This document shows, piece after piece, positions 1 through 64,000 of a stretch of DNA of 64,000 bases. The notes beneath the pieces are model-generated. The model saw only the letters and a program-made list of their open reading frames with translations, was not told the origin of the DNA and did not search any database. The stretch is from Protoeuglena noctilucae. Taxonomy: Eukaryota. A program made the position numbers and the translations under genes. Location: contig OY253676.1 of the NCBI GenBank assembly GCA_958009085.1, forward strand, positions 434,001 to 498,000, written 5' to 3'. Numbering within the stretch: the first letter of the stretch is position 1; every line of letters begins with the position of its first letter.

Positions 1-1915
1 AAGTCCCGCTCTGAGATCATCGTCGACATGGTGTTGAGGCACTCCACGTGCTTCACCGTCATGATCTTGCTCGCGCGGTACTGGGGGAAGTCCTCCAGAA
101 TCTTCTTCATGTCCTCCAGGTTCATCGCAGCGCTCGTCTGCGGCAGGCGAGGGTGCGAGGGCGGCTCAGGACCGTTACCAGCACTCACAGCGCCTTGACC
201 CGGCCCAGCGACGGACCGGTCCTCGTGCTGGGGCTGCCCCTGCCTGCACCCGCTTCCTGCGCACGTTGGGCTATGCGACCGACCCTCCCACCGCACCGTA
301 CCTGGGGCGTCTGCTTGGCAAGCTCGGCCATGAGCGTACGCACAGCCTCTCCCAGGCTGCCGAAGTCGGCGTGGACGTTGTTGGCGTAGAAGTCGTCCTG
401 ATACCTCGAGAAGATGACCTTGTCCTCCTCCTTGCCCGCCTTGTTGGGCGGCGTCAAGTCGACCGTGTTGTCCTCCATCCCGATCAGCTCGTGAAGCATC
501 GCCTGGTACGTCCACTGGCTCAGCAGCGGCGTCACCTGGACGCATGTAGTGGGTGTTGGTAGGAACAGGGCCAGCTGCCCAGGCAAGCTACGTGCGTCCA
601 AAAGAGGACGCCGGATGGAACACAGCACGACATGCATTCGTGCTCGGAGATGTTGTCCCAGCCGCCATTAGCACGCCTTCTTGTCATTCTTCTTGTCATT
701 TGTTGCACATTCATCGTCAATGAAGCGTCGCAGTCCTCACCGGGTCGTCAAGGCGGTCCACAACCAGCACGACGGGCGGGTGGTCCGCCCCCCGCGTCCC
801 GAAATCAAACAGCTCCGTCTCTTGGCGGTAGGCGAGGTTGAAGAGGCCCTCAGCGATGCGGCGGCAGTGCTCTGCGGGGCGCAGCGGGGCACGGGGCTGG
901 CCTGCCACCCTCGCACCCACAGCTACTCATCCCTGCACCCTTGCTCCCCCAAAACCGTGCTAGGAACCGCGCAAAAGACTCCGCATTGTCGACAGCGCCA
1001 CAGACTCTCACCCGAGTTGCCCTGGAATCGCACCAGGGGCTTCCTCTTCATAGAGAGGACCACGGCCGCAAGGGCAGCAATACTTCGGTCCTCTACGGCC
1101 TGGGCAGCCCCGGGCTGCCAGGTGGGCGGCACGAGGCACGGAGAGTTCTTCTCCACCGGGGCCACGAACAGGCCGACGTCCAGCGCCAGGAAGTCCCCGT
1201 ATAGCTCCTGCGAGCAGCAGGGGGACACCGGGCCGCGGTCGCAAGCGCGGGCTCCCGCTGCCGGGGCCCGGCGATTGGGTCAAAGTGAGAAGAAGTTGCC
1301 CTGGACTCACCTGCACGGAGGCTGTGCGTTCCTGCACGTCGGCCTCTGCCAGCTCCTGCAGCACGATGTCCGAGGCCGTGTTAGTGAAGAACAGGTGGTA
1401 CTCCTTGTACTTGGGGGCGCGGAGCTCCCGGCGCAGCAGCGCAAGGTTCTCCTTCGTCGGGCGGACCAGGCAGACGGCGCGCAGGTGGTCTAGTTTCTCC
1501 CTGCGGGCAGGGGCCCGGGTCAAGGTCACGCACTGCAGCCAGCCGACGCCTTCTTCCGGCCCGCCGCGACATCACACACCTGTGCTCGTTTTCCAAAATC
1601 TCTGTGAGGTACATTTCCCGCTCCAGGATCTCCGACTGGCTGCAGGCGGGGCAAAAGACGAAACACTCCAAACGGGCCCCGCAGATCGCAGGGGCCGGGA
1701 CGCCAGGCCAGTGCCGCGCCATTGCAACCACAGACCGTACTCCTATAGACCGTGAACTGGGGCGGCTGAGCGAGCAGCGAGGCGTCGCGCGATGGGCACC
1801 TCAGGACCGTCCCAATGATGCGCACGGTCTCCTTGTCCAGCACGAGAACCTTCATGCCCGAGACTCCGTCCACCACCTTTGAGAAGTACCCCCGCAACAC
1901 GTTGGTGAGGTCCAT
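1..1915 (-). CDS. VPS45: Sec1/Munc18-family vacuolar sorting protein VPS45, multi-exon, 3' end outside window
   Basis: Spliced translation MDLTNVLRGYFSKVVDGVSGMKVLVLDKETVRIIGTVLSQSEILERE..., HLRAVCLVRPTKENLALLRRELRAPKYKEYHLFFTN, VVDRLDDP|VTPLLSQWTYQAMLHELIG matches Vps45 motifs; GT-AG introns. Confidence 0.93.
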
Positions 1916-2469
1916 CGCGCCCCCTCTTGCCCGCTGACCCCCAACGGAGTTATGGATCGCTCACAAACGAGCCCCGTCGCCTGTAAGAGCGTATCTCCCC
2001 AGCCCTCGCGAGCAGGTGAGTGACTTGCGAATTGGACGCTCCCTAGGTACGCGGGGAGGCCGGCGGGGGCTTCCTGACCGGGAAACCAGGAGCGCAGATC
2101 GTCGCCAGGGCAGGGAGGCCTCCTGGGGGGTCTGGTGCTGTCCAGGGGCGAGGAGAGCGCTGAATGCGACCACGAGCTCCGGATTACGAGTGAGAGAAAT
2201 GCCCGGGCGCTTCCTTGCCGGCGTCTCACTTGCCAGTCTAGGGCACTTCTTGGCCGCGAGTTCAGTTAACGGCATGCGGGGAGCCCTCTCTGCGCTTTCA
2301 TCATTTCAGCTTCAAAAGTGGCCGCTCTGTCAGCGAGTTCGACCGTCGCAAAGCAGCTTTTTGACCAGCTCCGAGCGCGTGGAGGCCCAGGAGAGACTCC
2401 TGTGTTATATTTTGTTTCGATAGTAGCCCATCGCTTCCGCTCTGCGGTCTTTGTCAGCGGCCGCCGCCC

Positions 2470-4174
2470 ATGCAGCTCACAGACGCCCAAAAGGCCAAGG
2501 GCAAGGCCCAGGTGACTTGCGGGAGGGGTTTGGCCCGTCAAAGCGCTTTCCATACTACAGAGAACCGGCATGGCATGTCGCACGCCCTGTATCAGCAGCC
2601 CGCGCGGCGCCAGCAAGGTGTTGTGCGTGGCAGCCTCCTTGCCCTTTTCCTTGGGCTAGTGGCCACAAGCGCCGCCCTGCTGCACCCCGGCGTGATGTGC
2701 CCTGTGTGCATGAACGCGCGCATGTCTTTGCGGGCGGTCATTCCCCCTGTACTCTCGTCCCGGACTTCATGCTGCACCGCGTTCCGTGCAGGTCGAGTTC
2801 TACTTCAGCGACTCCAACCTGCCCAACGACGGGTTCCTGCGCAACAAGGTTCGCGAGGATGCCGATGGGTTCGTGCCCATCGCCCTCATCTGCTCCTTCA
2901 GCAAGATGCGGGCCATCCTGGGCATCCCCGACGACAAGAAGGACGCTGTCCCCAAGTACGCAGTGGAGGACCTCGCCGAGGAGCTCAAGGATTGCGCTGA
3001 CCTTGAAGGTGCGCCTTGGTCGGCCCGGTTCACCGCGGACGCCCCCGTCAGTGGGCACGGCCGTGGTCCACTGCGCCGTGCCTCGCCATGCCGTCCCGAC
3101 CCCCGGCTCCATGCCATCCCCGCGCAGTGTCCGAGGACAACGCGCGCGTGAGGCGCAAGTCCCCGATCCCCGATCCGAAGGAAGCTGCTCAGATGATTGA
3201 CGCGCGGTCGCTGGCCCTCCAGCCCTTCCCGTTCGACGCCACCCTCGATGACATTACCGACTTCCTCTCCGGGCACGGCAGGGTCATGTCGGTTCGGATG
3301 ATCCGCCACACGAACGAGACCAAGCTCTTCAAGGTGAGGCTGGCGACAGATGTGTCGGGGCAATCCGAGATGCCCGCAACAGCAGAGGCCGTGAGTGGGG
3401 ACCACTACGGCGACCTGTGAACCCGGCCCTACTCCACGCACGCCACAGGGCAAGGTCTTTGCGGAGTTCGAGTCCGTCGAGGTGGCGAACGCGGTGGCCG
3501 CGAAGGAGCTCACGTTTGCGGGAGCGACTCTGCGGGTGCAGCCTAAGGTCGACTACCTGAAGGACCACCCGGATGACGCCAACGTGGGGCCGGAGAGCAC
3601 GCCGGGCCGCGAGGAGAAGCGCAGGCGCGAGAGCGTTGCGAGCGGGGAGAAGCGCAGGCGTGAGAGCGGTGCCATTGGGCACGGGGGGCGTGGCGGCCGC
3701 GGGAGGGACGGCGCAGCTGATGAGGAGGGGGGCGGGGCGGAGCGGGCGAAGCGCACTCGGACGGAGGACGCTGTCCCTGAGGTGGAGGCGGGGTCTGTGG
3801 TGCGTTTCGAGTTCGTGGGAGAGGTGCCGGACCACGGCCCGGGTCGTCAGGACCTGCGGTCGGCGCTGGGCGGTAATGACGTGGCGTTCGTGGAGTACAA
3901 GTTCGGGGAGGCGATGGGGTACGTGCGGTTCAGTGACGCTGCCGCGGCGGCGCGGGCGCTCGAGAGGGGCACTGAGGTTGACGTGGCTGAGGGGGACGGG
4001 GTGACGCACAAGATCAAGCTGGAGCTGATTGGGAAGGAGGAGTTCGACAAGTACGTGGAGAGGATTGGGAAGCCCGGGCAGGGCGGGCGGGACAGGCGCG
4101 GCGGAGGAGGCGGGCGCGGGGGCCGGCGGGGGGGCCGCGGGGGGCGTGGCGGGGGCGGGCGTGGCAGGAATTAA
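2470..4174 (+). CDS. La: La protein (La motif + RRM1 + RRM2 + RGG tail), multi-exon
   Basis: MQLTDAQKAKGKAQ|VEFYFSDSNLPNDGFL...GFVPIALICSFSKMR (La motif); RRM with FK|GKVFAEF; second RRM (VAFVEYKFGEAMGYVRF); RGG-rich C-terminus; TAA at 4172-4174. Confidence 0.9.
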
Positions 4175-4298
4175 TGCGTCCGTGGCGGCGGGAGCGAGCG
4201 TTTTCCAGTGGCGAGAACTCTGCGCTGTTTTAAATTTTATTCAGAGAACGCGCACTTGCAAGCAGCCGCTGCAGCACAAGCCGCCACACGCCTGCACA

Positions 4299-5949
4299 TC
4301 AAACCTCGGCGACGCCCACGGCCTCTTGCTCGAGCGACAGGGACATAGCCTTGACCTTGTCGACCCACTCCACGAGGCGGTCTCGTAGGGCCGCGACCTG
4401 GGGCAGCGTCAGCACACGGGGCTGCACCCACGACACATGGACCACCCCTGCGACCTGGTCGATCCGGCCCTCCATGAGGCGCAGGGAGAGGCAGCGCATG
4501 AGGAGCTCCTCCACGCCCTCGACGCTGAGCTTGGTGCGGGCCGCGATGTCCGTCAGGGGCATCGAGCGCTGGTGGGCGGGCGTGTGGAAGACCATCTCCA
4601 TCAAACTCATCACCGTGATCTTCTCCCGCAGCCGGCGCTCGTTCTGCACCAGCTGCGGCTGCGCGTTGAGCATGCGGGCGTGCTTGACGCACAGCTCGTC
4701 GTAGCCGTGCAAGTCGCCCCGGTTGAAGCAGTCCAGGAGCTCCCGGAGCCAGGCGTACGGAGAGTTGTCCAGCGAAGACACGAGCGGGTGGAGCAGGAGC
4801 TCGCCGAAGCTGTACACGTCGTCGCCCAGGAGCGCGGACAGGCCGATGTCGACCGCCTGCATGAGGGCGGGACCCGTGTTGGGAGGTCCCAGGCCGACAT
4901 CGGGACGCGCCAGGCTCGCGCGCGTGCCGCCAGATATGTTTAGCTCACCAGTTCGAGGCGGAAGTCGGCGGGCAGCTCTTCGCTGGACACGAACGCCAGG
5001 TACTGGATGGCCGCACGGTAGAACCCCGCAAAGTCCTGCTTGGCCTTGCAGTACTGGGCCAGCGCCCAGTGCACCGCCGCCGAGACCACGGGGTGGACGT
5101 CCGTCAGCCGCTCGAGCTCCTCCTTCCCCTCGTTCACCATGTCCCGGCACTTGACGATGTCGCCCGCCTTGAGGTGCAGCTGCGCCATGTTCATCCGCAG
5201 GTACAGCAGCGGCTGCTTCTCCTGCATATGGAGAAATCGGAGCAGGGCCTTGCTGATCGCCGGCTGACCCGGGGTGCATGCTTGAGGCGTGTGCGCATGT
5301 CACCTCCCCCGCCCTGTCGCTGGACTTCTTCTCGTTGATGCGGCTCTCGACCCGCCCCAGGAACGCGATAGCCTCTGCCGGGTCGACGTACTGCCTCGAA
5401 ATCTTGACGCAGATCTGGACCAGCCGCAGCGGATTCAGCTGCGGGCGAAGAGCTACCGTTTCCCCTGCGGTCGTCATGACGGGCCTCAGGCGCCCCGAGC
5501 GTGCGCGCATCGCCCAGTCACCTTCAGCGCAAACTCGTGGATGCATTTGTCGTACATCTCGATGAGAATGGGAAAGAAGGCGGCGTCATCCACGACGATC
5601 TCGAGCTTGTCCGTGAGCTGGTGCCACAGTCGACGCGAGTGCAGGTCTGCGAGGGATCTTTGTGCTCGCGGTGACGAGTACAGTTGCAAGACATTGCAAA
5701 GAACAGACGAGGGGGGCCTGTAGTGGCTTCCGTGGCTTGGGGGAACGTGCATCGCCCGCCCTCTCCGTTGTTGTCCCGGCAGCGAGAGAGCACACAGATC
5801 TGGGCCGGAATCACCACAACGCGAGAGAAGAGGTGCGACACGACCGATGCCTGCTGCCCAGCGGCACCTTGCAGGCTCTCGCATAGCTCCTTCTGCTCCC
5901 GGCCCTGGGGTCGCGACCCCAAGGACTTCAGGAACTCCCCCGAGGACAT
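4299..5949 (-). CDS. RPN9: 26S proteasome lid subunit RPN9/PSMD13 (PCI domain), multi-exon
   Basis: LHSRRLWHQLT, LNPLRLVQI, ALLGDDVYSFGELLLHP, MEGRIDQVAGVVHVSWVQPRVL are characteristic RPN9 segments. Confidence 0.95.
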
Positions 5950-6387
5950 CCCGCCCCCGCCCACGCCCCGAGAGCTGCACGACAAAGAGATGCGTGCGCC
6001 AGCGAGTCTGCTGCTGCGCCGGGCGTGGAAATCAAAAGCGCTAGTGGTGTCGGACGAGGGTAAGCGGGCTCCTGTGGATTGCCTCGAAGTAAGCCACACA
6101 TTTCACCGCTGCTGTTCAGCTGCGGTACCCACAGCCAAGGCCATGAAGCGCTTCCCGCTCAGCCCTGCGCCAGCAGCGTGTCAGAGGCCAGCTGTGCCGG
6201 GCCAGGAGGGGCCTTCTAAGCCATGGGCTGGAATTCACGTTCATCACATCGGCTTTGTTAGTTCACGAGTGGATGGAAGAGGGAGTCTGAACGTCTCTGG
6301 CGTCTCACATCACCACAGTCCCCCAAAGCCTGGTTTTGTCGACGCTGGGGTGTCATTGGTGTGAGACACGGCAGCGGAGTCCAGGCC

Positions 6388-7876
6388 ATGGTGGCCTTGG
6401 ACAAGACGCAAGCCTTTCGCGATGCTGTCGCTGCGTGCCTGCGCCACTCTCCCGGCCTCCCTGAGGAACTGCGGGAGAGGGCAGAGGCCGGGCTGGCTGG
6501 ACCACACCATCCGTGAGTGCCGTCTCAAGCTTTGTGCGCTTGCGGATTCCATCGTGCCAATCACAGCGCGCTTTGCAGGGCCGGGAGCGCCCATGCGCTG
6601 GCTCCGATCGCGGGTCTCCATTAAAGCGCACTGCTGACGATGGCACTGTGCGCAGGGAGCTGTCAGAGTTCCTGAAGCAGGCGCTGGAGGTCACGAGGCA
6701 CCTGTCGGAGGGCTGGGCTGAGATGCTGGAGCGCCGCCGTGACTACATCGAGGAAGGCCGCGTATCTGAGGCGGAGAGGGATCAGGCGGAGGCAGATATG
6801 GTCATGTTCATCAAGGTGCTTGCTGACAAGGGCGGATGAAGCGCCATGAGCTGGGATGCTGGGGTGGGCTGCGGGTAGTTGAGCTGCGACCCTTTTCTGC
6901 AACTGGGTGCAGGCTCTGTCCGACCGTCTCGTGGCATTGGACCGGCTGGCTCAGGAGGGAGGCCCGGAGCCTGGGTCTCGATCTGCGCACCAGACGGCCT
7001 TCCGCCACGGCGTCGCGCTCGTTTTGAGCGAGAGGCTGCAGGGCATCACCAGGACGTTTGACAAGTGGAAGGACGTGCGTTTCAGGTGTGCGGCTGCGCC
7101 TTTGACAGAGTCAGGGCCGAATGGGAGCCGTGGTCCGGCTGGAGTGACACGGGCAAAGCGCACGCGGTCACGGTCTCTGCCTTCCATCGCTGCAGGAGGA
7201 GGGAGCGGGCAGAGGCCGAGCGGAAAGCATCTCAGGCTGTGGATGGGCTCGATGTGCGCTTGGGGGGCGGTCAGGGGCGCCAGGATTTCGCAGACGAGGG
7301 CGCGGCAGAGGGAAGCGAGCGTGCCGCCAAGCTCGTCGCTCGGCAGATGGGCGTCTCTCAGCAACAAGCCCAGGTGACCTGACGCTGACCAGCTACTGCC
7401 GGTGGCGGGGCGCTTTTACATGTGGCAGGCTGGCATGCAGTTGCAAATGCTCAGCACATGTCCCCGCACTCATCAATGCAGGCCATGGTTAGCGAGACGA
7501 AGGCGGTGTGGGACGATCTCTTGCGGCAGGGAGAGCAGATCGACCGGGTGAGAGGAACGCGGCGCTGTGCGGGGCGGGGCCCAGCTGGAGTCGATTGGAC
7601 GCGAAGCCTCAAGCCCGACCCCTCCCTGCGCAGGTGGAGGCGACCGTGCTGGAGATATCTCAGCTGGGTCAAATCCTTGGCGACCAGGTGGTGCGGCAGT
7701 CGGAACAAATCGAGATGCTCTACTACGACGCCCTCGCAGCCACCAGCAACATCAAGATGGGGAACGAGCAGGTCCGCAAGACTCTTTCGGTGTACAAGGC
7801 TGGGACCTGGAACATGTTCTTTGTCATTCTCGCTGCCACCCTGTTCGTGCTCTTCGTCGATTGGCTGCACAGCTGA
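6388..7876 (+). CDS. SYP81: ER Qa-SNARE SYP81/syntaxin-18, multi-exon
   Basis: MVALDKTQAFRDAV N-terminus, RRRDYIEEGRVSEAERDQAE, FRHGVALVLSERL, SNARE helix VEATVLEISQLGQILGDQVVRQSEQIE...GNEQV, C-terminal TM ending FVDWLHS. Confidence 0.85.
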
Positions 7877-8150
7877 GCTGTGGGGTTGCCCCCCACCGTC
7901 AGTGAGTGCCGCGGTGCCCAGGTCTGTGGATCTGCCACCGTTTCTTTGCCAAAACTAGCTTACTAATTGATATCCGCAACTGCTCGGACCCACAACACCG
8001 TCTCACAGCCGAAGAGTTGGGCTGGGCCGGATTGAAGCCGTTCGCTCGGAGCAACGCTAGCACGATTGCAGAGCCCCTGCAGCGAAGGTAGCGGGTAGGC
8101 GAGGGCGGGAGCGAGAGACGGCAGACGCCGGGGTTTGCGGGGTGGCGGGC

Positions 8151-11100
8151 ATGCTTAGCCCGGAGAAACTCCTGGCCTTGTGCCAGGAGGCCTACACCTC
8201 CTTCAACCCGGCGGCGATGACCATGGACGCCCACGCGGACGAGTTCTTGAAGCTGAAGAAGGTCAAGGTGAAGGCGGGGTGCGGTTCCGCGGCCTGCTCG
8301 GGCAAGGGCCGTTTTACGTTCGCATGTTAACACAACCTGCCCCCGAGCGCTGCGCTCCGGGACCGGCGACAAGCTCGCTGGCTACCTCCCGGATGAGTTT
8401 GTAGCGAAAGCTACCCTGCGGATGCCTGAAGCGGACATGTCCCTCGCGTGGGGCGTCCCAGGCGCACAATTCCGAGGCCGCACATCTGCTCGCTCCCGTG
8501 CGCGCTACAGGGGCCGCGACCGGCTGGAACTGCCAGCGTGTGCAGATACAATTTGTCTCAGTGCAACCGTAGCTCTATGTCCCTGAAATCGATGCGAGTG
8601 GGTCCTTTCTTCGCCTGCAGGGCGAGGAGGACGGCAACTTCATCCGGCAGGTGCTCTACGGCACCGTCCGGTACCGGCGACTCATTCAGTCCCTTCTCAA
8701 AGCCTTCTACTTCAAGAACGCGGGCAGCGCATCGCGAACAGATGCCCATCTCTACGCTGTGTTCGTCTACCTGGGGCTCTTCCGTCTCCAGGAGCTCACC
8801 TTTTCCCAGTTCAAGCGCCTGGTCAAGTCGCAGGAGCCGCACGTGAGATAGACATCGAGCGCCGTGCCGCGTTCGGCCCGTCCCCGCCCCTGGATGTGCG
8901 CACGCAGGGGACATGCTTCCATGTATAAAGCACCCCCCACCGCTGCCGCTGCTTTGCAGAAGATGCTCGTCTTCCTCCGATTCCTCTTCAACGCCGGGAT
9001 GCTCCAGGAGTTCTGCCGAGACTCGTGGCTCAAGATGTTCGACAAGCCGTTTGTCGACGACCTCATCGCCATGGCCCAGAGCCGGCTGCCCGAGACCCGG
9101 AGGCTGCTGGATCATTTGGAGGTGAGCTGGAGGCAGCGTATAGCGCCGCTGAGGCGGGTCCTCTTTCCAGCGACTGTCTTGACCCACGCACAGCGACGCT
9201 GCTGCACCTCCTCTCGCCCCGCAGCACCAAGTCTTCCTGAGCCAGAAGGACCAGGAGGAGTCGTCGGGCAGCCCGTCCACGACGGAGGTACGGACCCAGC
9301 GGAAGACCACGGAGCCAAAGCCCTTCAACCTGACCCTGCCGAAGCCGCGGCTGCCGCCACCGGAGGAGCCGCCTCCGGAGCCCTACCGCGCCAAGCCCGC
9401 ACCCAAGTTCGAGGAGGGGCCGACCAAGGAGGAGCTCGCCATCGAAGCGGCCAAGGAGCAGAACCGCAAGGCCATTACCAAGGTAAGGGCAGCTCCCGGG
9501 ACCCCGCAAGCAGGGCCGGGGTAGCGCCATGGGACGCGTCACGACCATGCGGTGACTGCCGAGTCTCTGCAGAAGTACTTGGACCCCGCGGGCGGCCCCT
9601 TCAAGCTCCGTGTGCACGAGCGACCCATGAAGCTCCCGGAGCTCATGGAGGAGGCCCGGCGGGAGTTTGATGCGCGGCATGCGTACCGCCCTGTGGTGCC
9701 CAAGCCGCCCCCCTCGCTGCCGGAGGCCGAGGTCCGCCTGAACGCGGCGGCCATCCTTCGGGAAGACGCCGTGTATCGCCGGAAGCAGGAGCAGGAGGCT
9801 GCCGTGATGATGGCGTACGAGCAGGAGCTGCGGGACTCCTCGGAGTTCGAGCGCTGGAGGGCCAGCATGCTGGCGCAGGACGAGCGGGAGAGGGCGGAGG
9901 AGGTCGAGCGGCGCCGGAGGGAGATGGCCGCAGCACAGGACGCGGCGATCGAGGCCAGGTGGGCGGGGGTGGGGGTTCCTGCGCGGTATGGGTGCCGACC
10001 GCGGCATGACTGTGGCGTGGCGGCCCTGCTGCGCAGGGAGCGGGCGATGGCGGAGAACAAGGTGGTGGCCGAGAGACTGAAAGAGGAGAAGAAGAAGGCG
10101 CAGGAACAGATCCTTGAGGAGCAAAAGGCACGGGAAGAGGCCAACGCGGCACTGGCGAGGAAGGTGGCGCAGGACAGGGAGGCCGCCAGGTGAGGCGCGG
10201 CCGGGGAGCGCTGCGCTGCGGTGGTGGGGCTGTGCGACGCGGGCGGGTCGCAAGAGTGGGCTTGCATCGACCGCGCCGGTCATCGTAACCAGACCTGCGC
10301 GGCCGTGGCTCGCAGGAAGGCGGTGGAGCAGAAAGAGGCGGAGAACCGAGCAGCGGCCGAGGGTCTTCGCACGGAGCTGGGAGAGGAGCAGCGGCGGGTG
10401 GCGGCCCAGCGTGAGGCGGAGCTGAAGGAGCGGCAGGACATCATCCGGCAGCTCCGTGCGATGCTGAAGGCCCGGGAGAAGCACGAGCGCCGGGTGGACC
10501 CGACGTGGGTGCCAAACTTGGGTCTGCTGGGGGAGATGTCGCTGCTGGAGCTGCGGGAGCGGCTGAGCCAGGTCCGGGAGCGGATGCGGGTGGAGGAGGA
10601 GGCGATGCGGCGGCACATCCTGAAGAAGAAGGAGGAGAGGGACGCGCGCCTGATGGCCAAGGCTGCCAACATCGGGCGCGTGCGTCGGCTCGCGCACGCC
10701 CAGGCGCTGCTGCGCCGGCAGCGGCAGGAGGCCGAGAAGGACGCAGCAGAGCAGGCGCGACAGGCGCAGGAGGACGCGCTGGTGCTGGAGCTGGACGAGA
10801 AGCTGCGGAACAAGCGCGAGAAGATCCACGCGGAGAACGAGCGCATTTTCGAGGAGGTTCGACGGGCCAAGTTCGAGCAGCAGGGGCTCGGCGTCAGCGC
10901 AGAGCAGGTGAGCCGGGCCGCGGTCTCGTGTCGCAGCCACCCGGCCGGGCCTGGAGGGCAGCGCGGACACGGTGGCCCCTGAGATGTCGCGTAGGTCGAA
11001 GAGCTCAAGTTCCTGGAGCTACGCAAGGGCGCGGAGCGGGAGGTGGCGGAGCGGCAGATGCGCGCCAAGGAGGACGCCGAGCAGTACGAGGCGGCCAAGC

Positions 11101-11375
11101 GCCGGGCGCAGAAGATGCGGATTGACCTGTCCAAGAGCCAGCTGCGGGCCAAGCAGGAGATGTACGACGAGTACGACCAGGCGTTCGAGGAGGAGCGGGC
11201 GCTGTTCGAGCGCTCGGAGAACGAGGCCCTGCAGCGGAGACGCGAGCGGGTGCAGAAGACCAAGGCGTTCGAGACGACCCTGCACCAGCGCACGGGGAGG
11301 GGGCCCGCGGGCATGACCGTCCGGGCGACGGACCCCGCGTCCCTGGCTGCGGCGGATGAGGTCGCCGCCTTGTAG
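8151..11375 (+). CDS. CFAP99: Cilia- and flagella-associated protein 99, multi-exon
   Basis: FIRQVLYGTVRYRRLI...YLGLFRLQEL...KMLVFLRFLF, TEPKPFNLT, VRLNAAAILRE, LRDSSEFERW, GLLGEMSLLELRERL, long coiled coil. Confidence 0.85.
8351..8553 (+). ncRNA. Candidate intronic structured RNA (possible tandem H/ACA-like hairpins) in CFAP99 intron 1
   Basis: Closing stems 8352-8363/8455-8465 and ATCTGC/GCAGAT (8484-8489/8542-8547), each followed immediately by ACAATT; internal GTAGC-GAAA-GCTAC hairpin; host intron about 350 nt, longer than most here. Confidence 0.3.
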
Positions 11376-11815
11376 CGCTTCGATCCCTTCGTTCGAGCCT
11401 TGTGCCGGCGCTTCAAAACGCAGCAAGCCCCGTGCATAGCACAGCGCGACACAAGCAGCCCGCTCGCCAGCAGCCGTCTCGACGACTGCACTAGAAGAGC
11501 CCTCCACGCTGCGCCGAGCTGCACGCCAGCCCTCGTGGGCCCCAGGCACCGCGCTGCCCCCTCCACGGGACCCTCGGCCAGGCCCAGCGTGTCTTCTCTC
11601 ATTGATGCCCAGCGTCTGCGGGAGCCGGCACAGCAGCGGCTGAGGGTCGCGTGCCTGGGTCACGAACAAAGCCACCACGCGCAACAGCAGCCGGGCCAGC
11701 AGTGGTCTGCGCTGCCTGCTGCCAGCTGATGTGCCAGCAACACCCACTGCCCGTGCCCCCTTGATGATGCGTCACGCCGCCACCAAACCCCGCTGCCGCC
11801 ATGGCACTCACCGGG

Positions 11816-13439
11816 TCAGCTGGGTTGGGTGCCGCTGCGCTTGGCTCGCAGCTCCTCCACCCTGCACTGCACCAGCCCCGGCTCTCCCCCCGTGTTGACC
11901 AGGTCCGCACCGCGGTCGGCCATTTGCAGCACCAATGGGTGGACGTCGTCACGCCAAACTGGTTTAAGAGCGGCGTAGAAAATGGGCGTCCTGCCCTCAC
12001 GGTCCTGCGCCTCCCCGGCGTCGAGCAGGAGGCTGGTGCAAGCTGTGAGGTGGACTCCGTGCAGGGGCGTCCCGCCGAAATTGTCTGCTGCGTTTACCTT
12101 AGCCCCCGCCGCCAGCAGCAACCGCGTCACCTACGCAGCCAGCTGCTCTTGATTGTAAATCCCCGCCGCCGAATGGAGAGGCGTCCTGCCAAACTTGCCC
12201 CTGGCGTTGACATCCGCGCCCAGCTCAATCATCGCGCGGACGGCGTTGACAGCAGCGGAGCAACAAGCGTGGTGAAGGGGGGAGTCCCCATCTTCATCGC
12301 CCTGGACGCTCACCCCACGCGTCGCCAGCCACCGCACCACCTCCCCGGAACTTGTCCATTGCATCGCGGTCATTCCCTCACCGTCCTTTGCCGCAACGTC
12401 TACCCCCAGCTCCTTAAAGACCTTCATGACGCCCAGATTGCCACGAAATGCGGCACGCATGAAAGCCGTTCCGTCCATATCGCGAGATTTGACGTCCGCC
12501 CCCGCCTCCACCAGCCGCCTCACGATGCCCGGCGTCGGACTACCCCAGCACACCGCTGCCAACGTCTCATCCTCGCCTTTCCATCCGACGCTAGCCGATG
12601 CTCCCGCCTCCAGCAGCACCTCCAGCAACTCCTCATGACCCTCATATCCGGCATGCGCCACCGCCGTCTGCCAGCCCTCATCACCACCACGCGCGTCCAC
12701 CTCCGCGCCCGCTGCCAGGCACGCCTTGACCGCCTCCACACACCCTCGCTTCGTGCAGTACGACATCAACGGCCATGCTCTCCGCATCCGCCGGTTGACG
12801 TTCGCCCCCATCGCCACCGCCGCCCGCACCATATGCGCCAGCTCCCCGTCCCCGAGTGCGTACTCCCACTCCAGCCTGCCGTCCGCCCCACGCCCCACCG
12901 GCCGTTGCGCCTTCACTGCCACCATCAGCGGCGACTGGTCACGCCCTGTGCGCTTGCCAGGCAATCGCCACGAGAGGCCGTTGATGTCTGGCGTCTCCGC
13001 CACGAGCAGGGCCAGCCGCCATTCCCCCAAACTCGCCAAATGGTGCTCCCACGGCCCTCGGAAGTCGTACACGTGCAGCGGACCGTAGAAGAGCTTCATC
13101 CGACCTGCCGTATCGAAATCGAGGACTTTACGTCCGAATCATCCGAGTCATTTTCCGCAGTCGCGCGGAGGTTCCACGGCCTCCACACCTCGTCCACCTC
13201 GTCGCGCATCTCCCGCGACACCGCACGCGCCGCCGTCACGTCGCGCAGAGGCACCAGCCGCAGGATCTCGCGATGCAGCTCCCCGGGGATGTCACCCCAC
13301 CCTGCACACGCAGCCGGCCGACGCAGCGTGGCACAGCGTGCCTAGGACACACATCTGCCCCTTCTACGAACGCCTCACCCACGCGAGAACCCCTCTGCGT
13401 TGCCATCAACGCCTGCTGGGCCTCATGCTCGCCCTCCAT
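11816..13439 (-). pseudogene. F-box + ankyrin-repeat gene disrupted by a frame break and an in-frame TAG
   Basis: ATG 13439, intron 13302-13378, F-box-like WGDIPGELHREILRLVPLRDVTAARAVSREMRDEVD; frame change at about 13096-13145; ankyrin repeats (GDSPLHHAC, GRTPLHSAA, GGTPLH, GRTPIFYAA); TAG at 12131-12133 inside a repeat with the same frame continuing. Confidence 0.7.
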
Positions 13440-14192
13440 CGCGCGCCGACCTGCGGAGGCGCACCGACATCGCTATCCAAGCAGACGTCTCTTCCGATGA
13501 ACCAGGCGCCGCGCCCGATGCCCCGGTGCCTGAATTGCCCCTGCGAGCGACTGCATTTCTACTCACGTGCTGCACCAGGCCACGTCGACCCCGGAACGAT
13601 GCGGCGCGGGCGCAGGCAAGGCTTCGAGCTGGGTGACGTGACTAAGCTGGGTGCGGCTCACTCCGCGCGCGTGCTCGCAGCCGATGGCTCAGGCTTGAAT
13701 CCGACGACTCGCAAAATGTGCACTGCGCTGGACCCGAGCCCTGGGGTCGGTGCCCGGGCCGCGCGGGGGAGGCCCCCATGTCGGTTGCAGCGCCTGACTT
13801 GATCGTGCTGTCCCCGGACCAGCTTTGCCGCAGAGCTGACCACGGCAGGAGATGGACGACGAGTGCAACCAGGCGTTCGAGGTGGAACGGGGCAAGGACA
13901 AGCGCTGTTTGGCAAACCGCAGCAAAATCCGCTGCGCCGACTGACCAAGCGCCTCTTCCCGCTGCCGTGACCAGCGTGGAGTCATGGCATACGGAGTGAC
14001 GAGGTGACGTCGCATGACGTCGCTGCGAGTGCTGCAGTGCGAGGGAGACGTGGTCTGATGTGAATGCGGTGGCCATTGTCATTAAGAGCGTGCGCATGGG
14101 TTCACTCCAAGTAATCGCTCTAATTCGACGACACAGTTGAGGTTGCCGATGCCGAGCGACGTAAAGGTGCTGCGTCGCGGCTCCATCCCCTT

Positions 14193-14894
14193 ATGCTAAC
14201 TGCAAACGGTAATCAAGCCTTTTTGCGCCCCGTGAGTAGCGGATGCGCCCGATTCCCAGTCGCCGCTCTTCGCAGGACGTGGGCCCTTGCGCCCGTCGTG
14301 ACCTCCGCCTCGCGCCGCCGTGCGGTCGCCGCGCGTTCCGCAGACAAGGTCAACGAGATGCGTGACTTCTCGAGCCAGCTGCAGCAGAAGCTTCTCAGCA
14401 GCGAGGACGCTTGGAAGGAGGAGAGCAAGGAGCAGATGCGGAAGGAGGCGCACAAGTCGGGCCTCTTGCATCCCCACGGCCAGGTGGTCCTCCTCAACGA
14501 CGATGACTTCGACGAGGCGATTGGATTGAACGACGTCGTGGTGGTCGACTTCTTCTCAGACACCTGCGGGCCTTGTCGGCTGGCGTACCCCAAGGTGTGA
14601 CCTCTCCGCACCTCCCAGCGTTGTGTGGTGTGCCAGTCGCGCGGAGCCCTCCTGCTACGGCCATGCCCCACCTACCTCGGCCATTCGCAGTACGAGGCCC
14701 TGGCCGAGAAGTACGGGCAGCAGGCGCTCTTCACGAAAGTTAACGCGGGGTCGGACGGCGCCGAAGTGGCCAAGAGACTGGGGGTCAGGGCACTACCCAT
14801 GTTCTTGATCTACAAGGGCGGCGAGGTCGTGGGCGTGTCGGCAGGCGCAAACATCGACAAGGTGGAGAAGGAGCTCATCAATGCCTTGAGCTGA
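14193..14894 (+). CDS. Thioredoxin (f-like), probably plastid-targeted, active site TCGPC; 2 exons
   Basis: R/A/S-rich transit-peptide-like N-terminus; VVVDFFSDTCGPCRLAYPK|YEALAEKY...LGVRALPMFLIYKGGEVV. Confidence 0.85.
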
Positions 14895-15061
14895 GCACGG
14901 TGCCACGCTGGCATTCAACGCTTTGGCATTCAATGCTCCCTTTTTTATTGTATTGTATTCCGTGAAACAGCGAGCAGTGAACTAAGAGTCGCTTGAGTCG
15001 TGAGATCCGCAACAGACATGCTGGCAGCGCCAGGCTCGGGAAAAAGAGAAAAACGCCGGCG

Positions 15062-18000
15062 CTATGCCTGGGCCTGTGCGCGGATGAGGTTGGCGTAGGT
15101 GCCGCCGCGCAGGCTGAGTGCTGTGTGACCGCCCTCCTCAATGACCTTCCCCTGCTGGACCACGGCGATCTTGTCGGCGCCACGGATGGTGCTCAACCGG
15201 TGCGCCACCACCACGGTCGTCCGGCCACGCATGACCGAGTCCAACGCCGCCTGAGGGAAGGACAGCACCACAGCCTCCAGTGTCACGGCCAGGCGGTGGA
15301 TGCATACAATAGGTTGGCCATCGCGCCGTGCATAACAAGGCTCACCTGCACGACCCTCTCCGACTCCGAGTCGAGGGCCGAGGTGGCCTCATCCAGGAGA
15401 AGGATGCGGGGGTCGCGGTACACGGCGCGGGCGATGGCCACGCGCTGCTTCTGCCCACCGGACAGCTGCACGCCACCGGACCCGATCATGGTGTCGTAAC
15501 CCTCCGGGAGGGCCTCGATGAACTTGGCCGCGTTGGCCAGGCGCGCCGCGCGCTCGACCGCGTCGCGCGACGGCTCGTCCTCTGCGGCGGGCGCGTACGG
15601 GGCAACTTAGACTTCCACTCTCGGCCGCGTGAGTGGGGAGCGCTAGGGAAGCGGCACCCTTCAGATGTGGATGTGCACCCTTGATATGCCCCTTGCACCG
15701 TCTCACCTCCGAAAGCGATGTTCTCCGCGATGGTCCCCGTGAACAGCACCGGCTCTTGCTGCACCAGGGCCATGTGGGAGCGCATCCACCGCACACAGAG
15801 CTGGCGGACGTCGCGGCCGTCCAGCAGCACCGTCCCGGACTCTGCAAGCGCCACAGCAGCACAGGGGGTTTGTAACGGAGTGGTCAGAGCCCCATGGAGC
15901 TGGCAAAGTTCATGCCAGCCGGCATGGGCACTGGTGTCTCACCTGGGTCGTACCAACGCTGGATGAGGGCGATCGCGGTGGACTTGCCGCTGCCCGACTC
16001 GCCCACGAGCGCGACGGTGCGGCCTGCGGGGATGTCGAGCGTGAAGCCCTGGAACACCTCGACGGTGGGGCGGGCCGGGTAGCGGAACACGACGTTGCGG
16101 AACTGGATGTGGCCGACGACGCGGTCGGGCTTTTCGCCGGACTCGTCGTCGACGTCGACGGGCGGCACGCGGTCGATGGTCCGGAAGATGTTGATGGCCG
16201 CGGCCGCGCCCTTGCCCAGGTCGGGGAAGGACATCTGTGCCTGCTGCAGGCCCTGACCTGCGAAGCGATGCGCACAGGCGAACATCAGTACAAGTCCAAT
16301 CCTCTGTGTCATGCCGATGCTGCCGGTGTTCAGCAAGGGCTGCGACTGGCGCAGAGGGTCACCGGCAAAGACGAGGACCATGAGCGCTTGCATGACTTGG
16401 CCGAATCCGATCTCTCCCTTGTGGATGAGCGTCGCGCCGTACCAGAAGCCGAGGGCCCACATGAAGTACATGTACCCGCTCCCGAGGCTGAACCCGAACC
16501 CGCTGCGAGCCAGTACAGAGCGAGGCTGAGACATAGCGATGATGCAACGGCGCCTTGGCATACACAGTAAGCAACGCAACGCCACGACATGCTGGGGAGT
16601 AGGCAAATCGACGCTTTGGTATGCAGAGCGACACCGTGCTGTCGTGTGGCCCACCTGACGTTGGCGCTGCGGACCGAGTCCTTGGTGGGCCCTGCCATGT
16701 GGTGCGCGTAGAGCTTCGAGATGTCGTCCACCAGAGAGAAGGCCTGGATGACCCTGCACAGGTGACCAGGTGCAAAAGAGCATTCCGATTCTGCCATACA
16801 AGCTAAGAGTGTCACGCCCGAACCAAACGAGCCTGCCCGGACCAGTCAAGCCCCATGCGCCACAATCCCATGCTGCCGCCTGCTCACTTGATGTTCGTCA
16901 CGGCGTCCGCGGCCGTGCTGTTGGCCGCCGAGAATCGCTTGGATGAGTCGTGGTCGAAGCCCTGAGCGAACTTTGCCTGGAACGTCGCCGTGATGACCAT
17001 GAAGGGGAACGTGGCGGTGATGACCAGGGCGACCTGCGGGGAGGTCTCAGGAAGGGGCCGTTGCACAACACGCACGAGGCCAGGTCCAGTCCACCTGGCT
17101 GCCGACAACAGCTCCTGCCGTGCGTGTGGGGTGGGTGCGGTGTGTACGCGTAGGGGCATATATGCGTATGCGCATGCACGTACCTTCCAGGACGCGATCA
17201 TGGCCAGCACGTAGGCAATGACGAGGGCCGAGAGGTTCTGCAGGACGACCGAGACGTTGTCGGCCAGAGCACCCTTCACGTAGTAAGCCTGCTTCGCCAG
17301 GTCAGCGGCCAGGTTGCCCGTGGAGTGCTGGGGCATGTCGTACCAGCCCTGGTCCTGACGCAGCATGGCCTTGAAGAGCACGCCGCGGATGCGCATCGCG
17401 AGGTTGGCGGCCATGTACCCCAGGCTGCCACCCTGCGAGCGGAGCGGGCGTTGAGACCATCGAGATGCGTTGCGTCCCTCCCAGGGATGGAATGAACCTG
17501 CTGGAATACCCCTGCCGGCGTCGTCTCCCTAACAGCTGGTGCTCTGCGCACCTGGAGGATGTTGAGGATGAGCGACGAGCCGCCCACGACCGCGAACAGG
17601 ATGACCCACAGGCAGACCTTGTGTTCGACCTCGTCGAGGGGCACGAAGAACGACGAGATAACACGGGAGAAGAAGAAGCCGAACAGCGGCATCAGGGCGC
17701 TGCGGGCGCGGGGCGGCGACGGCATAAGATCCGAAGGTGTCGCAGAGCGGAGGTACACGGGGGACCTTGTGGTGGCAGGTGACATGGAAGGCGCAGACGG
17801 GAGGCGTGTCAACCGCGGAGCATGGAAACAGCGGCGCTGCGAAGGTGCTCACCCGACACCACCCGAGGACAGCACCCCGATGATGAGGAAGGGCCACTCG
17901 CGCTTGTTCAGCTCCCAGATGCGGCTGTAGGGGACCTTCTCCTTGCGCTTCTTCTGCAGGACCGAGACAAAAGGGTAGCAGGCATATCACGACCACACCG

Positions 18001-21000
18001 TCACCCTCTACTACGCCTAGCAGCCGACAGGACCCCAGTAGTTAAGACCTGAGACACCGACGGTCACTGCGACCTCGAACTCCTCACCGTCTTCTCCTTC
18101 ACTTCCGTTGACGGCTCGGAGGTGGACAGCTCCTCGCTGGTGCCCGGCCCCGTGGCGACCTCGTCTTCTTCGTCCTTGGCGGCAGACACGGCGGCCGCGG
18201 CACTGCTGACCCCGCCGGTGATCGCCATGATGGCCGAGCCGACGATGGAGCCCTGCTGCGCGCGCACCAAGGACGCGTATGCGCCCTGGCGGAGCGTCAG
18301 CATCGTGTGGGTGCCCTCCTCGATCACCTCGCCCTTGCGGACGACGGCAATCTTGTCGGCGTTGCGGATGGTGCTGAGACGGTGCGCCACGATCACCGTG
18401 GTGCGGCCCTTCATGACCGAGTCCAGCGCCACCTGTAGGTCGCAGAGAGGCGAGCGGGGATCGGTGCCGGCACGTGTTGGGCCTAGCAACCCCGATGCAA
18501 CAGGTTGCGAGCGTGACTTTTCTACTATGAGACGATCAGAAAACCTCACCTGCACGACCCTCTCGGACTGGGCATCCAGCGCAGAGGTGGCCTCGTCCAG
18601 GAGCAGCACGGCCGGCGCCTTGATGATGGCGCGGGCAATGGCGATGCGCTGCTTCTGGCCGCCCGACATGTGCAGGCCCTTCTCGCCCACGTACGTGTTG
18701 ACGCCGTCCGGCAGCCGCTTGATGAAGCGCCACGCGTTGGCGGCCTTGAGCGCGTCGACCTGCGCGCAGAGATGCAACCAAAGATGACTCCATCCTAAGC
18801 GTGGACGGCCAAGACCACACCCATGGTCTCGTCCGCTGCCGCCCGCTCATAACCAGCCCAGCGCCGGCACTCACCACTTCCTCGTCCGTGGCGCCCGGCT
18901 TGCCGTAGCGCACGTTCTCGAGGATGCTGGTGGCGAAGAGGGTGGGCTCCTGCGACACGAGGCCCACGCGCGTGCGCAGCCATCGAACGTTGAGGTCCAT
19001 GAGGTCGACCCCGTCGAGGGTGATGCTGCCGGAGAGGGGGTCGTAGAAGCGCAGAAGGAGGGAGATGATGGTGGACTTGCCCGAGCCGCTCTCGCCGACC
19101 AGGGCCGTCGACTTGCCGGCGGGGATGTCGAGGCTGAAGTTGCGGAAGACCATCACGTCAGGGCGCACGGGGTAGCTGAACGAGACGTTCTTGAGCTCCA
19201 GGTGACCCTCGCAGGTCTCCGGCTGCTGGCCCGAGGGGTCCAACTCATCGATCTCTGGGAGAGGGACAGAGGGGCGGAGCGTGACGGGAGGGTCAAGGAC
19301 AGGGCTGAAGACGTCAAGGTGCCACTGCAGGCCACGGCACTTGCCTGGCTTGCGCTTGATGATCATGTAGAGCAGGGACCCCGCTGCGCCCGCCTGCTTG
19401 AACTTCTGCACCGCTGGCATCGCCAGGCCGATGGAGAAACCTGAGATAGCATACGACGAGAGGTGGGCCTCAGCAACGGCTGGGGCGAGTCTCAGGTGTC
19501 GGCTGGCTGTCGCCTGAGCGCCGCTCACCGGCGATGATGACCGACAGGAGCACCGTCAGGACCTTGCCCCCCGTCATTTCCCCGCGCGCGATCTTGCGCC
19601 CACCGTACCACAGCGCCAGGGCGAAAAGTCCGAAGAAGCTGAGATTGGTGCACCCCATTGCCAGGCTGTGCGCCAGCTGCTGCTTCGTCTCGAACCACTT
19701 CGGCTTGTCGAGGAACCTGATGTTGGAAACAGACACGCAACTTGCCGCCGAGCTGCCCGCAATGACACGCCCAGGGTGGGCGCGGAGCCATGCAGCCACG
19801 CAGCAACCATGCGGGGCTCACCTGGCGTACTTCCTCGCCATGTAGGACTGGGCGTTGAAGGCAGAGACGGCCTTGATGTTCCCGAAGCACTCCTGTGACA
19901 CTGCAGACGCGTCCCGGTGCGCGGCGGCACCCTGCGTCTCGGCCCAGCCGATCACGCTGGCCAGCGCAGCCCCGCTGGCGCCCATGAACGGAACCGCCGA
20001 CAGCACGACCAGCGTCATGTCCCAGCTGCACGCAGGCAATCAAAACGTGCTTCATGTGCGTTTCATGCACGCAGCCCATGGGATTGGACTTTGCTCGACC
20101 ATGCGCGTCACCTGTACACGAACGCCACGATGATCCCGCCGACCGCCGTCGTGGTGTTCTGCAGGAACGCCGCGACCTTCTCGCCCAGGCCGTCCTGGAC
20201 GGTGGCCGTGTCCTGGTTGAGAGAGTTGAGCAGACCCCCCGCCGTGGTGCTGATGTCGAAGAACGTCACGTCCTGGCGCAGCATCGCCTTGAGGTACCGG
20301 ACCCGGATGCGGTTGCCGATCCGCACCGCGTTGGCCATGAAGCCGGCCACCGAGATATAGGAGGCTATCAGAGTGACGCCTCCCACCACCACGAACACGA
20401 TCGAGAGCGTGATGATCTGGTGCACCAGCTTGTCGAGCCCAGAGTTGGGCCCCAGCTTGTCGATCGTCCTGCCGAAGATGATGCAGAACGCCACGAGGCA
20501 CAGGCCGTTCGCGACGGCGGCGAGGGAGTAGAAGATTATCAGAAGCCAGTCCAGCGGCCCGCAGAAGGTCGTGTACAGCGTGAAGTAGCTGATGGTCTTG
20601 ACGTTGTCCTTCAGCGTCATCAGCGACTTGCTCCGGAGCGTCTTCTCCGAGCGCTCAGAGGTCTCCTTGGCGGGCTTCCCCTGTAAGCGCGAAAGATGGC
20701 TTCGTGGAACACAGGTCAGGGCTGATGGCTGCATGGCTTCGTGCGACGGAGGTCGGGGCTGATGGGCTGCAGCGCTCCTGTGCCACAAGCGAGGCATCGA
20801 GCGGAACGCGCCGGCAGCGCGTCCATCGCACAGGCGGAGCGACCACAAATGTTCGCGAGCGGAAAATAGCGGCGAAGGGCGCTCAGCGCCCCTCGCCGCC
20901 GGCACAGCGCGCGTTTGCAGCGCGCTTCCGCGTGGGAGGAGGTCAATGGTGGCGCGCGGCGGCGAACGCCTGTAAGCGTCTTCCGGCACCCCAAACCGCC

Positions 21001-21009
21001 ATTCACCAT
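15062..21009 (-). CDS. ABCB: Full-size ABCB (P-glycoprotein/MDR) transporter, many exons
   Basis: Two TMD-NBD halves: Walker [10 protein letters not shown] twice, signatures [14 protein letters not shown] and [34 protein letters not shown]. Start inferred as an ATG-only first coding exon at 21007-21009 spliced to GKPAKE at 20680 (start less certain). Confidence 0.93.
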
Positions 21010-21256
21010 TTTTTCCGGTTGTGAGCAGCTCGCAGGGCACTGCGCTTTTTTCGGCGATCGCGTCCCCGCGGGCTACCCTGGAACGGTTCACGTAAGCGCA
21101 CTCAAGCCCGCTCTGCAAGGCACGCCTTCCCCCAGGCTCGGTGACCACGTTGGAGAGGAAATCTACCCCAACTCTGACCGCGTGTAGGGCCCTGCGGCTA
21201 AGAAGGCAGCGAGCCCTCGGCCCATGTGCGCTTGAAACTTCTGGCGTCCTCGAATC

Positions 21257-23679
21257 CTAGCCGTCCGAGCCACTTTCCGCAGCAGTCGACGCGCGCACGG
21301 CTCGCTGCAGTGCCGACTGCACGTGCGCAGCGACGCCCGCCCCCCTCTCGCCCGCGTCCCCCCTCCCCAGCTGCATGCGACTGCGAAGGAGGAACGCCAC
21401 GCCAGGTCACGCCGATTGACGCACAGCGACAGTCCCACCCAGCGCTCCGCCACTCCGCGCACCTGAGGACCGCTGTGACGGTCTCCTTGTACGCATCCAT
21501 CTCCTCCCGCGAGACGTCGCAGTCCCGGACGTAGTTGTTGTCCGCCTTGCGCAGCATCTCCTTGAAGTGCTTGACGTCCTCTTTCCGAAGCATGGTGTAC
21601 ACTTCCCCGGCGCGGCCCGCCCGCGCCGTGCGCCCCGCGCGGTGCACGTACGTCTTGGTGTAGACGGGGGCGTCGTAGTTCACCACCGCCGTCACACCCT
21701 CCACATCCAGGCCCCGCGTCGCCGCGTCGGAGGCCACCAGTACCGGCACCGCGCCGGCGCGGAACTGCTCCAGCGCCCTCGCGCGCTGGCGCTCGGGGAT
21801 GACGCTTGAGAACTCGGCGCTGGCGGGCGCCGCCCCGCGCTCGTGCGCGCCGGCCAGGAGCAGGCTGAGGCTGCGTGCGAGGCCGGTTCGGTCGGTGCCG
21901 CGCGCGCAGAGCGCCAGCGCAGCGTGCGTCAGGGCACCACGCCCGCGCGGCCTGTCACCGGTGCGCGGCCTCCAAGGACGATGCGAACACCATGACGCGG
22001 GCCTCGGGGGCCTCGGCGAGACGGGACAGGAGTGCCAAGAAGGCGTGTGGTTTGAACGCCCCAGGGCACACCACCTTGAACTCCCTCAGGGTCTTGGGGA
22101 GCGACGGCCGCTGCTCATCCCCCGTCACGGCGACGTAGCGCGGGGTCACGAGCCTGCGGAATCGGAGCTGTCACGCAGTGTCGGCGAGACCAGGCTGTCG
22201 AGGTCTCTGACCGCGCCAAGCCATGCGCCGCTCGTCACCCTAGCCGGGCGATCTTGGACGGGTCACGGGTGAGGGTGGCAGACGCGACGATCTTGACCAC
22301 GCGCCGTTCCCCGGCCGCCACGGCCGCCCTGACGCCCAACGACGCCCCACTTGCGTCCTCATGGGCCCTGCCGGCGGCCGCCAGCACTCGAGGCAGCCAC
22401 TCCTGGTAAGACTGCCGCAGCAGGCGATCCGCCTCGTCCACAACGAGGAAGCCGAGGCGAGAGAGGGAGAACCCGGGAGTGCCGCGCAGATGGGACACCA
22501 GTCGCCCGGGTGTCGCCACCACAGCGTCCACCCGCCCACGCCCAGCCATCACGAGGCCCCCAGCCTCCTGCGCCAGAGACTCCCCGCCCGCGGCGACCCC
22601 GAGCGCGAGGCCCGCGGCTTTGAAGAGCGGCTCGAGGACACGCGACACCTGGCGCGCTAGGTCCCGCGTCGGGAGGACCACCAGCGCGCGGATGGGCCGG
22701 GGGGTTCCGGGCGCAGGGCGGGCGGGCGCGTCACCGCAGGGCGGCGCGAGGAAGTGCACTAGAGGCAGCGCGTAGGCCAGCGTCTTGCCGCTCCCTGTCG
22801 GGGCGCACACGCACAAATCGTGCCGCGTGCCGGTGCCCCCAGCCATGTGCTTCCAAACCGAAGCCTGGATCGGAAACAGGGACTCGATGCCAGACGCGCG
22901 AAGAGCCTTTCTGACATCCTGCACGGGGAAGGGCAGGCTGTCTGTGAGAGGGCGCGAGTACAGGTGCGCGGGGACGGGCGAAAGAGCTTGCCACGCTTCA
23001 CCTGCCGCAGACCGGCAACGTCTTCCAGCGTCTCGTCGTCCGCGCCTTGTCCGACGGACATGGGCACGCGCATCCATGGCAGCACGGGCGCCTTGCGTGC
23101 TTTTTTGCCCTGCGGCAGCGTCACATTGGTGCCCCGAAGCGACGCCACTGTCCCATCGCCCCCGTCGTCCTCTCCAGACATTTCTCTGTCCTCATCCGCT
23201 CCATTAGCTCCGTCCACATCGACCGCAGCCTCGCCGGCATCGACCTCTGGGCCCAAGGCGTCCCCATTCCCCGCCGGCGCCTCGTCGGGGGGACTATCCA
23301 CGGCGCCGGCGGTCTCCCTCGCCTTCTTCGTGGATGTGCCCTTCTCTGCGAGGCCCCGCCGCCGCTTACTCCCGCGCTCGTCGGCCCCAACGCCTGCACA
23401 AAGGCAACGGACCTTGTTCAGAGCCGCGTGCTCAAGAACGACCGTTTTTTCCAATGGCCGTCGCTGCCAGACAGCACCTGAACGTGGAACGTCATGACTG
23501 CTCGACCCCGCCCGCGCATTGGACTCGGCACGCTCCTTGTCTTCGGGGCACTGCCTGGCTGCATCACCAGACCCGTTCCCATTGCGCGTCTGCCCCGCCT
23601 CCGCTTCCTTCCTCGCCCTCGCTTTCGCGTTCAGCCTCTCCAGTATGCTCTGGGGGGTGGGGGAAGCATGGTCGCGCAT
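21257..23679 (-). CDS. DDX51: DEAD-box RNA helicase DDX51/Dbp6, multi-exon
   Basis: LFPIQ, DLCVCAPTGSGKTLAYALP, LPTRDLA, TPGRL, DEADRLL, SATLTRDPSKI, SDAATRGLD, YVHRAGRTARAG. Last exon inferred (…ESGSDG, TAG 21257-21259). Confidence 0.88.
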
Positions 23680-24002
23680 CCCAAACGCCGCGGCACGATT
23701 TGCTCTTTTCACAAACGGGAACCCATCGATGTGGGGGCAAGGGCGCGCGATGTGCTTGTGCAGTTCTAGTCGTGGGAGAGCCTGAGGAGGGAGGGCCTGG
23801 GACTCGGCATTTGGCACTTGGCACGGAGGGAGGGCACCTGACTGCACCTGACTGCTGCCCTCCAGCCATCCCAAGCTGCATGTTCTGACTCTTGTCAACG
23901 AACTCATCTCACAGGTCGCGGTCTTGCTGGCGCACGCCTTCCAGCAGTCACAGTGTCCCGTCCATCCACTTGGGGCGCTTGCTGAGGCGTCCCCTCCGTC
24001 CT

Positions 24003-26090
24003 ATGAGTGATCTAGCGTCTGCAGAGATGGATGAATGGGAAATTGACAGGTGGGGCGTCTCCGCTGCACAGCGCAGCGGCCCTGAGGGTGGAGGTGTGCG
24101 TCGATGCCCGCATTTGCTGGCCTTTGCACGCCGCGGCCCCCTCTACTGGCGCACCGATGGACAAATACCGCTTGTCTGATTGCGCTTTGCGCAGGACCGT
24201 CGAGTGGGTGTCCAGGAATGGCTTCCGCCGAGTAGTGCTGCAGTTCCCCGACGACCTCCTGGGCGCGTCGGTCCCCCTCGCCGCGGCCCTCCAGCGTTCC
24301 CTCGACGCTCGTGAGGAATGCGGGCCGTCGCGGGTGTTTGTCCTGGCCGATACGAGCCAGAACCCCCTCTGCGTGGACGAGGTGGCCGCCGCCCACGTGG
24401 ACGCCGACGCCGCCGTTCACTACGGCCGCTCCGACCTGTCGCCCGTAACCCGCCTGCCCACCCTGCTCGTCTTCGGCCGGGAGCGTGTTGACGCAGGGGC
24501 CGTCGCACGCGCCATCGCAGCCTGCGCTGCGGAGGGCGGCCCGTCCTCTCACCCTGTGGCGTTCGTCGACCAGCCCCTGGTGCACGCCACGGAAGCAATC
24601 GTCGCGGAGCTGCGCGTGCTTGGTTCCGACGGCACGGTGTCGTTCGCCACCGTGGCGGCGACGGAGTTGTGGCCGGCCCCTGGCACAGGCGTCACGGGGT
24701 GCTGCCGGGGCGGCAGCGAGGGTTGCGTTAGTGGGGCTGAACCAAAGGAGGCCGGGTGTAGCCACGATGGGCGCGGGCAGGTCCAGGGGCCCGGCGATGG
24801 CGAGGGCGAAGGGACAGAGGCCCCCGCTTGCGTGGCGGGGTACTCCTTGCCGCGCCCTGACCGCGACATGGAGGGTGTGTCTCTGGTGTGGGTGGGCGAG
24901 GAGGGCCCGGCGCTGACGCAGCTGCAGATGACGCTGCACCGGAGCAGGTGGACGAGGGTGGATGCGTCCGGGGCGACGCACGCGGCCGACATGGGCGCCG
25001 TGCAGCGCGCCGTGGGCGCCCGGTACTTTCTCATCGACAAGGCCCGGGACGCCAACATCGTCGGGGTGCTGGTGGGCACGCTGGGCGTGGCGGGGTTCCG
25101 GCACGTGGTGGGACGCGTGCGGGCGCTGGCCGCGGGTGCGGGCAAGAAGGCCTACACGGTCCTGGTCGGCAAGCCCAACCCAGCCAAGCTCGCCAACTTC
25201 CCTGAGGTGCCCGAGCTGCCGCTGCCTTACCCTAGTGACTCATTGGTTACTAGTACTCATTGGTTACTAGTACCAATGCACGGACGCCATGCCTTTGGGT
25301 ACCTCACAGATCGATGTGTGGGTGATGGTGTCTTCTCCGCAAGGCATGATTCTGGACGCGAAAGAGTATTTCTCCAAGATTATCACGCCGTTCGAGGCGG
25401 AGATCGCTTGGGGTGATCGCGAGTGGACGGGAGAGTACCGATTGGACCACGGGGAGTCGATGCTGGGGTACCAAGGAGAGGCGGCCACTGCAGGGAAGGC
25501 CGTGGATCTCAGGTGGGTGTCCCGAGCGAGCATCAGCACGCCAGGCTGGGCCTGACAGTTGGTCAGCTCGACAGGCGCAGCGATGCTGCCTTGCTTTCTT
25601 GGCAGGGCCGAGTCATGCTATGGGGCGAAGCAGTGGCGGCAGTGTGCCTTCTGCGCCCTTGCTCACCGCAGCGACCTCGGCATGGGTCGGTTCGACAGGG
25701 CCAGCGACGACGAGGGTGCGGACGAGGAGGGCGGTGGGGTGGACGGGGCGTCAGGGAGTGCGCGAGGGGATGGAGCAGAGTCCGATCCGGGTACGGCCCT
25801 GGCGCTGGGAGCAGACCGCGCCCTGTCTCTCCGGGGTCAAGGGCCCGGGGCGGTGGCCAAGACTGCGGCCGAGTTTTTCCACGCCAAGCGCAGCTACTGG
25901 GGTCTGGAGACGCCGGTGAGGGACTCGGCTGCTCCTGGTCACCCGACGGGTGCACGTAAGTGCTGCCGGCACATGACAGCACGTGTGGTGGTGCACGCAG
26001 TCGACGGGCGCCCCGGATAAGCCGGTGGAGAAGGCGGCAGAGGGGCTGTCTGGACGGGCGGCGGGGTACGCAACAGAGCCCCACACTTGA
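24003..26090 (+). CDS. DPH2: Diphthamide biosynthesis protein DPH2, multi-exon
   Basis: RRVVLQFPDDLL, FVLADT...VDEVAAAHV, VGVLVGTLG, GKPNPAKLANFPE|IDVWV, IITPFEAEIA, C-terminal KRSYWGLE and EGLSGRAAGY typical of DPH2 rather than DPH1. Confidence 0.9.
25238..25278. repeat. AT-rich 17-nt tandem duplication with overlapping near-palindrome in a DPH2 intron
   Basis: ACTCATTGGTTACTAGT x2, followed by ACCAATG, giving CATTGG(T)TACTAGTACCAATG. Confidence 0.75.
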
Positions 26091-26250
26091 CACGACTGCC
26101 AGACCCTTTGTTGAACGGCTTGTTGAAATGCTATCGGGGAAAGACGATGGGATTGTTAAGGAAACCGCAGCAATGGTCAAATCACTGGTGACAAGCGCTA
26201 AAGGGCACTGAAAGCACGTCTTTCCACCAACACGTCAGCAATAGGCTCCG

Positions 26251-28161
26251 TCACTCGTCTGCCGTGTCGATGGTGAACCCGTGGTTGTTAAAGACGACAT
26301 AGTCCCCGCCCAAGAACCCCTCCTTGAGCCCCAGAGCATCCAGGACGGCTGACGGCGCCACGGTCTGCGTCGGGCTGGCGGCACGGACGAGCCCGTCGAG
26401 CGTGGCGCCTGCGATGCCCGAGGCGGGGACCGCCACGTCCGCAACCCACTGGGACTGGGTCGGCACGAGCACGAGGCCCTGCAGAACACTTGAGAACGAT
26501 GATTGTCTGAGGACGTTACACGAGCGGTGCGGCACACGTGGGTCACGAGTGCTGTCAGGGTCTCAAGGGGTAACGCCACGGGCGTTGGTTAGAGAGGCAA
26601 GGACAAAGCTCACGCGCCCTCTTTCTGTGCATCACGAGCCCAGCCGCAAACCACCCTCGCCTCATCGCCCGTCTCCAGGGCCAGAATGCTCTCCCACAGA
26701 CGGCTCCCCTCATCGTCCATGAACCGGGCCAGGGCATTCCCGACCTCGCCGGCATCCTCGGGGTGCGCCGTGTACCGAAGGCGCACCAGGCCGTGCGGCT
26801 TCACCGTAGCCCCCCGCACCACGACGGTGTCCGAGGTGGCGGACTTCTGAAACGCCTCCCCGGACAGCACCGTCGACACGGCGCCGTGCGCGACCGTCTG
26901 CAAGCGACTGGCGTGGTCGGCGCCCAGGGCGGACAGGAGCGGCGCGAACGGCCCCCGGGGCAATGATGACTGGGGCGGCGTGAAGAGCGCGGGGAGGGTG
27001 CCGGTGCCGGAGGGGCGGCCCTGCCCGGTAGAGTCCGCGGGTTGGATCACCAGCACCTGCGGGTGAGTGTCGAGCGAGTGCCGTTGGGTCGTTGCGCAGG
27101 CGACCACGTCGTGCAGCACATGGCTGCCCGCTCGAACCCACCTTTTTGGGCAGCCCTCTGAAGGTCTCGTCCACCAACCGCGGCTTGATGCGTCCCCCCG
27201 GAAGGGCTGTGATGGCGCCCCCCGGCGCAAGCGACACGTCCAGCGTCTGTGCAAGGACTCCGCCACCGCCCGCGTCCAAAATGCTGACGGTGCCCTCCGC
27301 CACCTCGTCCGCATGGCCCACCACAGCCCCCTCCAACGACAGCGTCAGGTCTACGACGCCCCAGAGCGCCACAGCCGCGCCCTTCTCTACGCGAACCAAG
27401 TCCGTCGCCGCAGAGGTTTGCATGCGAGCGGGCGTGTAGACGTCCAGCAGTGCCATGCGGCCGAGGCGGACGTCTGCGGGCCCGTTGACCACGATGGGGC
27501 CGAGGGGGCCGACCTGGGTGGCCGTCTCGATCGCCTCGACGCTGGCCAGGCCCTCCAGGCCGCTAGCCAGGGCCGGGGGCAGGAAGCCCGGGTCGACGAT
27601 GGCGGAGAGCCACGCATCGCTGTCGCCGACGGGGTCGGCCACGAAAGCAAACACGCCGCCGCCTGGGGAACGCGAAGGACGCGGCGGTGGTGCGGCAAGG
27701 GGCTGCCAATCCCCCTGCAGCGTATCGGCCATGACGGTCACGCGATGCCCTCGGATATCCAGAGTCAGCGTCGCCCTCAACGCCGGTACTGCCTCGAACG
27801 AACGTAAGTCCACATTGTCGAGCTCCCATCGTCCCTGCAAGGGAGCATATGGCCGGTCGTAAGCCAACAATACCTTGCGAGGCGTCTTATCACACGGTCA
27901 TACAATATCTGGCCATCGCGAGCAGCCCATCCAGTGCTTCTGAGCGCATTCTACGCAATGCGCCCTCACCTGCGTCGCCGATTGTTTTAGGCTCGCCACA
28001 GCAGCTTCTTGTGCGAGCTCGCGCCAGCTTTGGTGGGACGAGACGTTGACGCGAGCCCGGCAAAGCCCCACGACGACGAGTAGGAGACATAGTGAGCGCA
28101 GGGCCCAGGACACCGCGGCGACGTAGCACTGTCGAGGTGCCCGTGCCCGGCGCAGCATCAT
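26251..28161 (-). CDS. Secreted/ER protein, remote similarity to plant TUNICAMYCIN INDUCED 1 (TIN1); 4 exons
   Basis: Signal-peptide-like SLCLLLVVVGLCRA; in-frame splicing SATQ|GRWELDNVDL...KK|VLVIQP...|GLVLVPT; several blocks resemble TIN1 as recalled. Confidence 0.55.
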
Positions 28162-28585
28162 GGTCCCCCACGCCCACCACACGGGGCTCAAAGCCGCGTC
28201 CTGCTATGCTCAGATGACAGGCACAGGGCTTGTTTGTCAACTCGCTTCCCGCCACTCCCCAACGCGCATGGCTTCTTCTAGATTTCTCTGACGCAAGACC
28301 GACATCAGGCGGGTTTACGCTCCTCTCTTGACGATGCAGCTGCCCCGGTGTCGGTTTCGTCGGCGCGCTCACTTCAGCGCATCCTGCCCTCTTCCCTGGC
28401 GCTGCGTGGATCGCTTCGAGCACGTCCGGGGCCCGCCTTTCCTCCACGCCCTCTGCTGCCGCGAGAAACACCAGCAGCCGCGAGGGACAGCAGCAGTGGA
28501 TTAAGATACTGGTTGGGAGGGCATTTAGCATCCCACTGGTCCACGGGAGGTCGGCGGCGCGGGACAGAGTGCTCCGGACTCGACC

Positions 28586-29357
28586 ATGTCATATCTCCTG
28601 CCCCACCTGCACTCGGGGTTCGCCGTGGATCAGGCCATCGTGTCGGAGGAGGACAGGGTAGTGTGCATCCGGTTCGGCCACGACCACGACCCCGAATGCA
28701 TGCTCCAGGTGCCTGCGGATGGCCGCTGCGTAATTCCTCCCCTCCGTCGCTGCCGGGCTTGCCGCAGGCGACGCGCGCGATCCCATCCTTCGCAGGACGA
28801 GACGTTGGTGGGCATCGCGGACAAGGTTAAGAACTACGCCGTCATCTACTTGGTCGACATCACGGAGGTCCCGGACTTCAACACCATGGTGGGGCGCGAA
28901 GGGGCGCTGGCTATCTGCCGTGATGTGCAAGCTCCAACGCAGCGTCTCCTGAATCATCTCGCCCAGGACCAGTCCCATTCAAGGGTCTCCTGGCTTACTT
29001 GCCCGCAGTATGAGCTGTACGATTCGTGCACGATGATGTTCTTCTTCCGCAACAAGCACATCATGATTGACTTGGGCACGGGTAACAACAACAAGATCAA
29101 CTGGGCCCTGACGGACAAGCAGGAGCTCATCGACATCATCGAGACGGTCTACCGGTGAGGAACTGGGTCCCTGCGCGGTGCAGCAGGTCCCCTTGCCTTC
29201 CGTGCAAGCAGTCATGAGCGTCTGCGCTCTGGACGCCACGTGGTGCTCCCTGCGGCTCTCATTCAAGCGAACCGTCCATGCCGGTCGCAGGGGTGCCAGG
29301 AAGGGACGGGGCCTGGTCGTCTCCCCGAAGGATTACTCCACCAAGTACCGATACTAG
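28586..29357 (+). CDS. DIM1: U5 snRNP protein Dim1/TXNL4A (YLS8), 4 exons
   Basis: MSYLLPHLHSGFAVDQAI..., VDITEVPDFNTM|YELYD, RNKHIMIDLGTGNNNKINWA, GARKGRGLVVSPKDYSTKYRY-TAG. Confidence 0.97.
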
Positions 29358-29386
29358 GCCGGTAGCGGACGCGCGCTTCTCGGGAG

Positions 29387-30377
29387 CTACGTTGATCCCT
29401 TCTGGGGCGCCTCCTTGCCATCAGATCCACTGACCAAACCCCACCGCTGCAAGTGCTCCATTCCATCGACCCCGTACATGGATGCGAGGATGATGGCCAC
29501 CGTGGCGCCCTGTCCGTAGATACGCCAGCTCTGTGGCGAAGGTGGAGAGGGCCTGGTGCGTCTGGTTGAAGCGCTTGCACTTTGAACCGTGCTGTCATGG
29601 GCCTCGGCCTCTTGCCAGCCAGCGAATTGCAATCGCCGCTCACCATCATCCTCGCGCTGAGCTGGCTGTTTCCTTGACGGAAGGCCCAGATCCCACGCGC
29701 CAGGACGCCTGCCGTGAGCATCGCCCCCGCCAGCACCAGGGGGTTGCGCTTGCGCTTGGGAGGCTCTGAGGATGCCGAAGGTGCCAGTCAGTGGATGCAA
29801 TATCCACTGTGCGAAAAGTGAAACGAAAGGACAGCCTGGGCCTCACCAGAGAGCACGTCCAGGGATGGGATGCCGGTCTGGCCGACCACGTCCAGCGTGA
29901 CCCTGTACAGCGCGCGGGCGATATCGAGTCTGCAATGCCCGGCAATGCGTTGTCAAGGCATGCCGTGCTGAGCCCCAGCGGCAACGTACCCATCGTTGGG
30001 GCTCGCTCCGCTCGTGCTTGGCTGGGACGACCCTTGCCGAGATTGGCCGTCAGCATCGGCTCTCGGCCTCTCCTGCACGAAGCGGTCGCTGAAGAGAGTC
30101 TGCATCACGATCATTTGCAGGGGACTGCGCAGACTCAGCCTGGCCTCTCTCGTCACCTCGGCGGGGAGCTTCGATCGGTTCAAGGCTTGGCGAAGCAGAG
30201 CATCCCTCTCTTTTTGCTTGCGCTCGTCGTCCGGGACTGCGCGGCGAAAGGATGGCGCGTGTGGCGAGCATGAGGCGGGCGCCGACGGCGCCAATGGGCT
30301 CAGCCACGCGAGGCAGCAGATTGGTGCCCTTGAGCAGGCATCGCTCGCAGCTCGAATCATCACGTACCTCCAGCCAT
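29387..30377 (-). CDS. HIG1 (hypoxia-induced/Rcf1-like) domain mitochondrial membrane protein, multi-exon
   Basis: KRNPLVLAGAMLTAGVLARGIWAFRQGNSQLSARMM|SWRIYGQGATVAII is the HIG1 core; upstream exons join in frame using one GC donor at 30037. Confidence 0.8.
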
Positions 30378-30753
30378 GGCAATTGGCGATTGCGGCGCAA
30401 CGCAGCCGTCGGCGTGGTTGTGCAGATGATTGTGGGCCTGGGATGGTCGAGGGAAAAGATCCTCCAAGTCAGACGCGCATCCCTCGTAATCTGCTTGCTG
30501 TTTTGGCGGCGGTCGGGGCGCAGTAGCCGCGATTAACGCCCCCCGCGCACCACCCCAGCTTCTGACGTGCGAAACGCCTGCTTTGCCGTTCGCGTCTCGA
30601 CCTGTCTCAGCCCCCTCGCGCCCGCGATAACGCGGAGGCATACTTGAAAGCATCGGTGTGCCAGAGCGTCGCCCGTTGCGCCAGTGCCGACGCCCCGCGA
30701 CGGTCTTCACATGTGGCATGTATGTTACTGAGCCGGGGTAGATAGCAGCCGCC

Positions 30754-33700
30754 ATGTCGTACTCTAAGCACTTCGGGGGGACCAATGGGGTCGACTTGCG
30801 TCATGCGAGCGACCAGCCGACAGGTGCGTCGCACCCACACGACTGAGGCTGGCAGTGGGCTGCGCGCCCCACCCTCGTTCATTTCCACGTCGCGCAGAGT
30901 ACCACACGATGTACTTGTCTACGGTGACGGGCAACGACGACAGCCGTCTGAACCGGCGACTGCAGCCGCGAAGAGACGACGACCCGCTGTACGTTTCCAA
31001 GTTCCAGACGAGGTGTGGGCCGCCTTGCACGGGGCGAAGCGTGGAGACAGCCCCGCTTTGTCTGCATAACAGAGCGCATGTGCCGAGCCGGGCCGCAGGG
31101 ACGTGACGGGGGTTGTGGAGGCCGAGGCGCGCGTCCCTGTCCATTTTTCAGCGACTAGGAAAGACGTTACGGGCAGCCTCGCGAAGCAATTCACGGAAGA
31201 CCCCCAGCAGGTGAGGCAGATCGGTGGCTGCGCGTCCGAGCGGGGCCAGGCTCGCCGCCCCCGGTCGAGCAAAAAACGCTGCTGGCTTTCTGATACAGCG
31301 CGACTGGCCCTTCGCTCACAGGGCCCCGCCACGCGCATTCCTAAGGAGGACCGTCGAGTGGGGCTGGCGTACGAGTGGCACCTGACCAGGGTCGCTGAGA
31401 AAGTCCCCTACTCCCAGGCGAGCCATACCGCCTTCCTGGCCTTGTCGGAGCCACGTTCTGTGGCCTGCCTTGATCCTCGCCCGCTCCTTCGCACCGTGAC
31501 ATGCATAACATGACCCCGGCTCTCCTGCCGCGCAGCTCCCAGCTCCGCAGCCGTCCCCTGTCCCTCCTGACTTCCCATCCCAACCCGTCTTCACGGAGCC
31601 CTGGGCCAAGTACAACCCCGACTTCTACCGGCAGAGGGCCGCGCCTGTCCGCTCCGTGGGCTTGGATGTCACCGACATTCCGGGCGCCACGGCCCGGCTC
31701 CCCAAAGAAGTCACCGTGCGCGACCCCCTCGACTACCGCGACGTGCCTCTGGTGACCGGCGCCCTGCCCCGTCGCGAGCATTTGACGTCGCATGCGCCAT
31801 GCCCATGACGCATAAACGCCTCTCTGTTCCGTTCCCTGCAGTCCTTCTCTGGGTCCCGCCAGCCCAGGGTCCGACCGGAGTTCCGGGACCATTTGTCGGT
31901 GCGGGACATCAACGCCAAGCCTTTACCCCAGGAGCGAGAGCCCTTCCCGCCCGTGGCGGAGGCGCGGCCGACCGTGCACGTGCTCACCCGGCAGAGGGGC
32001 CCGACGGACCTCTCTCTCACCACGGGCGACGTGGGGGCGGTGCCCCGCAACCCCCACGACGCCGCGATGCCGATGCGGGGGCCCCGGTGGATGCGCAACC
32101 CCGCCGACAGCGCCGACATCGAGGGGGCGCAGCCGCGACTGAAGCTCCCGCTCCAGGAGCGCCACGCGAGGAAGCTCGCGCAGGCCGAGGAGAGGGCACA
32201 GGCGCTCGAGGAGGGCCGGCGCGCGGCGGCGGAGGTCCGCCTCCCGCAGTCCACCGTCGCGTCGCTGTTGGCGGGGATGGCCCGCGTGGACCGGGACTCG
32301 TGCGGCATCGTCAGCGCGTTCGACGCCCGCAAGGCGCTGCGGGTGGGGCTGGGCGCGGACGCGGCCGCCACGGCCGAGCGAGCGCTGGCCGGGTTCACGG
32401 ACAACGTCGGCAACATCAAGTACCGGGAGCTGCACGACGCGTTGGCGCGCGTGGCGGTGCCGGACCCGGAGCCTGCGCCGAGGGCTGCGGATGAGGCGCC
32501 TCGGCCTGCCCCCCAAGCAGCACGCGAGGCGATCCAGGCGAGCATCGATGGGATAGGCCACTGGGAGCAAGAGCCACGAACAGCGTCAAGAGATTTTTTT
32601 CTCCTGATCTCGCGTCATGCTTTGATGTGTTGCTGTACACAGGGTGACGCGGAGGCGGCTGCGGTGACGGCCCCAGCGCAGGCGGAGGCTCACGAGGACG
32701 CCGGCCGACAGGGCGACGACGGGGGCGCAGGTGTGCGTAGGCATGCGTCATGTGTACCCATGTGCAGTGGCATGTCAGGCATGTCGCGCTGCCGCCTCTG
32801 CCAGTGTGGGCGAGTCTCTCCAACCCCGCCCTGCTCGCTTGCTCCCTCTCAGGGCCCGTGGGCAGCTTGGTGGAGTGGGAGGCGGGCCACGAGGACGGCG
32901 GGCTGGGGGCGGCGGGCGGCGTCAGCCGCGGTCGCAAGTGGGTGCCTGAAAGGGCCAACCCTCGGCCCAAGCGGCAGGTCCTGGCCAACAACCCCGGCCG
33001 GCGGGGTGTCCAGGGAGCGACGACGGGGCTCATCGGGACTGCGTCGGCTTACAGTGAGTGCCGCTGAACAGAGACTCTGGCATCGATGTGCTCTGCATCT
33101 GTGTCTAGTAGCACACGCAATTGCTATCGATCTCCTGACGAGTTCAGAGGACACCGACACGACATTCACGCATCGGCTTGCCGTCCCGCAGTCCCCACGA
33201 CGGAGCGCACGGGTCTCTCGCCGCCCAGCCCAGCGGCGGCGTCGCACCCCGCCAGCCCCGTAGAGGCACGCCGGTCGGGCTCTCCCACCGCCCAGCCGCG
33301 GCGCACCCCGCCGGGGCCCCGCACGCTTTTCGCGTCGGGAGGTGCCACGCTCCCCGTGGCCCACGCCTTCCTGCCATCCGGTTCGGCCGCCAGCCGTGCG
33401 CCCGGCAGCCCCGCGGCCCGGGGCGCGCCCTCTCCGTCGCAGCGGGGAGGCGCGACGGGGGAGTGGGGCACGGCCAGGCTCAGCGTGGTGACGGGGCGGC
33501 CGTTGCAGCTGGTCCCTGCTTCCAAGGCAGAGCCCGAGATGGGCGTGAGCAAGAGGAGGGCTAGAGAGGCGCTACAGGTGAGCCTGGGTTCAAGGGCGCT
33601 GGGGAGTAACACTTCCATGGCAGGCGAGCAGGCGGGCGGGCGAATGGGTGGGCGGTCGCCATCCCGTTGATGGCGAGGCAAAGACAGCGGTGGCAATTTG

Positions 33701-33802
33701 GGGAGGGTAACTCTTACGAGCAGGGTGTGACTAAGGCTAAGTAAAGCTGCTGTTTAACATTCGCAGGAAGAGCTGAATACGATCGCGGACCTGCCGTTGT
33801 GA
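30754..33802 (+). CDS. Uncharacterised protein with DIxGA-type repeats and an EF-hand-like pair, multi-exon
   Basis: Consistent in-frame exons; motifs DVTDIPGATARL, TTGDVGAVPR, DSADIEGAQPRL; VDRDSCGIVSAFDARKAL and TDNVGNIKYRELHDAL; last exon EELNTIADLPL-TGA. Confidence 0.6.
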
Positions 33803-33853
33803 GGCACGCGAAGGCCACGACAGGCGCGGAGGCGGCTGGAGATAGGCCCGAGT

Positions 33854-36800
33854 TCACGTCTTCACAAAAGCGATGTCCGTGATGACGCCCATCATCTCTC
33901 GTATCTTGGCCTCGTTGATGTTGAAGGAATAGATGGGCTCCCCCGTCGCAGCCGTGCTGCGTGTGTCATGGAAACGACGCCTCGTTTGGTGCTATTGTTC
34001 CCTGACACAACAGAGCCAGCACAGACAGCAACGCGTGGGCCAGACAGTGTCAACTACACGCGCTGTGCCGGACCAAGATACACTGGCGCTTCACAATCGC
34101 GAACCCCAGCTGCCCTGCACCGGTGGGGCCCTGTGCCCCAGCACACTCGCCTGTACGTGAGCCATCCGTGGTCGAGGAGCTCTTTCAAATGGTCCTGGAC
34201 GCTGCGCTGGTTCGTGGCCACGAAGGCGTGCTCGCAGCGACGGAAGAGCTCAGAGGCAGGCACGCGGCCCCCCGTGACCTGGGCCATGCTGCACGCCTCC
34301 GCCAGCAGCACGAGCGTGGACCGCGTCGCAGCCCTGTGGGACGCAACCACGCGTGCCGTGGTATGCACGAGCCAGCTGAGCCACCGAGTAATGCACTGGT
34401 GCTGCCAGCTGTGCTGCAAGCAGACCTTGCAATGCCGCAGGCTCGTGACACGGCTCTGCTGCCCCAGCAACCCCACCATGTATGCCATGGCCGCTCACCG
34501 CAGGATGCTCCGCAGCTCGTCCATGGACAGCTCCGGCCTTGCGACATCCCCGGCGCCCTCTTCCTCCTCCTCCTCCTCCCCAGACCCCTCACCCGCCCCC
34601 GCAGCTGCCCCCGCAGCCCTGCGTGCCGCCGCCCCCGTCCCCCGCCTGCGCACGTGGGCCGTCTCCTCGGCGCACGGGGCGTGCGTGTGGACGTACCTGG
34701 GGCCCCACCAGAAGCGCTCGCAGATGGAGCGCGTCCACATGACAGGGAACAGCACCGTGTCGACACTGGCGGCCAGGCGGAAGCTGGGGGCGGTGGTCAG
34801 GAACGAAAGGGGCTCCTGGTCCTCCTCCGCGTTCAGCACGGGGCCGTCCAGGCCGTGGATGAGCACGTACAGCACGCGGGCGCAGGGAGACTCGATCTGT
34901 GGCCACGGGAGCGACAAGGGAGACGTGAGAGGCACAGGGCACGGGGCGGCGCTTGGGGCGGTCCAGCCACGGCCTTTGCCAATGCCCGTCACCTCGAACT
35001 GCTCCGTCAGCCGGGCGGCGAGGTCTTCCGCGCGGAGCGCTGCGTAGTCCGGGACTTGCCGCGGCGTGCCGTTGAGTAGCTGCTCGCCGACAACGCGCAT
35101 GATGTGGGGCAAGCGGTCCCTGGGGTTGTGTCCGAAGAATTGAACGATGCCGGCCAGCTTGTCCCTGCGCAGCATCTCCTGCGAGGACCAGACACGACAC
35201 GCGTGCCATCCACCGCGTCACAAATCATGCACCTCATATCCACGCCATATCCATCTTCATCCACGTGCCCATTGAAACTCACTGAGTAACATTCGTCCCC
35301 GACAATACCCCAGCCAGGCCTCACCTCCGCGAACGTCCGCAGGACCAGCCGCTTGGACCCGACCCCGATGAGCAGCACGCTCCTGCCCAGCACCAAGTCC
35401 GCAGCCCAGCTGCCGAACTGACCCCTGGCCTCCTCCAAAGCCTCCTGTTCCCTCTCCATCACCACGTTCTCGATGCCCGTCTCCTCCACCAGCGCCCGCA
35501 CCTCCTCCGCGGTATGCCATACGATCCCCACGTCGCTCAACCGCAGTCGGCTCTTGCTCAGGCTCCCCAGCCACGACTCCTGCCCCCTCTGCGGCTCCTC
35601 TTTCTGCCCCGCTGGCCCTGGCTCTTCCTCGTCTTCCGATGAAGAAGAGTTCTCTGGGTCACGGCCGCCCGCATCGCCCGGCGGGGCACCGCCGCTGCCT
35701 CCCTCGCCACCTGCGCGCGTGTGAAGTGTGTGTTTCACAAACTGAGAGATCCCGGGCCCCACGCTGCGGTCTGCGCAACGCGCCCTGAGGGAGGCGCAGG
35801 GCGCCCCAGGTGCACCGTCACAGTCACAGCGGATGATGGGCCCATTGCGTGTATCACCTGTCGGCGTAGGTGCCCCCACTGCCACGGACTCCGTGCCCGC
35901 GTTCTTCCTCCGCTTGGACAGCGAGTGCCCCGCTCGCTCCAGCTCCGTCCGATTCTGCTAGGTAGAGAAGAGCAGGGACACTGGCTGAGCCGTCATGCGC
36001 ATGCGTGAAGCTGCAGACAGCTGGACATGCGCCTCCCCCGCTGCACTGCCGGCATGGTTCACGGGCCCGACCGCCACCCTCACCTGCTCCCCGATGTCGC
36101 AAATGCCCTCTCTGTCGAGCCGCACCAACGCCTCGGCTTGCTCTAGGGGGAAGTTGAGGGGCCGCAGGACGGGCCCAGCCCTGCTCGCCTCCGCATCAAA
36201 GACATCGTGCTTGAGCTCGCCGGAGGGCTTCCGGGCAACCAGCAGCGCGTCTGCAGCCCGAGCCGCCTCCTGGAAGCAAAGGCAAAAGGGAGTCTGGGAT
36301 TCAGGAGATGTGCTATCAAACCTCACCTCCACGTGCGCAGCACTGTTGCAACCGAGAGGGGCCAGGCCGCTCACCGCGCTCGTGCTATACTTGGCCCTGT
36401 CACCAAGCAGGCTCCCGTCGCTTAGTGGGATTTGGACGACCCACTTGCCGCTCTGCTTCTGCTGTGATGTGTACTTATACGTCACCTCCACAGCGGCCGC
36501 CACCCTGGTCCCGGCGCTTGCGGCCCGCGGCGCCGCACCGCGTTTCGGGTAGGGGCTTGCTGCGACGAAGGCGAAGGCTGGTGTGGATTAGCTGAGATCG
36601 TCATGAGGCATCCCCCACGGACCCTCGCCTATGCGCCCCTCACTGCGAGGGGAGGGCTTCCAACGCAAAGCCTGCCGGCGTTCCTCCGTCGTCAGGATTG
36701 CGTGCGACGCCTTCACGCTGGCACGTGCCGATCGTCGCACCCTGCGGAACCGACCAGCAGCAGGGGGTCTGGTTGGGTTGCACAGGGCAAGCGTGGCATG

Positions 36801-36950
36801 GGCCCTGCAGCCCAGGCCGATAGCGGCGGTGACCGGTGCGTACCCCGCTGGCTGCGGCTGATCTCCCGCACGCTCTTCGTCCGTCCTCTCCTCGCGCGCA
36901 CCCCCTCCTTTGCCTTCGGCCTTCCTGGCCTTTGCGGATGCCGCGGGCAT
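33854..36950 (-). CDS. ORC2: Origin recognition complex subunit 2 with N-terminal AP2-like domain, multi-exon
   Basis: ORC2 core: QFGSWAADLVLGRSVLLIGVGSKRLVLRTF, LYVLIHGLDGPVL, RLAASVD, THAPCAEET, winged helix ELFRRCEHAFVATN...HLKELLDHGWL. Upstream exons join in frame through GT-AG introns. Confidence 0.8.
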
Positions 36951-37610
36951 GACGACCCTGCGGCGGTGAGCGGACGATGATGGTGTTCACCTCCGCGCAA
37001 CGACCAGTCTTATCCGACACCAGCAGCATCTCACGGGCCGACCGCACAGCGCGCGCGAAGCGAGCGCCATCCCACACCCACGCTAAAGAAGCACCTCCTC
37101 GTCGCCCCTCCGCGGCCGATCCGCGCGAACTAGTCGTCTGCAAGACACTTCTTCAGCGATGGAGTCGGATACCGGCAGAAACGTCTGGCTTGCGCCCTGG
37201 AGACTCGCAGCCAAGCCAGCGCGCACAGCAGAGAGTGTTGGTCTGTCCTCGCTCCTGCAGTTGTCGCCCGCCTTGTCTAAAACGCTGCGACCTTTCACCC
37301 AGCGAAAAGGAAGCCAGGGATGATCGTGCGACTGCATCGCAGCCCCCGTAGAGGTGCGGGCCAGACCACATGTCAGGCGTCAGAGGGGCGTGGCATTGAG
37401 CGTGGCCGAACTGGCCAGTAACTGTCAGTCCAATGCAATGCTCCGTGACCGGCGCGCCCCACGGAGGGGTTTGCCGCATCGCTTGCTCGCGCTCCTTGCA
37501 TGTCTCAGCCTCAAGCGTCCGTGCCAGCCCCTTCCCAGCAAGCCTTCTCATAAGCTACCCTTTCTTCGACTCGCTCTGCTCTGTCGAGTTTCCCTGCATC
37601 CGCTGGCAAG

Positions 37611-40600
37611 ATGGCGGAGCGACTGCGGCTCCTCTCCATCCTGTCCCGCTTGTCGGGTGAGTGTCCCGGGACTAACCGAGCCGTCCCAGTCGCGGGCTGT
37701 CTCTTACGCTGCTCATGTTGATGCTCTTTACAACTGCGACTCCGTTCCACCTCTTGCTCTTGCCGCAGACCGCAGCACGCTCTCCGGCGCTGTCGCCGAC
37801 CTGGGCATGTTCATCGAGCATTTGGAGCCCGCGTCCCTCGCCATGGCCATCAGCCTCCTGAGCCAAGATGCGCCGGAGCCCAAGGCCTTTGCGCGGAGGG
37901 AGATTGTGGTGAGGCCTTGGGCGAGCGGCAGGCACGGGGACGGCCCTCGCCACCCCTCGCAAAGGCTGCCCTGCCTTTGTCTTTGCAGCTGGGACTCGCC
38001 AAGCTCCTGCAGCCCGGATCTCCTGTCCGCTCCGCTGCTCTGAAGCCCAGCCCCTTGCAACGAATCCTCAACACGGCCAAGGCACGGTCCCGTGACCAAG
38101 ACTCCACCGTCCGGTGCGTGCCGCCCTGCGCTGTCACACCATCTCATCGTCCGCGATGGTCTGATCATTGAGTAGCCATAGAGTCCTGTATCTGCAAAGA
38201 GCACGCCCTTTGTCCTGCAGGGATGCGTGTGCGTCCGTTTTCGTGGCGGCGGCTGCGGCGATGGACGACGTGGGGCACCCACAGGCCACGGGAGATGGGG
38301 GCAACCCCGTCATCCGTGCGCTGCTTGACCTCATGTCTGACAGGGGCCGTGCAGAGCAGCACGTGGGCAGCTATGCGCTCGGCAGGGTCGTGCACTTCAC
38401 GGGTGGCCTCGACCAGTCCATCATAAAGACCCTCGTCAAGGTGTCGTGGCTTCCCGGGGCGCCCTCTGTTTCTGTAATAAACAATGATAGGGTGCATGAG
38501 TATCACTCGCCCTCCACTCACCCTCAGATGCTCTACTCGCCGACCTTCCTCGCGAGAGGGTCCCTGATCGCGACCTTTGCGCGCATGGAGTCGCTCGGAC
38601 AGAGTGGGGCACTCAACACCCCCCCGGGCACCCTCGCGCCCCGCAGCCGCCCCGGGTCGCCCCGGCGCACCTTCGGCGAGAGCTCCGCGCCGCAGCCGGC
38701 TGGCCTCGGTGAGCAATGCAACGAAACCCTCATGTCTGCGACTGGCGACGTGACGCGGTCGCTGCCATGCACCGCTGCTGTGCTTCCAACGCTGCGTCTG
38801 CTCCCGACGCCTGGCCTGCAGTCGTGACGTCCGGAGGCCTGCTCCTCCCCGTCCTGCCTCTCATCCTCGGAGCTGCGCCAGACACGCAGGGAGCCCCCGT
38901 GTCGCCCTCACCCGCGCCCGCTACTCGCCTCGGCGGGCTGCTGGCTGCCATGTCCGACGCCTCAGACTGGACCACACGTCGTGCCGCAGCCGAGGCGTGC
39001 CTGGCGCTCGTATGGGCGCTGGGACCGGCCCTGGATGCGTCCGTGGACCCCTCCACGCCCTCTGCGGACCCCTCCCGGCCCTCGGCGCGCGTGGCGGCGG
39101 TGGCGCGGGCGACGCGCTTCGACCGCGTGAGGGACGTGCGGTCGTACGGCGCCCTCGCCGCGGCCGGCTGCCGCGTCCTGCAGGAGTACCTCGACTCCCG
39201 CACTGACGAGCCCTGGCCGGACCACGTGGCGGCACGGATGGCTGGGGAGGTGTCGGCCGCGCTCGATCCACGCACCGCCGTCAGCCCCGCCGGCAGCCCC
39301 GCGCGCGGCCGCAGCCCCAGCCGTGGTCGCGTGGGGGATGCCCCTGTCAGTGAGGCGTTCCTGGAAGCGCAGCGCCGGGGCGAGGAGGTCCGCGCGCCCT
39401 TCATGGACGCAATGCGGGCGTCGGCGGGCGACAGTCCAAGGAGAGAGAACAAGCAAGAGGCCCCGCCGGGCGGCGACGACGCTGAGCCGGCCCATGAGAT
39501 GGTGAGCGGGGCTGGGACCAGCGGCAGCAAGGGCACGGGCACTTGCGACAGACTGAGGGGCTCTTGACTGGTGCTACGAGTGGTGTTATGGCAAAGTGCT
39601 TGGCTCCATTCGTACCTCGCAGGGGGATGCAGAGGAGGCATGGGACGGAACCTTCGCGTCCGCGAGGAGTGGGAACGGAGGTGCTGTCGAGAGGCAGGGG
39701 ATGCCCGAGCCTCCCACGGCAGATTCGCCAGCCGGCGTCGCAAACGCCGGTCGAGGGCCCTCGCGCAATGGCGCCTGGGACGTGCCACCAGATGCACCCA
39801 CTCCCTTCACTCCAAACGGACCCCACGCATTGGTGCCGGTCCGGGGCAGCGCCGACCAGAGCGCAGGGCATGGACCGCCCCCCGATTCCACGGCTGTGGA
39901 GGCGCGGCTGGCGCAACTGGCCGCCCAGCAGGACCGCATGATGCAGCTGCTGGAGTACTTCACCGACTCGACGACCGCGGCCATCCAGGCACTCACCCGC
40001 CGCATCGAGGGCGTCGAGGGCGTGGCAGCGGATCTGAGGGCAGCGGTCGAGGCTGCTACCTCAGACCGCTTCCACCTGCGAGCCACCGCGTCGCCCAGGT
40101 CGCCCGCGCGGCCCTCCGAACAGAGAGGACCGGGCGGCGCTGGCCGGGCGGAGGGCGGGGCTGCCACCGCCGCTCTGCCAGACTCTTTGGGCAATCGCGG
40201 GTCGGGGCAGGTGTCCGGGCCCGGGACCGCCATGACCACCGCTATGGTCCCATCCCAAGGCTCGGCGGGGCGGCCGCTGGATCCCGGCGTGGTCGAGGAG
40301 TTCCGGCGCGCGGTGGACGCGGTCGTGACTGGGTCGGACGTGGGGAGGGGCGAGGCGCGCATGCTGGCGATGATGCACGACATGGGGCCGGCGCTGGACG
40401 TGCTGCCAGGGGAGCTGCCGCAGCGGGCCATCCGGGCGCTCCTGCGGGTGCTGGTGGCGTCGGACGACCCAGACACGAGGGCCGTGCCTCTGGCGTGGCT
40501 GGGGCAGCTACGCGACCTCGCAGATGCCCAAGACCCTCGCACGCCCAAGGTGCCCCTGGACGTGCAGTACCATGTCATCACGGCGCTGGGCCCGCTCGGC

Positions 40601-42904
40601 GCCCACGCCCGGCCGCTCCTGGCGGACTTGAGTGCTCTGTGGGGCATCCCGGCGTCGTTTGCCGAGTCCTTTGCCAGCTCGGCGGCCCTGTCGGTGGCGC
40701 TGGGCAACTCCCAGGCGCTCGCCTTGGCAGCCGGGGCTGACGTCCGGCGGAGCCGCGCGGCCGGGGGAGCGCCGCGACGGGGCTACGCGGGGCCGTCGCA
40801 CCTGCAAGCGTCAGCACCGGCGCCGAGCGCAGCAGAGAGCGCGGGTGGTAGAGCGGAGGGCGGACGAGGGTTGCCAGCGGGCGATGGGGATCCTAAGCGG
40901 TCGCGGGGCGACAGGGACGATGTTTTTGACGTCGCCGCGGCCCAGATGTCTCCACAGGCGGTGGGGCGGACATCGCGGGCATGGACGCCCGACCCCGTGG
41001 GGCAGGGCCGGAGCTCGGGCGACCCGCAGGGCCCTGGGCTGGTGGGCGGCTACGTCGCGGGGATGCAAGGGGCGTGGCAGGGTCAGGTGGGGGCCGACGG
41101 GGACGGCATGAGGGCCTCGCATGCCCAAGCGTTGTCCCGGCGGAGTTGGCAACAAGTGGAGCCTCACGCGGGCGAGGGAACCATGTACCCCGTCGATGTC
41201 GGACACAATGCCGGGGATTACATCGACTATGACGTCGGGTGGCCCCAGGCAGGGCTCATGGGTCCTGACGCGGCTTTTGCGAGGCCCGCATCGCGGCAAG
41301 CCCCGCTGGGCCCGCCCGCTCCGGTGGCATCTGGCATGCACGGGGCGCCGGTGGGCCAGGGTGTGCGCGTGGCACAGCAGGGACCCATGCCTGGGGTTGC
41401 CAGCTTAATGCCCTCGCGGGTCAGCGCTGGGGGTTGGGGTTCCATGGTGCCGGGTTCGATTCCCGGCAACGGGCGGGGAGACGTTTACCCCCCTGACGCA
41501 ACATTCGCGTCGACAGATGGGATGGTGGCTCCAGGTGCAGAGACGGGGGATGGCGGGGTTTTCGATGGCACAGGCGCAGACGCGATGGCTCGTCTGGGTG
41601 TCGCTGACCGGGTGGGGCAAGGCGGGCCAGGGCCAGGGCAGTACTTGGAGCAGGCGCGATCAACTCGTGTCTCAGGGTACGGGTATTCAGCATCGGGGTA
41701 CCCTGGCAGTGACCTTGGAGCCCCGTACCCGGCCAAGCCCCGCGTCGCCAGTCGCGCGAGCCTCGAAGCGCCGAATGATCTTGGCCCCGCACGCTCTGGG
41801 CCTGTCAACCCCTAGGGCCGCCCTCCTCCTCCCCGGCCGCCGTCCGCTGCGGGGAGCGTCAGCCGGGCGCCGTCCCAGGCAGCGGGGGCGGCATACGAGA
41901 TCCCGTCGCAGGCGCAGCTCCGGAGCAGCGCAGATGGGTCGGCGCAGCCCGGGCCACGCCAGGCGGCGCCCATGGCACCAGCATTGGCTGCCTCTGCGTC
42001 CCCGGTCGCCGTATCTGTCTCCTCCCGCTCTCTGCGGGACCTGGGTCAGGGCCCAGACAGTGCCCGGGGCAACGCCCGCGTCCCGCAGGCAGGCCCGTCG
42101 CGGCAGGCGTCGGCGGTGGGCGGAGGTGGGGTCGCGGTCGCTGGGGCGGTCGACGCAAGGCCCTCGCCAGTCGGGCCTTCGCGCACCGTGTCATCCGCCG
42201 GCGGTGCGCGGCAATCCCCGGCCGCGTTCGATGGGCCTCCCGGTGGCGAGGACCGAGGCCCCATGAGCCGGGCAGTGTCCTCCGTAAGTCGCGCAGGTGC
42301 AGGGGCTGCTGCAGTGGGGTGCTCGGGCGAAGCCCAGGAGAGCGGCAGCCGCGCTGCGTTGGTGGGCAGTCGAGTGGATACGGGAATGCAGGACGTGCCT
42401 GCGCCTGTGCCTGGGGTGGAGAGGGCAGCATCCCTACATGACCCACGCCCTTCATCGGGGAGGGTGGAGCGCCAGGTGTCTGAGGCGCGTGGACTGCATG
42501 AAGGGTCCCGGGCGCCGTCCAGAGCCGCGTCGCTTGCGGTTGGCGCGGACCGCGTCGGTGGGAGCGCCGGCTTCGTGGACGGACGCGATGGCGCCAGTCA
42601 GCAAGCGTCGTTCAGGGCAGGACCACCGCAGGCGGAGGGCGCTGCTGTGGATGCGGGTGCCTCTGAAAGACGCGTTTCGGTGGGAGGCGGGTCCGTCGGG
42701 GGAGCAGTGGGGAGCGCGGGGGTCGAGGCTGCAGGTGTAGCGGGGTCGCGCCTTGAGCGAGTCCCCAGCTGGGCCGGCGGTGGGGGCGAGGAGGGTTCAG
42801 GGGTGTGGCGAGCGGGAGTCATGGGGGAGCTTGACGCGCTGCAGGAGAAGATGGCGGGGCTGGGGCCGTCTGGAAGAGCTAGCCGGGCAGGGAGTGATCG
42901 GTAG
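37611..42904 (+). CDS. TOR1: TORTIFOLIA1/SPIRAL2-like HEAT-repeat microtubule-associated protein; in-frame TAG at 41813-41815 makes the true end ambiguous (41815 or 42904)
   Basis: LSILSRLS|DRSTLSGAVADL, RSRDQDSTVR|DAC, SDWTTRRAAAEAC, TRFDRVRDVR, coiled coil LAQLAAQQDRMMQLL...LTRRIEGVE, C-terminal MMHDMGPALDVL block. Confidence 0.78.
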
Positions 42905-43337
42905 CTCTGGCACGGTGTCAGGTGCTTGTGGGTAGACTTAGGGTCTTGTTCAGGGCGATTGAACGTTGGTAAGCGACACACACGAAGTCCATGCGCTCGC
43001 ATCACTCGTTGTTGGCCGGGATACTGCGCATTCGGCCCCGTGCTTTGGCTACACGGGTGTCGTGTCTTGGCCGCTCTCATCTCTTCGCCTGCCACTCGAC
43101 AGCACGCTCCTCGAGCAGCACATTGAGCAAGGGATCCCTGTTTTTGGTCTCGCCCCGCCCAGGAGCCGCTCGGCGGCCGTGCACGGTCAGTTTCGTCCAT
43201 CGTCGCAAAAATGCGGGTCTCTCCTGCGTCGCTGCGCGATCTCCTGATTGCTCGGATGCACCTCCCAGCTCCGTGTCTTCCACATGGTTACCATCGCTTG
43301 CCACAATCGCTGTGTCCTGTCCTCTCCACGCAGGGCC

Positions 43338-45364
43338 ATGGAGGGCGGCGTGCGGGCCGAGGCCAGCTCGCCGCCGCTGAGCCCAGGGGTGGATCGCTTC
43401 ATTCCAGCAAGACCATCTAGCCTCCATGTGTCTCTTGTAGGTGGGTTTTTTGCATATGCGCTCGTTCCGTGCCACTGGATTGTGCTTGTGCTTGAGCGCT
43501 TCCATTCGCGCATCAGAGCTCCAAATACCTCAGCGCCTCGTGGATGTGCGCAGAGCCTGTAGGTTTAGCGGATGCGGCGGCGGGGTCCCGAGGAGGAGAG
43601 CGGGAGGACGGGCAAGCGTACAGCCACTTGTTGCGAGCAGAGCTTTTGGGGGTGCGGCCGCCCGCCCAGTCACCGAGCGCCGGGGCGGGCCCATCGTCGC
43701 GATCGGCGGGTGCGACGCCCACCTCTCCGAAGCTCCTGCGCTTCCGCCCGTCCGCCACGCCCGCGCCCGGCACGCCCGACGCGCCGCACTCGCCCTTCAG
43801 GTGCGTTGCAGCGCCCAGCGGGAGAAGCTGCGGACGTCCCGCTCTTCCAGTCGTTTGGTATTTCGATAGAATGCCCATCGGGCCACTCGAGTCCCTCTCC
43901 TTCGCTGCAGCCTGTCTCCTGTGGGGAGCGACGTCTCCTCCCGTGCAGGCGTGAGCCCTTCACCCTCACGCCGCCGCATCTCTCGCACGCCCTTCAAGGT
44001 TCTGGACGCCCCCGCGCTTCGGGACGACTTCTACCTCAACCTGGTCGACTGGAGCCCCCAGAACGTGATTGCCGTCGGCCTGGGTCCGTGCGTGTACCTG
44101 TGGAGCGCCAGCAACAGCCGCGTCTCCAAGCTTTGCGACCTCACCGGCACCAACAGCCACGTGTGCTCCGTGGCGTGGACGCAGGCGCGTGTTGCAGCCC
44201 TCTCTCTGCTCCCACACTTGCAGCACGGTCGCAACAAGGTGCACGATTGTGACTTGCTCGAGCAAGATTGTATTCACCGAGCTTATGTGTTGTTCTGACC
44301 TCTCTGCAGCGCGGCACGTACCTAGCGGTCGGCACGAGCTCGGGGCAGGTGTCTGTTTGGGACCCGGAGCGCGCCGGGACGGTGGCAACGCGCACATGGG
44401 AGCACGCGCACAGCGGCAGGGTCGGCGCGCTGTCTTGGTCGTCGCACGTCCTCGCGTCTGGATCTGTGGACCAGTCAATTGGGCTCCGGGACGTCCGCGC
44501 CCCGGACGCGGCCACAGCGACGCTGGTGGGACACCGCAGCGAGGTGTGCGGGATCAAGTGGTCCCCTGACGACCGAGAGCTCGCGTCGGGCGGAAACGAC
44601 AACGTTGTGCATATATGGGGACGCCACTCTGCCATGCCGCTGCACCGTTTCACCGAGGTAAGGCTGCAGCACACACTGCTGGGTGCGATACGGCTTCTCT
44701 CGCCTTTCTCCCTGCCAGTTGTCGACATAATGGTTCAACTTGTCCCCTCCGCAGCACACGGCTGCGGTGAAGGCCTTGGCCTGGTCCCCTCACCAACACG
44801 GCCTCCTGGCTTCGGGCGCGGGGTCTGCCGACCGCACCATTCGCTTCTGGAACACCATTACCGGCGCATGCATGTCGTCCATCGACTCGGGCTCACAGGT
44901 GAGCTGTTTGGGATCAGCAGCCTGCGTGTGCGTGACACCCGGCGCAGCAGCAGGCGCACCGTCGCTGGCGTCGCAAACGCAGGTCTGCAACATGCTCTGG
45001 TCCAAGACAGTCAACGAGCTCGTCACCACGCACGGCTACCGCAACAACCACATCGTCATATGGCGGTACCCCGACATGTCCAAGGCGAGAGGCAGCGACT
45101 TGCTTGCGATTGCTTGCATTGTCGCGTCGCTCGTCCCTACGGCCCTGCCTTGACGCTCGCCGCCTCGACTGGCCGCAGATCGCGACGCTCACCGCCCACG
45201 AGATGCGCGTCCTGTACCTGGCCATGTCACCTGACGGGCAAACCATCGTCACGGGTGCGGGAGACGAGACCCTTCGCTTCTGGAGCGTGTTCCCTGGGCC
45301 CCGTCAGTCGCTCTCGTCCATCGACAGTGGGCTTTCGGGGATGAATCTCGCACACATACGATAG
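43338..45364 (+). CDS. CDH1: APC/C activator CDH1/FZR (CCS52), multi-exon
   Basis: C-box DRFIPAR, Cdh1-specific motif [35 protein letters not shown]40 repeats, [26 protein letters not shown], terminal IR tail. Confidence 0.95.
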
Positions 45365-45583
45365 CAGACCCGGACTAAGTGCCGTGGTTGGTGGTTTGTT
45401 GCGTTTGGCTCCGTGCACTGCGCACCTGACCTGCACTCGCTGAAATGCCATCTTGCTCGCTCTCGCCCCATTTCCCTCTACATCTGGCAAGCGCGTTCAA
45501 CCACAGCTAGCGTGGCTCCCTGCTGGCCCACAACGCGAGCGGGGCAAGCGCAGACGCGCCCATGCCTCTCTTTAAGCCCGGCT

Positions 45584-47722
45584 CTAATCGTCGAACTTGG
45601 TGTGCTTGCCGACGGGCGTGGGCAGCCCCCTGAGCCGGAGCTTGGCGCCCCCCGCGCCCTGGGCCACCTCGAAGCCCTCCCCGAAGCGCACGTGCGTGCC
45701 ACGGAAGGCGGGGAGGCCCTGCAGCACGTAGCTCCCGTCGAAAGCCGCCTCCGCGATCTTCAGGCCACCCATGGCGTCCACGATGGCACCCACCTCGGCC
45801 TCCACCGCCTCGTCGAGGTCGCCCTCAGCCTCATCCGCAGACGCCAGGTGCACGTAGAAGTCGTCGTCCCGCCCGCGCGCCTCGCTCTTCGTCCCAGGCT
45901 CGCCCGATGCCCCATCCGTGTCGTCGTTGTCTGAGCCCACCTCCGCCTCCTTGCTGCGCTTCAGCAGCGCAGCGCGGACCTGCCGGCGGAGCTCGTTGAG
46001 CGAGGGCGACACCCGCACCTGGCCCTGCCCGTCCGAGAGCGGCGAGGGCACGACGATGGCAGACGCCATGCGGCGCGCGGGTGCCTCGGTCGGGGCGGGG
46101 CTGTTGGGGGGCACTGCAGCGACAGGGACAGAACCGCGACTTGACGTGGACGCAAGGGCAGCTGAGGAATGCTGGGCAAAACCCACAAGCGCAGGTGCCA
46201 GCAGGCCAGCAAGGTCAGCAAGACCACACTGGGCAGGGAGCAAATACAACGACAGACGTGGATCCGCAGGAGTCTCCGTATGGATCTCACCTCCAAAGGT
46301 CACGGAGTCGAGGACGGACTGCAAGAGGTGGGCATCGAGGGACGTGGTCCTGGCAGCCTGACCGGCCATCGGGGTGTTGGCGGGAGGGGCGAGAGAGCAC
46401 GGAGACTCCCGCGTGGGGGAGGTGTGCTCGGGGCCAGAGGCGGCCATGGCTTCGTCTGCGGCGTGGTCGGGGCTGGAGATGCCGACGATGAAGCCGGCGG
46501 GGCACGGGGAGACGTCGGCGAGGGAGGTGTCGAGGTTCGGGGCGAAGGAGAAGTCCGTTTCGTTGGCGGGGGTGCGCGCGGTGGCCGTGGGTGCGGGGGT
46601 CGCGGACGCAATGGCGGGCAACGGGGTGCCACCGGGCGTGGTGAGGCACAGGCGGCTCATGGCTTGGATGACTGCGGGGGCGTATGGGGTGGACGAGTTG
46701 GTCACTGTGCTTTGAGGAACGAGTCTCTATCCGTGCAGGCAAGGCCGCCGGCGCCCCTCACCGGTGTTGGGCGTGCGGGGTTGCACCGAGTCGACGACGG
46801 CGTGGGGCGTGCCCGGGGCCGTGCGCTGGGCGCCATTGCACGGAGCCAGCTCGGGCGCGGCGTCCTGGGTGCCTGCCGGTGCCGCGGCTGCCGCCTCGGT
46901 GCTGGGCGTGGCGGCGGAGTCGGTAAAGTCGAGCTCTACGTTGATGGGCGTCCACGTCTCGACGTTGCCCTGCGAGGCGAGCTCAGAGTGGACCCTGGCC
47001 GGGGAGGCCTCGATGGTGCTGGTCGGCGCCTCAGGGATGGCAGCAGGGGCCTCCGTCACAGGGCCCTCGACTGCCATGGCATCCGCGTTGCCCGTCAGGG
47101 CAGGTACCGACCCCTCGCGTTCAGCGCAGCCATCATCGACGGGCCCCGCAGGAGCAGGGGCGGCAGGGCTGCTAGCGCTCGCAGGTGCGGGGACTCGGTC
47201 ACTGCCCGCATCGGGTGCCGCAGCAGCGCTGCCAGGGCATCCTGGGGTCGCCGACGCGCCGGCGTCGGGGCAGACCCCATCTCCATTGGGCGCTCCCATT
47301 CCCTGCACACACGCGGATGGTGCGTTTGCATTCAGGGTCCATCAGGGTCTCTGCTCTGTGCCTTGTGGCGCCATGCGCTTCTCACCGGCAGGACACCACC
47401 ACTGGCGTCGGCGCTGGGCTGCTGGACGTCGTCATGGTCGCAGGCAGTCTGAGACTCCTCGAAAGCGTCCTTGGTCTTGCGTGCCGTCCCACGTGCCGTC
47501 CGAGGCGTCTTGAGGTCCTGCGCGGAGACGGTGAGCGCGAGTATGCGTGGTCGCCGGGGAGAGACCGCGATGGGTATCGATCGCACGCGTCGGTCAGCAC
47601 GAGTCGGCGAGGTTTAGCTGCGCGCTCGCCTGGGGAAAGGGAGAGGCGGAGTTGGAGATGTTGGCGAGCGGGCTTTTGGCGAGCCGAGCGCTGCGCCTCA
47701 GGCCGGCTTGGGGAGTAGACAT
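45584..47722 (-). CDS. Disordered protein resembling the Arabidopsis AT5G66230 family; D-box-like N-terminus and two RVxF-like C-terminal motifs
   Basis: MSTPQAGLRRSARLAKSPLANISN; ELRRQVRAALLK; acidic tract; GLPAFRGTHVRF; LRLRGLPTPVGKHTKFDD-TAG; exons join in frame (GC donor at 47629). Confidence 0.65.
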
Positions 47723-48249
47723 GGTCAGCACCTGAGAGGCACGGAGAGGGCGGAGCTGGACGTGGGGCCTTGAGGCGAGGCCAAACAGGTGCTGCACCCT
47801 AGAGGGATTGCACCCGCAAGTTTGTCACCGACGTCGTCGATGGCCCCGATGCGGCATTGCCAATACAATTTGGCAGTGAAAATCGTGACGGTAACGATCA
47901 AATCTGATCGCCGCAATGACTCGTCGCGTCGCTGGGGCCCCGTTGTTAGCCGGGTTAGGCGGCGACGGGTGCGCCGCCGCAGCAGCAAACGAGGGATTCT
48001 CGTGGGTGCCATCGCGCCATCCGCAAACGAACCATTCATTCGACACGAGGGGTGCGCATCCACTCACCGCAGATTGGCGCGGTCGGTCTTCCCGCCTCGT
48101 TCTCCTCGTCCAAGGGGTCAAGAGACGATTTCCAGCGGTTCTCACCTGGTCCGCAGTTGCTCTATGGGATTGGATCGCAGTGCGTGGGGCCTCCCGGCTA
48201 AGCGTGGGCTCACTGAGACATGTCAGAACGACAGTTCAACCGCCACTAG

Positions 48250-51242
48250 CTAGAAGACCTTGTGCGAGCCCAGGAATGCCCCTATGATGGACGCGATGCC
48301 CTCTCCGAGTACCATGCCACTCGCCACGACGACCAGCGTCTGCTTTTGCACCTGCAGCCACCCGCGCTGCCGTCCCAACTCCAGCAGCCCGCCCACCACG
48401 CGGGGGATAATCCACTTGGGCTGCAGGTACATCCCGACGGCGAAGCCCACGCCGCTCGGCACGAGCGCCAGCACCGCGGGGCGCACCCGGCCCTTCCCGC
48501 CCGCCAGGAAGGCCTGCCCGGCCACAGCCAGCGCGCCGAACGCCAGGCAGAAGGGCCAGGCCATGCGGGGCAGAGCCCCGCCGTTGACGAGGCGCGCCAT
48601 GTCCAGCCACACCGCGGCCGTCGGGGCCGGGAAGCGGTCGTTGGGCAGGGGCCCTCCGCGCGTGTAGAGGGCAAAGGCAGCCACGGACGCAAAGATACTG
48701 CGAGACGGGGGCGAACAGGCAACAGTTGGTCGTCAGACATGGGAAGATGCACCGTTTGGCCGAGATGCCCCTATGCCCATGCAGCAGACACACACGGCGG
48801 GTGGGGACGTGGGAGCGAGCGGGGTCTCGCCTGCAGGTGGCGCCGAGGAGCATGGCAATGAATTGGTCCCTGGGAGAGACCCCCAGCAAGTGCGCCGTCT
48901 TGAAGTCCTGCATGAGGTCTCCCGCCTGCATGGCTCCCGCCTCGGCAATCGCACCGGCCACCAGGTTGCTGACGAGGTTGCCGGGCGCCACGCCCGCGAA
49001 CGCCAGCTGCAGGAGCTTGGCGATCGCGCTGACCGGGTTCAGGTCCGTCTCGCCCAACGCCCGCACCGCCAGCACCGACACGGGCGCTCCTAACACGACG
49101 GCAACCAGCGGCTCGTAGACGGGCAGGTCAAACATCGACGTCATCACCACCTGCGTGACGGAATGCGCCAAGTTGCTGAGGGTATGGTGGAATGTGTGGC
49201 GAAAGTGGCAGGTCGGGTGCGCACGTGCCAGCCGGCTCTGCGCTCACGTACCGTGCACAGCACTGTCGAGATGACCATTCCTCCCGCCCACCACACCACC
49301 GGGATGGACGCGCCTCCACCATCGCCACGCATCCCCGAACCGGCCCCCATCTCCCGCCCCGCCCCGTTCGCGCAGCTTACAGCCCCGAAGCCCTCGCCCT
49401 TCCTGTCCCTGGCATCGCCCGACACCTCGACACCTTCGCACCCCACGGGCCCTGACCGCACAATGCCCGCCATGAGCCTCGTCGACCCTTCTCCAGTCCC
49501 CGCCTCGGTCCCATGCGTCCCCGCCGCTCTCGTCGAGCAGCCCGACCCGTCACTCGCGTCCAATGCCGCGTAAGGGTCGTGTGCCGCACGCGGCGACTTC
49601 CTCACGTGACACGTCAGGCAACCCGAGGAGAACTCCACCCCGCTGCACCGCCCCACGTTCGAGGCCCCGTCAGCCGCCAAGCCACCAAGCTGCTGCAGCT
49701 CCCGGTCGCGAGACGCCTTGGCCCCGCCCCGCCTGTGCCTACGTGCCACCTGCGCGATGACAAACAGCCCCAGCGACGAGAGCGTGTCCGCAAGCATAAT
49801 TGCCATGGCCACCCACAGGAGCCATCCCGTGGCGCCATCCTCCCACGACGAGATCGGACCGGGTGCCTGCATATGAGACACAGCGGAGTTTTCCTAACAG
49901 GTTCACCCTTGAGTCCGACATAATACTACGGAGCAAGTCATGTGCCCTCAATGCACGCTTTCAGTGCACGCGCTCACCCATCCTGACGCCTTGGCAGCGG
50001 GACCCAGGACGGCCCAACCGACGATTGCCCCGAGGAGCATGGACAGCGCCACCCGTGGGCCCATCAGCACCCCCTGTCCAATATAGCCCATGCTGGGCTG
50101 CAGCACCCAGCCCCAGTGGCCCGGTGCAGACCACCCCAGGCTGCCAAAGACGTCCCACGCCCGCAGCGCCGGCCAGGCCCACGCCGCAAGGTGATACGCG
50201 AAGCTCAGGGCGAATGACGCTCCCAGGGGCACCCACATTTGGGAGGGGTCCTCGATGCTCTCTTCTGCGCCCGCATGGCCATCGGAATGACCGCGCGCAC
50301 AGCTCCCAGACAACCTGCGCTCCTCCCATTCCCGACTCTTGACGCCAACCTCTCTCTTACCACCGCCCGCGTCCGACCACGCATTGCGCGACGGCAATGC
50401 TCCCGGCGAGCCCAGGGGCGCCTCCGTGCCGCCCACGCCAGCCTCACTCCGAGTGCCGACCGCGATGGGCGCGTCGTCATGCTTGGCCAGGCCCGCCTCC
50501 AGCGCATCCTCAGGCCCTGCCGAGGTGCTCGGCACGGGCACGGCGGAGTACCCATGACCAGGACGTGCGCGCCGGGGCACAACAGGGGCCCGTTGCTGCG
50601 CCTGGTGCGAGTGCAGCACCGAGATGACTTTGGCGGTGGCAGAACCCGAGGGGAAGGGGAGCTTCTCGTTGATGATGACTTGGCGACGGAGGGGCGGGGC
50701 GGTGAACAGGCCCAGGAAGGCGAGGGCGCTGGTCCGGAGAAGCAGACTGCCGAAGGAGAAGTGGATGGGCCCTACACCGCGGGTCTCGTCCGCCCGCAGC
50801 TGCGTCATGGCCGGCAGCACGCCCACGAAGCCGGCGGCGAGGGGCATCGTGGCCGTAGCGACCGCAGCGGTCTGCGAGAGCGGCGCGGGGCCGATGAGCG
50901 ATCCCTTGAGCGCAGTCACGCACTCCTCGACACCTTCTGGCCGCACCTGCAGGACGACGTTCTCCTCCGCGGTGAAGGGAAGCTCAGGGAGGCAGAATTG
51001 CAGCGCCCTAAAGAACCCGGCGCCGAGGATCGCGCTCTGGAGGCTTCCCATCGTCACCCAGCCCGACTGGAGGCCGAAATAGGTGTTGGAAAAGCATAGC
51101 AGCACCCCGATCCCCACTCCAGCGCCTAGCGCCTTGGGCGTCTGCGAAGACACGGAGCGGGCATCGGAGGGGCGCGGGGTCTCGATGAAGCAAGAATGGG
51201 CGCTTTGAGGCACGCCGCGCTCCACACCAGTGCTCGTGCCAT
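48250..51242 (-). CDS. Oligopeptide transporter OPT/YSL superfamily (YGL114W-like type), multi-exon
   Basis: SNTYFGLQSGWVTMGSL, ENVVLQ|TAAVATATMPLAAGFVG, EKLPFPSGSATA, SMGYIGQG, LGETDLNPVS, QAGDLMQDFKTAHLLG, ASGMVLGEG. Confidence 0.9.
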
Positions 51243-51573
51243 CAACGTGGAGACCCTGGTTAATCGTCGAGTCACTTTATGTCATAGAACCACGGCGGCG
51301 AAGGATCAGGATACAAAGTGGCCTCTGTAAAATACCGCCACACTGCTCGGCGGCGCCTGCGTCTCTGCTTACTGACAAGCACGTCTTCATCATGATGCTG
51401 ACGTTCGGTGGCGCCGTTGCAGCAAGCAGGGCAAATGACCAGGGCAAACTGAGCGGGCACACGCATGAATGAGCGTCTTCTGGGCCACTGCGCGGCAGCT
51501 TCGATGACCCTTTCGCTTCTTTCGTTCGACTGGCGCTTCAACAGGATCTTCGCGTGGGCCCTGGTCGAGCAGC

Positions 51574-52835
51574 ATGCCACCAAAGGATGGGGCGAAGGGC
51601 AAGGCGCCCCCTACGCCACCTCCACCCCCGCCTGAGCCCGAGCCTGTAGCGCCTAGTTTACGCGAGGAGCTGGATGCATTCCTGCTGGATGCCTGCCTGG
51701 CCTTGGCCGATTTGGCCAAGTGCATGTCTCGGGGGTTGGACGCCGCATCCTCGCGCTTCCCGGTGAGGCCATGGTGCTGCAGATGCGCAGTGATAGGAGC
51801 CGGACGCGAGTGCACATGGTGGAATCGAGATGGACGACCGTGCGGCGAGCATTTCGCAAAAGCGTCTCCCCCCCATCCGCCACAGCCCGTTCCTACCTCC
51901 ATTCAGCTCGCAAGCCAAAAACTGGAATCTCAAGCGATCGCTTATTCCATCGAGTTCCTTGGCAAGGGGCTGTGCTTGTCCGAGCGGCCCCCGCCGGAGC
52001 CCACGCCCGAGCCCCTGCATGCCACCTCGTCGATACCGGACGACAAGGCCGCGACACAGCCCGTCGACTGCCCCGTCCCAGAGAAGGAAGGTCCCAGAGA
52101 GCTAGCGATCGAGTACCTGGTGCGCCGGGTCAAGGAGCTGAGCGCAGAGGTGGCGCGGGACCCGGACGCGCTGTTCGCCGAGCGGCGCAAGGCAGCGGCG
52201 GAGGCGGCGGCGGCGGGGAGTGACGCCTCGGGGCCGGCAGACGAGGCGGCGGCGGCCGAGCTTCGGCGCCCCGATCTTGAGGCGAGCTGAGCCCTCCCGA
52301 CGTGCTGGGACAGGCCGCTTGGCATTCCGTCACACCGTGCCTTGCTGTTTACGCACCCACGCCCTCTGCCTCCGATCGGTCTCAGGAGGAAGAGTTTTTC
52401 ACGCGAGAGGTCACGGCGTCCCTGGCGGGTTACTCGCGCTTCCTGGCCGACGTGGGCGCCATCCTGCAGAGCGGGGAGCGAGTGCCCGGCGAGAGGCGTC
52501 GCCTCTTGCGCTACTTGTGCATGGAGCCCCGCGGTGAGCACTCCCAGCCTCACTGTTTGCGTCCCAGGTGTTTCCACTCGCACGTGCCACCATGTGCCAT
52601 GGCAGCATCCGGGGGCATGGGTCTGCATGCATGAACCAGCTCCATCTCTCGTGCATGCGCAGCGTGGCTGTCCGTCGCGAGGAGAACAGGGGAGCGGGAG
52701 AGGTGCGTCCTGCACGACCGCATTGCCGCCGCCGTCGCCCCACCGCGGGCCGAGGCGCCCGACGAGAGGACGACTGCAGCCCTTGATGTTGGGGCCATCC
52801 TGAAGGCAACGTGGCACAACAACATCGCCTCCTAG
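51574..52835 (+). CDS. Uncharacterised protein, 4 exons
   Basis: MPPKDGAKGK start, Pro-rich tract, in-frame splicing FP|PVPTS, PDLE|EEEFF (GC donor 52282), MEPR|AWLS; TAG 52833-52835. No family recognised. Confidence 0.55.
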
Positions 52836-52988
52836 CAGACGCCGTCGGCACAGATCCCCATGAGATTCATCGCAAATCCTCGCAGTCTACGTTGACCTGG
52901 CCCTTCAACACATGCTATCTTTTGCCGCTGCGGTCAGTCTCTAGTAGTAGTCGTGAGAAACTGAGCATAAGCGACTCTGTACGGCAGC

Positions 52989-54553
52989 TCATCCGCACGC
53001 CTCTGCACGGCCCACGGGTCTGCCGCACAGCACGCATGGCCCGCGGTAGGGCGCCCGCCGCATCTCGCACTCAATCAGGTCCGCCAGGCTCGCGTGCGGC
53101 TCGCCAGCAGACGACGACGGCGCCCCGGGAAGCCAGCTGCCGGACGCGCAATCCCCGGAACTCGGGCCAGCATCGCTTACAATCAAGCTGGTGATGGTTG
53201 CCCCTTCCGACGGCCCCGGTGCCTCCTGCCCCGTCGCACGACGCTGCATGTCGATGCAAAACTGGCACGTCTCACGAGCCAGATCCCCGGTGCCTCCCCC
53301 GGGGAGCGCACCCCCGGGGGCCGACCGAGACTGGGATGACACCCAGCCAGACCACTCGCTCGCCGCCGCCTGTGTCGTGCCCTCGGAGGCCATCACTGGC
53401 TCCTCCCTGCCACGCTTGCGTCCTCTGGCCAGCGCGAAGCCCGGCGCAGCGGCCTGAGCGGGCGCGGGGGCCACCGTGAACCAAAACAGAGGGCCGAGCG
53501 CCTCGGTGTAGATAGCGCGAACCGACGAGAGCCCCTGCCGCCCGGCGCACACGATGGCCTCCGTCCCGCCCTCCACCACCGTCTCCGACACGCTCACGCG
53601 TCCGGGCCCCACGCACGGCGACGTCCGCCCCGGCCCGCCGCCCCTCTTGGCTTCAGAGCCCTTGGGGGCCACGGGGCCCGCCTGGGTCATGAGCGGAGGG
53701 AAGAGGTGCTCGAGGGATCGAGCCATGGACCGAAGGCAGCACCTGCGGTGACCGAGTCATAGCAGGGAGTTGGCGACGCGGGCAGGGCAGGGGCAGCGTG
53801 AGGTGCGGCAAACATAGCGCTGGCCACACACCTGTCCACGACGAGAGATCCCGCCCGGTGCCTCACGCAGGAGCCCCGGCGCGCGACGACGTGGATTTCC
53901 TCCACCAGCGCCGTCGACCGGACGTCCAGGACGGGATCCACGCCGCGCGCACCGCAAACCACGCTTGTGCCGGGCCCTACTCCTCGGATGCGCAGGGGCT
54001 GTGAGACGACAACCGTGCTTGTGACGGCGTGGACCCCGGGCCGGAGGAGAATAGTGTCACCCGGCAGCGATCGACGCACGGCGTCCTCCAGGGTAGGCGA
54101 CCAGCGACCCGAGATGTGCTGTGGGCATGAGGAGCAACGCAGGCGGGCGGTGTCTGCTGCTGGGCTGCCCAGCGATTCACTGCGGGCGCGTGGCAACGCT
54201 CGCGACGCACCGATGTGGCCGAATGGAAGCCGGTTTCGCTCGTGGACGGGGCGAAGTCCACGGGAGGCGCTCCTCCGACGATGATGGACGTGCGCGCGTC
54301 ATGGGCGAGGTCCCTCAGCCGCGAGCACACGGAAGCGAGGGAGAAGAGGTCCGGGAGCGGCGATAGATGGCGCATGATGCCCAACTGCGACGGGCGAGCG
54401 GGCAATCGAGGCTCTCTTGTGCGAAGCACTCCAGCGTCTGGTGCGGCCTCTCGCGGAGGTGCTCACCAAACACGCGTCGTCCAGGTCGAGGAAATGGATG
54501 GTCGCGCGTCCTGCGTGGCCCGCAGACGATGCGCTCGCGTCTTCACCCTCCAT
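52989..54553 (-). CDS. SKIP5: F-box protein SKIP5-like (F-box + parallel beta-helix), multi-exon
   Basis: LDLDDACL|LGIMRHLSPLPDLFSLASVCSR; TLEDAVRRSLPGDTILL; RGSCVRHRAGSLVVDR|CCL; LEHLFPPL; ETVVEGG; LFWFTV follow plant SKIP5. Confidence 0.8.
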
Positions 54554-54917
54554 TTCACCATCCGGGTCAAGCGTTGGGGGAAAAGCGACCCCGTCTCCGG
54601 CTCCTCGAGGTCGACCGATCCAAGCACAGTGCAGGTAAGAGCAACTGCTCGTGGGGTGATCGACGGGGGGCGGTTGCTATCCGGCTGACACGCACGCAGC
54701 TTCGCTGGCAGTGCCGGCGAGTTCTGCTTGTGCACCTTGAGCCGTCCCCCTTTCATCCATACCATCCCTACTGTCAATTGACCCTGGCCCTGCCGACAAG
54801 GGGTTCCTTTTCCGGGTGCTTAACAGGACTCCTGCGCATGTGTTACTGACCCGCGCTTGCGGGGCTTCGGGGTTACCCGGCCCGCACCCGCGGCGAAGGA
54901 AGTGGTGGGAAAACGCC

Positions 54918-57801
54918 ATGGCCACCGACCCCTCCGACCGCAACTGGCACTCTCTGGTGTACAGCGGTGAGCAGACAGTGTTCGGGACCAGCTGGCGGCC
55001 ATGTGCACGCATGGTTGGGCCTCCCGGCGTTTTGTGGGGTTATGTTCGGGCACCTTGAGCTTCCTGCACTCTGGGAGCTCGCTTCAATTGCGCGGGAGCT
55101 CGCAGGGTCTGCGGAGAAAGGGTGGAATAGTGCGTTGCGATTCACGCCCGCCTCGTGCCTTTCCCGGCAGAATCGACATGCGACATGAAGGACGACATTG
55201 GGTCGCTGATTGAAGCGATCAAGCAGGGCCAGGGGACCCTCAAGCGGATGACGGCCATGTACCTCTTGTGGCACCATGTCCTTCACGACCCCGCCAAGAG
55301 GACGGAAGCCATCCAGGTGACTCCCGCGAACGTGAAGCGCTTTGTTAGATATCGAAGAATATGGCGCGGGATTACTTGCGCGCACTCGGGACCCCAGCGC
55401 TTTGATTTGGCGGACAAAGACCCAGTCTTCGCGGCCCTTGCAGAACGGTGCGGTCAGCGCATGCCTCGTCGCGGTGGATGACCCGGTTTCGGACAACGCC
55501 CACAAGTCGGCAGCGCTGGGGCTGATCCAGGGCATGTGCAAGGTGCGGCCCGCTGCGTGCGCCGCCCTGCAGCACCGCTTCCCGACATGTCGGGACGCCG
55601 CTGCCCCGCCTTCCCTGCAGGTCAACCCCGAGGAGGACCCCGAGGCGCTCTACACCATCGCGACTGCCAAGGGCTCATTTGGCTTCAACTGCGGGCAGGA
55701 GATGACGAGCTTCCTGAAAGGCACGGAGACCCAGGCAGCCGCAGCGGCGGCCGTGCTGCGGGCCCTGTCCGCTGACAGCCGTGCCGCGGGCGTCATCACC
55801 CGAGAGGACCTCAAGTACGACCGTCTGTACATGGACATATTCCACTTGACCAAGCAGGATGCCATCCGCGCCAACGTGGCCTTCTTCCGTGAGCGCTGTG
55901 GCATGGTCAATTGTACACCATCCTCCTGAGAGGAGGCGCGTGCTCTCATCGCGCCTCCACGACTCACGCTCCCCGCCGCTCTCACGCTCCCCGCCGCTCT
56001 CACGCTCCCCGCCGCTCTCACGCTCCCCGCCACGACGTGGTCCGCCGCAGTGTGCAACCTGATGGGGCACTCCGAGGAGACGCGGAAGGTCATCGGGGCG
56101 CAAGACGGCATCCGCCACTTCGTGCACCTGCTCCTGGACGGCGCGAGCGAAGAGGCCGTGACGGCGGCCGCGCACGGCCTCGAGCTGCTCGCCGAGATGG
56201 ACGGCGCAGTCCCCACGCTCGTGCAGCGCAGCGCCCTCCTCCCGCTGCTGGACGTGCTGGGCGACCCCACCGTGACGCCACCCGACCCGGACGACGTGGA
56301 CTTGCTGACGATTGAGCCCAAGGTTCTCCCCAAGGAGCCCCTTGGGGAGGTGGTGTCGGGAGAGGGGGTCCCATTCAACCCTTACTCGCAGGTGCGCGTC
56401 TGCCGTGCGATGGTGTCTGTCATCGGGGGGTCAGATAACAGACTTTGGGTGGTGATGATGCTATGCATGGTAGCGGCGATGGTCAGCTGATGAGGAGCTA
56501 TCCTGCACCTCCGCAGGCGTCACTCATGCAGAAAGAGAAGGAGGTGAATCTCCAGAAGGCCGTGGGGAGGTACCAGTACCCAGTGCGTCATGCGAGGCGC
56601 AGTCGAAGCCTGCTCACGGAACGGTGCTCACTGGAATGTCTGCAGGGTCTGTTGCTGACAACGATGCTCTCCTTACTGCCACGCAGACCTCTGAGGCTGG
56701 CCCGGCAGCTTCCACGGGGCCGGGGACAGGTGACACTGTTTGCCGCCCACCGAGGCCTGTGAACGGTCTTAGGGGCCCGGAGAACCACAAATCTGGCTAT
56801 CACTGCCTTTGATGCGCTCGCAGACGGGGCCGCCAAGACCCCTGCCCTGGCACCGACCCAGTCGACGTCTCGCAAGGAGCTGCTGAGCATGCAGCGGGGC
56901 AAGACGAGCTCGGCGTCGCTGGCGGGGCTGCCGGCGGTGCCCGAGCGACCCCCGCTGGCCTCCAGGCACATGTCCCGCGCCCAGCTGCGGTCCCGGGCTG
57001 CACCTCGGCGCCCGCCTGGGGGCTACAAGCACGACCTGCCCGCCATCTCCGCGGCATGCGGGGTGTTGTGGATCATGCTCGAGGTGAGGATGTTAACCGG
57101 TGCGGCCCCTTGCTCAGCGGGGCCAAAGCATGCAGCGTGCGTGAGCGGCAGCGCCTCGTGCCGCTGCAGGAGGACAGCGTGCGCGACGTGGCCAGCTCCA
57201 ACAAGGCGTCCTCTCGCCTTTGCGACGCTTTCAAATTCGTGCTGCAGTGGACTCCGCCGGAGCAACCGGGTGGAAAGGTAACGGGCCTTGCCCCCGGCGA
57301 GCGCCGGCGTGCGGCTGGTCCCCTCGCGCGCGACGTCATCCTGTTCGACTTCTCGCCGCAGAAGGGCAAGGGCGCCAAGGGGAAAGGCAAGAAGGGCAAG
57401 AAGGGCATGGCGCTGCTGCCGGAGCAAGAGGAGGCCCTGCTGAAGATCACGGGGTGCTTGCGGCAGATGTCGATGCTAGACACGGATAAGGTCCGCATCG
57501 CTCGCTGCGGCGTCGCCAAGCTCTGCGACGACCTGGCCATGGGGGCGTCCCGGGGGCCCCTGCGGTGGAACTCCCGGAGTTTGCTCGGCAACATCGCCAC
57601 CATGGTCGAGAACCGCACCATTCTCGAGGCGAGGAGTCCCTGGCGCTGGCGAACGCCATTGGCCGGGCTGGATGCAATGCGCCTGCGACCGCGGCGGCGC
57701 CTTGCTCGCAGAACGAGGGGGTGGCGGCGGAGTACCTGGGCCTGTGCGCGCTCACCCTCACGAAGGAGGCACGTGCGGACCTGCGGCAATTCTTCTGGTA
57801 G
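54918..57801 (+). CDS. Armadillo/ARM-repeat protein, multi-exon
   Basis: ARM-like helices: VCNLMGHSEETRKVIGAQDGIRHFVHLL, AAAHGLELLAE, TGCLRQMSMLDTDKVRIARCGV, SLLGNIATMVENRTIL; K/G-rich KGKGAKGKGKKGKKG. Confidence 0.65.
55963..56031 (+). repeat. Intronic minisatellite, 18-nt unit CTCACGCTCCCCGCCGCT, about 3.8 copies
   Basis: Three perfect copies plus a 15-nt partial copy just upstream of the acceptor at 56050. Confidence 0.95.
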
Positions 57802-58177
57802 CCTTACGACGACGTATGACCTGTTCTAACAGCACGTTTTCTCTCCGTGCCCTCCTGATGTGGCTGGACCAGCCCGCATGGAGCACTTTAATCGTATCTC
57901 TCAGCCAGGGACGGATTTTGTCAACGCCGGCGTCCCAGGGGTCGCACAAAGGGCGGGGCACCTGCCCAGCGCATGGGGTCAAGCAGGCGCCAGCGTCTAG
58001 AAACAGGCGACATAGCTTTGGTCGTCGCTTACGGCCATTCCGCAAGCGCCTGCGCGAACACGACGCCGAGCGCGACGCCCAGGCTCTCGTGCAGGGTCAG
58101 GGTCCGTCTCGGTGGAATTGACGCACCGGCCGCCGGCTGGTCGGCCTGAGGAGGGCTGTGAACAACTCAAAGAAACG

Positions 58178-61100
58178 ATGGTCGAGCCAGCGGACAGCCA
58201 CGAGCCGCTTTTGGCGGTCAACGGGCGCGCAGAAGCGGACCCCCCCGAGAGCCCAGTCCACCGCAGCCACCGCGGCCCGCCTCGCCGAACCCTCACGCAA
58301 GGTGGGCGCCACGTCCACGCGACGGCGATTTTGCAGTCGCATCGAGCGCGCGCGCGTGCGCGAGTGCGCGACGCGGCGAGGGCCGGGTCTTGCCCGCGAG
58401 CTGGTTTTTCGACGTGCCCTGCGCCGTCGTCGCCCCCGCAGTTTGCCCCTACATCTTGGTGAACGAGTTCTGTGAGCGTCTGGCGTACTACGGCCTCGCA
58501 ACGAACCTCGTGGTGTACTTGACGGACATCATGGGGATGGACACGTCAGGTCAGCGGCCCCCGCCTACTGCGCCGCGCGTGCGCCGGTCTGTGGACGGCA
58601 GCTGACAAGTCCGCTCGCGATGTTTCTGCAGACGCGGCCGTGGCGGTCAACAGCTGGTCGGGGTCCTGCTACGTGTTCCCGCTGCTTGGCGCGTGGATTG
58701 CTGACTCTGCGTGGGGCCGATACAAGACTATCCTTGTCTTCTCGTGGATATACCTTTGTGGCATGCTCCTCCTGGCCTTCAGGCGAGCCGCGTGGCGCCC
58801 CCGTCGACGTAGCCCTAACGCAACGCCCCGCAGCTGCTCAGCCGCTCCTCCGGACCCCCGCAGTGCGGCTAAGCCGTCCCTGACTCCCCCGCCGGGCCAG
58901 TCAGCGACGCCCCTGCAGTTTGGCGCGCTGTACGCGGCGCTCTACATCGTCGCGGTGGGCACGGGGGGCATCAAGCCCAACGTGAGCGCGTTTGGGGCCG
59001 ACCAATTCGACCCGAGGGACCCTCTGGACAACCGGGACAAGGAGTCCTTCTTCAACTGGTTCTACTTCTCCGTCAACATCGGCTCCCTCATCGCATCGAT
59101 CGTCATCGTGTACGTCCAGGAGCAGATCTCCTGGGCCATCGGGTTCGCCATTCCGGGCGCCGCGATGCTGGCCAGCGTCGTCATCTTCATGATGGGCACC
59201 AGGCGGTACAAGGTGAGCGTTGACAGCGCCATGTCGCGACGCAGTGCCCGATGCGCCCTCGCTGGGCCACCCACGCACCCTGCATCGAGACCCATGCGAC
59301 CGCACCGGACACATGGGGTCACGCTCGCCGCCACTCGCAGCACTCGAAGCCCTCCGAGAGTCCCATCTCCCGCGTCGTTAAGGTCATCCTGGCGTCCTTC
59401 CGCAACCGAGCGTCTACGCGAGAAGACATCGACGCGACGGTCGAGGAGGAGGCGACCGTGCTGCATGCCAAGGCGAGTGCGCTGTGGTTGCTGGGCCGAG
59501 ATTGCGAAGAGTCGCAGCGTCATGTCACGGGTGGTGGGGAGTCTCGTCTGCGCTGCCGTGCCTGCAGGGTCGCCGCCTGGCCCGCACCACGTCACACAAG
59601 TGGCTCGAGGCCGCGTGCGTGGACCCGAGGGCGTCCACGGCGACCGGGGACGAGGAGAACGCTCCCGCGCTGCGCACCCGCCGCGTCACGTTCACCCTGC
59701 GGCAGGCGAGGGGCGTGCTTGGTGCTTGGTGCTTGGTACTGCAGAGCCCGGCAGGCCATGGGATTGCAGTGTGGGCACTGCTGTGGCCCACCGCGCGCCT
59801 CAGCCTCTCTCGCCGAGCACCTCGACGGTGCCGCCGCGACGCCGCCAATACAGTCAGTCCATCCAAAACGTGCTGACGTCGTGTCCTGCCCCGTTTGTGC
59901 CCAGATCGAGGAGGTCAAGCGCGTCCTGCGTCTGATGCCCATCTTCTTCACCATGATCATGTTCTGGGCCGTTTATGCCCAGATGTCCTCCCTCTTCGTG
60001 GTCCAGGGCGAGCAGATGGACAGGCGAGCGCGGATGCAGGGGCAAGCGAGAGATTGCATGCGCTGGTTGACACCGTCCGTGGCCTGTTAGTGTTGACATG
60101 AGGGCCAGAGAGCATCTGGCGACCTCACCGCTGTTGTCTCGCAGGCACATCAACGCATTCGGCCTCCGGATGGTGTTTCCCGCTGCCTCCCTCTCGGCCG
60201 TAGACACCATCGCCATCATTGCCCTCATCCCCGTGTACGACCGAGGTGAGTGCTCCTACTTGTGGGGCACATGTATGATTGCCTGGGGTTGTCGGAATAC
60301 GGCCCACGCTCTCTCAACCTCATGTGTAAAAAATCACACAGTGTGTTGCAATGCACGACCCCCCGCACCTGTGCGCCGCAGTCATCCTGCCCTGGCTGAC
60401 GCGGATGGGCCGCAAGCCCACGCAGCTGCAGCGCATGGCCTGGGGCCTCTGGGTGGCGCTCCTGGCCATGGCCACGGCAGCCGTGGTGGAGGCGTGGCGC
60501 CTGCACCTGGCGCGGCAGGGGCGGTTCGTGGACGTTCCCCCGAGGGACCTGGCGAGCGCCGAGGGCCTCCGTGGCTCCTCGTCCGGCCGCGCCGTCGCCC
60601 TGTCGGTCATGTGGCAGGTCCCGCAGTACTTCCTGGTCGGCGCTGCGGAGGTCCTCACCGCCATTGGGTGAGGGCCGCGCTTGGGACCGTCATTGGCGTC
60701 GATGAACCCCATAGCATGCTGACCCTCTGCGCTGTCTGATCCATAGCAACCAATCTAATCCCTTCGCTGTCGCTACCCCGCTGACCATCAGTACGCCCCA
60801 TCTCCACACAGCTCACTGCCCCAACACACCTCACGGCCCCACCGTCTCTCCCATCCCCCTCGCAGCCAGCTGGAGTTCTTTTACGAGGAGGCCCCCAAGA
60901 TCATGCGCAGCTGCATGATGGCCCTGGAGCTCCTCTCCACGGCACTGGGGGCGTACCTGGCCGGCATCATCATCTACTTAGTCAAGCTGGCCACCATCTT
61001 ACTCGGACAGGGGCCCGAGGGATGGATACCCAGGTGACTGCCACGCTAGTTGAACGCACCCTATCGCGCTACTCTCAACTGACTGTGCTGCCGGGGTCAT

Positions 61101-61950
61101 GTCGCCAAGCTGCCGCCCACGCAGCCGACCCGCAGTGCGCGTCCAGCCCCACTTAGCTCATCGCTTTTTCTTTTTCGCTCTCTCTCGCAGGGATTTGAAC
61201 CGCGGCCACCTGGACTGGTACTACGGGAGCCTGGCGGTGTTAATGCTCTTCAACATCGGGTGGTTCCACCGCGTGTCGAGGCAGTACGTCAAGCGGGCGC
61301 GGGAACACCACGTGGCGCCCTCACGGAACACCACCCACCACGGTCGCGGGAGCCGACTGCGCACGGCCACGCAGGGGCATACGCTGCAGGACCTGGGTGC
61401 GCTGCCGGAGGGGGCGAGCGTGTCAGGGAGTCACCTGGGCGCGGAGGACATCGAGCGGCTGCGGGAGAGCTCGTCGGTGTTTGGGGGCGGGCGGCCGCCA
61501 AGGCACCCCAGTGGTGCCGGGAATGGGGACGCGCAGGGAGAGGGGCAGCCGGGGGTGGGCATTCCACGGGGGGAGGCCAGCGCATGGAACCACAGGCGAG
61601 GGCTCTTGCTGGGCGCATGGCGATGAATGGTGCAGATGCAGATCGACAGGGAGGGGTGCCGCTGCTCATCGACGCATGGCGTGGCATGGATGGGTGTGAC
61701 AGCTCCTTGGCTGCTTGGTATGTCTCTTGCGTCCTGTTCCATCCCGTCTGTCCCATCTGCACGTGGTTGGCTCGCGAGGGACGGCTTGTCCTGATCGTCT
61801 CATGACGTGTGTGTCTGCAGGCCGGGCGCTGCGTCTTCCGAGAGTGACGGCAGCCCGCCATCGGCAGGCGAGGAGGAGGAGGTGTACGGGAGGTCCCTGG
61901 CCGTGATGCAGACGCCGGCAATGCAGCACTTCCCGCTCCAGAAGCGATGA
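58178..61950 (+). CDS. NRT1/PTR (NPF/POT) family proton-coupled peptide/nitrate transporter, multi-exon
   Basis: EFCERLAYYG (ExxER), GAWIADSAWGRYKTI, GTGGIKPNVSAFGADQFD, FFNWFYFSVNIG, WQVPQYFLVGAAEV, LEFFYEEAP, LNRGHLDWYY. Confidence 0.95.
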
Positions 61951-62319
61951 GGTGGCGCAGAGATGGCCCTACGCAGCGCCACGCACACAGCTTCCATCCT
62001 GGGCACCCTCTTGCCCCTTCACCGGCAATAAGTCCTTTCGACAGGCCGCAGATCGCGTCACTCTGACACATGAGTTCACATATGAGCGTGTTCCGGACCC
62101 TGCCAGAGCCGCGCGTCGTTCTTGTTCTTTTGAAAGACACTGCCATGCAGATGGGCTGGATATCTTCGACCGAGAATGGTAGAACAGAAGGACAGGGTCG
62201 TGCTAGGTCCGCTTTCGATGAACAACAAAGATGAGCTCGGGCAGTGACACCCGTCGCCCATGAGACAGACAGATTACAAGGAGAGCGAAGGAATGGAGAA
62301 CGGCTGAGCTGATGCATCG

Positions 62320-63792
62320 TCACTTGGCTCTTGCCTTTCGCCACTTGTACACCGTGACGCCCCCCACTCGGCCCCCCTCGTCCTCGTATGGACTCTTCTC
62401 CCCGCCCACCACGATCTTCCGCACTCCCTTCCCACCCTTGCCCGACAGCTTCTTCTGGAGCTCCAGCCTGCAAGGAGCCACGCGCTGGCTGAGCTCAGCA
62501 GCTGTGCTCACATATCGGCAGCAGCTCCGACGGCCATGCATGGCCATCCATGCTACGCTGCCCTTCTGCTCAATAGCAACCCGACAATCCGCGTGTGACG
62601 GGCCAATGCAGACGCAACGCGCTTCCTACACACAGCTGGCCCCTCGCCTGTCCGCCACAGCACGGATCTTGTCGTGGGTCTCCGCACGCTGTGCCAGCTC
62701 CCGGTACGAAGCAAGCCGGTGACGCTCTGCCTTTTTCACCACGGCGGGCGCTGCGGGTCCCCCCGCGAGGAACTTGGGGTCCTCTAGCTGGCTCGACCTG
62801 CGTGCGACGGCACACGGCAGGTGGCAGGTGGATGGCACATGGTCATGAGCGCGCGGCCCGCGCTGCCCATGGATCCAACGGGCCACGAGAGAGCTGACAT
62901 CGTCTGCGCACCTGACGCGGTTGAACGCCCGGGACAGGAGGGCCTCTGGAGTGTCGAAGTGCTGGGAGGGGTCGAACTTGCGGGCCTCTTCCGCGGAATC
63001 CTGCGCACCAAGACACGCAGAGGGCCTTGATATCGAATGCCCAGCACGATTCGCGTTCAACCCCTCCGCCCGGTCCGCATCCGGCAGCTCACCACGAAGA
63101 CGGTGTGCTGGGACGGGGCCTGCACCCCCACAAAGTGCAGGTTTCGTTGCAGGCGCTCAATCTTCTTCATCTCTTGACCCGACTTGAGGCTCAAGTAGTT
63201 GACGTCTTGTGTCCGCATCAACGCGAGCTGCTCCTGCGCGCGTGGGGCCACGGCAAAAAGCCTTTGCGTGGGCGTCGCACCAGCGCGTCGCGCCCTGGGC
63301 CCCCTTCCCGCCGCCGCGCACCTGGGTGTACTTCTTAGCCTCCGCAGAGTTGACGACGTGAATCCCTTCCTTCGTCCGGCTCTTCTCCATCGCGAAATAG
63401 AACTCGTCGGGGTTGCGCTGCTCGGCCTTCTCCTGCGCGTGGACGGACAGGCGGGGGTCACGCACCTCGTGCCCGCACTCCTGATGCAGTAGAGGCGCAC
63501 ATGCCAGGCGCTGGGCTCGCCTTGAGCTTCTTGATGGCGTCATCCTTTTTGTGGAAGTCCCGAGCACGCTGCACGTAGTCCTTGTGCTTCTCCAGCAGGC
63601 CCAGCTTGCTCCGCCATCCCCTGCATCCAAGCACGCGAAAGCTGCATTGCTCGGGCCCAGGACAAAGCGGCTCTCGCTCGGCGCAGTCCGCACACGCACG
63701 ACTCACGGCTGCGCTCGCTCCTTGTGCGTCCTCCGCTTCACCACCTTGCTGAACGCCCTCTCGGACTTCAGCTTCATCGGACGCTGCCCCAT
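62320..63792 (-). CDS. UTP11: U3 snoRNP-associated protein UTP11, multi-exon
   Basis: RRTHKERAQP, LGLLEKHKDYVQRARDFH, RNPDEFYFAM, MRTQDVNY, FDPSQHFDT, VYKWRKARAK. Start could be 63792 or 63777. Confidence 0.95.
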
Positions 63793-64000
63793 GGCGCGCG
63801 TCGTCCGGCCCAGCAGGGCCGAAATGGGAGCCGGGGCTGCCGGTTGGAAAACGTGACAATCCTGCCCCGGGCGGGATAGATGAGGCCTCCTTCCGATCCC
63901 CAAGCTTACCCAGTTGCTACAGGAACACGCGTCTGGCCTCGGCGTCGCGCGAAACGCTCCTTCTCTGCCCAGTCGTCCGTCAGACCAGACAGACAGGAGC

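Follow-up and report, generated by a model that had tools for sequence, protein, structure and literature searches.

Whether a marine alga has attached a transcription-factor-type DNA-binding domain to a subunit of ORC is the question raised by a gene on the minus strand at 33854-36950 of the window, that is, of the whole 64-kb stretch of DNA analysed here. How ORC selects origins in organisms other than budding yeast is still an open problem; in animals, plants and most fungi the known specificity elements are absent and another mechanism is needed, as stated by Hu et al. (2020, PMC7560902). The fusion of an N-terminal module to ORC2 at this locus is real. The gene encodes an expressed ORC2 with an N-terminal island whose likeliest identity is a strongly diverged DNA-binding domain of the AP2/ERF type, an assignment which, judged from the sequence, has about an even chance of being correct.

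Gene structure and transcript evidence

The locus constitutes a single intron-rich gene with an open frame of 642 amino acids that starts at position 36950 (ATG) and closes with the stop codon at 33854-33856. The features of the gene, all on the minus strand, are as follows.

36958..37094, minus strand: putative 5'-UTR intron of 137 nt, GT..AG (gtgctt...ccgcag), with its acceptor 7 nt before the ATG
36844..36957, minus strand: exon 1, with the ATG at 36950 and the basic, Ala/Lys/Arg-rich start of the N-terminal tail; RNA contig piece 36869-36959
36644..36741, minus strand: exon 2, basic tail; hand model from a CAG acceptor, a GTGAGG donor and frame only; GC3 0.73
36375..36559, minus strand: exon 3, predicted sheet half of the AP2-like module; final 26 nt joined to exon 4 by RNA; GC3 0.77
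36270..36374, minus strand: intron of 105 nt splitting the module between predicted sheet and helix, GTGAGC..CCAG; RNA joint 36268 to 36374, CT..AC on the plus strand
36084..36269, minus strand: exon 4, predicted helix half, insertion, LNFP, then an amphipathic stretch; entirely within X1 record 4; GC3 0.81
35858..35954, minus strand: exon 5, KRRK basic patch and start of the linker; RNA joints 35954 to 36084 and 35707 to 35855
35325..35710, minus strand: exon 6, Gly/Ser/acidic linker followed by the first part of the ORC2 RecA-like domain; PF04084; X1 records 3 and 4 and X2 record 7
34993..35178, minus strand: exon 7, middle of the ORC2 RecA-like domain; RNA joints 35177 to 35324 and 34896 to 34993; aligns to other ORC2 proteins
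34499..34896, minus strand: exon 8, most conserved part of ORC2, then an Ala/Gly/Glu-rich insert; PF04084, 51.5 bits
34151..34333, minus strand: exon 9, ORC2 winged-helix domain; PF24882; RNA joints 34332 to 34498 and 33956 to 34151
33854..33956, minus strand: exon 10, end of the winged helix and stop TGA at 33854-33856; joined to exon 9 by RNA in three runs (X1, X3 and X4)

The initial annotation had proposed that the exons upstream of ORC2 join it in frame through three introns, with no stop between the two parts, and its coordinates were all found to be correct when checked on the sequence. Read on the minus strand, each of the introns begins with GT and ends with AG: 36270-36374 (105 nt), 35955-36083 (129 nt) and 35711-35857 (147 nt). 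The frame remains open over 642 codons. Marine metatranscriptome RNA contigs that are 100% identical to the locus show all three introns spliced, this evidence consisting of assembled contigs rather than single reads. The most informative is a 488-nt contig (X1 record 4) that links exon 3, by way of exons 4 and 5, to the first exon of ORC2; it covers 36399-36374, 36268-36084, 35954-35855 and 35707-35531, and each of the three introns is absent from it. Because this contig spans exon 3 to the first ORC2 exon, the N-terminal exons and ORC2 lie on one spliced mRNA, and the proposed joins are borne out, the exon 3 junction being supported by a 26-nt stretch of a single contig (run X1). The intron following exon 9 is of the GC-AG type (RNA joint with CT..GC ends).

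Towards the 5' end the gene structure is less closely constrained by RNA. The interval 36440-36753 is free of listed RNA contigs, a gap that does not count against the junctions of exon 1 with exon 2 and of exon 2 with exon 3; these were modelled by hand, as was the exon 1 donor (GTACGC at 36843; exon 1 GC3 0.69, ambiguous). The intron placed before exon 2 is 102 nt long, in frame and stop-free, and read-through is equally possible; the 105-nt intron that splits the module is also in frame and stop-free. Exon 3 needs an upstream exon, because its open frame contains no ATG and is preceded by a stop at 36588-36590. The ATG at 36950 is the first in the mRNA after the 5'-UTR splice. The putative 5'-UTR intron is based on 10 loose letters of an X1 contig, plus 2 ambiguous ones, next to window position 36959, which match a single site in the window, at 37095-37106 of the plus strand (0.03 expected by chance).

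Two further observations were made in this region. A joint from 37186 to 36869 in an RNA contig goes back 318 nt, with splice signals and any notable repeat both absent, and is probably an assembly artefact. A Pfam scan of the 29.2-42.9 kb interval, covering 61 long open frames, gave a single match, HIG_1_N at 29266-29787, which is uninformative as to the neighbouring genes and the organism.

Identity of the ORC2 core

The gene encodes a divergent but complete ORC2, comprising RecA-like and winged-helix domains at residues of about 269-642. Two unspliced pieces matched the Pfam family PF04084 (RecA-like_ORC2) with 28.1 bits (positions 12-72) and 51.5 bits (positions 134-211), both exceeding the cut-off of 25.1 bits, and the organism's own fragment P0001 carries a precomputed PF04084 match. 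The winged-helix family PF24882 (WHD_ORC2) scored 25.3 bits against a cut-off of 27.3, where the piece tested was exon 9 only of an intron-split domain; an alignment of the spliced C-terminus with the P0052 winged helix reached 30 bits.

An exhaustive search returned 39 matches besides the organism's own fragment, of which 38 are ORC2 by Pfam and the remaining one is an NB-ARC protein. Named ORC2 matches came from Tetraselmis, Chlorokybus, Coccomyxa, Pythium and an insect. The best foreign matches in this search reached only 35-41 bits over one 60-residue motif, named green-lineage ORC2 proteins, compared with the complete spliced model, no more than 71-75 bits, and the closest relatives (P0017, P0051 and P0052; 603-660 aa) about 115 bits. 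A word-index protein search with an ORC2 exon returned only the organism's own fragments.

Layout of the N-terminal extension

Upstream of the core lies an extension of 268 residues in three parts: a basic low-complexity tail (residues 1-90), a compact hydrophobic island of approximately 100 residues (91-192) and a Gly/Ser/acidic linker (193-268) that is 5% hydrophobic and contains 41% P+G+S. Hydrophobic residues make up 28% of the island; the figure is 10% and 5% for the two flanking parts and 35-36% for the ORC2 domains. The module peptide is encoded at 36482-36147, with YKYT..GKWVVQI..LLG..KYSTSA at 36482-36375 in exon 3 and LNFP ending at 36147 in exon 4; the intron sits precisely at the KYSTSA/EAARAAD boundary. 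Relative to AP2 domains there are insertions of 3 residues before the predicted helix and of about 15-19 before the closing LNFP. The module is followed by KRRK in exon 5, a possible nuclear localisation signal, and then by an acidic/Gly-rich linker. No paralogue of the module was found in the window, where the next tblastn match had an E value of 0.64. A likeness of exon 2 to the N-terminus of P0051, noticed by eye, was rejected, as 867 of 1,000 shuffles scored as high.

Similarity of the island to AP2 domains

The initial annotation had described the island as AP2/ERF-like. This was examined using a profile of 75 viral and phage domains, each of them a match to Pfam PF00847 or related to one. 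Reference members of the family were the plant ERF1, WRI1 and TEM1 structures (1gcc, 7wq5 and 7et4) and the HNH-AP2 proteins of phages RB49 and Felix O1. The spliced module scored 9.7 bits by script (P 6.2e-5), with a second value of 9.0 bits (P 6e-5 to 1e-4 over the two), aligning with profile positions 5-45 across the exon junction, of which the exon 3 part accounts for 5-38. The reversed sequence scored -3.0 bits. None of 5,000 shuffles reached the score of the module (maximum 8.1), and among 1,617 natural 95-residue tiles from the six frames of the window the top two were the locus itself, unspliced (6.8 and 6.7), followed by a tile at 3.8. Other natural proteins compared gave -0.9 or less. 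With hhalign the spliced module obtained a probability of 68% (P 4.7e-5) over 42 columns, compared with 24.7% over 22 columns for the unspliced sequence; removal of the intron thus extends the match in register. Support for the AP2-like character comes from the viral/phage profile and hhalign and stays under every curated family threshold. Plant AP2 domains of known structure score 34-85 bits with the same profile and a divergent Plasmodium domain 16.4, and the Pfam AP2 cut-off is 33.3 bits, far above the 9-10 bits of the module. A P value of 6e-5 is not significant when multiplied by some 25,000 Pfam families, and the P values are optimistic in that the AP2 family had been pre-selected in the initial annotation from the same motifs.

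At the level of individual residues, an alignment of viral AP2 domains (71 rows) has 18 columns that are at least 80% conserved. The module retains 12 of these (Y, K, W, I, L, G, four A, G and N) and has lost six, namely S, the G and V of K-G-V, W, the Y of A-Y-D, and A. The spacing between Y-K-x-x and K-W-x-x-x-I is 17 residues, identical to that in phage RB49 and in the second WRI1 domain, and the module shares with PF00847 an L-G, an aromatic residue five positions before E-A-A-R-A-x-D, a predicted helix, a Gly and L-N-F-P. It differs in lacking the Gly-Val of K-G-V, the Trp that follows and the Tyr of A-Y-D, and in belonging to a replication protein rather than a transcription factor or HNH nuclease. 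MAFFT placed LNFP on the viral LNF, and the helix and the following Gly on AP2 columns as well. The LNFP tail by itself is a weak match, its score being equalled by 157 of 5,000 shuffles and by 19 of 3,861 natural tiles. In a language-model look-alike search the ten best named clusters were all AP2, with scores of only 0.76-0.77, and this is treated as a lead only; exon 4 alone gave no usable match in this search.

Other searches returned no relative. Pfam AP2 gave no match (E up to 10) to the unspliced whole or to either half, a test weakened by a 35-residue intron insert and by the HMMER filters. PHROGs and NCBIfam yielded no AP2 match to the unspliced pieces, the best being a family of unknown function and Gar1 (E 0.017-0.19), and a PDB sequence search of the same pieces found no AP2 match. 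As with the ORC2 exon, word-index protein searches with the module recovered only the organism's own fragments, P0041 and P0001 over all of these searches, and a metagenome scan with exon 4 produced 603 pattern matches, none of them a relative. AlphaFold gave a mean pLDDT of 36.5 from the single sequence and 58.1 with the viral alignment, where strands 1 and 2 and the helix were confident and strand 3 was formed from intron-encoded residues. Neither model was accepted as evidence of fold, the first for its low confidence and the alignment-guided one because it represents the unspliced read-through and is circular, being guided by the alignment.

A literature search covering AP2-ORC2 fusions and ORC DNA-binding modules found no described AP2-ORC2 fusion, in agreement with the initial annotation, and Pfam detected AP2 in none of the 39 retrieved proteins, 38 of which are ORC2. 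No AP2 signal was found in the long N-termini of the closest ORC2 relatives, P0017, P0051 and P0052.

Alternative explanations

Wrongful joining of two genes, one small and AP2-like and the other ORC2, would account for the composite without any fusion. The RNA is contig-level only, the exon 3 junction has the 26 nt of the X1 contig behind it, and two contigs of run X2 (35630-35806 and 35912-36064) read straight through two of the three introns, which may represent pre-mRNA, retained introns or DNA carry-over. Against this reading, a single contig carries three consecutive GT..AG splices on the same strand, leading from exon 3 to the exon in which the RecA-like match begins. No stop separates the parts, and since the first Met of the ORC2 exons (residue 309) sits inside the conserved domain, ORC2 requires the upstream exons for its start. 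The two-gene reading is largely refuted and highly improbable. An alternative that accepts the fusion places it in a neofunctionalised second ORC2, such as a chromatin or transcription factor that uses ORC2 as its scaffold, with a canonical ORC2 elsewhere serving replication. The ORC2 core is indeed unusually divergent, as seen in its scores with foreign and green-lineage proteins, and contains the Ala/Gly/Glu-rich insert. Against this, every part of ORC2 is present and in order, and the similar length and divergence of the closest relatives suggest a fast-evolving lineage rather than a paralogue; no second ORC2 occurs within the window. This paralogue reading is regarded as distinctly unlikely.

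The most serious competitor also accepts the fusion and concerns the island, which would be a lineage-specific domain or a partly ordered segment of no AP2 ancestry, its GKW, EAARA.D and LNFP motifs having arisen by chance in an Ala/Arg-rich proteome. Curated family models and PDB sequences gave no match to the unspliced pieces, the score of the module lies below that of every solved AP2 domain tested (16-85 bits), and invariant AP2 residues such as the Gly of K-G-V and the Tyr of A-Y-D are lost. Alanine, abundant throughout this sequence, accounts for four or five of the 12 columns that are kept, the AP2 family was chosen after the fact, and other ORC2 proteins (483-660 aa) likewise have long N-termini lacking a recognised domain. 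Many eukaryotes have long, variable ORC2 N-termini, which usually serve as regulatory, protein-binding or unspecific DNA-binding tails. Chance resemblance is harder to reconcile with a match that exceeds all 5,000 shuffles and, across the six frames of this GC-rich window, any other tile of 95 residues, that crosses an exon junction in register and improves once spliced, and that an independent aligner (MAFFT) reproduces by setting the helix, Gly and LNFP on AP2 columns; the look-alike search, moreover, named AP2 unprompted. An island of non-AP2 origin is a substantial possibility, short of an even chance.

Comparison with known systems and proposed mechanism

AP2 proteins read the major groove of DNA with a domain consisting of a sheet and a helix. 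Under the preferred reading, in which the island is a divergent AP2/ERF-type domain, it would form a three-stranded sheet packed on a helix, the homology being suggested by sub-threshold profile evidence. Held on a flexible linker, such a module would provide ORC with an extra DNA contact outside the ring, which may be sequence-selective and, by analogy with the N-terminal AT-hooks of fission yeast Orc4, would bias the position of ORC.

In Schizosaccharomyces pombe these AT-hooks of Orc4, an autonomous DNA-binding module, localise initiation (Chuang & Kelly 1999, as cited in PMC7560902). The two systems share the order of module, flexible region and ORC core, with a small N-terminal module outside the AAA+/winged-helix ring. 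They differ in the subunit, Orc4 rather than Orc2, and in the module, repeated minor-groove AT-hook peptides as opposed to what is predicted to be a folded sheet-plus-helix domain; the algal module is encoded on the same mRNA as ORC2, and its binding to DNA is putative. In Saccharomyces cerevisiae, a loop of Orc2 and an alpha-helix of Orc4 make contact with DNA at origins and are associated with the sequence specificity of those origins, according to Hu et al. (2020, PMC7560902). The likeness lies in lineage-specific additions to ORC subunits, Orc2 included; as described there, the yeast additions are short insertions in the core that touch DNA within the ring, whereas the alga has a separate N-terminal domain and a linker of approximately 75 residues. 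A further parallel is P0021 of Cyanophora paradoxa (1,214 aa), a predicted ORC2 in which C2H2 zinc fingers, a DNA-binding domain of the transcription-factor type, lie N-terminal to the core. Its DNA-binding fold is a different one, and it is an automatic gene model that may represent two merged genes.

That ORC of this alga carries a transcription-factor-type AP2 reader on Orc2, and that its origins are set by a short DNA motif, is a rather doubtful proposition at present.

Significance

Should the module prove not to be AP2, the gene would still be a transcript-supported, unusually built ORC2 from a lineage without close sequenced relatives. To our knowledge, the AP2 fold has so far been known from transcription factors and homing endonucleases, and its presence on ORC2 would represent a new use of it. 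If the proposed reading is true, sequence-defined origins would have been invented independently outside the budding yeasts, by domain capture, with the ORC core not remodelled. An ORC subunit with a folded, potentially sequence-specific DNA-binding domain would then constitute a natural experiment, in which the motif of the module could be compared directly with mapped origins and the question of origin choice would be testable in one organism.

Gene model and ORC2 identity

The window has a GC content of 0.63-0.72 and many introns. The gene was modelled from splice signals and reading frame as ten exons running on the minus strand from 36950 to 33854. The spliced model comprises 642 codons with a single stop at its end.

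Exons and introns of the ORC2 gene (window coordinates; exons placed by splice signals and frame)
37094-36958, minus strand: 5' UTR intron, GT..AG; loose end of an X1 contig matched to +37095-37106
36950-36844, minus strand: exon 1, coding part from ATG; hand model
36741-36644, minus strand: exon 2; hand model
36559-36375, minus strand: exon 3; 3' joint in RNA
36270-36374, minus strand: intron, 105 nt; X1 record 4
36269-36084, minus strand: exon 4; RNA joints
35955-36083, minus strand: intron, 129 nt; X1 record 4
35954-35858, minus strand: exon 5; RNA joints
35711-35857, minus strand: intron, 147 nt; X1 record 4
35710-35325, minus strand: exon 6; ORC2 Pfam match begins here
35179-35324, minus strand: intron, 146 nt; RNA contigs
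35178-34993, minus strand: exon 7; RNA joints
34897-34992, minus strand: intron, 96 nt; RNA contigs
34896-34499, minus strand: exon 8; RNA joints
34334-34498, minus strand: intron, 165 nt; RNA contigs
34333-34151, minus strand: exon 9; RNA joints
33957-34150, minus strand: intron, GC-AG donor, 194 nt; RNA contigs
33956-33854, minus strand: exon 10

Unaltered window translations gave two Pfam matches to RecA-like_ORC2 (28.1 and 51.5 bits, cut-off 25.1). The ORC2 winged helix scored 25.3 bits against a cut-off of 27.3, the query piece holding only part of this intron-split domain. Searched exhaustively with HMMER, exons 7-8 matched 40 proteins, one of them the organism's own fragment; 38 of the other 39 were ORC2 by Pfam, the last being an unrelated NB-ARC protein, and the best foreign scores were only 35-41 bits. 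The closest cluster to the whole spliced model (P0017, P0051 and P0052; 603-660 aa) scored about 115 bits, and named green-lineage ORC2 (Tetraselmis, Chlorokybus, Coccomyxa) together with one oomycete ORC2 scored 71-78 bits. These relationships make it plausible that the organism is a green alga. On the Pfam matches and the predominance of ORC2 among the HMMER matches, the gene is classified as a very divergent ORC2.

A simple repeat at 34548-34589, encoding a Glu/Gly-rich insert within the ORC2 core in exon 8, was skipped in the mapping of RNA to the window, and the organism's public protein fragment P0001 departs from the window there, after ...RRAAGA, through another frame or an indel. This suggests that the low-complexity insert either varies in length between strains or reflects an assembly slip.

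Transcript evidence for the fusion

RNA was available as assembled contigs, numbered here as records, from four runs (X1-X4) of one marine metatranscriptome study, covering parts of the stretch. Aligned to the window at 100% identity, these contigs showed seven minus-strand introns. X1 record 4 (488 nt) starts in exon 3 at 36399 and ends in exon 6 at 35531, beyond which coverage is continued by X1 record 3 and X2 record 7. The three introns removed in X1 record 4 (36270-36374, 35955-36083 and 35711-35857) are exactly those predicted in the initial annotation. Because this contig splices exon 3 through to ORC2 exon 6, the fusion of the N-terminal exons to ORC2 that had been proposed is real at the RNA level, with the caveats that the joint into exon 3 comprises 26 nt of a single contig, that two X2 contigs are unspliced over two of the confirmed introns and that the exon 1-2 and exon 2-3 junctions are a hand model. 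GC3 in exons 3-5 was 0.77-0.81 versus 0.51-0.75 in intron phases, which favours coding; the values for exons 1-2 (0.69-0.73) are ambiguous in this respect.

The loose end of another X1 contig at 36959, extended by two ambiguous letters, had a unique window match at +37095-37106, placing the acceptor of a 5' UTR intron 7 nt ahead of the ATG at 36950. No upstream ATG was seen in the 5'-UTR exon sequence before this splice. These data show a single mRNA in which a complete ORC2 is preceded by a basic tail, then a compact module and a flexible linker.

Five of the seven RNA-confirmed introns have lengths divisible by three (105, 129, 147, 96 and 165 nt), as do the two hand-modelled introns (102 and 84 nt), and those of 105, 147 and 96 nt are in frame and stop-free. 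By binomial arithmetic the chance of at least five in seven is approximately 0.045. The excess could reflect chance or a tolerance of intron retention, X2 having unspliced contigs. An X1 contig also joins 37186 back to 36869, a return of 318; the joint lacks splice signals, and the only repeat close to it is imperfect and 14 nt long. The join could be an artefact of assembly or, as an unusual RNA, a back-splice.

Comparison of the N-terminal module with AP2 domains

The module (residues 91-192) has a hydrophobic content of 28%, compared with 35-36% in the ORC2 domains and 10% and 5% in its flanks, a composition that supports a folded island. The linker that follows is 41% Pro+Gly+Ser; Lys+Arg make up 22% of the basic tail.

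HNH-AP2 proteins are encoded by phages RB49 and Felix O1, as Magnani and co-workers reportedly described in 2004. Pfam PF00847 matched one AP2 domain in the RB49 record and three in that of Felix O1, two of the four exceeding the 33.3-bit cut-off. With these four domains as seeds, 80 viral loci (71 distinct) were collected, and a profile was built from 75 sequences. The module, spliced by coordinates and searched without filters, scored 9.7 bits (P 6.2e-5; reversed sequence -3.0). The aligned part, profile positions 5-45, begins in strand 1, crosses the exon junction and ends in the helix. None of 5,000 shuffles reached this score (maximum 8.1). When all six frames of the window were cut into natural 95-residue tiles (1,617 in total), the top two (6.8 and 6.7) were the unspliced module locus and the best elsewhere scored 3.8; among 56 proteins compared the sole positive was the organism's own read-through fragment (5.1; next -0.9), read-through denoting the module translated unspliced with intron 36270-36374 as a 35-residue insert.

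With the 71-row viral alignment A2, hmmsearch gave 9.0 bits (P 1e-4) and hhalign a probability of 68% (P 4.7e-5) over 42 columns for the spliced module, compared with 24.7% over 22 columns for the read-through; removal of the intron thus lengthens the match in the correct register. MAFFT independently set the helix, the following Gly and LNFP on matching viral columns. The module retains 12 of the 18 columns conserved in at least 80% of viral rows; among the six that it lacks are the invariant Gly of K-G-V and the Tyr of A-Y-D. The LNFP tail by itself is weak: its score is equalled in 157 of 5,000 shuffled sequences and in 19 of 3,861 natural tiles. In a protein-language-model look-alike search with the read-through, the ten best named clusters were all AP2 (scores 0.76-0.77), a lead only; exon 4 alone found nothing.

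A single-sequence AlphaFold model had a mean pLDDT of 36.5. With the viral alignment the mean was 58.1, strands 1-2 being confident at 77-85 and the helix at 70-81, in a model that is of the unspliced read-through, guided by the alignment, and whose third strand consists of intron-encoded residues through an alignment slip.

Searches of Pfam at E up to 10 found no AP2 on the read-through or either half of the module, PHROGs and NCBIfam yielded nothing relevant on unspliced forms, and phmmer found no match for these forms among PDB sequences. HMMER reports little beyond E of about 0.1. These negatives are weak, since the queries were half-domains or carried the 35-residue insert mid-domain. Against the same viral profile, plant AP2 structures scored 34-85 bits, and 3igm, a divergent AP2 domain from Plasmodium, reached 16.4 bits with a match confined to strands 1-2, so that the algal module, at 9-10 bits, lies further out than every solved AP2 member scored.

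The AP2 family was chosen in the initial annotation from these same motifs, and the P values therefore address whether the module is more AP2-like than chance, not to which family it belongs; corrected for the number of families in Pfam (roughly 25,000), P 6e-5 would not be significant alone and becomes borderline with the weak tail signal. The AP2/ERF-like assignment is partly supported. On sequence comparison, homology of the module to AP2 is somewhat favoured. That the island is instead an unrelated, lineage-specific domain is a substantial minority possibility, to which the distance from solved members is relevant; an extension of the match in register on intron removal need not occur with a chance resemblance. 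Independently of the fold, there is a low probability that the gene is a neofunctionalised paralogue, and it is very unlikely, given the splicing in X1 record 4, that the joining of the two parts is mistaken.

Relatives and gene neighbourhood

Word-index protein searches with the module returned the organism's own fragments alone. None of the 38 ORC2 proteins retrieved, nor the one other protein among the 39, had AP2 by Pfam, and a metagenome scan found no relative carrying the module. In the nearest ORC2 relatives the N-termini are long, without AP2 signal or significant similarity to the algal N-terminus. The predicted Cyanophora paradoxa protein P0021 (1,214 aa) carries C2H2 zinc fingers (around residues 492-516) N-terminal to a full ORC2 core (902-1181), and may be either a further case of a transcription-factor domain fused to ORC2 or the product of merging two gene models. 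The initial annotation knew of no described AP2-ORC2 fusion, and a full-text search covering mainly literature outside subscription journals likewise found no such architecture.

The organism's public fragment P0041 differs from the window read-through at two residues only. One is the first, Met in place of Val, probably a gene-caller's start codon; the other, R for Q, lies inside intron 35955-36083. The fragment is consistent with a second strain in which exons 3-4 are unchanged, on data far too few to speak to selection.

RNA contigs from three runs lack 33575-33763, a segment whose ends are GT..AG on the plus strand, opposite ORC2. X2 record 5 then reads unspliced through the last ORC2 exon and intron to 34108 (33764-34108), and X1 record 1 has introns of both orientations. 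Together these observations point to a convergent plus-strand gene that, through its 3' part, overlaps the 3' end of ORC2 in antisense; Pfam matched none of its open frames. A HIG_1_N (hypoxia-induced protein) domain at 29266-29787 on the minus strand (34.8 bits) was the sole Pfam match among 61 long open frames scanned across 29.2-42.9 kb.

Proposed function

According to Hu et al. (2020; PMC7560902), the known elements that give ORC specificity are a loop in Orc2 and a helix in Orc4 of S. cerevisiae and, in S. pombe, AT-hooks at the N-terminus of Orc4; other eukaryotes, they state, must use a different origin-specifying mechanism. By analogy with these AT-hooks, the algal module, as a putative divergent AP2-type sheet-plus-helix domain binding DNA, would be tethered to Orc2 by a linker of about 75 residues and could provide ORC with a second DNA contact near the ring. 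Such a contact would bias where ORC settles, possibly towards a short motif, and the basic tail and KRRK patch may contribute to nuclear import or to unspecific affinity for DNA. Should the AP2 reading hold, the gene would encode an ORC subunit to which a DNA-binding module has been added, a variant of an architecture already known.
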